Positions 1-64,000 of a DNA stretch of 64,000 nucleotides are shown piece by piece. The DNA comes from Candidatus Poribacteria bacterium. Lineage in GTDB: Bacteria; Poribacteria; WGA-4E; WGA-3G. Location: assembly GCA_965197475.1 (NCBI GenBank), contig CBDANF010000002.1, positions 736,001-800,000 on the forward strand, given 5' to 3'. The notes under the pieces are model-generated. The model ran no database searches and was not told where the DNA came from. It saw only the letters and a list, made by a program, of their open reading frames with translations. Position 1 is the stretch's first letter; each line of letters opens with the position of its first letter. The translations under genes and the position numbers were made by a program.

Positions 1-1
1 G

Positions 2-220
2 GCGCATCGGTTTGCGATTACTTATCACCGAAAACTCAGACAGAAAGCACTGAGTGCGTCTGTGCTTGATGAGATTCCTAACATCGGTCCGAAACGAAAA
101 CAGGCGCTGCTCCAGCAATTTGGTTCGGTTGATGCAATTCGGCAGGCGAGTTTAGATGAACTTCTTTCTGTGAAAGGAATTCCTCGAAACGTTGCCGAGA
201 ATATCCGAAAACATCTCTAA
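2..220 (+). CDS. uvrC: Excinuclease ABC subunit C, 3' end (partial at window edge)
   Basis: Frame 2 reads AHRFAITYHRKLR...LDEIPNIGPKRKQALLQQFGSVDAIRQASLDELLSVKGIP..., the UvrC C-terminal HhH region; TAA at 218-220. Confidence 0.92.
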   Translation, partial: AHRFAITYHRKLRQKALSASVLDEIPNIGPKRKQALLQQFGSVDAIRQASLDELLSVKGIPRNVAENIRKHL

Positions 221-715
221 AAATTACTTTCTAACCTAATCTGTTCTAATTTGATAGGGCTGCCCCAATTTGTGCTTTTTAATTATGTATCTGCCCCTTA
301 TCGTGCAACTGTGCCGAATGCTTAAGTGAGTTTTCTTATAGTCAAGGTATTTCTGTCTTGGCATATTATTTGCGTATCTATTATTAGATTGTCTATTCCG
401 AGTGTAGGTTGGGTTGAAGTACGTGAAACCCATAGGTGTCAATTTAAGATAATGAATCCGTTTTTTGTAAATATATATAGTCCCAGCAAGGGACAGGTGT
501 ATCCTGTCTTGATGAAGGGACAGATAGGTGTGATTGTCCACCTATCGCACTGCTGGTGCTGCCGACAATCTTGGAAATCTAGAAATTCTGAAAATCCTGG
601 TTCAGACAAGAAAACTTCACATTACCTAATCACAAGTTGATTGAGAATAAATTCGTTTATTTATGCTACTTCTCAATCAACTCTGATAGATTACCTAAGT
701 ACAAAGAGAGTAAAA

Positions 716-3337
716 ATGCGAGAAAGAAACATCAAAATCATCGGTATTTTGCTTATTCTGTTGAGTGTTGCTTTTTTACACGTGAAACTCTATCGTTTTG
801 CTGCGATGACGAAAGATGGTGAATTGCAGATTTTGGTATGTTTAGGCCGTGTAATTAACATAGATACGAGTGAAGAAGCCGATCAAATTCTGTCCTTCCG
901 TATCATTTCCGGTCAGTTTCGTGGGGAAACGGTACAAGTCAATAATATATGGATCGGGCGCGCCTTCGGTGACCGCGTTTTGAGCAAGGGTGATGTGTTA
1001 TTTCTGGAAATTCAGATCCGTAATCCGATGCAACCGAAAATTAACTCTGTCTCAATGCGAGAGTACTTCCGAACCCCATTTCTGCTTTATTTGGCAGGCG
1101 CGTTAGGCGTGCTGATGATCCTTGTTGCTGGCATGAAAGGCGTACGGGCAATACTGACGTTGTTTGTTACTGCCCTCTCTGTCCTTTACATCCTGGTTCC
1201 ATTAACTGTTAGTGGATACAACCCGATTGCAGTAGCTCTGCTGATTGCTGCGCTACTTACATTTTCAACCTTCTTTCTCATTACAGGATTTAGTTTCAAA
1301 GTCGTTTCGGGTGTACTTGGAACGCTCGGCGGTTTAACTGCCGTCGGTATCCTGTCTATCCTCAGTCAACGTCTGATGGTGCTGACTGGATTAGCACAAG
1401 AGTTCGGTTTTCTGGAACTCGGCATTGCATTATGGCGCACCCCTGGGGCACATGATTGGAATTTCACAGGTATCCTGTCCGCGGGTATCATTTTAGGTGC
1501 AGTTGGCGCGATGATGGATGTAAGCATGTCTATCTCATCCAGCGTTCATGAAGTCAAGCAGGTGAATCCGAACATAAGTGTGCGACAATCGATCCGTGCA
1601 GGATTGAATGTTGGGCGTGATATTATGGGTACGATGGCAGATACACTTATCTTCGCCTATCTCGGCGCGCACATGATGACGATGTTGCTCCCTCGTGTCA
1701 ATTTTCCTGAGGCAGGCGTGCTATATCCGTTTCTTCGCTTGGTAAACGAAGAAGCAACAGCGGTAGCGATTATTCAAGCTGTTGTTGGAACAATTGGGTT
1801 GGTTCTTACCGTCCCTATTGCAGCGACAGTAGCAGGTTTCCTTACAAAATACACTAAAGTCCGCAGATCGGAGATTCACGAAAATCTACCTACAGAGGAG
1901 GAGTTAGAAGAATTATTTGGTAGTGAAACAACACATAGTGGATATCGCATTTTTTCCAGTCGAGTTGCGGTGCCAATCGCGATGCTTCTAGTGCTGTTCG
2001 GCACCACATTTGTTTACTATCGTACGCGTGGACTTTCTGCGACGATCTCAGAAGCGCGTGACGAACAGGGAGAACTCATTACAAAATCGGAGTATGCAAA
2101 GGCGAAAATCATCCGATTACTTGAATCAAGCGGGAATTTTCTGTTTACAATTGACGGATCTAACACAACCGATTTGGACAAAGAGATTGTTCCCTCTGCT
2201 TTGCGGGAGGTGTTCGCTAACAACAAAATCTCTTTATCCGATGATGTCTCTGTTTCCATTAAACCGTGGAAAGATAGTCGATGGTTGATTTCCGATGCAG
2301 GGCATGAACTGACTTTTAGCGTTCGAGCCGCTCAAGATGGGACGGACAACTTAAATGTGTATGATTCTGAAACCGAACATCATGTGTTTGAGGTTGAGAT
2401 GCTGAGCGGCATGTATAAAGGGAAACATTTGGTGTTAAGGAATATAGTAAATCACAGTATGCCATTGTTGAGTATCCCAGCAAAACCGGGCGATATTATA
2501 CTCTGCAAGGTTGGTGGAGATGCTGAGCAAATTAGTCTTTTAAACCTTGTACAAGAATACGCACGCGACAGATATCTTGTCTGGTTTGTCGGGGGAATGT
2601 TTCTGCTTATCATTCTTGTTGGACGGATTGAAGGTATCCGTACCGTATGTGCAATGCTGATTTCTGGCGCAGTCATATACTTCTTCATGCTACCGCTAAT
2701 ATCACAAGGGGTGAATGCGGTGTTTGTCGTAACGCTAACATCGGGGGTAGTCGCGTTTGTATCTTTAGTATTTGTTATTGGTCCAAGCAGAAAAACATTT
2801 TCTGCTGTGCTAGGGACGATGGGAGGGATCCTCGTAGCAGGATTGATAGTCCTATTTGCACAAAAGCAGCTACATTTTACCGGTTTAGAGAACGCAATTT
2901 CTGCAGATATTGTTGAGGCAACGCGTACCCCACCTTTCGATTTTGTGCAAATTCTGTTAGCGGGGATGTTGATGGGGGTATTAGGTGTAGCGGTTGACGG
3001 CGCAATCGAGGTGGCATCAAGTATGGAGGAGATTCGACGTGCAAATCCGAACATGCCAACATGGAGATTAATCGCTTCAGGTCTGAATGTCGGGACTGAT
3101 ATCCTCGGCACAATGGTCAATACTTTAGTATTTGCTTATCTCGGTGCGGAGTTGCTATTGGTTATCACTGTTACTACGTCAAATCTTGAATTTTTCACAT
3201 CGCCGCCAGTACAGTTGTTGAGCATCGGTGTGGTGTCTGCGGAGATTGTGCGGTTACTTGCAGGGACACTCGGTTTGGTATTAGCGATTCCGATTACTGC
3301 GGTAATTTGCGCATTCTGGAATCCAAAAAAATTATAG
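716..3337 (+). CDS. YibE/F-family membrane protein, tandem two-repeat fusion
   Basis: Two copies of the YibE/F core (GAMMDV...GLNVGRDIMGTMADTL and GVAVDG...GLNVGTDILGTMVNTL); probable ATG at 716 (track opens at 641). Confidence 0.85.
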   Translation: MRERNIKIIGILLILLSVAFLHVKLYRFAAMTKDGELQILVCLGRVINIDTSEEADQILSFRIISGQFRGETVQVNNIWIGRAFGDRVLSKGDVLFLEIQIRNPMQPKINSVSMREYFRTPFLLYLAGALGVLMILVAGMKGVRAILTLFVTALSVLYILVPLTVSGYNPIAVALLIAALLTFSTFFLITGFSFKVVSGVLGTLGGLTAVGILSILSQRLMVLTGLAQEFGFLELGIALWRTPGAHDWNFTGILSAGIILGAVGAMMDVSMSISSSVHEVKQVNPNISVRQSIRAGLNVGRDIMGTMADTLIFAYLGAHMMTMLLPRVNFPEAGVLYPFLRLVNEEATAVAIIQAVVGTIGLVLTVPIAATVAGFLTKYTKVRRSEIHENLPTEEELEELFGSETTHSGYRIFSSRVAVPIAMLLVLFGTTFVYYRTRGLSATISEARDEQGELITKSEYAKAKIIRLLESSGNFLFTIDGSNTTDLDKEIVPSALREVFANNKISLSDDVSVSIKPWKDSRWLISDAGHELTFSVRAAQDGTDNLNVYDSETEHHVFEVEMLSGMYKGKHLVLRNIVNHSMPLLSIPAKPGDIILCKVGGDAEQISLLNLVQEYARDRYLVWFVGGMFLLIILVGRIEGIRTVCAMLISGAVIYFFMLPLISQGVNAVFVVTLTSGVVAFVSLVFVIGPSRKTFSAVLGTMGGILVAGLIVLFAQKQLHFTGLENAISADIVEATRTPPFDFVQILLAGMLMGVLGVAVDGAIEVASSMEEIRRANPNMPTWRLIASGLNVGTDILGTMVNTLVFAYLGAELLLVITVTTSNLEFFTSPPVQLLSIGVVSAEIVRLLAGTLGLVLAIPITAVICAFWNPKKL

Positions 3338-3338
3338 A

Positions 3339-3463
3339 CTAATGTGAGTTCGATCTATGATAAATTTTGAACATAATTCACCATTTCAGCGGACTTATCC
3401 ACAAAAAACCACACACTGGTAGATGCGGTTTCCTAACCGCTCCTATTATTGAATTCATGTTAG
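3339..3463. repeat. 125-bp MITE-like element with internal GTAG-REP-like hairpin
   Basis: Imperfect terminal inverted repeats CTAATGTGAGTTCGAT / ATTGAATTCATGTTAG; internal GTAGATGCGGTTTCCTAACCGC. Confidence 0.45.
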
Positions 3464-3584
3464 ACTAAAACTAATAGTGGAAGGTTTGACAGCAAAGGAA
3501 GAATCATCTTCCGACAAGTAGTTCGTGATATTTTCAAATACTTCTTTTGGACAGCTCCTAATAGCTGAAAATAGCTGAAAGCCA

Positions 3585-4745
3585 TTAGCCTCTATACAGA
3601 GTCCGCATCTGTTGAATCACCTTCGGTAATTTGGCAATTACTGCGTCAATTTCTTCTTCGGTGGTGTTTCTTCCGAGTGAAAACCGCACTGTACCTTGTG
3701 CTAATCTGGGTGGTAAACCGAGAGCAGCAAGCACATGCGAAGGTTCCATAGACCCTGAAGTACACGCTGAACCCGTTGATACACAGATTCCCTCCATATC
3801 TAATCGTAAGATAAGGCTTTCACCTTCTACAGACTCAAAAGAAACGTTAAGCGTCCCAGGCGCGCAGTATTCCGGATGTCCATTGTAGTGCAACCGATCG
3901 ACGTGTGCATCAAGTCCTTCTCGGAGTCGGCGAGTTAATTTATCCAGATGTTCAGCATAGGCATCCCGTTCTTGTTTAGCAAGTTCCGATGCAACGCCAA
4001 GTCCGACAATAGCGGGTACGTTTTCGGACCCTGCGCGTCTATTACGTTCATGTGAGCCGCCATGCACGAGGTTTGCCAATCGGGTGCCTCGCCGAATGTA
4101 TAGGACACCAATGCCTTTTGGGGCATATACTTTGTGACCCGAAAGCGATAACAGATTCACGCCGAGTTCCTGCACGTTAATATCCAATTTGCCGATTGAC
4201 TGCACAGCATCGGTATGCACAAGGATTTCATGTTCCTGTGCAACCTGACAGATTTCTTCAAGCGGTTGGATAGTGCCATTTTCGTTATTGACATGCATGA
4301 TGGATATCAAAATTGTTGTCTTACGGATAGCGGAACGGAGTTGTTCAATTTGGATACGTCCGAATCGATCTACCGGTAGATACGTCACCTCAAAACCGCG
4401 TTGCTCCAGATATTGGCAGGTATGCAACACAGCGTGATGTTCTACAGACGAGGTGATGATATGATTCCCTTCACCCCGACTCTTTTGCAGCTCGGTTAGC
4501 CCTTTGATGGCGTGGTTATCAGCTTCCGTTCCACTTCCGGTGAATACGATTTCACTTGGACTTTTTGCACCGATGAGTTCTGCGACCTGTTCACGAGCAG
4601 TATCAATTGCGTTGCGTGCTTCACGTCCATAAGCGTGAATGCTGGACCCGTTACCGAATGCCTCAATCAGGAAAGGCATCATTGCGTCTCGAACTTCCGG
4701 GCGAAGTGGGGTTGTGGAATTGTAATCAAGATAGATTCGTTGCAT
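3585..4745 (-). CDS. iscS: Cysteine desulfurase (IscS/NifS group I)
   Basis: YLDYNSTTP, EHHAV, HTDAVQ, SGHK (PLP Lys), STGSACTS catalytic Cys. Confidence 0.93.
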   Translation of the reverse strand: MQRIYLDYNSTTPLRPEVRDAMMPFLIEAFGNGSSIHAYGREARNAIDTAREQVAELIGAKSPSEIVFTGSGTEADNHAIKGLTELQKSRGEGNHIITSSVEHHAVLHTCQYLEQRGFEVTYLPVDRFGRIQIEQLRSAIRKTTILISIMHVNNENGTIQPLEEICQVAQEHEILVHTDAVQSIGKLDINVQELGVNLLSLSGHKVYAPKGIGVLYIRRGTRLANLVHGGSHERNRRAGSENVPAIVGLGVASELAKQERDAYAEHLDKLTRRLREGLDAHVDRLHYNGHPEYCAPGTLNVSFESVEGESLILRLDMEGICVSTGSACTSGSMEPSHVLAALGLPPRLAQGTVRFSLGRNTTEEEIDAVIAKLPKVIQQMRTLYRG

Positions 4746-4843
4746 GCGATGTATCCGTTAGATTCAAGCTATACGAAGTTAACTTTCTAAAAATTCCATG
4801 CCATCTTACCGCTGTGCTTCTATGGTATTTCTCAGTTGTTACA

Positions 4844-5637
4844 TTAGTCAATATGAAACACCTTTCCGCCGACACCTTTGACGATCACGTTATATTCACC
4901 AGCTGCGAACTCTCCAATAGAAACCTAATTTTGATATTTTGTTAACCCAGGTGTATCGAATCTGATATCTTCATATCTTATTAGTGGACAGTGAACACTA
5001 CCAAGAATTTCACCTGCTATCTGTATGTAGATGGTATTACCTTCTTGCTTCTGATGTGTTTCGAGGAATGGTATACACGCTTCCCAAAAGTATCCTTCAA
5101 CATTAACTGTCACTTGAGCAGGTCTGCTTTCTGAGATCAATATCTCACAGTTTTCAATATCTCATCATCTTCAACACGAAATTTCTCATTGATTCCCCTG
5201 CCAATTACTTCATACTCGCCGTCAGCGAACGATGATAACGCCCCGAGAGAAACTTGTCCTTCAGCTTGAGTTACAGCAGCCCCACAGATAAGACCTCCGC
5301 CAGCCTTAGAAGTGCCTATAGTACCCCAGATAAAGATGATATTTCCATTTCGTTTTTGATGTATTTCGTCAATAAAAATACAAGTGTTACTGTGGGATCC
5401 GGTCATAAATGTAACCATAATTTCAGTCGGTTTGTTATCTGAAATTGAAATATCAACATCGTAAAAAGATATGTCTGCAAAATCCCAATCATCAGGATTA
5501 ATCCTGTCATCAGGTGGTATTTTATCGTCTTTGATAGGCACATCCATAATTCCCAAGCCATCCCTTGAACAACCAACGAAACATACAATGCTTGTGATTA
5601 ACAGGGTAATTATCATAAATAAAAACAACTTTCGCAT
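4844..5637 (-). pseudogene. Two-repeat lipoprotein disrupted by a frameshift (~5150) and an in-frame TAG (4925-4927)
   Basis: Lipobox FVGC; repeat 1 ISISDNKPTEIMVT..HQKRNGNIIFI..GQVSLG..FADGEYEVI; repeat 2 ILISESRPAQVTV..HQKQEGNTIYI..N*VSIGEFAAGEYNVI in another frame, ending TAA at 4844-4846. Confidence 0.7.
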
Positions 5638-5704
5638 AAGTTTTCATCTCCTTCTATTTTCAGATTCCATATAGGTTCTATTATTGTAAAATCCAGAATA
5701 CAGA

Positions 5705-7057
5705 TTACTCGTATGTCCGGTAATTGAGAAAGGTAATCTGATTCGAAGAAATCTTAACATCTCTAACAGATTCACTACGGCTGCTTTGTCCGCTTGAATT
5801 TAAAAAGGATAGTTTAAGTGTATGTGTGCCAGCAGGTAACGGCATCCGCACCATAAAAATCTGATTTGGCAGTGTTTGCCATGAACGGGTGTCCGCGCTC
5901 TCTGTAACCACCCCCGCAAGATTGACAATTGCCCCCAAAACTTTACTTTCCTTGTTGGCTTTACGGAATGTTAAATATTTCAACAGGGCGCGCGCTAATG
6001 TTCGAATGAGAGTTACAGTGTGTTCAGCTTCAAGGGTTTCAATCGCCATTATTTCTATGTCCTCTATTAACACACCCTGGGCTATTTCTTCTCCCACTGA
6101 AACCTGAATGCCTTTGAAATAGGGGCGTTTGGAACGGATTGTTGGCATTGCGACGTGTAAGAGATATTCAAGTTTTATCTCTTCTACAACCAATCCTTCA
6201 CGTGTTCTAATAGTACGAGCAAACGTTATAGTGTCTTTGTCATCATCTTCACCAAATTTATCGGTTTTGAGGATTGGAAACGTCAAAGTTTGCTCTCCCC
6301 TTCTTGGAACATAACCACTTTCATAAAAGAGGATCAACTCGCCATAGTTTTCAGGCAGTGCAGGCGGTTCGCCATACTGATTACGATAACGCTCATAATC
6401 ATCAGAAAAATTTAGTTCGCGTGATAGTCGCACAAGGGAATGACCTACATCATCAGGCACAGACACACCTGTTATCTCAGCAGCATTTTTATAGTATTCT
6501 TCTGCTTGCTTGTAAGAGATTAAGGCATCATTCAGCTCACCTGCTGCCTCAAACACCGTGCCGCAGAAGTGTGCAAGAAACCCTGTTCCAAAAAAATTAT
6601 ACTCCTTCTCTTCACCTTTGAAATACTGAATTAGACTCGTAGCACGGCGGCATTCTACCAATGCATCGTCTAACTTATTCAGATAGATATAGTTCAGGGC
6701 ATGGTAATAGTGACTTAAAAGTCGTTCATACCGAGTGCCAGCATAAGGACGGAGTTGATCAGAGGTAACAAGTGAAAAAGCCTCTTTTGAAACACTTTTG
6801 GTATAACGATCCTCAGCTAAATTTCCCGCTAAGTCAAATGCTTTGCTGCTTTCTGTAAATAGGTTAGAATAATGGGCAGTCAATCCTAATTCATATTGAT
6901 GCGGGATATCCGGCTTTTTCGGTGCGTTTTTCTTAAGGTAGTTGTAGGCATTTTCAGGTTTGCCAGTTTTCATGCCAATTTCGACTTTGTCGAAATTATA
7001 ACCAGCACACCCTATCATCAAAGGAATAATGAGTAGAAACGGAAGTATTTTAGTCAT
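5705..7057 (-). CDS. COG3014-like TPR lipoprotein
   Basis: Lipobox MIGC; PYAG..YE, ALVECRR and ADTRSWQTLP motifs; adjacent to an LpoB-like gene, as is typical. Confidence 0.75.
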   Translation of the reverse strand: MTKILPFLLIIPLMIGCAGYNFDKVEIGMKTGKPENAYNYLKKNAPKKPDIPHQYELGLTAHYSNLFTESSKAFDLAGNLAEDRYTKSVSKEAFSLVTSDQLRPYAGTRYERLLSHYYHALNYIYLNKLDDALVECRRATSLIQYFKGEEKEYNFFGTGFLAHFCGTVFEAAGELNDALISYKQAEEYYKNAAEITGVSVPDDVGHSLVRLSRELNFSDDYERYRNQYGEPPALPENYGELILFYESGYVPRRGEQTLTFPILKTDKFGEDDDKDTITFARTIRTREGLVVEEIKLEYLLHVAMPTIRSKRPYFKGIQVSVGEEIAQGVLIEDIEIMAIETLEAEHTVTLIRTLARALLKYLTFRKANKESKVLGAIVNLAGVVTESADTRSWQTLPNQIFMVRMPLPAGTHTLKLSFLNSSGQSSRSESVRDVKISSNQITFLNYRTYE

Positions 7058-7080
7058 TGGTATTACAAATTTTGAAATAT

Positions 7081-7108
7081 ATTGGGCGGGAATTGTAACC
7101 CGCCCAAT
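7081..7108. terminator. Hairpin / probable intrinsic terminator
   Basis: ATTGGGCGGG-N8-CCCGCCCAAT between co-directional genes. Confidence 0.5.
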
Positions 7109-7139
7109 ACTTCAACATAAGAATGTGTTTGAATTGGGA

Positions 7140-7745
7140 CTACATTTTTAATTTTTTACGCCCAATATACTTTTTAATATCGTGCTGGCCAATCCAGATT
7201 TTCTCGTTGCTTTCAATGTTAGTTAGCGTGAGATCTGTCTGATAGGAGACGACCTGTTCTCCTTCCTTGCGATCTTTGATGGTATTGATTTCGCCGGTCA
7301 TCATGTAATCGGCACCGAGTTCGCGTCCCATCCGTTTGATGGTTTCAATTGCAGCGTGTTCACTCTGATCGGCACGTTCTTCCCGAATTTCTCCGCGCTC
7401 GCTTTTACTTGAGACAGTACGGACTTTCCCAGAATTGATAAATGCCCGTTCAATATCCCCAATGAACGTTTGCGTAGCAATATGCTCCATAGTCTTATTA
7501 CGGATGCCGCCTACAATAACGACAGGTTTCTTCGAGTCTGCCTTAGCCATGTGATCGATAATCCAGACATGGCCTAAACAGTCTGAAATCATCGTTTCAG
7601 CGACCATGCGAGAATCTGCATCGTTCCATCCACCCGAGAGGTCAATTGTAGTATCACTATCAATGCGGCTAACCTGTGTAGTAGGACCACATCCGATAAA
7701 AACGATTACTCCGATGAGTAGTAAGCATGACAATATTTTGTACAT
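7140..7745 (-). CDS. LpoB/YcfM-like penicillin-binding protein activator lipoprotein
   Basis: Lipobox FIGC; DLSGGWNDADSR, IRNKTMEHI, GRELGADYMMTGEI, YQTDLTL..W. Confidence 0.75.
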   Translation of the reverse strand: MYKILSCLLLIGVIVFIGCGPTTQVSRIDSDTTIDLSGGWNDADSRMVAETMISDCLGHVWIIDHMAKADSKKPVVIVGGIRNKTMEHIATQTFIGDIERAFINSGKVRTVSSKSERGEIREERADQSEHAAIETIKRMGRELGADYMMTGEINTIKDRKEGEQVVSYQTDLTLTNIESNEKIWIGQHDIKKYIGRKKLKM

Positions 7746-7834
7746 TTGATTTGCTCCTTTTTACTGTTTTACAAGTGGCAGGTAAATGACCTACTCCTAC
7801 GGCAGGCGGTAAACCTACGTCAACAAGTGATATG

Positions 7835-9637
7835 TTAGAAATCTAAGTCAACTTCACAACTAATTCTGTCAACGAAACTATCAAGAGGCATCGCTCCGAT
7901 ATCGCCTTCATCGCGGCTTCGGACGCTGACAGTTCGGTTATTTTGTTCGCGCTCACCAATAATTAACATATACGGAACCCGTTGAAGACGGGCTTGGCGT
8001 ATTTTCGCTCCAATTTTGTCATCACTATTATCTAACACAACACGACAATTTTTCTGTAATAGTATCTGCTCAATTTCTTTGGCGTAATCCACAAAGCGTT
8101 GGCTAATAGTCATCACAACGCATTGTACAGGGGAAAGCCATGTCGGAAAAGCACCCGCATAATGCTCAATTAGCATTGCAATAAACCGTTCAAAACTGCC
8201 ACAAATTGCACGATGGATTACCACAGGTCTCTTTTCAGATCCGTCTGGTGCAATATAAATTAATTCAAACCGTTCAGGTAACTGAAAATCGAGTTGGACT
8301 GTGGCGCATTGTACATCTCGGTTGAGTGAATCCCGAACTTGAAAATCAAGTTTTGGCCCGTAAAATGCGGCTTCACCTGGGTCAACAACGTATTCAATTT
8401 CGTTATTCTTCAACACAGATTCAAGAATATCCTCAGCACGATTCCAGACATCAACATCCCCCATAAACTTATCGGGGTTGCGCGTGCTAAAATCACATCG
8501 GAACGGTAACTCAAAACTACCGTAGATACGTTGGAAAAGTCCAAGGATACGTTCATATTCATCAGCGATCTGGTCTTCAGTAACGAAGTTGTGTGCATCG
8601 TCTTGACACAATTGACGCACACGTGACAAACCGCTCAGGGTCCCTGTTGCTTCATTTCGATGTAACACACCTTGATCATGTAGACGGTATGGCAAATCAC
8701 GATAACTGTGGCGTGTGCTTTTATAAATTAGCATGTGCGCGGGACAATTCATCGGTTTGAGAGCACTCGTTGGTTCGCCTTCTTCATTTTCGATCAGAAA
8801 CATATCATCTTTGAAATGTTCCCAATGGCCCGAAGTTTTCCAGAGACTGCTGTCATAGATGAGCGGTGTGCGCACCTCTTGGTAGCCTTCACTGATATAA
8901 AGTTTTCTAACCTTTTCGGATAAAAGGTTATAAATGAGTGCACCTTTGGGAAGCCAAAACACACTACCTGGTGATTCGGGATGCATCTGAAAGAGTTCCA
9001 ATTCGCGTCCCAATTTTCGGTGGTCGCGCTTGGCAGCCTCTTCACGTTGCGTCAAATATGTTTTGAGATCCTCTTTTGTTTCCCACGCGGTGCCATATAT
9101 CCTCTGTAGTTGTTCGCGATTGCTATCACCACGCCAGTATGCACCTGAGACGCGGAGCAACTTGAAATATCTGCATTCACCTGTTTTTTCAATGTGTGGT
9201 CCCTTACACAGATCAGTGAAATCCCCATTGTGATAGATAGAGACACCTTCGTCAGCAACGCCTTCATCAGATGCACTGACTTCTCGGTCAGAAATTCCCT
9301 CTATTAATTCAAGTTTAAATTTTTGGTTGCGTTCAGCAAACCATTCACGTGCTTCTTTATATGTCCATGTTTCCTGCAGAAAAGGCACATTTGCTTTAAT
9401 CATCGCCTTCATGTGCTTTTCGATTTCAGGAAAATCGTCCGGTGTAATTGGACGGGGGACCTCCATATCATAATAGAATTCGTTCTCTATTGGAGGACCG
9501 ATCGCAAGTTTGACAGTGTGTTCACCATCAGGAAACAACTTTTGAACGGCGTACGCCATGATATGGGCAGTAGAGTGGCGAAGCCGTTCTAAATAGTCTT
9601 CGGGTTGATTGGATTCATGCATTGGGATTATTCTCAA
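7835..9637 (-). CDS. thrS: Threonyl-tRNA synthetase (no N-terminal TGS domain)
   Basis: HSTAH, DLCKGPH, RDHRKLG, KPMNCP, AAFYGPKLD, IHRA motifs; alternative ATG at 9622. Confidence 0.97.
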   Translation of the reverse strand: MRIIPMHESNQPEDYLERLRHSTAHIMAYAVQKLFPDGEHTVKLAIGPPIENEFYYDMEVPRPITPDDFPEIEKHMKAMIKANVPFLQETWTYKEAREWFAERNQKFKLELIEGISDREVSASDEGVADEGVSIYHNGDFTDLCKGPHIEKTGECRYFKLLRVSGAYWRGDSNREQLQRIYGTAWETKEDLKTYLTQREEAAKRDHRKLGRELELFQMHPESPGSVFWLPKGALIYNLLSEKVRKLYISEGYQEVRTPLIYDSSLWKTSGHWEHFKDDMFLIENEEGEPTSALKPMNCPAHMLIYKSTRHSYRDLPYRLHDQGVLHRNEATGTLSGLSRVRQLCQDDAHNFVTEDQIADEYERILGLFQRIYGSFELPFRCDFSTRNPDKFMGDVDVWNRAEDILESVLKNNEIEYVVDPGEAAFYGPKLDFQVRDSLNRDVQCATVQLDFQLPERFELIYIAPDGSEKRPVVIHRAICGSFERFIAMLIEHYAGAFPTWLSPVQCVVMTISQRFVDYAKEIEQILLQKNCRVVLDNSDDKIGAKIRQARLQRVPYMLIIGEREQNNRTVSVRSRDEGDIGAMPLDSFVDRISCEVDLDF

Positions 9638-9678
9638 ATTCTACAATGAAAAGTCAATCTATAATTGACCAAATTATT

Positions 9679-9706
9679 TAAACGTAACGATTTTTCGTTA
9701 CGTTTA
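9679..9706. promoter_or_regulatory. Perfect 12-bp inverted repeat upstream of thrS
   Basis: TAAACGTAACGA-TTTT-TCGTTACGTTTA. Confidence 0.35.
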
Positions 9707-9731
9707 GGTTACATTAAAGCCTTAATTTATG

Positions 9732-10833
9732 TGAGGGTGTTTCATAAATCATTTTTTATTGAAATACAGTTTTGATATGAGTTACATTTCGGGTGGGTCT
9801 CTCCCACCGGACATTCATCAACATAGCGAGTTGTAGAAGCATCACCCTGAGTCCTAAAAAAGTGGATACGTAAGCCAGACTGCTGATAGGTAAAGGTTTA
9901 TGCTGCCCCGTCGTTGCCAAGAGTTTGCTAAGTAAATCAAAAGTCGGTTCAATAGTTGTTTTCCGTGCCTCTTTCCCCTCGTTGAATAAAGCAACCGCCA
10001 TGGCATCCATAGGTCCCAAAACCGCTTGTGCCTGTTCAACGCAGGTGTCGGGTGTTATGAGCATCATCTTCTCCCTCGCAAAAGCGACGCTGCGTCTTTA
10101 TCTCTATAACCAGCATCAGCGATAAGACACGTAATCCCTTTTGCGACGATGCGGCTTTGCTTTTTATCAAGCACCTTGCGTTCATTGACATTTGCGGGCA
10201 ATACCTCAAACATCACAGGAAATTCGTCTCGGATGGGTATATGGATCCCATATCCATATACCCATCCGTGATAGCCACTTTTAGACCAATGTGCGGTTTT
10301 ATCAACATTACGGAGGCCTTTGGGAATATGGTTTTTCGCACGATGTTTCTTGTGCCAGACAGGCCCTGTGGCTTTGAACAAACTCTTGTCTTCATAGGCG
10401 ATGGTGTGTGAAAAACCATAGCCGTTTGCGACTGTCCACTCCGCAATGAACTCGCAAAACTCGGTAAGCAGCGGACACAATGCTTTATATCTGCGTGCCA
10501 GTGTCGGTGCAATAGACAAAACGGAAGACGCAGTGTCTTAAGCATTATCGGATGCGTGCCCAACCAGCAGTGCTGTGCGCGTATCGTGTTGATCTGCTTC
10601 AGCGTCATCATCGCATAAAAGACAAGGAGCGAAGCATCTGCATAGGTTTTCGGTCTCCCTCTGCTGATAACGGTTTCTTTTGTTTTAGCAAACTCATCAA
10701 GCAAAAAAATAAAAATGTGATATACTCTTTCATGTCAGGATAATACATGGAATACTCATTCAATGGTTTAGATTTTTATTAGAAGGATACTCACTTCCTG
10801 ACACATCGCAACTTTATTTATGAAACACCCTCA
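9732..10833 (-). mobile_element. IS element (DDE, IS5/IS4-like) with frameshifted transposase
   Basis: Perfect 18-bp TIR TGAGGGTGTTTCATAAAT (9732-9749 / 10816-10833); transposase split over ORFs 10213-10704, 10064-10519 and 9756-10067 (RGRPKTY, GWVYGYGIH, LIADAGY, RKTTIEPTF). Confidence 0.85.
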
Positions 10834-11038
10834 TCTTATTATCTCATTAAATATGTGTAATTTCAAGGGAAATCTTTATTGGTTCTAAATCGTAATTAAA
10901 GTAAATCAACGCCAAATGCACACATGGTAGGCTGCCAAATCAACGTCAAATACGTGTATGGCATTCGGCGGGCTTATAAAACCCTCACACAAGAGTACTT
11001 CGCGGCAATTGAATGATTCTGATTTTTTGTAAAAAGTA

Positions 11039-11068
11039 TTGACACAAACTATTGAAATCTGATATTAT
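11039..11068 (+). promoter_or_regulatory. sigma70-type promoter, probably giving a leaderless mRNA
   Basis: TTGACA-N18-TATTAT with TGn extension, 8 nt before the GTG start at 11077; no SD visible. Confidence 0.5.
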
Positions 11069-11076
11069 AGTTTTAA

Positions 11077-11505
11077 GTGTATTGTTACGATTATCCACGC
11101 CCCTCAGTTACTGTTGATATTGTGCTCTTGACAGATACGTTCCCGCGTTCACAAGTCTTGTTAATCCGACGTAAGAACCCTCCTTTCAAGGACCTGTGGG
11201 CACTACCGGGCGGGTTCCTGGAGATGGATGAAACACTTGAAGAAAGCGCATTACGTGAGTTATACGAAGAGACGAATATATCAGGAGTCAATCTGACACA
11301 AGTAGGCACTTTTGGACATCCTGAGCGTGATCCGCGCGGACGCGTTATCACCGTCGCCTACGTTGGAATCATTAAATCGGAACAAGTGGAAGTTACTGCA
11401 GGTTCCGATGCGTCTGAAGTTGCGTGGTTTTCAACATTAGACTTGCCACAACTCGCCTTTGACCATAGCGAAATCATTCAAAAGGCTTTAGAAGGATTAA
11501 AATGA
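11077..11505 (+). CDS. NUDIX hydrolase (ADP-ribose pyrophosphatase-like)
   Basis: WALPGGF..DETLEESALRELYEET Nudix box; RDPR and LAFDH motifs. Confidence 0.9.
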   Translation: MYCYDYPRPSVTVDIVLLTDTFPRSQVLLIRRKNPPFKDLWALPGGFLEMDETLEESALRELYEETNISGVNLTQVGTFGHPERDPRGRVITVAYVGIIKSEQVEVTAGSDASEVAWFSTLDLPQLAFDHSEIIQKALEGLK

Positions 11506-11834
11506 AACATTTCGGTTTAACATTGAACCTGAAAGACGATCCGCAAATTATTAAATAGTATAAGGCTTACCATCGGGATGCTTGGCCAGAGACATTGGCT
11601 GGTCTAAAAGCAGTCGGTATTACGAAGATAAATATATACCTGTTAGGTCGGCGTTTATTTATGGCAATGGAGACCGTTGATACGTTTGACATTGAACGCG
11701 ATTTTCCGCGTTACCTTGAAGAACATCCGAAATGCAGCGAGTGGGATGAATTAATGCGAACTTTTCAGGAACCGGTTGAAGAGGCACAGGCAGATGAATG
11801 GTGGGCACAGATGGAACCCGTGTTTGAGCTATAA
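11502..11834 (+). pseudogene. L-rhamnose mutarotase-family gene with in-frame TAG at codon 19
   Basis: ATG 11502 overlaps the NUDIX stop; MKHFGLTLNLKDDPQIIK*YKAYHRDAWPE...EWDELM..FQ..EWWAQMEPVFEL; TAG at 11556-11558. Confidence 0.8.
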
Positions 11835-11925
11835 ATCGGCCAAAAGCGTGAACATGTGAGGTGTCCACAATCTTGTTTGTGTGATTTGTTGTGCCATTTC
11901 TGGGTAACAAAAGGTTGAAAAAACA

Positions 11926-12846
11926 ATGACTATAGTTTACGACTTCATTGCATTCAGCGGTAGGATTTCAGAAAATAGTTGGAGTCTCGGTATGAAAGCG
12001 ATTCAGGGCGAAGTGCCGCTGGATATCGTCATACCGAATATGCGGACATCATCAAATTCCGACGATGACGATATCATCGGGGTTTTAACGAAAGAAGGCA
12101 TATCCAGAGAAAGCTCCGATGTGATGGAACTCTACCGGTATCTCCGGCAGCTGAATCCGAAATCAAATCAGGCATTCGGATACAATGAGGTTGCGATCCG
12201 GAATATCCATACTCACCTGAATTCTCTGAAGGTCAATGATGAACTCCACGTCCAAATTACTTATTCCGAACGTAAAGAGAATTATGTTCCGTCTACATAT
12301 AATATCAAATTGTTAGGTACCTTCCCGATTTCACCTATGGATTTCCTGTCTCCAGAACCTGATATGCCTGAGAACACTGTTACAGATACCACTGAAGATG
12401 ATGTACAGGATATTCCTATACAAGATGAAAAAAATGTAATTCCCAAAGATTTCCCTCGTCCGGATTCAGAGATACCGGTTTATAAAACGACAAATACCCT
12501 TGAGAAATTAATCGTTTTTACACGAACGCTGCAGTCTGAATTGAAGGAAACTCAGAAAAATCTTGTGTTAATGACAGAAAAAGTGAAATTATTGGAAGAG
12601 GAGCGACAGCACTACCGAGAACAAGAACACTTGCTTCAGAACATTCTTGAACAGATCAATCAGTTAGAAAGTTTTAACAGTCGACTAAACTCTCTTGAAG
12701 GTGATCGCTATCAACTTGATAAACTACAACACACCTTAACAACTTTTTTCAAAACCTCGAATCGGCAGATACAAGCAATGCTTAAAGAGGTAAGTGATGA
12801 AACGGATGAAATTGATCCTGATTTATCAATACCTCGCTTAAAATAG
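11926..12846 (+). CDS. Hypothetical protein with C-terminal coiled coil
   Basis: 306-aa ORF; heptad-rich E/Q/L C-terminus. Confidence 0.7.
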   Translation: MTIVYDFIAFSGRISENSWSLGMKAIQGEVPLDIVIPNMRTSSNSDDDDIIGVLTKEGISRESSDVMELYRYLRQLNPKSNQAFGYNEVAIRNIHTHLNSLKVNDELHVQITYSERKENYVPSTYNIKLLGTFPISPMDFLSPEPDMPENTVTDTTEDDVQDIPIQDEKNVIPKDFPRPDSEIPVYKTTNTLEKLIVFTRTLQSELKETQKNLVLMTEKVKLLEEERQHYREQEHLLQNILEQINQLESFNSRLNSLEGDRYQLDKLQHTLTTFFKTSNRQIQAMLKEVSDETDEIDPDLSIPRLK

Positions 12847-12875
12847 AACCGACATACGGAAAGGACAACCATTTC

Positions 12876-13676
12876 ATGATGAAAATTGGCACGATGTCTT
12901 TGAATGTTAAGGGCGCAACAGCAAGCGATTTTGCGCAAATCGTACACGATCTCGGTTTTGATGTGATTGAGCTGCATTACAGAGCGTTTGAATCCACCGA
13001 TGTAAATTATTTACGGGAACTGAAGATGAATCTGATGAAAAAAGGTTTACCGTTAGGTTATATCGGTATCAGCAATAACTTTGGCAAACCTGTTGCTGAA
13101 CACCCTGAACAGATTGCGCTGATTAAGAAATGGATTGACGTTGCTGCTTTTATGAGTTGCCCGATAGTGCGAGTTTTTGCTGCTTATGTGCCTGCAGATT
13201 GTGAAGATGAGGAGACATTGTGGCCTCCGATGATTGAGGGTTTCAAAGAGGTTGCTGAATACGGGTATGAATCGGGGATTCTCGTGGGGTTGCAGAATCA
13301 CAATCACAATAACGTTACACGCGATGGCGATGCCGTTTTACGTGCCTTGAATGAAACCGACCATCCCTATTTTACACATATTTTGGATACGGGACAGTAC
13401 GCAGGTTCGCCTGGGGCAAGTGGACATCGCGGTTCGTCACATCCGGATTACGACTGCTATGCCAGTATTGAACAGACTGCCCCCCATGCTGTTTATGTCC
13501 GAACCAAGTTTTATGAGATTGATAGCGGTGTTGAGGAATGGTTGGATTATCCGCGGGTTTTGGACATTTTGCGAGGTGTTGGCTACAACGGCTGTCTTTC
13601 AGTTGTTTATGAAGGTCAATCCGATCCGATTGAATCGATGCGTAAGGCGAGAAGTTATCTGGAATCCTTACTGTAA
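12876..13676 (+). CDS. Sugar phosphate isomerase/epimerase (xylose-isomerase-like TIM barrel)
   Basis: GFDVIEL, VRVFA, LQNHNH, ILDTGQY, GYNGCLSVVYEG. Confidence 0.85.
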   Translation: MMKIGTMSLNVKGATASDFAQIVHDLGFDVIELHYRAFESTDVNYLRELKMNLMKKGLPLGYIGISNNFGKPVAEHPEQIALIKKWIDVAAFMSCPIVRVFAAYVPADCEDEETLWPPMIEGFKEVAEYGYESGILVGLQNHNHNNVTRDGDAVLRALNETDHPYFTHILDTGQYAGSPGASGHRGSSHPDYDCYASIEQTAPHAVYVRTKFYEIDSGVEEWLDYPRVLDILRGVGYNGCLSVVYEGQSDPIESMRKARSYLESLL

Positions 13677-13699
13677 ATCCCTAAATCGTAGAGGGCAAG

Positions 13700-14803
13700 A
13701 TGAAAACACGCGCTGCTGTTATGTATGAACATAATCAACCTGTGGTTGTTGAAGAATTGGAATTAGAAGAGCCAAAAGCGAATGAAGTTCTCGTCCGTAC
13801 TGCTGCAAGTGGCGTGTGTCATTCTGATCTATCTGTTGTCACTGGAACTATCTACTACGATGCGGCTGTTGTCCTTGGGCATGAGGGTGCTGGTGTTATT
13901 GAGCATGTTGGAAGCGATGTGACAGACTTTCGTGTGGATGACCATGTAATTCTGTCCTTCGTCACATATTGTGGTGATTGCAGGATGTGTCAGATGGAAA
14001 AAGTCTGTCTGTGCGAAAGTTATAATGTGCCGCGCGGGTTTCAATTAGATGGCACTTATCGTCTATATAACAAATCCGGTGAAGGCATCCTACAGATGGC
14101 GCGGATTGCAACGATGTCAGAATATATGGTCGTACCGCAACAAAACCTCGTCAAAATAGATGACCACTATTCGTTAGAGCAAGCTGCGCTTGTGGGATGT
14201 GGTGTGACAACAGGTGTTGGCGCAGTTCTCAACACAGCGAAGGTGGAACCCGGTAGTTCAGTAGCGGTAATTGGAACCGGCGGTGTAGGTTTGAACGCCA
14301 TTCAAGGTGCTGTTCTTGCACAAGCGGAAAAGATTATCGCCGTTGATATTGCTGCGAAAAAACTTGACTTTGCCAAACGTTTTGGTGCTACGGATGTCGT
14401 GAACGCCACGGATGATGATCCGGTTGAAGCAGTTCGTGGGTTGACGGATGGTCGTGGTGTAGATTACGCATTTGAGGTCATCGGAAATCCGCAAACTATC
14501 GTCCAAGCATATCGTATGATGCGAGCTGCGGGTACTGCTGTTATTGTCGGCATGGCACATCATCAAAAAGAATTCAGCATTCCAGCGCAGCACTTCGTTG
14601 CAACTGAAAGGCGGATCATCGGTTCGTTTTACGGTTCATGTCAACCACGGGTGGATATGCCGAAACTTCTCAATCTGTATACAGAAGGGAAGTTAAAATT
14701 AGATGAACTGATTACAAAACACTATCGGCTTGATCAGATTAATGAGGCATTTGCGGATATGGAAGCCGGTGAAAACGCCCGTGGAGTAATTGTTTTTAAC
14801 TAA
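13700..14803 (+). CDS. Zn-dependent alcohol dehydrogenase (class III-like)
   Basis: GVCHSD, GHEGAG, structural-Zn Cys cluster, GCGVTTG, GTGGVG. Confidence 0.92.
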   Translation: MKTRAAVMYEHNQPVVVEELELEEPKANEVLVRTAASGVCHSDLSVVTGTIYYDAAVVLGHEGAGVIEHVGSDVTDFRVDDHVILSFVTYCGDCRMCQMEKVCLCESYNVPRGFQLDGTYRLYNKSGEGILQMARIATMSEYMVVPQQNLVKIDDHYSLEQAALVGCGVTTGVGAVLNTAKVEPGSSVAVIGTGGVGLNAIQGAVLAQAEKIIAVDIAAKKLDFAKRFGATDVVNATDDDPVEAVRGLTDGRGVDYAFEVIGNPQTIVQAYRMMRAAGTAVIVGMAHHQKEFSIPAQHFVATERRIIGSFYGSCQPRVDMPKLLNLYTEGKLKLDELITKHYRLDQINEAFADMEAGENARGVIVFN

Positions 14804-14880
14804 CGTATTTCTCTCAATCGTTTATAGTACCGCAATTCATTGTGCCTCTTCCAGCTTAACGGGCATCTGATACCTGAAAT

Positions 14881-15660
14881 ATGAAATCCATCCATACCGC
14901 TGTCCGCGACCAATTTAGCCAACATGCTGAGTATTACGCGCAGAGCAGTGCACATGCTAAAGGGGATACCCTTGAGATTATCCTTAACTTTGCGGATCCA
15001 AAAGGGACGGAAAAAGTGCTGGATATCGCGACAGGTACAGGTTTTACAGCGTTCGCACTTGCTCCAAAAGTAGCACATGTTGTGGCTACTGATTTAACAC
15101 CGGAGATGGTCGCCAAAGCATCCGAACTTGCCCAGGAACAAACGATAGAGAATATCGCGTTTTCTGTTGCCGCTGCAGAATCTCTACCGTTTGTTACTGC
15201 GTCGTTAGATTTAGTGACCTGTCGACTTGCCCCTCACCATTTTCAAAATGTCCCAAAATTCTTGTCTGAGGCCCATCGGGTTCTACGAATAGATGGATTT
15301 TTTTGTCTCGTCGATTCCGTTTCCCCTGAATCAGAAAAGTTAATAGCATGGCAGAACCGCGTAGAGAAATTACGCGACGATTCTCATGTATTTGGATATC
15401 CGCCATCTCAGTGGGATACGATGATTGCGAATGCCGGTTTTGAGATTGAGAAAACAGCACATGTGCGAAATGCACAAATGTCGTTTTTGTGGTGGGTACG
15501 TCCACAGAAAAACCCGCCAGAAGTGGTTAGAGAAATCCGTGATGCGTTTGCTGAACTTTCACCTGATGATGCAAAAAAGCATTATACAGTTAAACCCGCG
15601 GGTAATGATCTCTATTTTTCGTGGCCGATGTACGCGGTTAAAGCAAAACGGAGGCAATAA
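14881..15660 (+). CDS. Class I SAM-dependent methyltransferase
   Basis: VLDIATGTG, AESLPF, APHHF, LRDDSH. Confidence 0.88.
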   Translation: MKSIHTAVRDQFSQHAEYYAQSSAHAKGDTLEIILNFADPKGTEKVLDIATGTGFTAFALAPKVAHVVATDLTPEMVAKASELAQEQTIENIAFSVAAAESLPFVTASLDLVTCRLAPHHFQNVPKFLSEAHRVLRIDGFFCLVDSVSPESEKLIAWQNRVEKLRDDSHVFGYPPSQWDTMIANAGFEIEKTAHVRNAQMSFLWWVRPQKNPPEVVREIRDAFAELSPDDAKKHYTVKPAGNDLYFSWPMYAVKAKRRQ

Positions 15661-15662
15661 AA

Positions 15663-16568
15663 ATGGTATCTCAAAAAAGAATCCCTACTTATGACACATC
15701 AGTTAAAGTGAATATAGCGAAAATAGTTAAATTTCTTCTAGTGCTTTGCATGGTACTCACGTTGTTCGTCGGTTGCCAAACGCCCAACCCCGACGGTGAA
15801 ACGGACATGGTTTTGATTCCAGCAGGCGAATTTGACATGGGAAATAATGATATTGACCATTCTGATGGTCCATACGGTCCTCAGAAAGACGAAAGTCCGA
15901 TACACACCGTCTATGTGGACGCATTCTATATAGACAAATACGAAGTAACAAATGCTGACTTTAAAAAGTTCCTTGATGCTAATCCGGAGTGGCAAAAAGG
16001 AAACGTTGAATTTCAATACAATGACTCGTACCTGTACGAGTGGGATGGGAATACTTATCCGAGTCGTAAAGATCACCATCCTGTTAATGTAGATTGGCAT
16101 GCGGCAATGGCTTATGCAAAATGGGTCGGGAAGCGTTTGCCAACAGAAGCAGAATGGGAGAAGGCGGCACGCGGTGGATTAAAAAATAAACTCTACCCAT
16201 GGGGGGATTCAAGGCCTACCACCAATCAGGCAAATTACGAGGTGAATCCTTCATCTGTCTCTGTTGGATCGTATCATCCCAACGACTATGGCTTGTATGA
16301 TATGGCGGGTAACGTATGGGAGTGGTGTCTTGATGAGTATCAAGCCGATTTTTATAAGGATTCACCTGATCATAACCCGATTGCAGGGGCAGACAGCATT
16401 ACGTACATACTAAATAACTATAAAGGCGTTAAAAGTCCTCGTGTGTTGCGTGGTGGTAGGTAGGTCTTCGGAGCTGATCAAATAAGGGTTTCTAAACGCT
16501 ATTCGCATCCTCCAGAAAAATGCCGCCCCTCTTTCGGTTTTCGTTGTGTGAAGCCGGTGAAACGTTAG
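15663..16568 (+). pseudogene. Formylglycine-generating-enzyme (FGE-sulfatase) family lipoprotein with in-frame TAG
   Basis: RLPTEAEWEKAARGG and GLYDMAGNVWEW; RVLRGGR* (TAG 16461-16463, at the conserved Trp position), then 34 more in-frame codons including the family end motif GFRC. Confidence 0.82.
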
Positions 16569-16586
16569 TCTTTACCTATTATAAAG

Positions 16587-16834
16587 AAATCTCCGTGATG
16601 AATTGCTTGTTGAATCGCTTGTTTCCAGGGCGTTCCAGGGTTTAAATTATCCCAATCCACCCAAACAGTGACGTCATTTGAGGTAAGGGCATTAATGGGA
16701 TAAATCGGTTTTACAAGGTTTTTCTCCTACAAATAGAAGCGCGGTGAATTAGTGATTACAAACTGCTATTCACCGCGTAATAATTAATGAAAATAATACC
16801 AATTCTGATAAATAAAGTGCCATTACGGAGATTT
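16587..16834. repeat. Possible ~250-bp MITE remnant
   Basis: 14-bp inverted termini AAATCTCCGTGATG / CATTACGGAGATTT (1 mismatch); internal hairpin ~16739-16778. Confidence 0.35.
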
Positions 16835-16870
16835 TATGAGATTTTGAAGTTCATCCTATGTTGAATGTCC

Positions 16871-16900
16871 GAGGCGCAATGAATTGCGCGACTACAAACG
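16871..16900 (-). repeat. GTAG-headed REP-like palindrome (family also at ~14826, 41642, 42278, 42516, 62935)
   Basis: GAGGCGCAATGAATTGCGCGACTACAAACG recurs identically at 62935; minus strand reads GTAG + hairpin. Confidence 0.7.
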
Positions 16901-16942
16901 CGTTTTTGTTAATGAGAAGTTATTATTCAGAAATGGTATAAC

Positions 16943-19723
16943 TTAGAAAGTTTGCGTCAAACGTGCGATTGCTAACCTGCCAATTTCCGGAGTTCCGACA
17001 AATTGCTGATGTTTGTAATCCATCAGATTTTGGACAGTCACCGAAAGACGTGGCTTGGGACCGAGTGGAATATCATAGCCAGTGCTTAGATCAACCGTAT
17101 AGTACGATTCGACTTCGCCAACATAAACACCGGATCGGACAGGAAAGCCTTGCACATAACGCGCGCGGAGTCCGACTCCTAATCCAAGCCCCGTGTTAAT
17201 ATATTGAACATTCGCACCGTACTTGTTCTTAGGTGCATTTAGGGCAATGTCACCGATTCCATCAACGTTCTCAAAGAGGTCTTTGCTGACAAACGAATAA
17301 TTTGCGCCGAGACTCCAACTCGGATTGAGAAAAAAGGTGAAATTCAGGTCTAATCCGTTGAGCGAAATGTCGCCGTAGTTGCGATAGGTCAACATGACTG
17401 CATTTGGGTCTGTCGCCTGTTCGGGTGTCACCGTGCCAAACGGAATGTAAGCGGCACCGTTATTTGCGGTCCCTGCTACGAACAACGTAACCAATTCATC
17501 AATAGGTGAACCGTTCCCATTTCCACCTTGAGTGGGTGCATCAAACGCCATTAGTGCTTGCCCAAGTATTGCATTTTGAGGATCGGCTAATGCTGCCCCG
17601 ATCTGTTGGCCGAGGGAAGCTCTCAACGTTGTCGCATCAAGGAACACATTGGGGGTTTCTACGAACAATGGACCGATGAAATTGTTAATTCTTGAATGGT
17701 AGACATCAACAGAAAAAGCTAACTGTTTCAGAAAAATCCCTTTGTAACCGACCTCATAAGTCTGCGTGATGGTCGGCTCAAGTGCGTCAACATCATTCAC
17801 ATCTTCAACGTCAATGAAGCTTGCTGTCTGTGGATCAAGCGACTGTAAGACATTTTTCACACCTGCTACCTGTTGAGGGATGAGGTTTTCAAAACCTTCG
17901 GATAGAGATGTGATTATTGGTTCTGGAAATTGTTGTGCGGCTAAACCTGCTTCGAGTCGCGGCTTCAACTCACTCATGACAGCAGTGCGCGCTACGTTCC
18001 ACATAACGTTGGTGAAAGTAGGACTATCAAGCGGGATGAAATTATCACCTGAGGGTGAGAAGGGTGAACGAAATTCTGGGAGTCCATTGGTACTTCTCTT
18101 GAAGGTGAATCCTGTTTCTGAAGGGACACCTTGTGCCCGAATGTCAATTCCTACTTTAAACGGGTTTTCTGTTGACAGTATATCAAGAAACAGGTTTGAA
18201 GTTCCGGGGGTATTGAAAGCACGGTTATAGGTTGCCCTCAGGTTATGGTCATCATTTGGTTGCAACGCAAGTGCAACTCTCGGTGAAAGCACAATATCGT
18301 TGAGATGGTTGTGATTATCCGCTCTACCGGCAGCAATTAACTTGAGCTGCGGCAAGATATTGGTTTCCGACTGCAAATAAACACCTACTTCGTTGATACT
18401 GTCTTTATCTTCATTGACACCATTAATCGTGCCACCAGTATCGGGGCGGGTAAGCAACACATCCAATCCGTAAGTAAAACGTTGCACATCCCCAATGCCA
18501 TAACTGTGTTGAATCTGACCTACATATAGGTTGGAATTATCGACAGTTGGCAGCCCTGTTCGGAGCACATAAGTATCGCCAGCATCACTCCGATTCAGAA
18601 AGGCTTGTGCAAACAGGTCCTTATAAATGAAACGAGCTTGGGCATAACCGTAAGTCCAGTTTTTAGCTTGTCCCGCACCGATTCCTGTTAGTTCAATCCC
18701 GGAGGCTTGTGTTAAACCACTGGCGAGAATCACAGATGTTTCGTCACTTGGACTATAATCGACTCGAAATTCGCCCCTTGCGTGTGAGGTGTCAAATAAA
18801 GGCTCCAGTTCGCCTTCAATGTCCTCTTTCGCACGTCCCTCTTCCCAATCATGTCCTCGGGTATAATTCGCTGTCAATTTGTAGCCAATCGTGTCATTGA
18901 TGACACCTGCATGCCGCAGCGAACCGATGAGAAGACTCCGTTCACCGCCGCCAATGCTAACAGTTGTGCCTTGAGAAGTAAACGGAGAGCGGGTGAGGAT
19001 GTGCATTACACCGTTGGCACTGTTTGGACCATACAACGCTGCACCAGGACCAGATACGACTTCAATCTGCTCAATGTCCTCGCTTATGGTAGGAATGAGT
19101 GTGTAAGCATTGACACGCAGCGAAGGAACACTTGCGATCCGATTGTCCACAAGCGACAGAAGGTTCCCTGAAAACACGTTGTTAAAACCGCGCACGACAA
19201 CATACGAGGTGCTGATCCCAGAAGTCACAACATCCACTGCACGTAACGACTTTAAGTGCTCCGTGATACTCAACGAGACTCGGTCTTTGATCTCAGAATC
19301 ATCAAGAAGGGCAACCGATGCTGGTGCCTCAAGGACTTTTTCCTTACGACGTGATGCCGTAACAGAAACCTTTTCAAGTTCAATAACTTCGGAAGCGAGT
19401 GAAATTTCTACCGATTTGGTTTCATCTGCAGCAAGCGCAACATCCGTCATTACCTTTTCAGCGTACTCTTGAGAAGATACGGTAATTGTGTAGACACCCG
19501 CAGCTAAATCAACTAATGTAAGTGCGCCATTCACATCGCTTACACCTTTAGCAACATCGCCGGTTTTAGGTGTAGTGGTGATAGAGACATTGTTCAGTTT
19601 TTTTCCTGTTTGGGCATCTATCACCGTAATGTTCAAGGTAGCAGCTTGCACTGATACTGTAGCGACTCCCAAGATAACGCATAAGGCGAACACCGTTAGA
19701 TTAACTAAGCTCAATTGTTTCAT
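16943..19723 (-). CDS. TonB-dependent receptor with N-terminal carboxypeptidase-regulatory-like domain
   Basis: Signal peptide, VTASRRKE, plug motif IEQIEVVSGPGAALYG.N, C-terminal Phe; ATG 19723 with GGAG SD. Confidence 0.92.
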   Translation of the reverse strand: MKQLSLVNLTVFALCVILGVATVSVQAATLNITVIDAQTGKKLNNVSITTTPKTGDVAKGVSDVNGALTLVDLAAGVYTITVSSQEYAEKVMTDVALAADETKSVEISLASEVIELEKVSVTASRRKEKVLEAPASVALLDDSEIKDRVSLSITEHLKSLRAVDVVTSGISTSYVVVRGFNNVFSGNLLSLVDNRIASVPSLRVNAYTLIPTISEDIEQIEVVSGPGAALYGPNSANGVMHILTRSPFTSQGTTVSIGGGERSLLIGSLRHAGVINDTIGYKLTANYTRGHDWEEGRAKEDIEGELEPLFDTSHARGEFRVDYSPSDETSVILASGLTQASGIELTGIGAGQAKNWTYGYAQARFIYKDLFAQAFLNRSDAGDTYVLRTGLPTVDNSNLYVGQIQHSYGIGDVQRFTYGLDVLLTRPDTGGTINGVNEDKDSINEVGVYLQSETNILPQLKLIAAGRADNHNHLNDIVLSPRVALALQPNDDHNLRATYNRAFNTPGTSNLFLDILSTENPFKVGIDIRAQGVPSETGFTFKRSTNGLPEFRSPFSPSGDNFIPLDSPTFTNVMWNVARTAVMSELKPRLEAGLAAQQFPEPIITSLSEGFENLIPQQVAGVKNVLQSLDPQTASFIDVEDVNDVDALEPTITQTYEVGYKGIFLKQLAFSVDVYHSRINNFIGPLFVETPNVFLDATTLRASLGQQIGAALADPQNAILGQALMAFDAPTQGGNGNGSPIDELVTLFVAGTANNGAAYIPFGTVTPEQATDPNAVMLTYRNYGDISLNGLDLNFTFFLNPSWSLGANYSFVSKDLFENVDGIGDIALNAPKNKYGANVQYINTGLGLGVGLRARYVQGFPVRSGVYVGEVESYYTVDLSTGYDIPLGPKPRLSVTVQNLMDYKHQQFVGTPEIGRLAIARLTQTF

Positions 19724-19963
19724 TACATTCAACTCCTTTATTGAGAAATATTGATGGTTGCCGTTTAATAAGCAACATATCAAAAACCAATATCAACGTT
19801 GGGATAGTTCACGAATCGTTTGTGTCAAAAGTGGTTTGCTAAAGATCAAAGCCCCCCCACGATTTATGACAGTGCTTAAGTATTACAAATCTCAAAAGAA
19901 AAATCAAACTTTTTCTGATAAACCAAATTTTGCTTGCGTATACACAGCAAATTCCTTTGCGAC

Positions 19964-20923
19964 CTACCTTGATAGAAATTGTTCAATCTCCGAATGGTTT
20001 GGTAGGGCAGGAATTACGCCGACCTTCTGAGTTGCGAATGCTCCCGCAGCATTCGCATACCGCATAATAGTATCAAGTTGATCTTTTTCAAGCGATGCGA
20101 GGTCATCAATATGCTTCATCAGTTGTGTGAGCATGGCAGCAACGAACGCATCACCTGCGCCAAGCGTATCCACCACCTCAACAGCAAAACCATCGACATA
20201 CCCTTCAGCAGTACCGTTTGTGTAATAACACCCTTGCTCCCCTAATGTGACAACAAGCAACTTCACGCCGAGTCCGAGAATGCGCTCAACGCCTTGCTTC
20301 AATTCAACATCGCCTGTAACAAACTCCCACTCTTCTTCTGAAATTTTGACAACGTCTGCATAAGGCATCACTTCCCATATCCAGTGCTTGGCATCGTCAG
20401 GGTTGTCCCAGAGCATCAACCGCAAATTAGGATCGTAGGAGATAAACGCATCAGCGAACTTTGCGCATTGAATCGCTTTGAGTGTTGCTTCACGGGTCGG
20501 TGAATGACTGAGGCTAACAGAACCGTAATGAAACAGTTCCGCCGATTGGATATAGTCTGTGTCAATCTCATCGGGTGAAAGTTGGATGTCGGCACCCGGA
20601 TGTCGATAGAAGGTAATATCTTTTCTGCCATCGGAGCGGATAGCGACGAAGGCTAATGTGGTACGAGAGGTTTCCCCTGCAATGAGATACGCTGTGTCAA
20701 CACTGTTCTGTTGAAGCGTTTCAGTCAGGAAATCACCAAACGGATCTGCGCCGACCTTGCCGATGAACCCGGCATCTACGCCGAGTTTGGCTAATCCAAC
20801 GGCAACGTTAGCAGGTGCACCACCTGGGGCTTTAACGAATCCTGGAGCTTCGGCAAGGGTTACATCAGGCGTTGTAGATACAAAATCGATGAGAAGTTCA
20901 CCGATACATAAAGCTTTTGGCAT
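19964..20923 (-). CDS. PfkB-family carbohydrate kinase (fructokinase-like)
   Basis: GGAPANVA, YDPNLR, VDTLGAGDAF. Confidence 0.92.
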   Translation of the reverse strand: MPKALCIGELLIDFVSTTPDVTLAEAPGFVKAPGGAPANVAVGLAKLGVDAGFIGKVGADPFGDFLTETLQQNSVDTAYLIAGETSRTTLAFVAIRSDGRKDITFYRHPGADIQLSPDEIDTDYIQSAELFHYGSVSLSHSPTREATLKAIQCAKFADAFISYDPNLRLMLWDNPDDAKHWIWEVMPYADVVKISEEEWEFVTGDVELKQGVERILGLGVKLLVVTLGEQGCYYTNGTAEGYVDGFAVEVVDTLGAGDAFVAAMLTQLMKHIDDLASLEKDQLDTIMRYANAAGAFATQKVGVIPALPNHSEIEQFLSR

Positions 20924-21011
20924 AAGGGTTTATTCCTCTAAAATGTGGACATAAGGTTTACGCGTATTTAAAGGTTGATATATCTGTCCCATAGACTATA
21001 TTCATGTTAGC

Positions 21012-22907
21012 TTACCTCGGTGGGACATCCCACAAAAGCACAGTTCCATCCGTGCTGGCACTTGCGATTGTGCGCCCATCCGGACTGAAGGAGACTTCGT
21101 TGACGACAGAACTATGCCCTATGAAATTCCATACTGGTTCACTTACTGAGACATTCCATACAGTCACAGTTCCATCCCTATTTGCACTCGCAACTACGTG
21201 TCCATCGGGACTAAAACAGACGTTTTCCACCCAACCGCCAGTTTCACCCTTTAGTTCTTTTCGGAGGCCGAACAATGAAATTGGGAGCAAACGCACCCCG
21301 TTGTGACCACCGGATACGATTTGTCTGCCATTTGGTGCAAAACTCACACCATTCCCGAGATTGTCTGCGATGATTCTTGAACGTTTACCAGTAGCAGCAT
21401 TCCATAATTGTATCTTGTTCGTATCAGTTACGATTTTCCGACCATCCGGTGAAAAACGCACGGTGTTAACAATTTTTTCATGAGGTAGTGTTATTAGGTG
21501 TTCGCCAGTGGCAGCATTCCACAAACGTACCGTAGTGTCCCAACCACCACTCGCGATTTTTCGACCATCTGGTGAGAAATGAACGCTCAGGACAATTCCT
21601 GTATGCCCTTCAAGAGTTCTCAAGGGTTTACCCGTAGGGATATCCCACAAAAGCACCGTCTTGTCTTCACTACCACATGCAATTGTTTTACCATCTGGCG
21701 AAAAACAGACGCTTCTGATCGTGGAGATATTCCCTCCAAAGGATTTTAAATGTTCCCCAGTAATAGCATCCCATAAATGGACAACCCTTTCTTCGCCTCC
21801 AGTAGCGATTTTCAGTCCATCTGGAGAAAATTGAACACTGCTAACTCTACCGGTATGTCCTGTCAGTGTCTTACGAAGTTCCCCTGTAGCGACATCCCAA
21901 AAATACACTTCGTTTTCGCTTGCACTCGCCAACGTTTTCCCATCCGGTGAAAAACGGATGTTTTTGATATTATTACTGGATTCTTCAATAGATTTTAGAA
22001 GTTCTCCCGAAGCAACATCCCAAAAACGCATCTCGTAGTAACCCACGCTTGCTAATGTTTTGCCATCTGGTGAAAAACTAACGCCTTCGACCGAAGATCT
22101 ATGGGCATTTAGTATATTCAACTGTTTACCGGTAGCAACATCCCAAAAACGCGCTGTAGCGTCTTTACTTGAACTCACAAGTGTTTTGCCATCTGGTGAA
22201 AAACTAATGCTGGTGACATTGCCCGTATGCCCTTTAAGTATATATAAAGTGGCACCTGAGAGAACATCCCACAAATATATCGTGCCACCCTCTTTATAAT
22301 TTTCGCTTTCGGTTGCAGTGGCGAGCGTGCGACCATCTGGCGAAAACCGGATGCTACTAACAGAGTTGGTGTGTCTTGTTGACCTCTTTAGAAGTTCCCC
22401 TGTAGCGGTACTCCACAAACGCAAATGTCCATCATGACCTCCCGTTGCAAGTATTGTTCCATCCGGTGAGAAACTAATAGCGGCAACCCATAAAGTATGT
22501 CCCTTAAGTGTTTGTAAGAATTTTCCATTGGTAACGTCCCATAAACGAACTGAACCTTTATGAACACCGGTTGCAACTCTTGTCCCATCCGGTGAAAGAC
22601 TCCCACTCCAAACAAAATCCTTATTGTTCGTAAATAGTGCCAATTCCTCAAGCGTCTCGGTATCGTAAAGCCAAGTCCCTATGGAACTGGTAACCGCAAA
22701 CTGCTTTCCATCTGCTGAATATTCAATTCCATATATCCAACCTTTGCCAAGACGTGCTTTGGCACCCTCAGGTAAACTGAGTTGTGTAGACGGTGTATAA
22801 TTAGTATCTAAAGCTTCTGGCAAACGTGTGTTCTGCTGACAAGCAATGCTGCCAGCAAGGATCAGGAAACCGACAATTAAAACGATTTTCTTTGTACGTG
22901 TGAACAT
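21012..22907 (-). CDS. WD40-repeat lipoprotein
   Basis: About 13 GH...FSPDG...WD repeats; LPEGAKARLGKG lead-in; ATG 22907 with GAGG SD. Confidence 0.92.
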   Translation of the reverse strand: MFTRTKKIVLIVGFLILAGSIACQQNTRLPEALDTNYTPSTQLSLPEGAKARLGKGWIYGIEYSADGKQFAVTSSIGTWLYDTETLEELALFTNNKDFVWSGSLSPDGTRVATGVHKGSVRLWDVTNGKFLQTLKGHTLWVAAISFSPDGTILATGGHDGHLRLWSTATGELLKRSTRHTNSVSSIRFSPDGRTLATATESENYKEGGTIYLWDVLSGATLYILKGHTGNVTSISFSPDGKTLVSSSKDATARFWDVATGKQLNILNAHRSSVEGVSFSPDGKTLASVGYYEMRFWDVASGELLKSIEESSNNIKNIRFSPDGKTLASASENEVYFWDVATGELRKTLTGHTGRVSSVQFSPDGLKIATGGEERVVHLWDAITGEHLKSFGGNISTIRSVCFSPDGKTIACGSEDKTVLLWDIPTGKPLRTLEGHTGIVLSVHFSPDGRKIASGGWDTTVRLWNAATGEHLITLPHEKIVNTVRFSPDGRKIVTDTNKIQLWNAATGKRSRIIADNLGNGVSFAPNGRQIVSGGHNGVRLLPISLFGLRKELKGETGGWVENVCFSPDGHVVASANRDGTVTVWNVSVSEPVWNFIGHSSVVNEVSFSPDGRTIASASTDGTVLLWDVPPR

Positions 22908-22930
22908 AGTAAACCTCTTATGTTGATGGA

Positions 22931-23939
22931 CACTGAAGTCATATTGAGTAAAACATAAGGATGTGGTAGAATAGGGAAAGAAAAGGATATAGTTTATGTC
23001 CCTTTTTTCACTGGACATCCACATTTACTTTATGAAAGGTTTTATTATGGCAGACGAAACTCAAAAGGTTCCGAGATACAAAGGTATTCCCAAGCAGGTT
23101 TCCCGCAAGGATTTTAATCGTTATATCTTGCCCCATCTAAAGAAACGAGTGAAAGGGCCAAAGCCCAAACTCTCCTTCTATAAGATATTCAACTATATCC
23201 TCTATGTTTTGCATACTGGCATTCAATGGGAGCGGCTCCGCACACGGCGTTCTGAACTCCATTGGTCTAATGTCTATAAATGGCATAATAGATGGTCAAA
23301 AGACGGCTCTTATCAGAAACTTTTTGAAGCGTCTATCATACATCTGCTTGATACCGATCAACTTGACACCTCTCAACTTCATGGTGATGGGTCAAATACC
23401 GTCGTAAAAAAAGGGGCAATGGCATCGGTTATTCGGGACACAAACATCAGAAAGGTGAAAAAGAACTGACCATCACCGACAATCAAGGGTTCATCGTCAG
23501 TCCGATAACCACTAAACCGGTCAATCACCATGGGACAACGATTTTGCCCGAAGCATTCGCAGATTTTATCACCTTTACCCATCGCATTGGGATGGATCTC
23601 AGCGCATCTGCGCTAACGCTGGATTCCGGTTTTGATTCCAAAGAGAATCATAAGATTATCAAAGAACACGGACTTATCCCAGTGATCTATCCGAACCGAC
23701 GGAATGCCAAAGAACCTATTGTCATCGCTCGCAAGTTCCGGTGGTTTAGCAAAGATATGGACAAAAACCGATATAAAGTAGAGCGAACTTTCGGTTGGCA
23801 AGGGACTTATCGGAAACTCGCTCTTAGCTACGATAAACTTAAAGAAACCCGTTTAGGTTTTCGTTATTTAGCATATTCAATGATAAACTTTCGGGGGACT
23901 TTCAACGATGCTTAGCTCGTACTCGCTATGAGTTCACTG
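22931..23939 (+). mobile_element. IS5-family element; two-ORF transposase with -1 frameshift
   Basis: Imperfect 20-bp TIR CACTGAAGTCATATTGAGTA vs reverse complement CAGTGAACTCATAGCGAGTA; ORFA YVLHTGIQW..RWSKDG; slippery A7G4 at ~23406; ORFB LDSGFD..RYKVERTFGW; no TSD. Confidence 0.88.
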
Positions 23940-24021
23940 TAATCTCATACTTTTCAGCAAGGTTTCGGAGGTCCTGACCTACAATTGTTGATAATTTCTG
24001 AATTGCTTCTTGTCTTTCCAT
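23940..24021 (-). pseudogene. 5' remnant of a gene truncated by IS5, resembling the MutH/Sau3AI-family endonuclease N-terminus
   Basis: ATG 2 nt after the MTase stop; MERQEAIQKLSTIVGQDLRNLAEKYEIT then the IS terminus; family call is from recall. Confidence 0.5.
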
Positions 24022-24023
24022 GG

Positions 24024-25046
24024 CTATTCCTTATCACCAATTGTTTTTGTGTCATCCTTAAATAACCTATTGGATAACTCATCAATCCGCATTTGCGCAA
24101 TTTGGTTATATGTTTCGTCCTTCTCAATCATTATCCATCTCCTGTTATGTTGCTCTGAAACGACTGCTGTCGTTCCAGCTCCTGAGAATGGGTCAAGGAT
24201 GAGATCGCCTTTATCTGTTCCTGCTAATATAATGCGATTGACGACTGCTACAGGTTTTTGAGAAGGATGTTTACCATGCTTGCGTTCCGATGGTTTGGTC
24301 AGCGGAATTTCCCACATGTTTCGCATCTGCTTACCATGGTTCATCGCCTTCATAGTTTCATAATTGAATGTCCAATTTTTGGCTTTCTTGCTTTCATTGT
24401 TGACAGCCCAAATGATAAATTCGGTAGACTCGGTAAACATTCGGCAGGTAATGTTAGGTTGCGCATTAGGTTTATACCAAACAATTTGAGAGATAATCCG
24501 CCTGTCAAAAAAGTTTTGAAGTATGAAACCAATTGTAAAGATGCAGTGAAAAGACCCAAAAATGAATAAATTTCCGTTCGTCTTCAGCACTCTCAAGACT
24601 TCTCGGATCCAATTAACCGTGAACTGGAAATAGTCGTCCTTTGAAAAAATATCCCACTGTTCCTGCATTGTGACATGGGAACTAAATGCCCAGCCCAATC
24701 CTTTCTTTTTCGACATATTAAACGGCGGATCAGTGGCACAACAATCAAAGACTCCATCAGGGAAAGTAGAAAGAATTTTTAAGCAGTCGCCTGATACAAT
24801 TTGATTAACAGGAAGGTTGTCGGTTGTTCCTCCTAAAAGTGTTGGTGAATATTCTATATTTTCAGAGGAAGGATCGTGAATTTCACTCTCCGCAATAGCG
24901 GGTGATATTTTTGTTTTTTTCAGTGGGTGAGTTCCTGTTGAAAGATACTCAATCAATTGTGCCTTCTTTAACGAAGAGTACCCTTTCAATCCGCGTTTTT
25001 TGAGTTCTTTTCTCAGCTCTATGTTTCGCATTTGATGGAAATTCAT
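24024..25046 (-). CDS. Beta-class amino (N6A/N4C) DNA methyltransferase with N-terminal Rho-N/HeH-like domain
   Basis: DPPFN, HPSQKP, LDPFSGAGTT; N-terminus ELRKELKKRGLKGYSSLKKAQLIEYL. Confidence 0.9.
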   Translation of the reverse strand: MNFHQMRNIELRKELKKRGLKGYSSLKKAQLIEYLSTGTHPLKKTKISPAIAESEIHDPSSENIEYSPTLLGGTTDNLPVNQIVSGDCLKILSTFPDGVFDCCATDPPFNMSKKKGLGWAFSSHVTMQEQWDIFSKDDYFQFTVNWIREVLRVLKTNGNLFIFGSFHCIFTIGFILQNFFDRRIISQIVWYKPNAQPNITCRMFTESTEFIIWAVNNESKKAKNWTFNYETMKAMNHGKQMRNMWEIPLTKPSERKHGKHPSQKPVAVVNRIILAGTDKGDLILDPFSGAGTTAVVSEQHNRRWIMIEKDETYNQIAQMRIDELSNRLFKDDTKTIGDKE

Positions 25047-25094
25047 CTGTTTAATTTTATCCTTTTAAATGTTTCGTGTCTCTAAAAGTTGATC

Positions 25095-25307
25095 TCAGAC
25101 TGCACAAGCAGCGTACTTCATTGCCTCTTGGACATCAGCAATCTCCAATTCTGGATACATCTCAATAATATCATCAATTGACTTATCGCTGGCTAACAAC
25201 TTGAGAATCACACTTACTGTGATTCGGGTGCCTCGAACCACAGGTTGCCCAAGACAAATCTTAGGATTAATCTGGATCCGATCTAATTTTTCCATTTCTA
25301 CCTCCAC
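25095..25307 (-). CDS. DUF433 domain protein (putative antitoxin)
   Basis: RIQINPKICLGQPVVRGTRITV...YPEL..DVQEAMKYA. Confidence 0.85.
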   Translation of the reverse strand: MEVEMEKLDRIQINPKICLGQPVVRGTRITVSVILKLLASDKSIDDIIEMYPELEIADVQEAMKYAACAV

Positions 25308-26332
25308 TAAACTGATATTTGAACAACCTCTCCCGTTTCAATACTACGACTAATCGCCTCCAAAACGCGCATGTTCTGATACGCATCTTCAAGACTTGAG
25401 TGAGGTTGTGTGCCTGCTTGCAACGATTGTGCCCAATGCCGCATCTCTTCAAGATAACCCGGTCTGCCGATACCATGGTATGCAGTATTGAGATCCCACG
25501 TTTCTGCAGGCGTATCGGCATAGCCACCGCCACCGCCACTGCCAAGCCATGTCGGGGCACGGTAACGGCGCAACTTGCGTGTTTCAAACACCTGAATTGC
25601 CTGATTGTTCGTGCCTTTGATGAAAACCATCGCTTCCAAGACCGGACCGGTGCCAAGTGTCATCGTGCCGATGCCACCGTTTTCGTAACGTAGGTTCACG
25701 GACATTGAAACGGTGGCTGATGCAGAATCAATCTTGCCCATCGCAAAGACTTCACTGACCTGGCCCATAAAGAACCGCATGCAATCTGTAGGATGAATGA
25801 CTTGGTCAAGCATGAAGGGCCAAGCAAATGGTGATCCTGCCTGATTAAGCCGAGGACCTGGGGCAAGATAACGTGTATGGTATTGACACGTTGTTCCAAA
25901 ATCATCTTCATCAATCAACCTTTTGGCGATCTGATGCGCGGGCGCATGTCGCCACATTGTGCCGACCATACCCGTTTTGCCTGTTTCAACAGACGCATCA
26001 ACAAGCATCTTTGCACCTTCAGCGGTAGTCGCAGGTGGTTTTTCGGTATAGATATGATAACCCTGTTGCAGACATGCAATGCCTATATCGCGATGTAGTT
26101 TGTCCTCAGGTCTGCCTACTACTGCGACTGCGTAAAGGTCTTCATTTTTGAACATCTCATTGTAGTCGGTGTAGTGGCGTAGCGCGCCAAATCTCCGAGC
26201 GTTTGACTTCGCCTTTTCTTCCACGAGGTCACACGTAGCAACAAATTCAAACTCAGGGATCATCGGGATACACTGTTGCAACTGCGATGACATCCCGCCA
26301 CAACCTATAAAAGCTATTCTAATTTTGTCCAT
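25307..26332 (-). CDS. Gfo/Idh/MocA-family oxidoreductase
   Basis: IAFIGCGG, EKPP, DQVIH. Confidence 0.88.
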   Translation of the reverse strand: MDKIRIAFIGCGGMSSQLQQCIPMIPEFEFVATCDLVEEKAKSNARRFGALRHYTDYNEMFKNEDLYAVAVVGRPEDKLHRDIGIACLQQGYHIYTEKPPATTAEGAKMLVDASVETGKTGMVGTMWRHAPAHQIAKRLIDEDDFGTTCQYHTRYLAPGPRLNQAGSPFAWPFMLDQVIHPTDCMRFFMGQVSEVFAMGKIDSASATVSMSVNLRYENGGIGTMTLGTGPVLEAMVFIKGTNNQAIQVFETRKLRRYRAPTWLGSGGGGGYADTPAETWDLNTAYHGIGRPGYLEEMRHWAQSLQAGTQPHSSLEDAYQNMRVLEAISRSIETGEVVQISV

Positions 26333-26379
26333 AAATTATTCGACTCCAATTATAGCAAAACTTGTAATTTCTTGGGCAT

Positions 26380-28998
26380 TTACAATTGTAATGCTTCATC
26401 AAGAGCTTCACGGAATTGATTTTGGTTTTTTTCCTGATAAAACGGCAAACCGATAATGCGATAGTTCTTATCCTCTATTATGAGTTCAGTTTTACGCTCG
26501 GTATCAATCTCCTTTAGAAAATCTTCTTTCCATCTGTCAAAGTCTTCAATGTGCTCACCTTTAGGTTCAATAAAAAGTTGATAACTCAGTGTTTCACCGT
26601 TTTCTTTGCCCAAAATGAGGACAAAGTCGGGTTGGAAGGCACGACCGTCAAAGAAGTTATAGATGTAAAAATGTCTCTCGTTACGGATGAGATAAACGTC
26701 ATCGTAAGTTTCTTGTAGTTCCGCAAGGTGTGTCTGTAGAAATTCCACGAATGCTTTTTCTTCACTGGTGCCGTAGAGTCCATTAAATGCATACCATTTT
26801 GCCGCTTTCGAGAGACGCTCGGCAAGGTGATTCTCATCAGCACGGGTGCTTTTAGCATTGAATTTCAGGATTTTGTTATCAAAAATAGTGTGGATTTGTT
26901 CCCTATAAAAGTGTTTTGTGCCTTCGTGTTCGGTAATTTGTTCACGTAGTTCGGATTCAATTTTTTCTAAAAGATCACAACATGCCCTGAGCTTTTCTGC
27001 TGGATTATCTTCTAAATGAGAACGATCACCCTTGAATTTGATTGACAAGCCTCCCAAAAAGTTATCCGAAGTCCTAAATTCCTGCATGGATTTCAAATGC
27101 GGAAAATATCGCTTTAGAGATGCAAACTTGAAAAACGGATTACGCGCAATAGCCGTTTGGACAATATTCTGTTCAATATCAGTTATCGTTATGTCCCGAC
27201 TATCTTTGTTCTGCGTGGTATAGGTTCGGTCATCCTCTGTCATACCCGTTACGTCGCCAGATCCTTCATAGACGGTATGCTCATGCCATTTCTTTTGGAC
27301 ACTTAGCGACTTTAAGTCTTCAAAAGATTTGACGTCTTTATAGTCTCTCGGTGCCTGTTTATTTACCCATATAACACCGTATTTGTATAAATCGGTTTCC
27401 TTGAATTCTTTTTTTAGCTTCAGTTTGCGAGTTACAACCTGTTCGTCTATTAGACCTTCCTGAATCAATGCTTTTTTGATCTCGGAGATATAGGGCAAAT
27501 CGTTAATGCTGTGATAATGAAATTCTTCCAGTACGCGGAGTTCATGCTCCATGTCTTCATCAAATTTGCGGGTGTACTTATCTTCATGTTCCGGCGGCAG
27601 ACTAAAAGGATAATAACGGGCTCCGCGTCCAATAAGTTGTGCCTCAGCAATTGTGGTTTTTCCAATTTTGTTATGTCCTGTACTGCCGGTATCGTAACAG
27701 CGAACGATGTCAAATAGATTCAACACATCCCACCCCTCACTGAGCATCTGCACAGCGAAGATAGCACGGATAGGATTGTCTTTTTCTTCAAGCCTGTTTA
27801 CCCCCACCTGATACTTCTCTTTCTCTATTTTGGAGTTGACAGCGAGGCAGTATCTCTCATGGAAAGCCCTTTGTAGGCGGTGTGCTAACTGATCGGAGCT
27901 GATTTTACGTTTTTTAAAGAAGCGAAACGCTTGTTTAATAATCGGAACTTCAGACCGCCGAATCTTGTCAATATCTTTTCCTGTGAGTGCGTCAATAAGT
28001 TTATGAAAATCTACTTTGTTTTTCTCGGAATCTGGGATCGTTTTCGCCTTAAACAGAATAACCGGTTTCAGTTGGATTTTGTGTTTCGCTGCAACAGACT
28101 CCTTGTAATAACTGAGAATAAGTGCCTGTAAATTGCGATTCTTCAGACTGAAACTTGATCTCACTATTTCTATGTCTTTTGAATATTTGTCATTCCGAAA
28201 TTGGACTAAATCATAGCGGTAGATGATCTTATTCCTATACTTATCCGCTATTGCAGGCGTTTTGTCATCAAAAGTAGCGGTAAATTCCAGCAACAGATTA
28301 TCACTGTTTGCGTTAAATATATTTTCAACGGTGTTTTCCCATGTTGGTTTTCCTACCGGATTCGGATTTTCTCCCATTAAGTCCAATTGCAACTGCGCCC
28401 GCGTAGAGACATTCATGTGGTGTGCTTCATCAGACAAGAGAACAATTTTCTTTTTCTTAAAATCGTCAAAAGTTAAGGCGTTCTCTTTTTCTGTTGTCAA
28501 ATCGCTGTGTAACTTCTGAATTGTAGTGAATCGGATGTTAATGTGGTTCTCGTTGACCCCTTCAAAATTTTCCACCTCCGTCACCTTAACCTGATCACCT
28601 TTGTAGTAGATAGTATTATTGAAAAGGTATTTTGAAGATCCTGGGTTGAAGAAATTGTCTTTTGTTTTCTCAATGATATTGTCTGCATTAACGAAGAATA
28701 GGAAATTACGGTATCCGTGTTCATAGAGATAAAGAATCAAACCTGCCATAATAAGCGTCTTACCGCTGCCTGTTGCCATATTGAAAAGCAGATGCAAGGG
28801 ATTTCTCTTACCGGGAAAACCATTGTTTAAGCAGTGGATAAATCTTGCAAATGCCTCTATTTGATAGGGACGAAGTTCATAAGCAGGACTCAAATTTTGC
28901 GTAATGCTTTCCGGCATTTCAGGTTTGGGAACTCCGAACTCGAAAGCATTTGTAAGTCGTTCATATAGAAATTGTTCAGGCATCGTTATCTCCTTCAA
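26380..28998 (-). CDS. res: Type III restriction endonuclease Res subunit
   Basis: FNMATGSGKT, DEAHH, TAT, LSEGWDVLN, QLIGRGARY, C-terminal PDF...IEPK nuclease. Confidence 0.92.
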   Translation of the reverse strand: MKEITMPEQFLYERLTNAFEFGVPKPEMPESITQNLSPAYELRPYQIEAFARFIHCLNNGFPGKRNPLHLLFNMATGSGKTLIMAGLILYLYEHGYRNFLFFVNADNIIEKTKDNFFNPGSSKYLFNNTIYYKGDQVKVTEVENFEGVNENHINIRFTTIQKLHSDLTTEKENALTFDDFKKKKIVLLSDEAHHMNVSTRAQLQLDLMGENPNPVGKPTWENTVENIFNANSDNLLLEFTATFDDKTPAIADKYRNKIIYRYDLVQFRNDKYSKDIEIVRSSFSLKNRNLQALILSYYKESVAAKHKIQLKPVILFKAKTIPDSEKNKVDFHKLIDALTGKDIDKIRRSEVPIIKQAFRFFKKRKISSDQLAHRLQRAFHERYCLAVNSKIEKEKYQVGVNRLEEKDNPIRAIFAVQMLSEGWDVLNLFDIVRCYDTGSTGHNKIGKTTIAEAQLIGRGARYYPFSLPPEHEDKYTRKFDEDMEHELRVLEEFHYHSINDLPYISEIKKALIQEGLIDEQVVTRKLKLKKEFKETDLYKYGVIWVNKQAPRDYKDVKSFEDLKSLSVQKKWHEHTVYEGSGDVTGMTEDDRTYTTQNKDSRDITITDIEQNIVQTAIARNPFFKFASLKRYFPHLKSMQEFRTSDNFLGGLSIKFKGDRSHLEDNPAEKLRACCDLLEKIESELREQITEHEGTKHFYREQIHTIFDNKILKFNAKSTRADENHLAERLSKAAKWYAFNGLYGTSEEKAFVEFLQTHLAELQETYDDVYLIRNERHFYIYNFFDGRAFQPDFVLILGKENGETLSYQLFIEPKGEHIEDFDRWKEDFLKEIDTERKTELIIEDKNYRIIGLPFYQEKNQNQFREALDEALQL

Positions 28999-29006
28999 AA
29001 AACATC

Positions 29007-30272
29007 TTATTCAACACCTTCTTCCTCGCCAACAACAGAATCTGCATCCTCTATTTCCGAATTATTCTTTTGGTTTTCGTTAGGTGGGGTAGACAGATAA
29101 AAATAAATTTGATCAAGGATCAAAAGTGCCTGTAATGCCTTCTCTGCAGAATATCCCTTTTCTAATGCCTCACCATGACCAACGCTGTGACGCGATAAAT
29201 CGTCGGTGACATTTGCAAGGTCAAAGTTCTTAAAGAAACTATTTTCAAGATACATTAGAAATTCGTTGGGCAATAATAGTGAATGTTCATCATCAACGTT
29301 ACATTTTGCAACCTCTAAGAGATGTTCAAGCGGTTTCTTAATTTTGTATGCCCCTTCTTTGTGATCTGCACGATACAAAGAACGCATAATACCCTCAATT
29401 TCCGGATAGAGATTCTTAACGCAACTTATGTAGTCGCTTTTGGTTCCACCAAGGAATGCGTCAAGACCGGGTTTCAAAAGTTCACGTTTGTCCTGAAAAA
29501 AGGGATTTTCCCACCACTTGTCAGTAATTGTTTTTACGCGTTGTTCGTTGAAACTATCAAGCAGCGTTTTTACCTCATCATCGTAAGCAAATTTATCATT
29601 TTTATATGTTTCAAATAATGTTTTATACTCATTACCTAAAATTTCTACAAAAGGAAACCATCCATCCGCAACCATTTTCTTAAAAATAGGTTCTGATTCC
29701 AGACTTTGATAGACATATTGAAATGCTAAATATCTATAGAGTTGTCCTAACTGCGTTTGCATTTGGACAATATTGGATACCTCAAGTTCCACTTCTTCAA
29801 ATTCTGATGAACCAATCTCCTTTTGCACTAAATTAGGATTACGCACGAAGTTAAAATAGAGCCCGAATTTCCAACCTACTTTTAGGCAACAGATAACCTT
29901 ATCAGATTCTTGTATGTCTATGCCCGGAAACCTTAATTCAATAATATCTGCAATATCATTATCTGAAATCAGTTCATTTTCTTTTAGAGTCCGCTTGGAT
30001 CTACATTTTATCTCCATCGGAAAATCATTAAGATAAATATCTGCACTCAAGTCACGATGAATGAGTATCAGAAAGTTATAAATCGAATTGACACCTATTT
30101 TGTAGTCCGTGGGATAAAAAAAGAGTTTTGATATTTCCTCAATGTATTTGTAAAACATAGGCTGATCTGAAGTCAGACGAGAAACACTCAAAGCCCAAAA
30201 ATAGTGATCCTTAGGTACATTGCAAACCGTAAAACCAGTAATATCTGAAACGTTACCTACGTATAAACGCAT
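29007..30272 (-). CDS. Hypothetical protein with C-terminal HEPN-like RxxxxH motif
   Basis: 421 aa between mod and res; IEGIMR upstream helix and SRHSVGHG...Y...ALQALLILD. Confidence 0.7.
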   Translation of the reverse strand: MRLYVGNVSDITGFTVCNVPKDHYFWALSVSRLTSDQPMFYKYIEEISKLFFYPTDYKIGVNSIYNFLILIHRDLSADIYLNDFPMEIKCRSKRTLKENELISDNDIADIIELRFPGIDIQESDKVICCLKVGWKFGLYFNFVRNPNLVQKEIGSSEFEEVELEVSNIVQMQTQLGQLYRYLAFQYVYQSLESEPIFKKMVADGWFPFVEILGNEYKTLFETYKNDKFAYDDEVKTLLDSFNEQRVKTITDKWWENPFFQDKRELLKPGLDAFLGGTKSDYISCVKNLYPEIEGIMRSLYRADHKEGAYKIKKPLEHLLEVAKCNVDDEHSLLLPNEFLMYLENSFFKNFDLANVTDDLSRHSVGHGEALEKGYSAEKALQALLILDQIYFYLSTPPNENQKNNSEIEDADSVVGEEEGVE

Positions 30273-30325
30273 GATATTTATTGAACTCCTTTCTTAATCT
30301 GATTTTAATTTCCGTGACTTATGTT

Positions 30326-32281
30326 CTAGACTTTTTTGTAAAATTCCCGATTCAGTTCTCTATCTTCCTCACTGACCACAAACGTCTCGTCCGCTATTTC
30401 AGAGAGGTGGACATACAATTGGTTCTTATCCAGCAGCTCTGCTAACAGTTGCTTCTGTTTCTCAACATCATTGATAGCGATAAAGTGTTCTTCTGCTTCC
30501 ATCGGTTCTTGAGGTTTGACATACCAATTCAGAACGGAATCTCTTGACATATCACGCCAAATACCTAAGAGTTCTTCACTTGATTCTGCTGATTGGATTC
30601 GTTCCATAAAAACTTCGTTGTAAGGCATTAGTTCGCATGAGACAAAATTTCCGCTCAGAAGACCTTCTTGTGCGATCACCTTCTCAAGCCGTTCCTTGCA
30701 AACTGTTATATGTTCCTCTAATTGTTCAATAAGTATAAACTGACGTTTACCCCCATCCTGTTTGTTCAGTTCTGATATGGCATGTCCTGTTGTGCCTGAA
30801 CCAGCGAAGAAATCAAGGATAATGTCTCCAGGATCCGTTGTAATTTTCACGATGTCTATGATTGTATGCAATGATTTTGGATATGAAAAAGATTTCTTCC
30901 CAAGTATTTTTTCTAAAAGTCTTGTTCCATGTTGTGTTGCGTTATATTTGTTGTCAGTCCAGGTAGTTTTCGGACGCTCGCCTTTGTAATCAGTTATCCT
31001 CCGCTTAAAAAAGATTTGGATGTGTCCATCTTTATGTTTTTTGGCAACAATTTCGTTATTATCTATTTTCTTTTGTAAAGTTGCAGGAGAGTTTGACCAA
31101 ACCCATTCTATACCGTTTTGTATTGGAAGGACATCATGGTAGTTTTCCTCCTCTGTCAAAAAAATCTGCTGCAAGTCTTTAGAAACATAAATCGAATAAA
31201 ATTGCTTGGGTCTGTCCTCTCGCCGCGCGTTTCTCGTTTCACCCGTTCGCATTAAATTTTCTAACTTGTATCGTGAAATTTCATCTTTTTTATTGTAAGT
31301 TTTCTCTGTTTCTTCGGACATCTCAAAAAAGTTTATCTTTGCAAGTTCCTTATTTTTGGCATAAACCACCATGAATTCGTTTGTTGTCGCAAAAAAATTG
31401 TTATTTGTCTTGCCTGCCGGATGATGAACGATAGTCAAAACCGAAATACGGTTCTCTCTCCCAAAAACTTCATCGGCTAAAGTTCCCAAGTATAAGAGCT
31501 CATAGTTATCTATGGAAATTGCAATAAACCCATCATCTCTCAAGAATTGCTTTGCTACATCCAACCTATTCTTCATAAAAGTGAGCCAACTTGAATGATT
31601 GAAAGTATTGTTATAGGTGAAAATGTTTGCCTCTCCACCTGTATTATACGGTGGATCAATATAAATCAGTTTGACCTGCCCGCGGAACTGCTGTTTGAGG
31701 GTGTGGAGTGCAATGAGGTTGTTACCTTTGATGATAAGGTTCTCACGAATAACACCGTTCTCATCGCGTTCAATTTCTGTTACGTCCTGTTCACCGTTAG
31801 CAGTATGGCGTTTCCAGTTGGTAAGCACCTTTGGATCAAACATTCGATTGATTTCATCTTGTGCAAGGATTTCATTGAAGAAAATCTCTTTGCGTTTTTC
31901 TTCTTCTTTTGTCTGTCCGCCTTCAAGCACGCAATCTTTGTAGGGCCAAACGAGTGCAACTTCGTCTCGTTCAGGGAGAAATTTATTGCCAATGTTCAAT
32001 CCAATTTTGTTACGGAACTTGGTATAGGAGTCGGCAAAGAAGTTTTTGTCGGTGATATAGTCAACGAAGGCGTTGTTGTCAAAAATCCAACGCCCATCAA
32101 TTTCTTTGAAGAATTTCGATTCAACTTCTTTGTCGGTAAGTAGTAATCTAATAAGGTCGTGGTCAAGTTTCCATGCGCGTTCTCTGACGTTTCCGCGGTG
32201 GAGTTCTCCTGCTTCATCAAGAAAGTCGAGGTTGGATTCAAGTAGTTTAGTTAGTTTTTTGTCAAAATTTTCTTTGGACAT
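30326..32281 (-). CDS. mod: Type III R-M methyltransferase Mod subunit
   Basis: NLIIKGNNL, IYIDPPYN, SSWLTFMKNRL, YPK, LDFFAGSGTT. Confidence 0.92.
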   Translation of the reverse strand: MSKENFDKKLTKLLESNLDFLDEAGELHRGNVRERAWKLDHDLIRLLLTDKEVESKFFKEIDGRWIFDNNAFVDYITDKNFFADSYTKFRNKIGLNIGNKFLPERDEVALVWPYKDCVLEGGQTKEEEKRKEIFFNEILAQDEINRMFDPKVLTNWKRHTANGEQDVTEIERDENGVIRENLIIKGNNLIALHTLKQQFRGQVKLIYIDPPYNTGGEANIFTYNNTFNHSSWLTFMKNRLDVAKQFLRDDGFIAISIDNYELLYLGTLADEVFGRENRISVLTIVHHPAGKTNNNFFATTNEFMVVYAKNKELAKINFFEMSEETEKTYNKKDEISRYKLENLMRTGETRNARREDRPKQFYSIYVSKDLQQIFLTEEENYHDVLPIQNGIEWVWSNSPATLQKKIDNNEIVAKKHKDGHIQIFFKRRITDYKGERPKTTWTDNKYNATQHGTRLLEKILGKKSFSYPKSLHTIIDIVKITTDPGDIILDFFAGSGTTGHAISELNKQDGGKRQFILIEQLEEHITVCKERLEKVIAQEGLLSGNFVSCELMPYNEVFMERIQSAESSEELLGIWRDMSRDSVLNWYVKPQEPMEAEEHFIAINDVEKQKQLLAELLDKNQLYVHLSEIADETFVVSEEDRELNREFYKKV

Positions 32282-32395
32282 AGGGTCGTGTCCTTTCTGT
32301 GCAAATGTGTAAGATGGTTGTGATTACCGTTGGTTTTGCATGACATCTGAAATTATTACGTAATCTTACCTAATTTGAAATGGACTAACTGTACA

Positions 32396-32785
32396 TTATA
32401 GAAAGGGGTTGTGTGCAACTTCCCAATAAAATCCATCTGGGTCTTTGAAGTACCCGGAATAACCGCCCCAAAAAACCTTCTGCCCCGGTTTTACAAGTTC
32501 TGCACCTGCTTCAACCGCTTCTTCAAGAGTACGGTCTACTTCCTCTGGAGAATCGACGTTGTGTGCAAGTGTAAACCTTTGAAAACCTGTTCCTTCAGGT
32601 GAGGTCGTAATATCTTCAGCAAGTTTGTCCCTTGGATAGAGTCCAAGTATTATACCTTCCATCTTAAAAAATGCGATACTATCTGAGTCATCCATTCGTG
32701 GAAAACCTAACCCGTTTTGGTAGAAATCGATGGCGCGTTGTAAGTCTTCAACTCCAAGTGTAACGATAGTAATATGTGGTTTCAT
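32396..32785 (-). CDS. VOC/glyoxalase family protein
   Basis: VTLGVEDL..FY, FWGGYSGYFKDPDG..WEVAHNP. Confidence 0.9.
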   Translation of the reverse strand: MKPHITIVTLGVEDLQRAIDFYQNGLGFPRMDDSDSIAFFKMEGIILGLYPRDKLAEDITTSPEGTGFQRFTLAHNVDSPEEVDRTLEEAVEAGAELVKPGQKVFWGGYSGYFKDPDGFYWEVAHNPFL

Positions 32786-32860
32786 TTGATTCCTTTACGT
32801 AGCTGAAACGTGTTCATAATTGTTTTGCACAGCACCACAAAGATGCACTTTTGCGCCGCT

Positions 32861-34030
32861 TTATTCTAATGTAGCACCTTCTGGGCGTGGTGCTGTTGGT
32901 CGGATAAGAGTATTCTGATAGGAACGATAGGCAAGTTCCGACAAATGTGGCGTTTCAAGTCGGATATTTCCTTGTGCACGCGAGTGCATGATAGCATCAA
33001 GAATACCTGTTGTTAGCAAGGTGCGTTCCACAGGATATTGCGGCACACCTGTTACGAACATTTCCTCAATGTTAAGACTCAAATAGCTGAAATGGGCATG
33101 CGGTGGTCCGTTTTGTAGGTAAAATTCGGTTGCTAAAATATCGTCCTTGTGTTTCCCGGCATAAGCGAAGTCGGTGACGTAGCCGCTCAACATCAGTACG
33201 GCGGAACGAAATCCATCCCGATGCTCTATCAGAAACACCGTAGGATTTGGACATCCTTCACGAATCGTTTTGTCGGGACGTTTTTTGATCTGCGCGCACG
33301 CTGTTTCCGCTAATTCCAGTGACCATTCCCCGGATTTAGCTGCTTCCCAGACAGCTTCACCTTCAAGGCATTGAACAGCAACAACACCAGATTCGCCGCC
33401 TTCTCGACGTTCAATCATACATTGCAACGTCTCAAGCGCGTGGAAGCCGTACGACTCAACTCCGCCGTAACCTATCCCAATAGCCGATTCCGACGCGGTG
33501 TCAATTGGGTGTTCCAAAAAGGGTTGCCGCCAACAGACAGGCAACGAAGAACCTGCCATGAACGGCACTTTGAGTTCGTTTGCTCGCTCGTACATCCAAT
33601 CTGCGTCATCCCAATTGTAGGAAAGGTGTTTGTCGCAAAAGACAGGGACAGATCGACAACTTGATGTGAACACACCGCAAATTTGTTCAAACATATAACG
33701 GCGTGGATACATGTGTTGCCCAAATTCATTGTACGGGTAGTCGCCATGTTCCCCTATGAGTAGCACACCGTCAACAGCGAGTTCGTTTCCACCGAGTGTC
33801 AACGCTTGCCGAATGCTCGGATATATCGGGACGTTGTGTTGATCAGCCAAGCCGACCCCGATATCTCGTGAATCTATCTGATCCAGATAGATGGATGCCA
33901 ATTCCACACGCGGCGCGCGATGTTCCTCATCCGTTGGAAATCCCCTCATGTACTTTGTGACAATCACATCTGCATGTGAGTGGGGAAAATAGGTAGTAAT
34001 GATTGCTGCTATCTTCTTACGGTGTTGCAT
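32861..34030 (-). CDS. Conserved hypothetical oxidoreductase-like protein
   Basis: SHADVI, LAVDGVLLIGEHGDYP, DKHLSY, YGFHALE, YPVERTLLTTG. Confidence 0.7.
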   Translation of the reverse strand: MQHRKKIAAIITTYFPHSHADVIVTKYMRGFPTDEEHRAPRVELASIYLDQIDSRDIGVGLADQHNVPIYPSIRQALTLGGNELAVDGVLLIGEHGDYPYNEFGQHMYPRRYMFEQICGVFTSSCRSVPVFCDKHLSYNWDDADWMYERANELKVPFMAGSSLPVCWRQPFLEHPIDTASESAIGIGYGGVESYGFHALETLQCMIERREGGESGVVAVQCLEGEAVWEAAKSGEWSLELAETACAQIKKRPDKTIREGCPNPTVFLIEHRDGFRSAVLMLSGYVTDFAYAGKHKDDILATEFYLQNGPPHAHFSYLSLNIEEMFVTGVPQYPVERTLLTTGILDAIMHSRAQGNIRLETPHLSELAYRSYQNTLIRPTAPRPEGATLE

Positions 34031-34046
34031 GTGAATGCCGAATCAA

Positions 34047-34952
34047 TTATCGGATAATTTCTGTACCGATACCGCCTGCTGTGAGGACTTCCAATAGAAG
34101 GGAATGTGGGGTTCTTCCATCAATAACATGTGTTTTGGCAACGCCGCCGAGAAGTGCTTTTTCGCATGCTTCAATTTTAGGTATCATTCCACCTTTAATC
34201 ACACCGTCGTCAATAAGTGCTTTTATATCGCGCATCTGAATAGTTGAGATGAGTGTAGAGATGTCTTCTGCGTCTTGGCAGATTCCGCGCGTATTGGTCA
34301 AAAGGATCAGTTTTTCAGCTTGGAGTGCAGAAGCGATTTCGCCTGCCATTGTATCCGCATTGATGTTATAGGTTTGTCCATCAACTCCGCTTCCGATAGA
34401 CGCGATTACAGGGATATATCCTGCTTCATCAAGTGTAATAATAGGCTGCGTGTTTACGCCGATAATACTGCCGACATATCCGAAGTCTATTGTGGTTTCA
34501 TTGCCATCGTCATCCGTAATTTGGGGAGTGTATTTTTCTGCCACAATTAGATTGGCATCTTTGCCACAAAGCCCTATCGCCTGACCGCCATGTTGGTTGA
34601 TACGTGCTACAATACCTTTGTTGATGGTCCCTGTGAGCACCATTTCAGCAATTTCGAGAGTTTCGCTATCGGTTACGCGCAACCCTTGCACAAATTCTGT
34701 CTCTTTGCCTACCTTGTCCATCCATGCGCTGATTTTTGGTCCCCCGCCATGTATAACAATCGGGCGCATCCCTACATATTTCATCAAAACGATGTCTTCC
34801 ATAACGGAGTGGATGAGGGATTCCTCCTCCATTGCGGCACCACCATATTTAATCACAATGCAGCGATTATAAAAGCGGCGGATATAAGGTAAAGCTTCAA
34901 TAAGAACGTCAGCAGTTTGATTTTCGATTAGAACATCGGCAGTTTGATTCAT
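34047..34952 (-). CDS. argB: Acetylglutamate kinase
   Basis: EALPYI, IKYGGAAM, HGGGP, GLRVTD, NINAD, GGMIPK. Confidence 0.96.
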   Translation of the reverse strand: MNQTADVLIENQTADVLIEALPYIRRFYNRCIVIKYGGAAMEEESLIHSVMEDIVLMKYVGMRPIVIHGGGPKISAWMDKVGKETEFVQGLRVTDSETLEIAEMVLTGTINKGIVARINQHGGQAIGLCGKDANLIVAEKYTPQITDDDGNETTIDFGYVGSIIGVNTQPIITLDEAGYIPVIASIGSGVDGQTYNINADTMAGEIASALQAEKLILLTNTRGICQDAEDISTLISTIQMRDIKALIDDGVIKGGMIPKIEACEKALLGGVAKTHVIDGRTPHSLLLEVLTAGGIGTEIIR

Positions 34953-35065
34953 GTAATTCTTTAGTATCCTCTTGGTAATGTATATTGTTGAGTATTATAC
35001 GAAATAATGCTTGACGTAGCAAGTGAAATGTTGCACAATTCGGGATATTTTGTTTTTAATCTATA

Positions 35066-36421
35066 CTGATATTTATCAAAATTCTTCATATGTCAATGTT
35101 TATCAATGTTTTCTTGGTATTTGTTCATGAAAATGCTCGCTGAGATCAGACAGCATCTGCCTCTGTCCTGAAAGTTCAAGTTGTCCTTGATGAAAGGTTT
35201 TTCGCACGGAGCGACTGACCTGCTGTATCAAAAGGTAGCTCATCACTTTCACACCTAAGTTCGCATACGCGCCATTCCGTCCTTTTAGGCTCATGGATGC
35301 GAGGTTTAGGTCTGTTTTTAGATACCGCCAATACTGTTCTATACCGTGGTGTTGAGACCATATCCGTAGGATTTCACACGCACGCAGCGGTTTCCCAAAT
35401 ACGAGCATTGTTCGGACTTTGCCACGGTCTGCAAAGAACAACACCACTACTTTTCCAAAAGTTGGACTTGTGGCTTTAGTCCGATAGACCGGTTTATCGC
35501 ACCCCCATTGATTGGAGAGGAGTTGGATCGACTTTTTATGTTCCGAGAGTTTCGCCCTTTTTTCATCAATCGTCATCACATAGTTGCTTTTTCCGTGCAC
35601 AAGGATCGTTTCAAATCCCATTTCTCGCAAGGTGTCAATCAAGTGGCGGCTACCATACCACGAATCAAAGGTGACCGGATAGTTTCGGATATCTATTCCG
35701 GTCCCTTCAAAGAAAGACAAGATTTCCTTGAACATAGTGATGACACAGGAGGGTTTATCCGTATTCCCGCGGCCTTGTTTGCTGATCAGTCGCATATTCA
35801 GGGGAATGATCCGTTTTCCAATCTTTAGGACGATCCCCAATATATTTTGCCCCTTCATCGGCTGTTTTGCTTGAGAAGACCACCAATTGGATGTGTAGGC
35901 GAGACCCTCTCCATAGCGGAAAACAAAGGTATCATCCACACTGATGACGATACACAGACGCGATAGAGAAGCAGCACTTTTTGATACTGCCTCCTGTAGC
36001 ACCTCTAACGCAATAGAACACCCGATACGCACAAAAAGATGCTGCCAGAGATAAAGACTCATCGTGTTCAATTCCCGATATAGCCTCGTTTTCGGAATAG
36101 ACAACGCATCCGCCACTTGATCCGGGTTAGTGAGCCCAAACAGATGGCAGGTTGACAAAAACACTAAGGTATGAACAAAATGCTGTTTCAAGGTCCGAAA
36201 CTGTGAAGATAGAAGTTCTTGAAAAAAAGTGGTAGATTTGATAAGCTGAGTTAGCATGAGATATCCTCCTAATGTTTGTTTATATTCAAATCTGTAATTA
36301 GGATGCTATCTCATGCTATAAAAGTCAAGGAAAATGGACACAGCAAAAACGCATTTTCATGGTGCTATACCTTGTTTCTATTGATTATTATTAGGTTCAA
36401 GACCATTCTGAGAAATATCAG
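35066..36421 (-). mobile_element. IS element (IS701/ISH3-like DDE transposase, ORF 35103-36257)
   Basis: SVDDT, FDSWY, IEQYWRYLK motifs; 17-bp TIR CTGATATTT(A/C)TCA(A/G)AAT; no TSD seen. Confidence 0.8.
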
Positions 36422-36432
36422 CCCTTATAACA

Positions 36433-36466
36433 AAACAAGGGCGGAGTTTCAACTCCGCCCTTGTTT
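36433..36466 (-). terminator. Intrinsic terminator after the FadL-like gene
   Basis: AAACAAGGGCGGAGTT-TC-AACTCCGCCCTTGTTT. Confidence 0.7.
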
Positions 36467-36487
36467 GCTTAAACTGTAAAACTCAAA

Positions 36488-37819
36488 TTAAAACCGATAT
36501 GCTCCTGATACGAAAACTCGATGTGTATTCCGCTTCGTTGTTAGATCGTTACTATGCTGCTGCCAATTGCCCCACATATACGCAAGATCAAATTTCACGG
36601 AATCCTCAAAAATCTTTCCTACACCGAACGTCAAAAAATCACGCTCATTCTCAATCTCGGTTTCTGTAAACGGAATTGTATCGCGGAAATACCCCAGACG
36701 TAGATATGAATTAATCACTGGTATCCGAAATTCAGCACCTAACCTCGTCTGTAAAGTTGTAGTATAGAGTTCCTCAAAGTTATTCTTTGAAATGTCATCT
36801 GCGGGTGCCGGATTATAACGTGTCTGCCGCCAATCCGTAAACTGAATATCACCTGCCAAGACCAACTGTTTATTCAACAGTTTAACGGCAATTCCTGTTC
36901 CGATCTCAAAAGGTCTCTCAATATGAAATGACTGTGCTTCACTCTCTGGATCGGACACTTCTTCTCCATCATCGTACAATATCTCAGTATACTCACGCCA
37001 CCACTCTTCAACTGCTAATTCTGTTGGGGCTACCAATGTTACCCCAAGACTGATCTCATCTGTAAAGTTTGCCAAAACCCCGAGTCTACCACCTACACCT
37101 GAATAGTCCCGGTCAATTTCGTCGTCAAATTTGAAACGTGATAAATCGCCATCTACATTCAACGCATCAGTAGCCGTCACATCCAATTCTTTAAGACTGT
37201 TACCACTCCAGAAATCCACTGAACCGCCAATCAGGAAGTTCTTAGAAATATACACACTTCCGCCAAAACTCCAAATCCCAATGCCACCTGAATTTATGTT
37301 GGTTTCATCAACAAGAAATCCACTGAAAACGTTGCCGGAACTCGGGTCAATTCCTTGAATTGCAGTCTGATAATCAAAGTTTTGCGGACGGTTATAACCG
37401 AATGCTACCGCAAATCCACCCTGTCGGGTGTAGAACGGATAAACAAAACCTATTGAATTCGGACGTAACCGAGAACGACTCGTACCGATTACCTCATCGT
37501 TACTGAAAAAACTATCCGTGTTTGCAATATTATGCGAAAAACTCGTGAAGAATTCAAACTTCTGTATCTGCGCCATTCCAGCAGGATTCCAATATAACGC
37601 GGTGAAATCATCAGCGAGCCCAAGAGAAGCACCGCCCATACCCATCGCCCGCGCACCTACACCAAACGTGTTACCGATAATTATCTCCTCATTTTGTGCG
37701 ACACACACAACTGCCACCAAACCTGTGACAAGTAGACAGACAAATACGCCAAAAATTGTTCGTTTCACTTGTTTTCTCCTTTTTTCTCCGTATTCACTTG
37801 CTTTTAAATACCACAACAA
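36488..37819 (-). CDS. FadL/OmpP1-like outer-membrane transporter
   Basis: GARAMGMGGA..ADD.TALYWNPAG; C-terminal YRF; real start probably about 18 codons downstream. Confidence 0.85.
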   Translation of the reverse strand: MLWYLKASEYGEKRRKQVKRTIFGVFVCLLVTGLVAVVCVAQNEEIIIGNTFGVGARAMGMGGASLGLADDFTALYWNPAGMAQIQKFEFFTSFSHNIANTDSFFSNDEVIGTSRSRLRPNSIGFVYPFYTRQGGFAVAFGYNRPQNFDYQTAIQGIDPSSGNVFSGFLVDETNINSGGIGIWSFGGSVYISKNFLIGGSVDFWSGNSLKELDVTATDALNVDGDLSRFKFDDEIDRDYSGVGGRLGVLANFTDEISLGVTLVAPTELAVEEWWREYTEILYDDGEEVSDPESEAQSFHIERPFEIGTGIAVKLLNKQLVLAGDIQFTDWRQTRYNPAPADDISKNNFEELYTTTLQTRLGAEFRIPVINSYLRLGYFRDTIPFTETEIENERDFLTFGVGKIFEDSVKFDLAYMWGNWQQHSNDLTTKRNTHRVFVSGAYRF

Positions 37820-37821
37820 AA

Positions 37822-38403
37822 CTAATTTTCATTTCTGTTCCTCGGCCTACGTTGAGGACGGTCAGATTGAGGGTTAAACGAAGTCACACTACGTGAATAT
37901 CGTGACCGACGGTGCTCCGATTGATGTCTTTTCGATACAGCACCTCTCCCATAGGTTCTGCGGGAAGCAGGATAAAATGTTCTGCCGTGATATCTTCCAT
38001 AGTAACCACTGTACGGATAGTAACTTCTATAATAACCGTAATAAGGCACGTGATACCCATACCCATAATGCCAAGGATATGACCAAGAATATGGATAATA
38101 ATGCACAGGTGGATAATACGCATACGGATAGGATGCATAAGGCACCCAATAGGAATCACCCGCGTAGGGGTAGGAAGAACCGTAGCCCGGCTTCCGGCGA
38201 CCGTAATAACCTTCAGACTCATCAGGATCAGTTTCCCCATTAGAATCGGAAACATGTTCCATCTCTTTATCGGTTTTTTCTACATGTTTGTGTTGCTTCT
38301 CTTTGAGATATGCGGGGTCGTAATAACCGAGTTTTGTATAACACCCAACAAGCGTCATCGTTGCAAAGAGAAACAGCAATATAAAAACGGCTTTCTGGTT
38401 CAT
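37822..38403 (-). CDS. Tyr/Pro-rich low-complexity lipoprotein
   Basis: Lipobox LVGC, Y/P/G-rich middle, R/S-rich tail; GGAG SD. Confidence 0.7.
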   Translation of the reverse strand: MNQKAVFILLFLFATMTLVGCYTKLGYYDPAYLKEKQHKHVEKTDKEMEHVSDSNGETDPDESEGYYGRRKPGYGSSYPYAGDSYWVPYASYPYAYYPPVHYYPYSWSYPWHYGYGYHVPYYGYYRSYYPYSGYYGRYHGRTFYPASRRTYGRGAVSKRHQSEHRRSRYSRSVTSFNPQSDRPQRRPRNRNEN

Positions 38404-38589
38404 CTCTCTATCTCCTTTAGATTCAACCGAAACTCTTGATTATTATAACATATCCTTTTTACCCTGTCCATACAATTCTCTATATGTCTGATGTGCGTTT
38501 TCTCTTGTGGGAGGGCTTTCTCTAAGTCCGCTTTATATGGATAGTAGACGTACAGAATTCCGATTCCTGCATTCAAAACCGAAAACTGA

Positions 38590-39561
38590 ATGCCTCTGAT
38601 GACTCTGACTTTCCACTTGCCACTGTCTCGTGTGCATGCTAAACTGGGAAACATGAGAGTCTTTATCCAAATCGGGCAGGGCATCATCGGTGCCGCCGTA
38701 ATATCTTTTTTCTGCATCTGGCGTGCGGGGAGTTTCGGGGAAGCCAGACACGCTATTAGCATCATCGGCGCAATCGCTATCCTCATTGCAAGCCTCTATC
38801 TCCTCCGAAGCCGATGGATACGTTGGGGCAATCGGCAGATATGGCTAAAATACCATCAAAGATTTGCGTCTTTAGGTTTGTGTCTTGTGCTATTCCACTC
38901 CGCATTCCAACCGATGGCATGGCATTCATGGTTAACTTTTCTACTTGCCTTATCAAATTTAGGCACAGGGATTGCCGTTAGCCTTACTGCACGGAAGTTG
39001 CGTCAGACGCTGCTCAGGTGCCATCTCATCCTCGCGCCAATCCTGTTGATTAGCATTGTCTTTCACGGACAAGCCAAACTTGACCACGATGATTTTTTTC
39101 CGCTTACCGATGTTCATGATGTTCCTTGCGCGAAATGCCACACATCTGAACCGTTCCTTTTCCATCTCAATGCAACAACATTACAACAAGAATTGGATAC
39201 GTCTGAAACGATTCCTGAAGATATCCATTGGTGGTTCTCACAACACGCAATCAAGATAGCCCAAACTGCCAAAATATTAATCAAGGAAGTTGGCAACGTT
39301 TGGACAATTGATGACAAAGAAAACCACCGCAGCTATCACGTTAAGAAAACGACAGACCGACTTGCACTCCATGCGGATACGCCATACCGTAGTTACACAT
39401 GCATCACCTGCCACGAACATAACACACCAGAAATCATTTCAGCACATGAATTGCACGGTGTTAGCGATTTTCACAGATGCCTCGTCTGCCATCAAACCGA
39501 AATAAACGGTACTCGTTACGGTAGACAACGCTTAAATTGGGACTACGATCCTAATTGGTAA
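38590..39561 (+). CDS. Membrane-anchored triheme cytochrome c with His-rich TM helices
   Basis: Three CxxCH (CAKCH, CITCH, CLVCH); TM segments with WLKYH, LFH, RCH, VFH; likely ATG at ~38653. Confidence 0.75.
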   Translation: MPLMTLTFHLPLSRVHAKLGNMRVFIQIGQGIIGAAVISFFCIWRAGSFGEARHAISIIGAIAILIASLYLLRSRWIRWGNRQIWLKYHQRFASLGLCLVLFHSAFQPMAWHSWLTFLLALSNLGTGIAVSLTARKLRQTLLRCHLILAPILLISIVFHGQAKLDHDDFFPLTDVHDVPCAKCHTSEPFLFHLNATTLQQELDTSETIPEDIHWWFSQHAIKIAQTAKILIKEVGNVWTIDDKENHRSYHVKKTTDRLALHADTPYRSYTCITCHEHNTPEIISAHELHGVSDFHRCLVCHQTEINGTRYGRQRLNWDYDPNW

Positions 39562-39639
39562 TTGACTCTCGACAAAAAATGGCTTGAACTCAGTAAAATA
39601 CTGAATCCAAGCCAACAACATTACCAATTATTATACTTA

Positions 39640-40422
39640 TTAGTGTGATTTGATACTGCCCCAGGTTGTGGCAAGCTTGTCTGTCGGTTCCACAGCCAGA
39701 AATCCACCATCCATAACCTGCTTAATTTCATCTGCAGACAAAGCGCGACCAAAAATATAAAACTCATCCAGAAGTCCCGTGAACCAGCGTGTATTGTTAT
39801 GTTGACCGATTCCTGCCTTAACGCCCCAGTTGTCTGAGAGTTTTCCGGCACCCTTAACTGAGTGAGTTTCCTCGCCATTCAGATAAGTTTTCGCATCACT
39901 GCTCTCGCTATCATAAGTTCCAGCAAAATGAACCCATTCATTTGCTTCAAGAACGGGCCCCGGTCTGATACTGAAAATTTGTGTATTTGTTCCATCACGA
40001 TGAAACCATCTGACACCTTCAGTTTCAATTTCGACGTGGTAAAGTCCGCTCCCATGATCGGTACCGACGGCATCAAACACCGACTGATCATTAACTGAAC
40101 CGGTGTGGTTCACCCAAAACGCAAGTGTGATACCATCAACCGGTGCGTTCTTGAATTCCGGACCGTTCATATCAACCCATACATTGGTTTCTAAAGAAAT
40201 GGCTTTGTCAATAACACCGTCTTCCCATTTAGCATTCCCAACAACCGTTGCGTCATTACCATTGACTGAGCCATCTTCAACGGTTTCACCATCTCCGTCA
40301 AAACTATAGTAAACAGATAACGTTGGGTCCTTAAGATTTGCCTGGACCGAGAGCACACACGCTCCCATTACCACCAAAACAGCAAAATAGACGTGAAACC
40401 ATTTGATCATATCAATACGCAT
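39640..40422 (-). CDS. Secreted LamG-like jellyroll protein
   Basis: YYSFD..DGS..GN, WVHFAGTYD, GLLDEF.IF.RALS, tail AVEPTDKLATTWGSIK. Confidence 0.88.
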   Translation of the reverse strand: MRIDMIKWFHVYFAVLVVMGACVLSVQANLKDPTLSVYYSFDGDGETVEDGSVNGNDATVVGNAKWEDGVIDKAISLETNVWVDMNGPEFKNAPVDGITLAFWVNHTGSVNDQSVFDAVGTDHGSGLYHVEIETEGVRWFHRDGTNTQIFSIRPGPVLEANEWVHFAGTYDSESSDAKTYLNGEETHSVKGAGKLSDNWGVKAGIGQHNNTRWFTGLLDEFYIFGRALSADEIKQVMDGGFLAVEPTDKLATTWGSIKSH

Positions 40423-40441
40423 TTTTGTCCTCCTATATGTT

Positions 40442-40563
40442 CAAGACTTACGCATTCCCCCTTGATAAGGGGGGTTAGGGGGGTTAAATAAGCAGAACTT
40501 TGGTCCTTTAACCCCCTAAATCCCCCTTATCAGGGGACTTTAAGAGGAAATGCGTCCGTCCTG
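40442..40563. repeat. ~121-bp MITE-like element, copy 1
   Basis: Termini CAAGACTTACGCA / TGCGTCCGTCCTG; interior CCCCCTTGATAAGGGGG hairpins. Confidence 0.65.
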
Positions 40564-40642
40564 ATGTTAAATCCAAATAATCGGGAAACAGCTTGAATCC
40601 AGCAAAACACTGAATTCAAGCCAAAAACAGTAGATATTATGT

Positions 40643-41428
40643 CTACCGATGCGACTTAATGCTGGCCCACGTTGTAGCGAGTTTGCCTTCCGGTTCCACT
40701 GCCAAAAGTGCACCGTTCATTACATCCATAACTTCATCTGCCGACAAAGCACGACCAAATATATAAAACTCATCTAATAGTCCTTCAAACCAGCGTCCAT
40801 TCTTATGGTGACCGATTCCCGCAGAAACACCCCAGTTGTTTGAGAGTTTTCCGGTGCCAGCAGCTGAATGGGTCTCTTCACCATCAATGTAGGTTTTTGC
40901 ATCTCCGCTTTCACTATCGTAAGTCCCTGAAAAATGAACCCATTTATTTCCTTCAATAACCGGACCTGGGTTGATATTGAAAACAGTTGTATTTGTCCCA
41001 TCTCTATGGAAGAATCTAAATCCAGCGGGTCGAATTTCAAAGTGGAAAAGACCATTCTCGTGGTCAGTGCCTATCGCATCAAGCAGCGTCTGCGGACTAC
41101 CGGAACCAGTATGATTGATCCAAACAGCAAGTGTGAACCCATCAACCGGCCCATTCTTAAATTCCGGTCCATTCATATCGATCCACGTGTCGGTTTCCAA
41201 GGCAATAGCTTGATCGTAAACCCCTTCTTCTCGATTAATATCCCCTACAATTTTACCGTGGTTACCGTAAATTGAACCATCCTTTACATTTTCACCATCT
41301 CCGTCAAAACTATAGTAAACAGAGAGTGTCGGATCACTCAGATCAGCATTAGCAGAGATCACGCCTGCTCCGATGATTACCAAAACAACGAAACATACGT
41401 GAAAAAAATTCAATAAATCAAAACGCAT
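40643..41428 (-). CDS. Secreted LamG-like jellyroll protein (tandem paralog)
   Basis: Highly similar to 39640-40422; MRFDLL start with AGGAG SD; tail AVEPEGKLATTWASIK. Confidence 0.88.
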   Translation of the reverse strand: MRFDLLNFFHVCFVVLVIIGAGVISANADLSDPTLSVYYSFDGDGENVKDGSIYGNHGKIVGDINREEGVYDQAIALETDTWIDMNGPEFKNGPVDGFTLAVWINHTGSGSPQTLLDAIGTDHENGLFHFEIRPAGFRFFHRDGTNTTVFNINPGPVIEGNKWVHFSGTYDSESGDAKTYIDGEETHSAAGTGKLSNNWGVSAGIGHHKNGRWFEGLLDEFYIFGRALSADEVMDVMNGALLAVEPEGKLATTWASIKSHR

Positions 41429-41589
41429 TTTTTTTCTCCTATATTGAAAAATAGTGATTATAGAGATACATGGGTCCTCAACACGCTTGAAAGCGAACAG
41501 AACCATAAATCTCTATTGCTTTTATCAGTATCTCATAGTAGCTGAACACATGTTTGCTTCCTGAGATAAATTTCAGATTGTAACACATA

Positions 41590-41710
41590 CAGGACTTACG
41601 CAAATTTGGATTCCGTGGCGAAATTGATCGTAAATCACCAAGAACGTGCAATGGATTTGCGCTACTACAAACCAAATAGCGCGTAAAAAGAGCAACCTGC
41701 GTAAGTCCTA
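41590..41710. repeat. ~121-bp MITE-like element, copy 2
   Basis: CAGGACTTACGCA / TGCGTAAGTCCTA; internal REP-like hairpin ending CTAC. Confidence 0.7.
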
Positions 41711-41896
41711 CAATAACATTAAGAACCCTAACGCAATGAACTGTGAGATGAAAATATTCCACTTTCTGCAAACAAAATAGCCCGCAACAAAACTCACAAT
41801 GTCCAATTGAGAGCGTGCGGGCGCGACAAAAGACTGATGGTCCGAACCGATATTCGCCTATTTGTAACTGAAATACTATTACAATCGTTAACTGTA

Positions 41897-41928
<32 letters not shown>

Positions 41929-42235
41929 CGCAAAATGAGTGATGCTGAAGGCGTGGAAGAAGTAGGAATAGACCAACTGTGGTGTTGACCTAATCTAATT
42001 GAGGACGCTTTTTCAACATTGCGGTTAGTATTAGTATTTTGCATTATCCTTTGCCATGTTTGAGCATCTGTCCCGATACCATCAAACAACAATCCCTTTA
42101 TATCTGCCTAAAATGGATAAAAAGTTTTTTTGCAGACAAGCCATGTCAAGAGTTCCATCACACTAATTTCTTGAACTTGTTTACAATTATACAAAACTTT
42201 CAAAAAAATGTCAAACATAATTTTTAAAATATATT

Positions 42236-42356
42236 ATTGATTTACGCATTCTGCTTGTTTTCAAGCGTTTCTGTGTTTGTAGTAGCACGATTTATTGCGC
42301 GTTCTTTAGAAATGCAGACTCAATTTTGCTGCCACTTCAAATTTGCGTAAGTCTTG
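42236..42356. repeat. ~121-bp MITE-like element, copy 3
   Basis: ATTGATTTACGCA / TGCGTAAGTCTTG; interior loosely reverse-complementary to copy 2. Confidence 0.65.
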
Positions 42357-42599
42357 ACATAATATCAAATATGACTTTTTTTGTCAAGATAAAATTTGCC
42401 ATTTAGTTTCCGAAAATTTAGATTTTAGACTCTCCGCTGCGAATCAACGCCAAATGCGCTTGGCAGGTAGCGACATCGTGATCCATGCAAATCCGTGATT
42501 TAGAAAACCAAGGAAGAGGCGCGTGAATTGCACGATTACAAGCGTTGTTGGGTTTCGCAAGCTCTACCCAACCTACGAACTAAAGGTGAATGGTCGGGC

Positions 42600-42902
42600 T
42601 TAGAAGGTTCCCCTCCTACAAGAGCTGTTAACTTTATCCTCCATCGTCTGAGGTCTGTCAATCCGTGTACCAAACTTGAGTGTTGTTGTAATCCGGGGTG
42701 CACCCATCTCATGCACAACCTCATGACACCGTCTAATCGCAGCGAATACAATATCCCATTCACCTTCAACATTGGTGCCGTAAGCGTGAAGTTTCGTCTT
42801 TAACCCAGCTTCTTTCAAGACATTTTCACAAGCGGTGACGTATTTTGAGACCGATACACCGACACCCATTGGAACAACACACAGATCAGTAATGACGTTC
42901 AT
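42600..42902 (-). CDS. MTH1187/YkoF-family thiamine-binding protein
   Basis: VVPMGVGVSVSKYV, LHAYGTNVEGEWD, GAPRI..GTRIDR. Confidence 0.88.
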   Translation of the reverse strand: MNVITDLCVVPMGVGVSVSKYVTACENVLKEAGLKTKLHAYGTNVEGEWDIVFAAIRRCHEVVHEMGAPRITTTLKFGTRIDRPQTMEDKVNSSCRRGTF

Positions 42903-42911
42903 TCGTCCTCC

Positions 42912-43850
42912 CTAATTGTCGCGCAATTTTTCAATAATGGCAGTGGGTAAGGGAGCTGTTCCAGAGGTGGCGACACCGTCGTCTATTTGCGCTGGTGTCA
43001 TCATACCCGGCACGACGCTACAGACTGCGGGATGTGCTAAAATAAATTTCAGAGAGGCTTGCGGTAAATTTCGCGCTTTGTTCTTGATTGTGGAGTTAAT
43101 TTCTTCCACACGTTCTAAATCGGCGAGAAATTTCTCACGGGACCATGTCTTCCGATAATCGTTTTCTGCAAATACGGTGTCTGCATTAAGTTGTCCAGAA
43201 AGTAATCCTGATGACAAAGGTTGACGTGCTACAACAGCAATACCTTTTTCCGCGGCTGTTTCCATCACAGGCTTCGCCATGCCTTGGTTTAGGATGTTGT
43301 AGGTTAGCATCAGGGAGGATATACCGGTTTCCGCTATTGCTTTAAGTGCTTGTGCTTCATTTCCGAGGCATAACCCATAAAAACGGATTTTTCCTTCGGA
43401 TTTAAGTTCTTCCATTGTCCCGAATGCTTCATCCCATGCTTCCGCGGACGGTGGCGTGTGGAATTGATAGATGTCTATCACATCCTTTTTCAATCGGGTG
43501 AGACTGCCTTCAGCCGATTGACGGATATAATCTCGCGATGCGTTGAATACAGGAACTTTTCCACCTTGACTAATCCAGCCATCGGAATCCAATTCATATC
43601 CGAGTTTCGTTGCGATGACAACCCTATCACCGAGTGCAGAAAAAGCTTCACCCAAAAGGCGTTCAGCACGTCCACCACCGTATTGGTCAGCGGTATCGTA
43701 AAAGGTGACTCCGTTTTCAAAGGCGTACCGAAGAAGATCAACAGACTCTGTTTCGCTGATATCTCCCCATTCTCGCCCGCCGAGTTCCCATGTTCCCATG
43801 CCAATTTCGGAGACGGTCAACCCTGTGTTTCCAAATTTGTGCTGTCGCAT
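42912..43850 (-). CDS. Aldo/keto reductase
   Basis: GMGTW, DTADQYG, IATK, SLTRL..DVIDIYQFH, GKIR. Confidence 0.92.
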   Translation of the reverse strand: MRQHKFGNTGLTVSEIGMGTWELGGREWGDISETESVDLLRYAFENGVTFYDTADQYGGGRAERLLGEAFSALGDRVVIATKLGYELDSDGWISQGGKVPVFNASRDYIRQSAEGSLTRLKKDVIDIYQFHTPPSAEAWDEAFGTMEELKSEGKIRFYGLCLGNEAQALKAIAETGISSLMLTYNILNQGMAKPVMETAAEKGIAVVARQPLSSGLLSGQLNADTVFAENDYRKTWSREKFLADLERVEEINSTIKNKARNLPQASLKFILAHPAVCSVVPGMMTPAQIDDGVATSGTAPLPTAIIEKLRDN

Positions 43851-44138
43851 CGTTTTCTCCCTACGCGGAATTAAAATTCACTTTACACAATTTACGTTTT
43901 TTTGTCAACAATTATTTTTGTTATTTCGTTTCAAGATAAATCGGGCTTAAAAAGCCATCCCACAAGAGACCTCCGACAAGGAAGAAACAGGAAAATTGGA
44001 TGATTTTGAAATTACACACAATTACATTGACAGATCGTCTCTGTTTCTGATAAGATATAGTCATTCAAACGCGTGAGGAGAAGTTATTTAGCACGCTTTG
44101 GAAAGACCCAACACGTTTATTAATTTTTAGGTACATAC

Positions 44139-45170
44139 ATGAAATTATTGGTCACTGGTGGTGCTGGATTTATCGGCACAAATTTTATTAGATACTGGCT
44201 CAAGGAGTATCCCAAAGATGTCGTTATTAACCTTGACCGACTGACTTATGCCGGGAATCTCTCTAACCTGACAGACGTAGTCTTAGTTTATTCAGAGCGG
44301 TATTTGTTTGCCAGAGGTGATATTCTTGATGAGGTGTTAGTTTTGGATCTTATAAAAACACATCAACCAGATGTGATTGTCAATTTTGCGGCAGAATCAC
44401 ACAATAGCCGTGCCATTCTACACCCACGCCAATTCTTTAAAACGAACGTAATCGGAACACAAGTTTTATTGGATGCTGCTCGTAAGCACGGCACACCTCG
44501 GTTTCACCATATCTCTACATGTGAGGTATACGGTGAACTGCCTTTGGATGCGCCTGATGCCTTCACTGAAACCGCGCCTTACCGACCACAGACCCCCTAC
44601 AATGCTTCAAAAGCGGCAGCAGACCATCTTGTAAACGCCTATTTTCATAGTTTTAGACTACCGATAACTATTTCTAACAGTTCCAATAATTACGGTCCCT
44701 ACCAGCATCCAGAGAAGTTGATTCCGCTTTTTACAACGAATGCTATACAGAATTTGCCTTTGACGCTTTACCGCAGCAGCCACAACCGCAGAGAATGGAT
44801 GCATGTTGATGACCACTGCCGTGCAATTGCATCGATTATCAACAACGGACAGATTGGAGAAACGTATAACATCGGCAGCGGCGTTGAGAAAAGCATTGAA
44901 GAGATCAGCGATTTTATTTTGGATGTTCTTGGTAAACCTCAACACCTGAAAGCTTATGTGCCTGACAGACCAGGGCATGATTGTCGATATCTCTTGGATT
45001 CAGAGAAAATCTATCAGGAACTTGGATGGAAACCGATAATTGAATTTGAACAAGGCATGCAGCAGACGATACAGTGGTACATCAAAAATCGGGAATGGTG
45101 GGAAAAAATTCAACAGAACGCAGAAACTGAAACAGTTCAAGAAGACAAATGGGAGACATTCGGACGGTAG
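44139..45170 (+). CDS. rfbB: dTDP-glucose 4,6-dehydratase
   Basis: VTGGAGFIG, LTYAGN, AAESH, YNASK, NNYGPYQHPEKLIP, DRPGHD. Confidence 0.88.
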   Translation: MKLLVTGGAGFIGTNFIRYWLKEYPKDVVINLDRLTYAGNLSNLTDVVLVYSERYLFARGDILDEVLVLDLIKTHQPDVIVNFAAESHNSRAILHPRQFFKTNVIGTQVLLDAARKHGTPRFHHISTCEVYGELPLDAPDAFTETAPYRPQTPYNASKAAADHLVNAYFHSFRLPITISNSSNNYGPYQHPEKLIPLFTTNAIQNLPLTLYRSSHNRREWMHVDDHCRAIASIINNGQIGETYNIGSGVEKSIEEISDFILDVLGKPQHLKAYVPDRPGHDCRYLLDSEKIYQELGWKPIIEFEQGMQQTIQWYIKNREWWEKIQQNAETETVQEDKWETFGR

Positions 45171-45250
45171 TGCCGTATGCCTCCCAAAAAGTTGCTGAAT
45201 CAATTGTGTCAATTCATTCCACAAGTGGGTTTCATTCTTGAAATACTTAT

Positions 45251-45967
45251 CTAATTACTACGGGGACACCACGCCATTACTGTGCCAAAACTGGCAAATG
45301 CACTGTTTTCGCCACTTGTTAAAATACGTGAGCCTTGCACAACAATTCTTGCATCTTTACTTGTGATTTTGTAACTGACTGGAGCATCTTTAGCAATCAA
45401 CAGTTCGCTGTTTGTGTCCTTCAGTTTATCCAATCTATAATGCACCGACCTATGTGCAGGCACATCAAATTCGCAAGAAACGTTTTCCATTGCTGTGTCC
45501 TCATAAAGCACCTCTAAGAGACAACGCGTATCTATATCTGCAGTGTTGGAAATACATATAGATTCATGCGAGAAATATCCTTCGCCGTGCTGTTCCCACT
45601 CCTGCTCTGTTGGCGTTAATGCTGCCATATAGCCATCGGGAATCACCCAGATATAAGTACCATCACCATCTGAAGCGTAGAACTTGAGCGCACCCGCTAC
45701 TGTTTCCGAATCTTCCATATCTTCTTCAAGCGAAATCACAAGAAATCGGGAATATAATTGAATTCCTTTTGAAGGATTGTGCTCTGTTAGTTGTCCTGCG
45801 ACATTCAAGCATAATCTGTTTTCATCTAACATTTCAAGATGGCTCACGCCTTGAGATGTTAGCCAATCCCCGAACTTGTCGTTGAGCAGAGTCGTTAGGG
45901 TATCAAGATTTGAGATACCCGCCTGTTTATATTCTCGAATCGTTTCGAATAATATTTCAAATGTCAT
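45251..45967 (-). CDS. Hypothetical protein
   Basis: 238-aa ORF with AAGGAG SD. Confidence 0.7.
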   Translation of the reverse strand: MTFEILFETIREYKQAGISNLDTLTTLLNDKFGDWLTSQGVSHLEMLDENRLCLNVAGQLTEHNPSKGIQLYSRFLVISLEEDMEDSETVAGALKFYASDGDGTYIWVIPDGYMAALTPTEQEWEQHGEGYFSHESICISNTADIDTRCLLEVLYEDTAMENVSCEFDVPAHRSVHYRLDKLKDTNSELLIAKDAPVSYKITSKDARIVVQGSRILTSGENSAFASFGTVMAWCPRSN

Positions 45968-45985
45968 AGATTTCTCCTTGAGTTT

Positions 45986-46330
45986 TTATACCATCCACCG
46001 TCCATCAATACCCAGCAGTGCCATTAACACCTGCAAAAGCACAACCTCTGCATCAGGTCCGATAAACTGACGGTGGGTGTCAATATAGGTGCCGTAGTCT
46101 GCTGCCCATTCACGAAAATAGGTTTCGTATTCCCATCCGTTTGCAATGCGGTGGAAACTGGAACGTTCTGGATAAGGAAGTTTTTGATTTAAGAGTGCGT
46201 GTAGTTGTTCAGAGGTCGGTAGCCATAAGTCTTCAGCGTTTTTTGTGGTGGGTTGAAGTGCTTGGATTGCAGGGTGTCGGCACATTTCAAGGTATTTTTG
46301 GGAATGGTCATGTTTTTCTGATGGGGTCAT
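45986..46330 (-). CDS. Hypothetical protein
   Basis: 114-aa ORF co-directional with neighbours; WLPTSEQL motif. Confidence 0.6.
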   Translation of the reverse strand: MTPSEKHDHSQKYLEMCRHPAIQALQPTTKNAEDLWLPTSEQLHALLNQKLPYPERSSFHRIANGWEYETYFREWAADYGTYIDTHRQFIGPDAEVVLLQVLMALLGIDGRWMV

Positions 46331-46372
46331 GGGTTGGTGGCGGCGTTAAAGGAAAATTAAAACTCGGTACTA

Positions 46373-46768
46373 TCACGTCAAAATCCATTGCTGTATGTGA
46401 TCCGCAATAGCGTCAATATCAGTTATGGAACCATCCGCGATCTTAAGACCGAGTTCAATAATTAAATCATCAATGTTGAGACGGAGGGTACAACCGTTAA
46501 ATTCTAAAAACAAAATAGCACAGTTCATACCGATACGTTTGTTTCCATCCAAAAATATATGTCCCTTGATAATGTGATGGGCATACACAGCAGCTTTTTG
46601 AAATAGGGTAGGAAACATTTCTACGCCATCAAATTTACCACCTACTGCATCAGCCAAATAGTTTAACTGGTTTTCATTCAATATCTGATAGTTGCCGACA
46701 TGTCTTTCAGCAACCTCCAGAATTTCCGCAATTGTCAAATATCTTAAATGTTGCCGAGGGTTTTCCAT
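46373..46768 (-). CDS. doc: Doc/Fic (death-on-curing) toxin
   Basis: FPTLFQKAA, HIFLDGNKRIG Doc motif, FLEFNG. Confidence 0.85.
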   Translation of the reverse strand: MENPRQHLRYLTIAEILEVAERHVGNYQILNENQLNYLADAVGGKFDGVEMFPTLFQKAAVYAHHIIKGHIFLDGNKRIGMNCAILFLEFNGCTLRLNIDDLIIELGLKIADGSITDIDAIADHIQQWILT

Positions 46769-47040
46769 GCTTGATCGTAGTGTCGTAGTAATTCGTCTAA
46801 AGCTGTGGTGATATTTATCCCAATGTCACTGGCAGTTGTCATGTCTGATTTCGCCTTTTCCTCTTCTCCAAGGTGCAACCAAGCTTTGCTGCGACAATAA
46901 TAAGCATCGGCATAATCAGATTTAAGTTCTATCGCTTTAGTATAGTCTTCAATAGCAAGGTCTATCTCACCTTTTTTGCTTTTCTCTATGCCGCTGCTAA
47001 AATACTTTTCAGCAAGCTCCTGATTTTGTCCTACCATCAT
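46744..47040 (-). CDS. Small TPR protein with antitoxin-like C-terminal helix
   Basis: AIEDYTKAIELKSDYADAYYCR TPR; ends ELLRHYDQAWKTLGNI, overlapping doc; AAGGAG SD before ATG 47040. Confidence 0.65.
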   Translation of the reverse strand: MMVGQNQELAEKYFSSGIEKSKKGEIDLAIEDYTKAIELKSDYADAYYCRSKAWLHLGEEEKAKSDMTTASDIGINITTALDELLRHYDQAWKTLGNI

Positions 47041-47264
47041 TTTCTCCTTATGGTGTTTATTGCTTGAAATAATGATAACATACAGAACGAACATATTCAA
47101 CAGAATTTTAGGAGAATTAATCCAATTAAACTTGAACCTACATGCAATCTTTTAGCAAATAAAAGTTCTTGTAAATTCTACATAACTACATTATAATTCC
47201 CGTAGATTCATTTTGAAACATTACACACCACCAATGACCTTAGCAAAATGGAAAGAAATACACA

Positions 47265-48095
47265 ATGAAATTGAGTTGTCTCCCTGTCTCTCTTTACGAC
47301 GACATCTTCACCGGAAAAAGCACTGTTGCGGATTGGATTCGATTCGCCGCAGAATTGGGTTTAGATGCAGTTGACTTTAGTATCAAATTTTTCCCACAGC
47401 GCGACGCAAAAACGGTGAACATAATACGCACTATCCTTGCAAAACGCGGTGTAGAGGCTTGTATGCTCGCCTGCTACTCCGATTTCACGCATCCCGATGC
47501 TACGCAACGCGCACATGAGTTAGCCAACCTAAAATCGGATATTGCATTGGCAAAAGCGTTAGGGGCAAAATTTGTTCGGGTGACAGCAGGGCAAAATCAT
47601 CCCGATACCAAACGCGAGGATGGGGTGCGTTGGGTTGTAAACGGATTTCGGCACGCACTTGATGAAGCAGAAAAGCAAGGTATCACACTTGCTTATGAGA
47701 ATCATACCAAAGGCGCACCGTGGCAGTATTGGGATTTTTCGCAACCGGCAGAGATTTTTTTAGAAATCCTTGACGCACTTTCGGACACGCCACTCGGAGT
47801 CTGCTTTGATACAGCGAACCCTCTTGTCCTCAAAGAAGATGTGTTGGAATTACTGGAAAAAGTTATTGATCACGTTGTCGTGCTGCATGTTTTTGACATG
47901 CGCGAGGTAGGTAAGTTTGAACCTGTGCGTGTCGGTACTGGTGCCTCACCGATTCCGCAAATCTTTTCCCACATGAGGCAAGCCAATTACGACGGTTGGC
48001 TTAGTATAGAGGAAGCCAGTCGTCAAGGACAGAGAGGGTTTGAAGAAGCAATCCAATATGTAAAACAGACGTGGCAACAAGCATCATCCGCGTGA
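47265..48095 (+). CDS. Sugar phosphate isomerase/epimerase (TIM barrel)
   Basis: VRVTAGQ, LAYENH, FDTAN, YDGWLSIEE. Confidence 0.85.
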   Translation: MKLSCLPVSLYDDIFTGKSTVADWIRFAAELGLDAVDFSIKFFPQRDAKTVNIIRTILAKRGVEACMLACYSDFTHPDATQRAHELANLKSDIALAKALGAKFVRVTAGQNHPDTKREDGVRWVVNGFRHALDEAEKQGITLAYENHTKGAPWQYWDFSQPAEIFLEILDALSDTPLGVCFDTANPLVLKEDVLELLEKVIDHVVVLHVFDMREVGKFEPVRVGTGASPIPQIFSHMRQANYDGWLSIEEASRQGQRGFEEAIQYVKQTWQQASSA

Positions 48096-48935
48096 GGGTT
48101 CACTCATCCGCTCCTGTGCTTGACGTGACAACTCCGCGAGGTGTCCATCATTCGCCATCACCTGTTCAAGGTGTATCTTCCGTTCCGGTGTGGCAGTGTT
48201 TACCATCTTCTCGCCATATTTCCGATCAATCCAGAACCGTGCCGAACCCCCGATATAAGCACGTAAAGCGTCCAACTTATCATCAGGATATCGCTGACAG
48301 AGATTCATAGTAAACATACGCCGGCGTGTGCTACCGCCAAACGCCGCATGTTTGGTGTTATGGTTAAACAGCACAAGATCGCCAGGTGTTGTTTCAAAGA
48401 CGACAGCGGGTACATCTTTTCCGTGTATTTCCCACATCTCCTGACTTCTTCCAATTTGCTGACTCAGTCCGTCTGCATAGTTGTCACCAAAGAGATGGCT
48501 ACCCGGAATAACGCGAAGCGCGCCAGTGTCCCGTGTGAGCGGATCAAGGTAAAACGCAATCTTAATGTGCATCGGATCTTCTAAGCGATGTCCACCGTCA
48601 GAATGCCATCCGGTATCGCCGACATAGAAATTGCCATCACTTCCCATATAGTTAAAATCGTCTCCGAGCAAGGTTTTGGCAATCGCCAGAATTCGCGGGT
48701 CATCCAGCAGCGATGATAACTCTTCACTCTGATCAATGAAAGGCACAATACAAGAACGCGCTGTTCCTGCGTGCGGTTTGCCATTGTGTCCACCGCCGCG
48801 TTCTGACCAAACAGTTTCAAACGCGTCTTGAATCGCTTCAATCCTATCTGCCATCAGTTGTGGAAAACTAAGATAACCGAATGTCTTGAAAAAACTAATC
48901 TCCGAATCGGTGAGGTTGAAATCGTGTTGGTTCAT
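48084..48935 (-). CDS. Phytanoyl-CoA dioxygenase (PhyH) family Fe/2OG enzyme
   Basis: FKTFGYL, WHSD, GALRVIPGSH, PGDLVLF...HA. Confidence 0.9.
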   Translation of the reverse strand: MNQHDFNLTDSEISFFKTFGYLSFPQLMADRIEAIQDAFETVWSERGGGHNGKPHAGTARSCIVPFIDQSEELSSLLDDPRILAIAKTLLGDDFNYMGSDGNFYVGDTGWHSDGGHRLEDPMHIKIAFYLDPLTRDTGALRVIPGSHLFGDNYADGLSQQIGRSQEMWEIHGKDVPAVVFETTPGDLVLFNHNTKHAAFGGSTRRRMFTMNLCQRYPDDKLDALRAYIGGSARFWIDRKYGEKMVNTATPERKIHLEQVMANDGHLAELSRQAQERMSEPSRG

Positions 48936-49009
48936 TTCACATCCTCCATTGGATACTAAGAATATCGCTATCATAACACAACTATCATTAATTTTACAAC
49001 CCTGAAAAC

Positions 49010-49037
49010 AAATAAGGCATCTGCCTCAGCAGATACC
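49010..49037 (-). terminator. Intrinsic terminator downstream of rsr
   Basis: Minus strand GGUAUCUGC-UGAG-GCAGAUGCC-UUAUUU. Confidence 0.65.
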
Positions 49038-49074
49038 CGATCCAAACCTAAAACTACGACTCACAATTGCAGTG

Positions 49075-50721
49075 CTAAATTGTTTCATCAGAAATCTCAG
49101 CATCTTTTGCGAAGTCACTGAGCAATGCAGGTGTAGCAGTATCAAACCCGACAAAATCCAGCATACCAGCATCTTTCGGATCAGCAATCGAAAAGTTGTT
49201 CGCCACCATCGCAACAACGGCACACTTTGCGGGTCTTCCCATCTCTTGCCGATACATATCCAGTGCTGTTTTCGGGTGGATATCACCATACCATGTTTCG
49301 CTATCTGTGTAGATCGTGAACATGTCTACTTCTAATTTATGTTGCATTGCGTAAAGCATGGGCAGCGCGCAATCGGTACGAGAGAACGGTAAACCAGAAA
49401 CTTTTTCAATAGCACTTGCTAAACTATCGGTTGCCGTAATAGGCACGTGTACAAAATCGCCTGAAAATCCGAAGATATGGTAACTCGGTTCCGTGCGGGC
49501 GGTTACCAGTGCCATTGCAGCAGAAGCATTACGCGGTGTAAGCCCTTCACAACCAGCAACTGTACTTCTTGTCATTGACCCGGAAACATCAAGTGCCAAA
49601 AAAGTGTTCTTTTCACTCGGTTCAACGTTATCAAACGCCATGTAAAACGCAGCGTCTAAAACATCAACAATCTGCGGAACAGGCTCCCAGCTCAAACTGC
49701 CTCTGACTCCAGTGCCTGACCTATATGTTGTTAATGCCATAAGAATCTGGATAGGATGGATCCGCGAATGCTGAATAGCATCTGCCGAGAATCTTTCCAG
49801 TACAGTCTGGACCTCCGGCACAAAAGGTTTTAGCAACCCTACCTGTGTCATCTTACCGAGGTTTCGCACCGTTGCCATCACAGGCATGTTAACTAATAAC
49901 GCTGCCCAGACATCAGGATCATCCTTCCATTCATTTGGTACCATTTCATGCGTAAATTGATATGTTTCAATTAGATTGATGACCTCCGCACGTTTCTGAG
50001 TGTTTTTCAGTTCTTCATATCCAGCAAGCAGTTCAGGCAAAGCGTCCGTTGCATCGTAAGCGGTAGAGACCTTTTCTCCTTCTTCTAAACTGCGTTGCAC
50101 AGTACGCGCTTCAGTATCAAGTCCTTTGATCCAGCGATAGATACCTCGGTTTTCACCGTAGTGGCATTTCGCGAGCACGTCAGCATGCCGCCAACTGTTC
50201 CGAGACTGATATTTCAACACTTGATACGCCAATGCGTCATCATCCTTCGTGCGATACCACTCTCCGATTAACCGCCGTAATGCCCTACCCCATCCTCGCA
50301 TACCGTCCACAAACACCACGAAATTGAACAAGTGCGTTCCGATACGCGCGACATCACAGAACACCTCCTGGACTTTTCGTCTTGTAGCAACATCTCCGTG
50401 GGTAAAAGCGAGTGCTAAAGCGTATAAAGCCGGATCATTTTTCGAGGCACGCCCAGAAACTGAAATCTCACGAATCCGTTCAACAACCTGAACACCATCC
50501 TCGGCAATGCACTGCTTAACGGAATCTACATTTTCCTTTGTCAAATCTTGCTCTTTGGCATAATAGGATCCGCCTTCGGTACCTAAAATCAGAAACCTGT
50601 CAAGGTTTGTCCAGATAGAAACAGGATAAACGTATCCGCCAGCAGAATTCTCAACCTGCTGTTCGTCCAAAGGTTGGCGTTGGTGTGGATGCAATGGGGA
50701 ATATTTACGTAAATAACTCAT
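49075..50721 (-). CDS. rsr: Ro60/Rsr TROVE-vWA RNA-binding protein
   Basis: QVENSAGGY, LDRFLILGTEGGSYY, GWGRALRR, KYQSR, RNLGKMT, ALDVSGSM (MIDAS), TDCALPM, YTDSETW, GMLDFVGFD; ATG 50721 with GGTGA SD. Confidence 0.96.
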   Translation of the reverse strand: MSYLRKYSPLHPHQRQPLDEQQVENSAGGYVYPVSIWTNLDRFLILGTEGGSYYAKEQDLTKENVDSVKQCIAEDGVQVVERIREISVSGRASKNDPALYALALAFTHGDVATRRKVQEVFCDVARIGTHLFNFVVFVDGMRGWGRALRRLIGEWYRTKDDDALAYQVLKYQSRNSWRHADVLAKCHYGENRGIYRWIKGLDTEARTVQRSLEEGEKVSTAYDATDALPELLAGYEELKNTQKRAEVINLIETYQFTHEMVPNEWKDDPDVWAALLVNMPVMATVRNLGKMTQVGLLKPFVPEVQTVLERFSADAIQHSRIHPIQILMALTTYRSGTGVRGSLSWEPVPQIVDVLDAAFYMAFDNVEPSEKNTFLALDVSGSMTRSTVAGCEGLTPRNASAAMALVTARTEPSYHIFGFSGDFVHVPITATDSLASAIEKVSGLPFSRTDCALPMLYAMQHKLEVDMFTIYTDSETWYGDIHPKTALDMYRQEMGRPAKCAVVAMVANNFSIADPKDAGMLDFVGFDTATPALLSDFAKDAEISDETI

Positions 50722-50742
50722 AATGTCACCAATTTTAATGAA

Positions 50743-50805
50743 GTGGCGGGCAAGGGGTGCATTGCGGTCACTGGGATAAAGATAACGCAATACTTCGGCC
50801 CGCAC
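50743..50805 (-). ncRNA. Short Y RNA (Ro-binding stem only), copy 2
   Basis: GCGGGC-C-GAAGUAUUGCGUUAUC...CGCAAUGCACCCCUUGCCCGC: terminal helix with bulged C plus upper helix, directly upstream of rsr. Confidence 0.78.
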
Positions 50806-50812
50806 AAAGATG

Positions 50813-50951
50813 GCTCCGGATAAGGGGCAGAGTCCGTTTTGATATGCTCTACCAACTGAGCTATAGCAAGTTTATGCATCACACAAACCTACCAGCAGGA
50901 CTTGAACCTGCGACCACATCATTATGATAACACACTCAATCGACCCGGAGC
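50813..50951 (-). ncRNA. yrlA: YrlA-class Y RNA (tRNA mimic), copy 2
   Basis: GCUCCGGGU-C-GA...CUUAUCCGGAGC terminal stem enclosing a T arm GCAGGUUCAAGUCCUGC, a closed acceptor-like hairpin, then a D arm UAGCUCAGUUGGUAGAGC (permuted order). Confidence 0.9.
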
Positions 50952-50970
50952 AGTGATGGATTATCTATAA

Positions 50971-51206
50971 TAGGGCTTACGCAATTTTTCGCGTTTTTTC
51001 AAAATTATGACTAAAATGGTGCAATTTCAGCAGAATTCTGAGTTCGTAGCGCGCTTACATGAAGATTAATTTATTATTTCGGTAATTCTAATTATCCCAA
51101 ACCCTGTAGGCGCGCTTTGTAAGCGCGCCTAACTTCTCAGCAGAAATTACCGAATTTATTTTTTAATCTTCATCAAAGCGCGCCTACGGGTTTTGCGTAA
51201 GTCCTG
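50971..51206. repeat. ~121-bp MITE-like element, copy 4, carrying a nested 115-bp element (51059-51173)
   Basis: TAGGGCTTACGCA / TGCGTAAGTCCTG; inner TIR ATGAAGATTAA..TTCGGTAATT splits the REP GCGCGCTTAC|AAAGCGCGCCTAC. Confidence 0.7.
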
Positions 51207-51323
51207 TTAAGAAAAAAATTGCTGCATTTCTCTTGTGGGAGGGCTTTGTCCGCCCGATTTTGTTAAATTCAACCCGTTAAACCGGGGTTGAAAACCCGCT
51301 GAATACCATACGCGCATTCGGAG

Positions 51324-51358
51324 TTAGGTTGGGTTTCGCATGCGAAACCCAACCTATA
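51324..51358. repeat. REP-like palindrome (family also at ~404, 42547, 53455)
   Basis: TAGGTTGGGTTTCGCATGCGAAACCCAACCTA perfect palindrome. Confidence 0.7.
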
Positions 51359-51361
51359 GAA

Positions 51362-52018
51362 CTACTCAGACTTGCGTTCTAAAGCAATTTTCTGATTAGC
51401 TTCGGATAATGTTAACGCATCTCCTTCAAGACTCCACGTGTATTCAGTACCCTCTTTAAACAGAGCACCCGAAACCGTTGGACTAAACCCTTTTTTGGTT
51501 TCTTCTGCCATATCGTTTTGCAATTGCTCTACTGTGTTGCCTTGAATTTGTTGTTCCCAAACCTCTTTTGGTTCAAGTGTTACAACCACATCTACGTTCA
51601 AATCATGATTCGTAATTGTCAAGGTTGAATCATCTGCGGTATACGTCCCTTCTGATGCGATTGTAATCTCCTGCGTCATTGAAGAAACAGGTTCAGTATA
51701 TTTCTCGGTGAGTATGAACCCCAAAGCACCTGTAAACGAACCGTCGGCATTGAAAACCCAACTGTTTGCACCTAGCATGAATTCCGTTTCAAATTCTGGT
51801 GCTGGATCCTGTGGTTTGAAAAGGTCTTCAAACATTGCACCGTTGATAGTTGCAACCTGCCAAGTCGTGTCAACGAAGTCGAACATAACTTCATCAGGAT
51901 CATCTTTATCAGGATCATCTTTATCAGGATCATCCTCTTTATCAGCACCGCAACCGATGAGGGAAACAAAGAACAGTGCTGTAGCAAAAATAAGCATAAG
52001 CTTAAAAATCGGTTTCAT
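51362..52018 (-). CDS. Lipoprotein, lipocalin-like beta fold, with 15-nt DDPDK tandem repeat
   Basis: Lipobox LIGC, DTTWQV, FNADGSF, GTY, WSLEGDALTL; ATG 52018 with AAGGA SD. Confidence 0.75.
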   Translation of the reverse strand: MKPIFKLMLIFATALFFVSLIGCGADKEDDPDKDDPDKDDPDEVMFDFVDTTWQVATINGAMFEDLFKPQDPAPEFETEFMLGANSWVFNADGSFTGALGFILTEKYTEPVSSMTQEITIASEGTYTADDSTLTITNHDLNVDVVVTLEPKEVWEQQIQGNTVEQLQNDMAEETKKGFSPTVSGALFKEGTEYTWSLEGDALTLSEANQKIALERKSE

Positions 52019-52074
52019 AACGAAATCCTTTCCAATAAATTTGGATTTAGAAAAATTGAATGATATTGTATCAT

Positions 52075-53021
52075 GAGGGTATTGGTTAAATAATGATGCG
52101 GTAATTAGTGGGTACCCTCTGAACCACTCTGCATCACATTTCAATTAGAGTAGAGTTAATGATAACACTTATGACAAAAATTGTCAATCAAAATCAAACT
52201 AATAAACTGATTTTGATTGACAGATGTATCTAAAACCTATATCCTTATTGAAAACAAACTCGCTGCTCTATAGAGGACACCATGAAGAATTGCCCAAGAT
52301 GTCAACACACTCACTTCGTCAAAAACGGGTTCGTCAAAACTAAACAACGCTATAAATGCAAAAACTGCGGTTATCAATGGACGCGCACAACACCCCGGGG
52401 GAAACCACAAGCACAGAAAACTCTCGCCGTTCTCTTATATTGCCACGGCATCTCAATGAATGCTATCTCAAAACTTGTCGGATGCCACGTAACAACTGTG
52501 CTTCAATGGATACGCACCTTTGCTAAAAAACAGGCACCGAAACAAACACTCACACCCGGCACCACCGCCTGCTTGGAACTTGATGAGATGTGGCACTATA
52601 TTGGGAACAAGAAAAACAAACTCTGGATATGGAAGGCACTTGACAGAAACACAGGATACCTCATTGACTGGGAATGTGGTGGGCGTGATAAACAAACCCT
52701 TGAAAAACTCACGGCAAGGCTCTCAACCCTCAATGCTAAGATATATTACACAGACAAATGGCAGGTCTATGAGTCGGTCCTACCTGCCGTAAAACATGTT
52801 CAGGATAAAGCGGAGACGCATCGCATTGAACGCAACAATGGTCGGATGCGCCACTGGTTCGGACGCTTCAAGCGCAAGTCCATTATTGTTTCCAAAAGCA
52901 TAGAAATGGTGGATTTGACGATTGCTTTGTTCGCACGATTTCGTGTCAATGGCAACGTGTTTGACATTTTAAAACTCGACGGAATAGAAAACATGAATAT
53001 CATTATTTAACCAATACTCTC
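52075..53021 (+). mobile_element. IS1-family element with single-ORF transposase (52282-53010)
   Basis: CPRC..QRYKCKNC zinc finger, HTH, ELDEMW, YTDKW, IERNN..RH; 23-bp TIR GAG(G/A)GTATTGGTTAAATAATGAT; no TSD. Confidence 0.9.
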
Positions 53022-53082
53022 CTTAATTTTTACAAACAACAATTTAATCTGTTGCGTAAGTCGAGTTTAATTTTCACATAGC

Positions 53083-53160
53083 AGCAGGCAAGGCATGTAT
53101 TACATAGGCGCATATTACTGCGACACTAACGTGAATGGTAAAGTAATACTTCGGCCCGCT
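53083..53160 (-). ncRNA. Short Y RNA, copy 1
   Basis: AGCGGGC-C-GAAGUAUUAC...GUAAUACAUGCCUUGCCUGCU; 5' 16 nt GCGGGCCGAAGUAUU-like match to copy 2, with a compensated upper helix. Confidence 0.75.
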
Positions 53161-53167
53161 AAAGACT

Positions 53168-53289
53168 ACTCTGGATAAGAATTGGAATACAAGCTCTACC
53201 GCTGAGCTACAGCAAGGTTTCGCATTACACCCGACCTGCTGGCAGGAGTCGAACCTGCGACCCGATAACGCATTCACACGATCCAGAGT
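53168..53289 (-). ncRNA. yrlA: YrlA-class Y RNA (tRNA mimic), copy 1
   Basis: ACUCUGGAU-C-G...CUUAUCCAGAGU stem; GUUAUC; T arm GCAGGUUCGACUCCUGC; CAGCAGG/CUUGCUG closed acceptor; D arm UAGCUCAGCGGUAGAGC. Confidence 0.88.
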
Positions 53290-53309
53290 TAAGTTTGTTA
53301 CGACTAAAA

Positions 53310-53337
53310 TGGCTGCTTCTGTCGGAATTGAACCGAC
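53310..53337 (-). other. tRNA 3'-half-like element (T arm + 7 nt + G + CCA)
   Basis: GUCGG-UUCAAUU-CCGAC-AGAAGCA-G-CCA; no pairing 5' acceptor strand between it and the promoter. Confidence 0.55.
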
Positions 53338-53373
53338 TTTAGCAAAGTATGCCCATTTCGCAAATAGTGATAT

Positions 53374-53403
53374 ATTATATCATGTTCATGGACATGCTGT
53401 CAA
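53374..53403 (-). promoter_or_regulatory. Consensus sigma70 promoter driving the Y RNA cluster
   Basis: TTGACA-N18-TATAAT with TGn extension on the minus strand; overlapped by two palindromes. Confidence 0.75.
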
Positions 53404-53461
53404 ATTAATTGAACGCTAATACACTAAATTATGACCACTTCTTATAGTCGTAGTAAACCCA

Positions 53462-53982
53462 ACCTACGTGGTGCCACCGATTTGATCTAATTTTCTCAGA
53501 CAACCAAGCCCATCCTAATTGTATTGGGCACGATTCCAGCCACCAACGTAGACTTTACCACTGTGGACATAGATACATAAACCTCGCGTACCCCCACCTT
53601 CTTGAAATATCACCTGCTTCTGATTTTTACTGATGTCACTACACTTGAGAAATGCTGCCACAGTTCGGTTAGTATACGGCCCCTGTGTTGATATGGGGGG
53701 AATCAGGAATATTTACAGCATCGTTTTGGCCATCAAACTGCAATGCCTTGTCAACGATACCTTTAATGGATTTAGGATTTCCAACAAAATTACCATTTAA
53801 TCCGTTTCTTGAGGTGTCTTTGGCACTTCCATCATCAAAAATCCAGTTTCCAGCAACCGTTGTTTCGTCGCTTTGCGCTTCCACCCGCATAGTGGGTAAA
53901 AAAGTAAATGCCAACAAAATAATGCATAATAATGGTAGTACGGGAACTTGTGAAGTGTATCTTTGCTCAATGCTTGAATCAT
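53462..53982 (-). pseudogene. LamG-like protein pseudogene
   Basis: WIFDDG..ALQFDG..INTG / GPYTNRTVAAF..QEGG.TRGL.IYV..GGWNRAQYN*DG / RWHHV across frameshifts; truncated at a REP. Confidence 0.75.
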
Positions 53983-54194
53983 TACTAATCTCCTTTGGAA
54001 TTTCTACTTCCTGTGTTCCGGAGGCTATTTTCTTGAGACAGATATCCTTAAAGTATTAGGTATTATGCCAAATTATGCCAAATTAGCGAAATTTAATCAA
54101 TTGATTGTTTTCGTTCGGCAAATTAATCTTACTTGACAAAAAAACGGATATCCGTTATACTAACATTATAGGATTTCTCAGTATAGGGGGATTG

Positions 54195-56648
54195 ATGCGA
54201 TATAAAGGCTTAGCGTTAGATCGGTTTCAAAAGGAAGCAATTGAAGCGATTAATCTTGAAAACTCAGTAATTGTTACAGCCCCCACGGGTGCCGGAAAAA
54301 CCGTGATTGCTGAATATGCTGTTGAAAAATGCCTCCAGACAAACAAACGCGTTATCTATACCGCACCGATTAAAGCCCTTAGCAATCAAAAATATAGAGA
54401 TTTTCAATCCGAAAATGGTGATAAAATCGGGATTGTCACTGGCGATGTGGTCTTAAATCCTTATGCACAGGTACTATTGATGACCACCGAGATCTTCCGA
54501 AATACAATCTTTGATGATATAGAAAGACTACAAGATGTTTCTTATGTCGTCTTTGACGAAATCCACTATATCAACGATATTGAACGCGGTACTGTCTGGG
54601 AAGAAAGCATCATCTTTGCACCGCAACATATCAAATTTGTCTGTCTAAGTGCAACAATTCCGAATATTAGCTCATTTGCAGAATGGATGCAAAGTGTCCG
54701 AGAAATTGACCTCAAAATTGTTGAAGAGTTAGAAAGACCTGTGCCGTTAGAACATCACATCTATTTCCCAGGCTTTGGAATAGGTAAATTGGAACATCTT
54801 AATAATCTTCAACAAAAAACAAAGCGGCAAACACGAAATAAGGATAAAACAAAAAGGAAATACAATAAATTATCAGATCAAAAGCGGCAAGAAGATACGA
54901 ATGACGGCACCCCTACTAAACCGAAAGGCATAATAGATACCAAACTAATTCCTTACCTCAACGAAAACAAACGTCTCCCATGTCTCTATTTCTGTTTCAG
55001 TCGAAAAAGATGTGAAAGCAACGCCCATTATCATGCATCTTCAGGACAACACGAATTACTTGACACAGAGAAACAGGAACAGATTTTAGAGAAATTTGAC
55101 GCGCTTTGTATTCAATTTGATATTGTTGAAGAGAAAGTAATTACAGATTTTCGTCAATTAATCGCTTGTGGCATAGCCTATCATCACGCGGGCATGCTCC
55201 CTACACTTAAAGAAGTTGTTGAACGTTTGTTTACTTCAGGATTAATTCAACTCCTATTTACTACTGAGACGTTCGCAGTCGGAATCAACATGCCTGCATG
55301 TACAGTCGTGTTTGATAGCCTTGAAAAATTTGACGGTGTCGGTTTCCGTTATCTTAAGGCACGGGAATATCACCAGATGGCGGGGCGAGCAGGTAGACGC
55401 GGGATTGATACCGTAGGCTATGTGTACGCTCAAGTTGATCCGGAATATGCAATACATGACGATGTTAGCAGAACTATTTCCAACACCATTGAACCGATCA
55501 CCAGCCAGTTCAACCTCTCATATTCCAGTATACTCAATCTATATGAGAAATATGGCGATGACATTTACGATGTCTACACAATGAGTTTGAGCAACCACCA
55601 GAATTATAAGCGTATTGCTGATCTCAACAAACAGATTACCCTTCTTGATGAAAAACGTGAATCTCTACCCCTTCCCATCTGTATCCACGACAATATTGAG
55701 GGTATGAAACAGATTGAGAGTTATTACCGACTTAAGCGGGCAAATGGAAAGGAGCATGAAAGATTACAGTTGGAATTAGCGTCTCTCAAATCTCGGATCT
55801 CACGAGGAAAATCGAAAAATAAGGAACAAAAGAAAAAGTTGACACCGATTTACAATCAGATGAAAAATCTTGATCGGCAACTCTCAAAAAATCTTTGCCA
55901 TGGGTGCCACGAACGAAAGCAATGCACCAATAGATATCAGGCAATTCGTAAACAGGAACAGTATATTCAAAATATAAAGCAAAAACAGACACACATTAAG
56001 AGTTATCAGCAAGATCAGATAACGGCTCGTCTTAGCGTGCTTGAGGCACTTGGGTATATTGAAGGGCAGACACTCCTCCCGCGTGGAAACACTGCCTCAC
56101 ATATCTATGGATACGAACTCCAACTGACTCAACTGCTCTTTAGAGGGTTTTTTGAACGGTTGACTGAGGATGAAATCAACTGTCTCATGGTAGCAATTGT
56201 GTCTGAACCTCGTAAAGACGGCTATTTTAAAAAAGTAAAGGATAAAAGATTACTATCTATTCTGGGCGCGGCTTGGGACGAAATTTTAGACATCCAAAGA
56301 GTAGAAAACCAACTTAATGTATCCGAAATTATACCAATGTTAGAACTTCGTTTGTGCTCCGCGATGCTTGCTTGGAGCCGTGGTTGTGAATTTGATAAGT
56401 TGACTGAATACGCAGCACTTGATCCGGGAGATTTTGTCAGAACCTTCCGGCTTGTGATTGACCAACTTCGTCAAATCCGGCGCACCATGGCAGGACACAC
56501 TGCTCTCACAGATAAACTGAATCGTTGTATCGGTAAAATTAATCGTGATGTTGTTGATGCTGAACGCCAACTGCGAATCGGACAGGAAGAACCGTTTGAA
56601 GAGGAAGAGGACACAGTAAACACTGCTCCACGTGAGTATAGTCCGTAG
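54195..56648 (+). CDS. Ski2/HelY-like DEAD/DEAH RNA helicase with DSHCT domain
   Basis: APTGAGKT, PIKALSNQK, DEIH, LSAT, HHAGMLP, QMAGRAGRRG, GDFVR..DQLRQI. Confidence 0.92.
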   Translation: MRYKGLALDRFQKEAIEAINLENSVIVTAPTGAGKTVIAEYAVEKCLQTNKRVIYTAPIKALSNQKYRDFQSENGDKIGIVTGDVVLNPYAQVLLMTTEIFRNTIFDDIERLQDVSYVVFDEIHYINDIERGTVWEESIIFAPQHIKFVCLSATIPNISSFAEWMQSVREIDLKIVEELERPVPLEHHIYFPGFGIGKLEHLNNLQQKTKRQTRNKDKTKRKYNKLSDQKRQEDTNDGTPTKPKGIIDTKLIPYLNENKRLPCLYFCFSRKRCESNAHYHASSGQHELLDTEKQEQILEKFDALCIQFDIVEEKVITDFRQLIACGIAYHHAGMLPTLKEVVERLFTSGLIQLLFTTETFAVGINMPACTVVFDSLEKFDGVGFRYLKAREYHQMAGRAGRRGIDTVGYVYAQVDPEYAIHDDVSRTISNTIEPITSQFNLSYSSILNLYEKYGDDIYDVYTMSLSNHQNYKRIADLNKQITLLDEKRESLPLPICIHDNIEGMKQIESYYRLKRANGKEHERLQLELASLKSRISRGKSKNKEQKKKLTPIYNQMKNLDRQLSKNLCHGCHERKQCTNRYQAIRKQEQYIQNIKQKQTHIKSYQQDQITARLSVLEALGYIEGQTLLPRGNTASHIYGYELQLTQLLFRGFFERLTEDEINCLMVAIVSEPRKDGYFKKVKDKRLLSILGAAWDEILDIQRVENQLNVSEIIPMLELRLCSAMLAWSRGCEFDKLTEYAALDPGDFVRTFRLVIDQLRQIRRTMAGHTALTDKLNRCIGKINRDVVDAERQLRIGQEEPFEEEEDTVNTAPREYSP

Positions 56649-56708
56649 GTTGGGATAATCAAGTATCCTTGCAACACTCGCTCATTTATACAAAATGAAG
56701 GAGAGAAA

Positions 56709-57239
56709 ATGGAAAATAAAGACTTTGACCTGAGAGGAAAACTTAAAGTTCGATCGGCTAAAGAAGACGATGCCAATCATTTACAAACATATTGCTTCCC
56801 TGAGAAAACTAAAGAGGAGGTAGTTGACGACTTGAAAGCCGATTTGGCTGCAGAAAGTCAAACGACCCGTCTCGTTGCTGATGCCAGTGGTTATGCTGTC
56901 GGACACATCACGGTGAGACAACATCCACTGAATGATGAGGTAGGGCAAATTAGCGATTTGGCTGTCTCCGGACCCTTTCGACTGTTAGGCGTTGCAGACC
57001 ATCTTATTCAAGCTGCCGAGGTAGCTGCCACTGAAAATGGTTTGAAAATTCTTGAAATTGAACTCGCCCCCTCAGATGCCCCCATCATACAGAGATATAA
57101 GGATTGGGGGTTCACAGAAAAACCGATCATCACGCTCCAAAAAAACCTCAACACTGAAGATGCGGACGAGGCTGAGGAAGAAGACGAGAAACCTCAGACA
57201 AATGAGGCAGTTGCAGAACAGCAGGAGCTCTTGAAATAA
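56709..57239 (+). CDS. GNAT-family acetyltransferase
   Basis: LAVSGPFRLLGVA..L, YKDWGF. Confidence 0.75.
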   Translation: MENKDFDLRGKLKVRSAKEDDANHLQTYCFPEKTKEEVVDDLKADLAAESQTTRLVADASGYAVGHITVRQHPLNDEVGQISDLAVSGPFRLLGVADHLIQAAEVAATENGLKILEIELAPSDAPIIQRYKDWGFTEKPIITLQKNLNTEDADEAEEEDEKPQTNEAVAEQQELLK

Positions 57240-57311
57240 ACAGACTGCTTGAGGACGGTTTCCTATACGCTACATGTGCAAATTTCAAATGGATTACATG
57301 GGTAACGGATT

Positions 57312-58199
57312 ATGAAAAAATTTTGTCTTATTTTTGGACTTGCTTTATTTGTAATTGGATGCGGTAACCACAACGAATATCTCGCCAAAGGCAAAGAATT
57401 AATAAAATCCGATAAACGACGGAAAGAAGAACGCGCTGTCCGTGAATTTAAACTTGCAATTGAACAGGAGAATGATAATGCTGAAGCACATTATCTACTC
57501 GGATTTTACAATTCGCAAGAGTTCTACGAAGTCAGCCAACCTGAGTGGGGTCAGGCATCAATCGCTAACAGAGGACAGCATATGTTCAAAGCGTATCAAG
57601 AAGATCCTCGTGAATACCTTGAAATTTTGATTTTTGATACGCTCCGAGACGATGACGTGAATGTACAAAACGCTACGCTGGAGGCACTTACTTTAATTTA
57701 CCAAAAAGGCGATCGTAAACAACTTCTCAAGCAACTACAAAAAGCGATTAAGTCCAAAGATAACCGAGACAGACACGACGCACATTGGGTCATGGCGAAC
57801 ATCGGTAAATCCCATCCAATGACCATGGTGCCGATTTTGATTGAACTGCTAAATCACAATCAGATGGGTACCCGTTTGAACGCTGTAAAAGCACTCGGTG
57901 AGATAGGGAGTGAAGAAGCAATTCCTGTTCTCGCTACCCTGATTGAATCCGGTTCTGCAAAACGCAAAAGTGATCGTGAGGTGCCTGAAGTGCGTCAGTT
58001 GGCTGTCGCAGCACTCGGAAAAATTGGAGGCAAAGCAGTTCCTGAACTTGTCAAAATTACCCAAAACAAAGGGTCTTCTCTGCGAGTTGATGCAATTCGT
58101 GCCCTATCCACGCTCGGAGATGAGAAAGCTGTTCAACCTCTTTTAGATGCATTGAAAGAGAAAAGTAGCAGGGAAGTTGTCGTGGAGTTAAGAAATTAG
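57312..58199 (+). CDS. TPR + HEAT-repeat lipoprotein
   Basis: Lipobox VIGC; AEAHYLLG; R..AVKALGEIG repeats. Confidence 0.8.
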   Translation: MKKFCLIFGLALFVIGCGNHNEYLAKGKELIKSDKRRKEERAVREFKLAIEQENDNAEAHYLLGFYNSQEFYEVSQPEWGQASIANRGQHMFKAYQEDPREYLEILIFDTLRDDDVNVQNATLEALTLIYQKGDRKQLLKQLQKAIKSKDNRDRHDAHWVMANIGKSHPMTMVPILIELLNHNQMGTRLNAVKALGEIGSEEAIPVLATLIESGSAKRKSDREVPEVRQLAVAALGKIGGKAVPELVKITQNKGSSLRVDAIRALSTLGDEKAVQPLLDALKEKSSREVVVELRN

Positions 58200-58267
58200 A
58201 ACCGATTTCATCAGTTAGGCATGGGTGGAAAGTACCACTATTCTTCGGATGATTGAAAGGAACGCGG

Positions 58268-59692
58268 ATGTTTAGAAATATATTCATAATATTCATTTTT
58301 GCCACTGTAGCCTTTGCGTTTGGATGTGACAACCACTATTGCGATGAACACCTGCAAATGGAAGTACAACAACTTGACAAGGACCTCGAAAATCGATGGT
58401 CTACAAATGGAGTCGTTGTCAACTCTATTAAACCGAACGGTCCTGCAGATAAAGCAGATCTCTCACAAGGAGAACTCATTTCTTACGTAATTGGTGAGTA
58501 CCCTATTCAGAATTCTCAGGATTTCACGCGTGCAGTCAAAAAAGCTATGGCTGATGACAATAACATGTTGTTGTTCCTCAAAGGCAAACAACCCATCCGT
58601 ATTGCAACGCGAAAAACTGGAGACAAGGTCGGTTTAGAGGTTGAAGGTAACGACACCGTTCGTATCAATAAAATTATGCCTGGTACCCCCGCTGCAAATA
58701 GTGACGCTATTCAGATTGGTGATGTTGTTGAGAAGATTGTTGATGAGCGAAAAATCTACAGTTTAGGTGACTACAAGAAAACTGTCAATGAGTTTGCAAA
58801 ATTGAATGTTGATTTGACCGTCAGGACTACAGAACTCATCGGTGTGAAAATTGCGGCTGTCACCGCACTCGGTAATTTAGGTGATGCTCGTGCTGTTGAA
58901 TCTTTGATAGAAATCCTCAAAAACAATCGCGAACTTTCACTCCGAAAAGCTGCAGCGCGAAGTTTAGAACGGCTTGCTGCTTTGAACGAACTCAATCCAC
59001 TCTTTCAAAAGTTTCAACAGGAAGATGTGAATCAACTTCCCGCGGACACGCTTGATAGTCAACAGCGAGAATCTGCAGAAATCCTCGGGTTGCTCTTCGT
59101 TGACCTTGCTGTAAATACGGCAACGCTTGAAGCACCATTCGGCATCCAATTCCGGCACCGTTCGGAAGCACTACATCAGAAAGTCAATGAAGGACAACTT
59201 GTTGAACTTGCCGAACAATATATCCAAATTACCACTGAGCCAGATCAGGAAATTCGCCGTGCATGCCTCTCCATTCTTGGTACTCTTAAGCCTATCTCTG
59301 CGATTCAATCTCTCATCAAGGTACTCATAGACCAAAATGAAATTCCGGGCATACGTTTCCAAGCGGGTTTAGCACTTAGCCGCATTGGTGAATCTGCTGC
59401 CGATGCGCTCATCGCTGCATTCAATGAAGGTGATACCACTGCGCAAGACATCGCTGCTTCAGCCCTCGGCAGTATCGGTGGAACACAGACACGCGACTTT
59501 TTGATTAGTGCCTTAGAAACCACTGACGATCCCGCGATACAATTAACGCTCGTGGACGCAATTGCAAAAATTGGGGATGAACTTTCACTCAGTGCCCTCG
59601 AACGCCAGCGACAACGTTTTCAAGAAGATGATTCCGCCATCCGTATCTTTCTTGATGAGGTCTTTAGCAGCTTGACGACTCCCTCTCAGTAG
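58268..59692 (+). CDS. PDZ + HEAT-repeat lipoprotein
   Basis: Lipobox AFGC; two PDZ-like units (NGPADKADL, GTPAANS..IGD); ALGNLGD and ALGSIGG HEAT repeats. Confidence 0.8.
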   Translation: MFRNIFIIFIFATVAFAFGCDNHYCDEHLQMEVQQLDKDLENRWSTNGVVVNSIKPNGPADKADLSQGELISYVIGEYPIQNSQDFTRAVKKAMADDNNMLLFLKGKQPIRIATRKTGDKVGLEVEGNDTVRINKIMPGTPAANSDAIQIGDVVEKIVDERKIYSLGDYKKTVNEFAKLNVDLTVRTTELIGVKIAAVTALGNLGDARAVESLIEILKNNRELSLRKAAARSLERLAALNELNPLFQKFQQEDVNQLPADTLDSQQRESAEILGLLFVDLAVNTATLEAPFGIQFRHRSEALHQKVNEGQLVELAEQYIQITTEPDQEIRRACLSILGTLKPISAIQSLIKVLIDQNEIPGIRFQAGLALSRIGESAADALIAAFNEGDTTAQDIAASALGSIGGTQTRDFLISALETTDDPAIQLTLVDAIAKIGDELSLSALERQRQRFQEDDSAIRIFLDEVFSSLTTPSQ

Positions 59693-59760
59693 ACATTAGT
59701 TTTACTGTTAACTAAAAGTCTCGGGTTTTCAGGAATACGCTGCAAGTTCGCATACATAAG

Positions 59761-60609
59761 ATGAAAATTGGACTCATTTCTGACCTGCACACTGATGCAA
59801 CCGAAACAAACAGGGCGATTGTCCCATTTCTCATTAACACTATCAAAGCTGCTGAACTTGACGTTTTTGTCCTCACAGGTGATATAACCCCCAAGCTACC
59901 TGAATTTTACGAAATACTCGGTGAATTTGACAAAGCAGATTTAACTTGTCAGAAACTCTTTGTTCCAGGGAATCACGATATTTGGGTTAGCAAGGATGCT
60001 AACATGACGAGTGAACAGAAATGCCGAGTGATTTCACAAATCTGTCAAGATCATGGGTTTTATCCACTTATTGATGCCCCCCATATTATAGAAACTGTAG
60101 GATTCTGCGGTACCATTGGTTGGTACGATTATACATTTGCATCTGATGAATACGATTTTTCCACGGAACAGTATGCTGAAAAACAGTTGATGGGAACAGT
60201 TTGGAGTGATAAGCGATACGCTAAGTGGGGGGATACAGACGAGAATGTCGCACACCGTTTTGAGGCAGAACTTGACAAGCAGATCGCTTCCCTCAAAGAC
60301 AAGGTGCAACGCATCATTGTTGTAACACATCATGTTCCATTTCGGGAGTGTATCCGTTATCGAGGCGAATTACCTTGGGACTATTTCCGTGCGTTTATGG
60401 GAAGCGAAGGTCTTGGCACGTTATGTTTACAGGAACCGCTTGTTACACACGTCCTCTTTGGACATGTCCATTATGCTGTCAATCAGCAGATCAAGAGTGT
60501 TAAGGCAATCTGTGCGCCCATCGGCTATTTTCACGAAAAACCTGCCGAAAATTTGCAGTCTTATGCTAAACAACGTTTGACTTGTTTCACTTTAGCAAAA
60601 GGTTCCTAA
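59761..60609 (+). CDS. Calcineurin-like metallophosphoesterase
   Basis: SDLH, GD, GNHD, THHVP, FGHVH. Confidence 0.9.
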   Translation: MKIGLISDLHTDATETNRAIVPFLINTIKAAELDVFVLTGDITPKLPEFYEILGEFDKADLTCQKLFVPGNHDIWVSKDANMTSEQKCRVISQICQDHGFYPLIDAPHIIETVGFCGTIGWYDYTFASDEYDFSTEQYAEKQLMGTVWSDKRYAKWGDTDENVAHRFEAELDKQIASLKDKVQRIIVVTHHVPFRECIRYRGELPWDYFRAFMGSEGLGTLCLQEPLVTHVLFGHVHYAVNQQIKSVKAICAPIGYFHEKPAENLQSYAKQRLTCFTLAKGS

Positions 60610-60644
60610 AACCAAAAAAGATAAAAGTAGTAAAGGAGACCACA

Positions 60645-61004
60645 ATGGAAATTACTTTAACAAATAGCAACGATGCCGGTTCCCTTGAATTTCCATGGGG
60701 CGCAATAAAATGGTTATGTAATGATCAGATTGATCCAGATGCTGAGATGACGTTCGGTATCGTTTATATCAACGCGGGCGAAGGCAACCCAATCCACTAT
60801 CACCCCAATTGTGAGGAACTTATCTATGTGCTCTCCGGTGAATGCGACCACAAGTTAGGAGATGAAATTATTCCGCTTAAGCCTGGAATGATGTTGCGAA
60901 TTCCGCGCAATGTCAAACACAATGCTGTCAACACCGGTTGGCAACCTGTGACAATGATTATCTGTTACTCAGATGCTGACAGACAAACAGTCTTTTCTGA
61001 TTAA
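60645..61004 (+). CDS. Cupin domain protein
   Basis: HYHPNCEE..YVLSG, IPRNVKH; AAGGAG SD. Confidence 0.85.
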   Translation: MEITLTNSNDAGSLEFPWGAIKWLCNDQIDPDAEMTFGIVYINAGEGNPIHYHPNCEELIYVLSGECDHKLGDEIIPLKPGMMLRIPRNVKHNAVNTGWQPVTMIICYSDADRQTVFSD

Positions 61005-61058
61005 AAAAGTTGCAGAACAATATGTTTATTGATATTCGGCAAACAGGAATTATGAACT

Positions 61059-61751
61059 ATGTCCAAAGAATCAAGGTGCAAAGTTAAGATTTGCGGTACT
61101 ACTTCAATCCACGATGCATGCCTTGCTGCTGATGTAGGTGCGGATTACTCTGGTGTATTAGTTGATGTTGCTTCTTCAGAACGATCTTTAACTACTACGC
61201 AAGCGTTAGAAATCGCCAATGCAAGTCCTATTCCAACGGTATTGTTGCTATACAATCGCACAACATCAGATATTCAAGAAGCGGTGTCCCGAATCCAACC
61301 GTTTGCAGTTCAACTCCTTGGGCAAGAGACACCACAACAAGTTGAAAAGCTCAAACGAGTCGTGACATGCCAACTCTGGAAATCTGTTTACTTGCCTGCA
61401 GGAAGTCCTAAAAATGTAGATATGTCAGCAGTTCGGGAACAGATGCAAGCGCACCATGATGCTGGCGCAGATTTTCTCTTATTTGATACCGTTGACATGA
61501 GTCTTAAGACTCCTCGATATGGCGGCACAGGCAAAACTTGTGATTGGCATACCGCTGCAGCGTTAATTTCAGAGAGTCCGCTGCCAGTTTTTTTCGCGGG
61601 TGGAATTCGTCCGGAGAACGTCACAGCTGCGATTAAAACGATAAACCCCTACGGGATTGACCTCTGCTCAAGTGTGGAAGCGTCAAAAGGTGTTAAAGAT
61701 AAGCAAAAACTACAACGACTAATGGAACAGGTCAGAAAATCTAAAACGTAA
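61059..61751 (+). CDS. trpF: Phosphoribosylanthranilate isomerase
   Basis: VKICG, LFDT, GGTGKTCDW, FAGGIRPENV, GIDLCSSVE. Confidence 0.9.
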   Translation: MSKESRCKVKICGTTSIHDACLAADVGADYSGVLVDVASSERSLTTTQALEIANASPIPTVLLLYNRTTSDIQEAVSRIQPFAVQLLGQETPQQVEKLKRVVTCQLWKSVYLPAGSPKNVDMSAVREQMQAHHDAGADFLLFDTVDMSLKTPRYGGTGKTCDWHTAAALISESPLPVFFAGGIRPENVTAAIKTINPYGIDLCSSVEASKGVKDKQKLQRLMEQVRKSKT

Positions 61752-61965
61752 TTATCTAACCACTTAACTCAAATTTGTTGAAATCGTTGTAAATAATAGG
61801 ATATACTTATATTTGAAACAATGTGAAGTGCTTTTACTTGATTAAGAATTAGGAATAAGTTTTGAAAACTTTTGTCCAATTGACGACTTCTTGCTTCGCA
61901 ATTTCCTGTAGAAGCGAGTACTAACAGGCATATTTTATTAATTTGCACAACCTAAGGAGACTTTT

Positions 61966-62736
61966 ATGAAAATCAACACATTTCAGTTGACCTTTATTTT
62001 TTTAATGGTTTGTATAATTTCCGTTGTCGGCACCTCTACTGTCTTCGCAGACAGTCATGAGACTGAAGGAGAAAAAATGAGTCCTGAAGCCGAAAGCAAA
62101 GCAATGAGTCCTGAAGCTGAAGCTATGGAAGAAAAACCGGGTGTTTCAGGATGGTTTCAGATTGATGTTGATGTTTTAGGCACCTATTTCTTGATCGGCG
62201 CAAGCCATCCGATCGGGGGCGTTTCAATCGCTTCCAACATCTATGTAAATGATAAGGACCTGGACAAGAATACGGGTGAATTTGATCTGGGTGTCACATT
62301 TCCCGTTGTGATGTCTGATAATGTATCACTTGCGTTGCAACCGATGGTAGGTATTGGGTTTGACTATACCGGAGCAGATGGACCAGATGCACTATATCCG
62401 CAAATTTTTGCTTTTCTGTCAGCACCTAATATCTTTTTTTTCCACTGGACAATTGGTAGCGTTTCGTCGATATTTAATGACGAGAGTATAAATGACATCT
62501 ACACTCGGAATTATTTGACTTATTCACTGAACGATACCATCGCTATCGGTCCTCAGGTTGAAGCAGTAATTGGTCTCGGTGATGAGAGTGAAATTTGGAG
62601 TCTGACTGCCGGTGGACGACTGAACATCGGCTACGGCAAGAATAACACACTCGGTATATATATTGGGTATGAAACCAAGAAAGGTGAAGATGAAACCGGA
62701 CTTACCGGTAGAATGAATTTCACCCGTTTTTGGTAG
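61966..62736 (+). CDS. Hypothetical exported protein, probable outer-membrane beta-barrel
   Basis: Signal peptide, MSPEAE duplication, alternating beta strands, C-terminal FW. Confidence 0.65.
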   Translation: MKINTFQLTFIFLMVCIISVVGTSTVFADSHETEGEKMSPEAESKAMSPEAEAMEEKPGVSGWFQIDVDVLGTYFLIGASHPIGGVSIASNIYVNDKDLDKNTGEFDLGVTFPVVMSDNVSLALQPMVGIGFDYTGADGPDALYPQIFAFLSAPNIFFFHWTIGSVSSIFNDESINDIYTRNYLTYSLNDTIAIGPQVEAVIGLGDESEIWSLTAGGRLNIGYGKNNTLGIYIGYETKKGEDETGLTGRMNFTRFW

Positions 62737-62795
62737 GATACTTTTTCTTATACCGAAGATCCGCAATAAAGAGAGCGTTCCTACCTGTTAAACAT

Positions 62796-62827
62796 TAGGC
62801 GCGCTTCTGTCTAAGAAGCACGCCTAT
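62796..62827 (+). terminator. Probable intrinsic terminator
   Basis: TAGGCGCGCTTCT..AGAAGCACGCCTA followed by TCTTT. Confidence 0.5.
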
Positions 62828-62986
62828 CTTTATTACAATGATACCTTTTATAGTAGATTTTACAATTAACGATACACTGTAATCAGCGCGCTTACAAAGC
62901 GCGACTACCAGTAAATGTAGGAGAGTGAATGTAAGAGGCGCAATGAATTGCGCGACTACAAACGCATCAACTCAAAAGAAAATGTT

Positions 62987-63972
62987 CGCTCATGTCAAGA
63001 GTAAGTGCTTTTGACGAGTTTTGCTATAAAATCAACACTGACAGCTTTTAGATTCATGACGAACTCACAGATTGCGACGTAACCGGCGAGGAACTTTTTA
63101 TGAACGCCACGAAAGGGACGAAGGAAGTTTCGCAGCGTCGTCCAGGCACCTTCAATCGTCCTTGTATGGATCTCGTAAAGACCATCACCGTCTGCGTCTC
63201 TTGCCCACTCGCCATCCTTATGGAGAACAATCTCACGGGCGCGCTGAATACGGTTATAGCCACGCCAACCATCCGTATACACCGTTGAAGTCGGCAACGT
63301 CCACTGATGAACGTGTGTTGAAAGCGTCGCAGAATCGGTGTGCCGCACAACACGTAATCTCAGGAGACCGCTTTCGCGACCTTTCGTCCCAACAATAGGC
63401 GGACGATCATTGTCATAAGTCCCATGTCCCCTGCGTTTATTGCCACGCCGACGCGGCGGATCCGAAGCATCAACGTGCTTATCGCCTTTTTCACCGGCGT
63501 TTTGAAACATCTCATCTGTTTCGACTTCAGCATCAGGTAAAGCAGCTTCGGGTTGTATCTGCTCTGCCGAAGTTTGGAGTTTACGTCTTATAGAAAGAAC
63601 GGTTTGACGACTTAGACCCAGTTCACACCCGAGTTGTGCACTTGAAACACCTTGACAGACACCGCGCAAAAGCAGAACGACCTGTGAGGGACGAAACTGC
63701 GTGCCAGCAAAGACCGTCCCGGTATAGAGGTTGTAGATGCTCTCACAGTGTTTGCAGCGATACACTTGTAGACCACTTGTTTCAGTCGGACGGAACTTGC
63801 GTGCCTCCGCCACGCTCGCTTGGCATTTTGGGCAACACAGCCCTTGAAGGTGGAAATGATCCAACACCCACGCTTGAGTTTTTTCTTCATCCATGAGAGA
63901 TTGTATTGGAAAGTCCATAGGTAACACGCTAACATAACTTTGAAAAAATAGCACTTACTTTTTACATGAGCC
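62987..63972 (-). mobile_element. IS1595-family element, intact, with 8-bp TSD
   Basis: CPKC..YRCKHC zinc ribbon, ETDEMF, YTDGW, IEGAW; TIR GCTCATGT(C/A)AA(G/A)AGTAAGTGCT; direct repeat AAAATGTT at 62979-62986 and 63973-63980. Confidence 0.93.
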
Positions 63973-64000
63973 AAAATGTTTACTTGTTTTTATAATTCAC

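Follow-up and report, generated by a model that had tools for sequence, protein, structure and literature searches.

A probable locus for a Ro60/Rsr ribonucleoprotein in a Poribacteria sponge symbiont, with four Y RNA genes and a mobile insertion

The stretch of Candidatus Poribacteria DNA analysed here (64,000 nucleotides, hereafter the window; window position is genome coordinate minus 736000) most probably carries the Ro60/Rsr ribonucleoprotein locus of a sponge symbiont, in which a single Rsr protein is accompanied by four Y RNA genes that fall into two architectural classes and the RNA array is split by a mobile insertion. The RNA genes form a duplicated cassette of a YrlA-type RNA followed by a short Y RNA. 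This arrangement had been proposed in an initial annotation and is borne out by covariation, conservation and co-occurrence with rsr in related genomes. The promoter, rsr, the terminator and all four RNAs were recovered where that annotation had placed them, and the locus is composed as follows.

49015-49038, minus strand: hairpin resembling an intrinsic terminator, with a T run, downstream of rsr
49075-50721, minus strand: rsr, a Ro60 orthologue of 548 amino acids with TROVE and vWA_Ro60 domains
50743-50805, minus strand: short Y-2, a 63-nt stem-bulge hairpin whose loop begins UUAUC (model R2, 70.1 bits, E = 1.1e-14)
50813-50951, minus strand: YrlA-2, a Y RNA that mimics tRNA; its acceptor-like hairpin has 14 bp, and 14 nt are inserted at the place of the variable loop
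50967-53065, no strand assigned: 2,099-bp insertion between the cassettes, delimited by alignment to the loci of relatives
50968-51209: MITE-like nested inverted repeats
51325-51356: perfect 16+16 palindrome
51362-52018, minus strand: Lipocalin_4 lipoprotein gene (domain search), unique in the genome
52075-53021: IS1-family element, with its transposase at 52282-53010 on the plus strand (PF03400, DDE_Tnp_IS1, E = 2.4e-28)
53081-53161, minus strand: short Y-1, an 81-nt stem-bulge hairpin (model R2, 62.8 bits, E = 1e-12)
53168-53289, minus strand: YrlA-1, likewise a tRNA mimic, whose variable loop is 5 nt long (class-I-like), matched by RF02553 and clade model R1
53290-53373, minus strand: 84-nt leader with a T-arm-like hairpin that is present in the computed fold
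53374-53403, minus strand: sigma-70-type promoter of the Y RNA array (TTGACA-18 nt-TATAAT with TG before the -10 element, 12/12 matches)

In a domain search the rsr product contains a TROVE domain (PF05731, E = 1.1e-32) and a vWA_Ro60 domain (PF25045, E = 4.6e-61). It scores 407.5 bits against X. laevis Ro60 (1yvp) and 398.9 bits against D. radiodurans Rsr (2nvo), and rsr is the only TROVE gene in this genome. The initial annotation had reported rtcB and rtcA to be absent from the window, and this absence extends to the whole genome (92.7% complete), where neither RtcB nor RtcA was found. In 23 of 26 related loci the first RNA is preceded, at a distance of at most 200 nt, by a promoter with at least 10 of 12 matches, and the distance from the end of the -10 element to the YrlA 5' end is 7-8 nt in loci L016, L019 and L032.

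Both YrlA-type RNAs contain a permuted tRNA-like module, in which a T-arm, a closed acceptor-like stem, UA and a D-arm follow each other inside a long enclosing stem. The Rfam YrlA model RF02553 is covered in full by YrlA-1 (53166-53288, minus strand; 41.2 bits, E = 8.5e-7) and over model positions 23-87 by YrlA-2 (50840-50919, minus strand; 28.4 bits, E = 0.004). Hits had been predicted at both sites and were obtained there, but the second is partial and neither reaches the gathering score of 69 bits, which nothing in the window attains; at gathering, no YrlA match was seen in 12 related loci. Of all RF02553 matches in the 5.7-Mb genome, that of YrlA-1 scores best. YrlA-2 comes third and is also outscored by a match in a cluster of overlapping matches that we read as tandem tRNAs. 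Since 13 of the 14 controls also give weak matches to the model (E <= 1), a 28-bit match would be unspecific by itself. The available text of Chen et al. 2014 gives as reporting criteria a distance of less than 4 kb from rsr, the same strand and the best model match in the genome. Here, YrlA-2 ends 92 nt and YrlA-1 2.4 kb upstream of rsr, both within that distance and both on the minus strand. The clade model R1 (YrlA; its counterpart R2 describes the short Y RNAs) gives 129.4 bits for YrlA-1 and 111.5 bits for YrlA-2, and the borders listed above for the four RNAs are those set by the two clade models. Folded as single sequences, YrlA-1 has a modest z-score (-2.1) and YrlA-2 a better one (-3.96).

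Next, alignments were built from related Poribacteria, with 44 distinct sequences for YrlA and 49 for the short Y RNAs. The YrlA T-loop reads UUCRANU, the UA linker and the D-loop GG are each present in 44/44, the UA after the stem that corresponds to the anticodon stem stands in GUUAUC in 38/44, and 18/44 have a variable region of 14-15 nt. The acceptor-like stem of most type-1 sequences consists of 7 bp (CAGCAGG/CCUGCUG), while that of YrlA-1 in the window contains a bulged U. In the terminal helix, C10 and the UU before the 3' strand are invariant and G11 is present in 43/44; this invariance is partly an artefact, because rows were picked for the alignment by patterns in which most terminal-helix positions are set, and the positions left free there still covary. 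The terminal helix with its bulged C is presumed to be the Rsr site. Neither YrlA in the window has the strict GNCGAAN0-1G motif near its 5' end, and just four of the 44 sequences do. The motif region reads AUCGUGUG in YrlA-1 and GUCGAUUG in YrlA-2, that is GUCG followed by variable bases, and GUCG is retained in 42/44. The diverged pairings listed in the initial annotation (GCUCCGGGU/AUCCGGAGC versus ACUCUGGAU/AUCCAGAGU and UGGUAG/UUGCUA versus CAGCAG/UUGCUG) occur in the sequence as written.

The helix strands of the short Y RNAs are GCGGGC-C-G and CCUU-GCCCGC. Together with C10, G11 and UU of the YrlAs they agree with the earlier description of a bulged C followed by G and of CUU before the 3' strand. 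Short Y-1 has GCCGAAG on its 5' side and CCUUGCC on its 3' side, and its loop begins UUACC. The GNCGAAN0-1G motif is found in 42 of the 49 clade sequences, both window copies included, and a complementary CUUG strand lies opposite GNCGAAG, which is a published Ro60-binding motif. In the bulged-C helix GCGGGCCGAAG is present in 36/49 and CCUUGCCCGC or CCUUGUCCGC likewise in 36/49, all of these being short motifs. The loop starts with UUAUC in 16, UUACC in 20 and UUAAC in 12 of the 49. The fold z-score is weak for short Y-1 (-1.1) and better for short Y-2 (-4.14). Likened by motif and layout, the short Y RNAs correspond to the hairpin-type second Y RNA (YrlB, Yrn2) of other bacteria: each is a hairpin with a Ro-binding motif beside rsr and YrlA. 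Rfam returned no family for YrlB or Yrn2, and the available text of Chen et al. 2014 (PMC4201824) describes YrlB as confined to S. enterica by BLASTN.

The YrlA alignment supports five helices with 98.0% of 1364 cells paired and compensatory changes in 13 of 31 pairs. Its covariation score is reached by 0/500 shuffles, a control that overstates significance because the related sequences all come from one genus, and slid controls pair in 32-48% of cells. The short-Y alignment describes a two-helix hairpin with 98.6% of 735 cells paired and compensatory changes in 4 of 15 pairs. For both RNA types the covariation exceeds both controls. Across ten four-RNA loci the mean pairwise identity is 0.87 for YrlA-1, 0.89 for Y-1, 0.895 for YrlA-2 and 0.79 for Y-2, compared with 0.62 at the third codon positions of rsr and 0.33 in the 60 nt upstream of YrlA-1. 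Both cassettes are thus under selection, as had been argued initially from their diverged pairings, with covariation, conservation well above synonymous sites and co-occurrence with rsr in agreement.

This co-occurrence was surveyed in 40 genomes of the genus, the present one included. Strong R1 matches number 51 in 34 genomes, 49 of them at rsr, and all 51 R2 matches lie at rsr. Strong matches to both models are found at rsr with the exception of two genomes, and the six genomes that have no rsr match have no strong match to either model. Two YrlA and two short Y RNAs accompany rsr in 15 of the 40 genomes, this one counted, and the duplicated cassette is not unique to the window. In the relatives the four RNAs are contiguous behind one strong promoter and immediately upstream of rsr. 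Spacing is regular, and in most loci the rsr start codon comes 12-23 nt after the final short Y RNA (about 20 nt here). Contigs from four sponge metatranscriptome libraries cover YrlA-2 as well as YrlA-1 with Y-1, which indicates presence alone as such contigs may hold DNA.

From this layout we propose that in the ancestral state, kept in the relatives, a single strong promoter would drive one transcript with two pairs of YrlA and short Y RNA in succession and then rsr. The Y RNAs would be cut from the 5' leader of rsr and then bound and stabilised by Rsr, and the tRNA-like modules of the YrlAs could then tether Rsr to a partner that recognises tRNA or degrades RNA, for example PNPase. One Ro60 may in this way form four distinct RNPs. 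In the present genome the 2.1-kb insertion has parted the promoter-bearing cassette 1 from cassette 2 and rsr.

The borders of the insertion follow from locus L011, of which positions 4527-4757 align to window positions 53295-53066 and positions 4757-6635 to 50966-49084. L016, L018 and L033 align across it in the same way, with the cassettes joined. The IS1-family element is bounded by inverted repeats of 23 nt that are 96% complementary (52075-52097 and 52999-53021), and at least eight further copies in the genome are 99-100% identical. RNA-library contigs contain one form without the insertion and one without the IS alone (a precise 947-bp empty site), both in the same libraries. Given these near-identical copies and the library forms, the insertion is recent. 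The IS1 element, lipoprotein gene and repeats thus lie between the cassettes as first described, but they are specific to this genome and not part of the array in relatives. One could argue that only cassette 2 now serves rsr, cassette 1 being a decaying orphan, or that cassette 2 and rsr have become silent. The insertion does separate cassette 1 and the sole strong promoter from the rest, the best promoter found upstream of cassette 2 and rsr after the insertion matches at only 9/12 positions, and private changes occur in YrlA-1 (G-to-A, alignment column 8) and in the 3' strand of Y-1 (C-to-U). Both changes nevertheless retain pairing (A-U and G-U), YrlA-1 and Y-1 score within the range of their orthologues on the clade models (129 and 63 bits), the promoter is intact at 12/12, and the separation is young. 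We consider this reading improbable.

Somewhat less improbable, though still unlikely, is that the short hairpins act in cis within the rsr 5' leader, either as Rsr-binding autoregulatory sites or as processing signals near the ribosome-binding site. All of them lie within the presumed leader, and the short distance of Y-2 to the rsr ATG, in this genome as in most relatives, would suit such a role. The Y-1 copies, however, are at least 250 nt away from rsr, between the YrlAs, and are conserved like these (0.89), while in L026, L028, L029 and L030 as much as 88-212 nt separate the last short Y RNA from rsr. Furthermore, the available text of PMC4201824 describes the hairpin-type second Y RNA as a stable Rsr-bound RNA in three studied bacteria. 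A cis role and a trans-acting Y RNA role of the short hairpins are mutually compatible.

RF02553 also matches tandem tRNAs in this genome and, at E <= 1, gives matches in 13 of the 14 controls, which could mean that the YrlA-like sequences are left over from tandem tRNA genes and have no Ro-related role. The leader before YrlA-1 does bear a piece resembling the 3' part of a tRNA, namely GUCGG-UUCAAUU-CCGAC as a hairpin, then 7 nt, G and CCA. Positions 53321-53337 give a weak match to a tmRNA T-arm (11.1 bits, E = 0.2), and the tRNA-like 29-mer occurs a single time in the genome. As the T-arm-like piece is only partially conserved among relatives, it is probably a relic. For the YrlAs themselves a remnant origin is highly improbable: ARAGORN detects no tRNA in the window, their T-arm, hairpin and D-arm are ordered inside a conserved bulged helix with compensatory changes, and strong matches sit at rsr in 49 of 51 cases and are absent from rsr-less genomes.

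A Ro60/Rsr locus with trans-acting Y RNAs remains the preferred reading, and similar systems are known. That one rsr can be accompanied by several Y RNAs, and one locus contain several YrlA-like sequences, was already published by Chen et al. 2014 (PMC4201824), whose available text also reports YrlA and YrlB upstream of rsr in M. smegmatis, processed from one shared precursor. By description, the Mycobacterium smegmatis locus is alike in order, with YrlA and then a hairpin-type Y RNA upstream of rsr on the same strand; its Y RNAs are likewise neither under RtcR nor next to rtcBA, and it shares the 7-bp acceptor-like stem with most type-1 clade YrlAs. In contrast, the Poribacteria locus has the cassette twice, as diverged paralogues, and the stem of YrlA-1 in the window has its bulged U. 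With Salmonella Typhimurium (rsr-yrlBA-rtcBA, RF02553) the locus shares the permuted core of T-arm, acceptor hairpin, UA and D-arm and the conserved UA after the stem equivalent to the anticodon stem, as far as described in the available text of bioRxiv 10.1101/312249, and the full-length model alignment spans YrlA-1. It differs in that the Y RNAs lie upstream of rsr and not downstream, in that RtcB/RtcA were not found in the genome, and in that the YrlAs score below gathering, have a degenerate GNCGAA motif and carry a 14-15-nt variable region in 18/44.

The available text of PMC4201824 mentions four small RNAs upstream of rsr in D. radiodurans, and for vertebrates a set of two to four Y RNAs. 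In the short Y RNAs the Ro-binding helix can be recognised on both strands (GGNCCGAAG ... CUUGNCC with a bulged C), as reported for D. radiodurans (Yrn1/Yrn2) and for metazoan Y RNAs, whose lower stem with a bulged C is of the GGUCCGA/UUGACC type. In sbRNAs and vertebrate Y RNAs the loop carries UUAUC as a conserved motif at its 5' end, according to the available portions of PMC4450293 and PMC4726728, and the short-Y loops start with UUAUC, UUACC or UUAAC. No match to the Rfam Y_RNA family RF00019 was obtained at E <= 10 (window 48800-53700 and L011 4500-5000), and the nematode sbRNA family RF01656 matches Y-2 marginally (20.5 bits, E = 1.1, against a gathering score of 38) and no other copy. 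As the shared features are short motifs, homology to animal Y RNAs or sbRNAs is not demonstrated by them.

A more far-reaching scenario, which we regard as unlikely, is that the four co-transcribed Y RNAs would form functionally different RNPs as in vertebrates, with a class-I-like tRNA mimic and a YrlA whose long variable arm is class-II-like, that the short Y RNAs would be true homologues of animal Y RNAs and sbRNAs, and that through the last short Y RNA Rsr would control its own translation by feedback. The proposed animal homology takes as its basis the bulged-C lower stem on both strands and the UUANC loop motif, and the proposed feedback the position of the last short Y RNA, which abuts the rsr ribosome-binding site. 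If this scenario is true, animals and their bacterial symbionts would have the core design of their Y RNAs in common, or would have exchanged it.

The Ro60 orthologue gene rsr is the sole TROVE gene of the genome (5.7 Mb, 92.7% complete), and two cassettes of putative Y RNAs lie upstream of it on the minus strand: cassette 1 (YrlA-1 and short Y-1) and cassette 2 (YrlA-2 and short Y-2). The initial annotation had remarked that rtcB and rtcA are missing from the window. This is correct and extends to the genome, in which neither was found at 92.7% completeness.

Features of the locus
53403–53374, minus strand: promoter TTGACA-18-TATAAT, perfect match
53289–53168, minus strand: YrlA-1, predicted RNA of about 122 nt
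53160–53083, minus strand: short Y-1, predicted RNA of about 78 nt
50951–50813, minus strand: YrlA-2, predicted RNA of about 139 nt
50805–50743, minus strand: short Y-2, predicted RNA of about 60 nt
53166–53288, minus strand: match of YrlA-1 to RF02553 (Rfam YrlA), full model, 41.2 bits, E = 8.5e-7 (cut-off 69)
50840–50919, minus strand: match of YrlA-2 to RF02553, model core, 28.4 bits, E = 0.004 (cut-off 69)
49075–50721, minus strand: rsr, 548 amino acids, TROVE domain (E = 1.1e-32) and Ro60 vWA domain (E = 4.6e-61)
49038–49015, minus strand: terminator-like hairpin 3' of rsr
54105–56648, plus strand: Ski2-like RNA helicase with DEAD, Helicase_C and DSHCT domains, divergent from the Y RNA array

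At gathering thresholds Rfam recognizes no family anywhere in the window, and ARAGORN finds neither a tRNA nor a tmRNA there. Once E-value thresholds are used, RF02553 becomes the top Rfam match in the window and picks out both proposed YrlA positions, with 41.2 and 28.4 bits against a gathering score of 69. The YrlA helices quoted in the initial annotation are present in the sequence exactly as written. The model cross-reacts, with matches at E ≤ 1 in 13 of 14 control genomes, and the clusters of overlapping weaker matches in the window's own genome we read as tandem tRNAs. Because of the low scores and this cross-reaction, relatives were used as evidence. None of the relatives in 12 loci reaches the gathering score of RF02553 either. 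The YrlAs of the window are outside the family by curated score, yet fit its structural definition and genomic criteria. The short Ys have no match to RF00019 (Rfam Y_RNA) even at E ≤ 10, so that their animal-like look is one of motifs only; against the sbRNA family there is a single, marginal match. Cassettes 1 and 2 align with a mean column identity of 75%.

Searching species genomes with the Rsr protein gave 26 Poribacteria loci with flanks and three distant bacterial loci, L036–L038, which belong to Planctomycetota, Chthonomonadaceae and Solirubrobacter. Among 61 relatives' genomes, rsr was found in 30 of the 36 from the same genus and in one of the 24 belonging to other families in this order. 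By BLASTN and inspection, each of the 26 Poribacteria loci has these RNAs upstream of rsr. Terminal-helix patterns collected 81 YrlA and 82 short-Y occurrences, corresponding to 45 and 48 distinct sequences. The YrlA alignment (n = 44) leaves out a 198-nt double-module copy from locus L035, while the short-Y alignment (n = 49) also has the Y-1 of the window, which was absent from the pattern matches.

In the RNAalifold structure of the 44 YrlAs, standard pairs fill 98.0% of 1364 cells and 13 of the 31 pairs show two-sided changes. The covariation score is matched by none of 500 shuffles, a generous control because all aligned rows come from one genus, and pairing falls to 32–48% when the partner is slid by 1–3 columns. 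Compensation affects every helix (in the acceptor-like stem, each of the six pairs) and is exemplified by columns 5/145 of the terminal helix (U-A 29, C-G 15), the second helix (A-U 29, G-C 15) and the T-stem (G-C 28, A-U 10, G-U 6). In the short Ys, pairing holds in 98.6% of 735 cells, with four of 15 pairs compensated. The invariance of the terminal helices is partly built in, since the collecting patterns fix most of them. A G-U follows the bulged C directly in 43 of the 44 YrlAs. An extension of the helix past the bulged C (columns 11–13 with 138–140) was rejected as unsupported, the next two pairs failing uncompensated in 15 and 13 of the 44 sequences.

A tRNA core is present in the aligned YrlAs: a T-loop of the form UUCRANU, a UA between the acceptor-like stem and the D-stem and a GG in the D-loop (both 44/44), and GUUAUC after the second helix (38/44). 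The UA inside GUUAUC is described as conserved in the accessible text of the YrlA structure paper (bioRxiv 10.1101/312249). The variable region measures 5 nt in 20 sequences, 7 nt in six and 14–15 nt in 18, YrlA-2 being in the last group. We read these groups as class-I-like and class-II-like mimics, the variable-arm helix being without covariation support. A variable-arm hairpin in type-2 YrlAs is no more than an idea: the conserved UAAUGAU permits only a 3–5-bp stem by eye and the covariation is unconvincing. The GNCGAAN0-1G motif is present in 42 of 49 short Ys and in four of 44 YrlAs; both window YrlAs are without it. The YrlAs instead keep a near-invariant helix, CUCYGGGUCG ... CUUAUCCRGAG, and this near-invariance suggests sequence-specific recognition. 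Binding of Rsr to this helix would be the weakest of the inferred steps.

In the related loci (L numbers, each with its own coordinates) the RNAs are contiguous. A promoter scoring at least 10/12 precedes the first RNA in 23 of 26, and in L016, L019 and L032 the −10 hexamer ends 7–8 nt from the predicted YrlA 5' end. YrlA and short Y are less than 10 nt apart, short Y and the next YrlA about 25–34 nt, and the last short Y and the rsr ATG 12–23 nt in most loci.

Arrays in 26 Poribacteria loci (A1/A2, YrlA types 1/2; Y1/Y2, short Y RNAs; order towards rsr)
A1-Y1-A2-Y2: 9/26 (Y-1 of L033 found by BLAST, missed by the pattern)
A1-Y1-A2-Y2 order with YrlA-1 disrupted: 1/26 (L012)
Four RNAs, other orders or types: 4/26 (L014, L015, L020, L028)
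Three RNAs: 1/26 (L013)
Two RNAs: 10/26
One RNA: 1/26 (L024)

Within the genus, arrays thus range from one to four RNAs, in the orders A1-Y1-A2-Y2, A2-Y1-A1-Y2 and others, and two YrlAs with two short Ys stand at rsr in 15 of 40 genomes, the window's among them. Hybrid YrlAs (in L010, at L020:4790-4913 and at L059:1290-1413) pair a type-1 terminal helix with the variable insert of type 2 and have a short acceptor-like hairpin, and in L014, L020 and L028 the two YrlA types have changed places; together these suggest recombination between paralogous cassettes. In the disrupted YrlA-1 of L012, MITE-like sequence separates the upstream 5' end (4198–4223) from the 3' end (about 4650) by some 430 nt, and the remaining three RNAs are intact. 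The 198-nt YrlA at L035:4717-4914 (also G026:C70:15858-15943 in a related genome) carries two tandem tRNA-like modules, each in the order T-arm, hairpin, D-arm, in a single bulged terminal helix. Its positions 4791–4846 (D-arm of module 1 and T-arm of module 2) match Rfam tRNA with 45.7 bits, above the gathering score.

An insertion of 2,099 bp (50967–53065) holds the two cassettes of the window 2.1 kb apart. Locus L011 lacks it: its positions 4527–4757 correspond to window 53295–53066 and 4757–6635 to window 50966–49084. The identical break relative to the window is seen in L016, L018 and L033.

Contents of the insertion
Inverted repeats 52075–52097 and 52999–53021: IS1-family element, 947 bp, PF03400 transposase
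51362–52018: Lipocalin_4 lipoprotein gene, unique
Within the insertion: MITE-like repeats that recur elsewhere in the genome

The IS1-family element has at least eight further copies in the genome, 99–100% identical. In contigs from sponge RNA libraries, 50966 is joined to 53069 in an uninterrupted form and 52074 to 53022 in an IS-less form, so that the insertion looks recent and polymorphic. The strong promoter stays with cassette 1, and the best promoter-like site upstream of YrlA-2 scores 9/12. Within 50968–51209 and 53052–53067, a motif, ACTTACGCAA / TTGCGTAAG, is common to the insertion ends and an internal site. The 240-nt part adjoining YrlA-2 is a nested palindrome, pieces of which recur in the genome and have deep cover in RNA-library contigs; L012 has a similar element upstream of its array. 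At the end of the IS1-family element, 52159–52187 (minus strand), an outward promoter-like site, TTGACA-17-TATCAT (11/12, with TG), points towards the lipoprotein gene (51362–52018). Transcription started at the Y RNA promoter would cross the transposase gene antisense.

Identities were compared over the ten A1-Y1-A2-Y2 loci (the window and nine relatives).

Mean pairwise identity in ten loci
YrlA-1: 0.87
Y-1: 0.89
YrlA-2: 0.895
Y-2: 0.79
rsr codon position 1: 0.895
rsr codon position 3: 0.62
Spacer from Y-2 to the rsr start codon: 0.635
60 nt upstream of YrlA-1: 0.33

The identities of the RNAs (0.79–0.895), set against rsr codon position 3 (0.62) and the upstream 60 nt, show all four to be under purifying selection, in agreement with the earlier proposal that both cassettes are selected. 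From the YrlA and short-Y alignments we built covariance models R1 and R2 and searched 40 genomes of the genus with them. R1 gave 51 strong matches (81–141 bits) in 34 genomes, 49 at rsr and two on other contigs (in G004 and G023), and R2 gave 51 matches in 33 genomes, every one at an rsr locus. The other R1 matches, of 28–39 bits and numbering roughly one or two in each genome, we take to be tRNA background. The six genomes lacking an rsr match (G006, G012, G013, G014, G017 and G022) have no strong R1 and no R2 match, and in the window's genome the four RNAs are the only strong R1/R2 matches. The extra YrlAs lie at L069:2920-3240 (G004:C57:130822-130944) and G023:C32:147021-147143. That of G004 stands behind a promoter-like site, directly upstream of a PhyH-family gene (the gene 3' of rsr in the window), and looks like the syntenic locus minus rsr and short Y. 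In both genomes rsr itself is on another contig, together with an array of short Y, YrlA and short Y.

Transfer of rsr from host to symbiont was considered as an alternative to a bacterial origin. Frog Ro60 (1yvp, 407.5 bits) is indeed the top PDB match of the rsr product, but by a small margin only, D. radiodurans Rsr (2nvo, 398.9 bits) being nearly equal. The closest returned relatives outside Poribacteria are bacterial, at 40–49% identity, and an animal origin is unsupported. The Ski2-like DEAD/DSHCT helicase was likewise rejected as a conserved partner, since it occurs within 5 kb in only three of 26 Poribacteria loci (L015, L018, L028).

The leader (53290–53373, minus strand) has at 53309–53337 a 29-nt stretch laid out like a tRNA 3' end: a T-arm-like hairpin, then 7 nt, G and CCA. 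It is not a copy of the 3' end of a resident tRNA, the 29-mer having no other match in the genome at up to three mismatches, and it decays in relatives. This stretch may be a relic bearing on the origin of YrlA from dimeric tRNA transcripts, a model cited in the accessible text of bioRxiv 10.1101/312249. Assembled contigs of sponge metatranscriptome libraries X1–X4 cover YrlA-2, YrlA-1 with Y-1, the insertion and parts of rsr; they speak for presence only, strand, ends and level not being readable, and rsr stretches without cover are not evidence of silence. Three contigs begin at 50814, beside the predicted YrlA-2 3' end, which we do not count as a transcript end.

Chen et al. 2014 (PMC4201824) report, in the text available, 355 putative YrlAs in 254 bacteria and list all copies within 4 kb of rsr. 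Several YrlAs per locus are therefore already known. 'Poribacteria' is absent from the searchable supplements of that paper, one file excepted, and the searched literature gave no paper tying Poribacteria to Y RNAs or Ro60. According to the same text, M. smegmatis has YrlA and YrlB upstream of rsr, cut from one precursor, and YrlA, Rsr and PNPase co-purify in Salmonella (PMC4201824). The window locus would work like a doubled version of the M. smegmatis locus. Gene order sets it apart from the Salmonella operon, and so does the lack of rtcB and rtcA, neither of which was found in the genome. Like D. radiodurans and animal Y RNAs, the short Ys keep both Ro-helix strands, and their loops begin with UUAUC, UUACC or UUAAC, comparable to the sbRNA/vertebrate loop motif in the accessible parts of PMC4450293 and PMC4726728. 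By analogy, the bulged helix of each RNA would be where Rsr binds, and the remainder of the molecule would set the role of the RNP; we infer co-transcription, processing, Rsr binding, tethering and four distinct RNPs.

To our knowledge, work on bacterial Ro60 RNPs has been confined to three cultured species. The locus is well supported and leaves the current picture of Ro60 biology unchanged; its natural variation is useful. In an uncultured sponge-symbiont genus, two Y RNA classes are represented by about 90 distinct natural variants, among which covariation is clear. Since the YrlAs are without the published GNCGAA motif, yet have a near-invariant bulged helix, these variants form a comparative set for defining Rsr recognition. 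They could also improve the Rfam YrlA model, at whose gathering score the entire clade goes undetected, and the arrays let one ask why several Y RNAs per cell persist.
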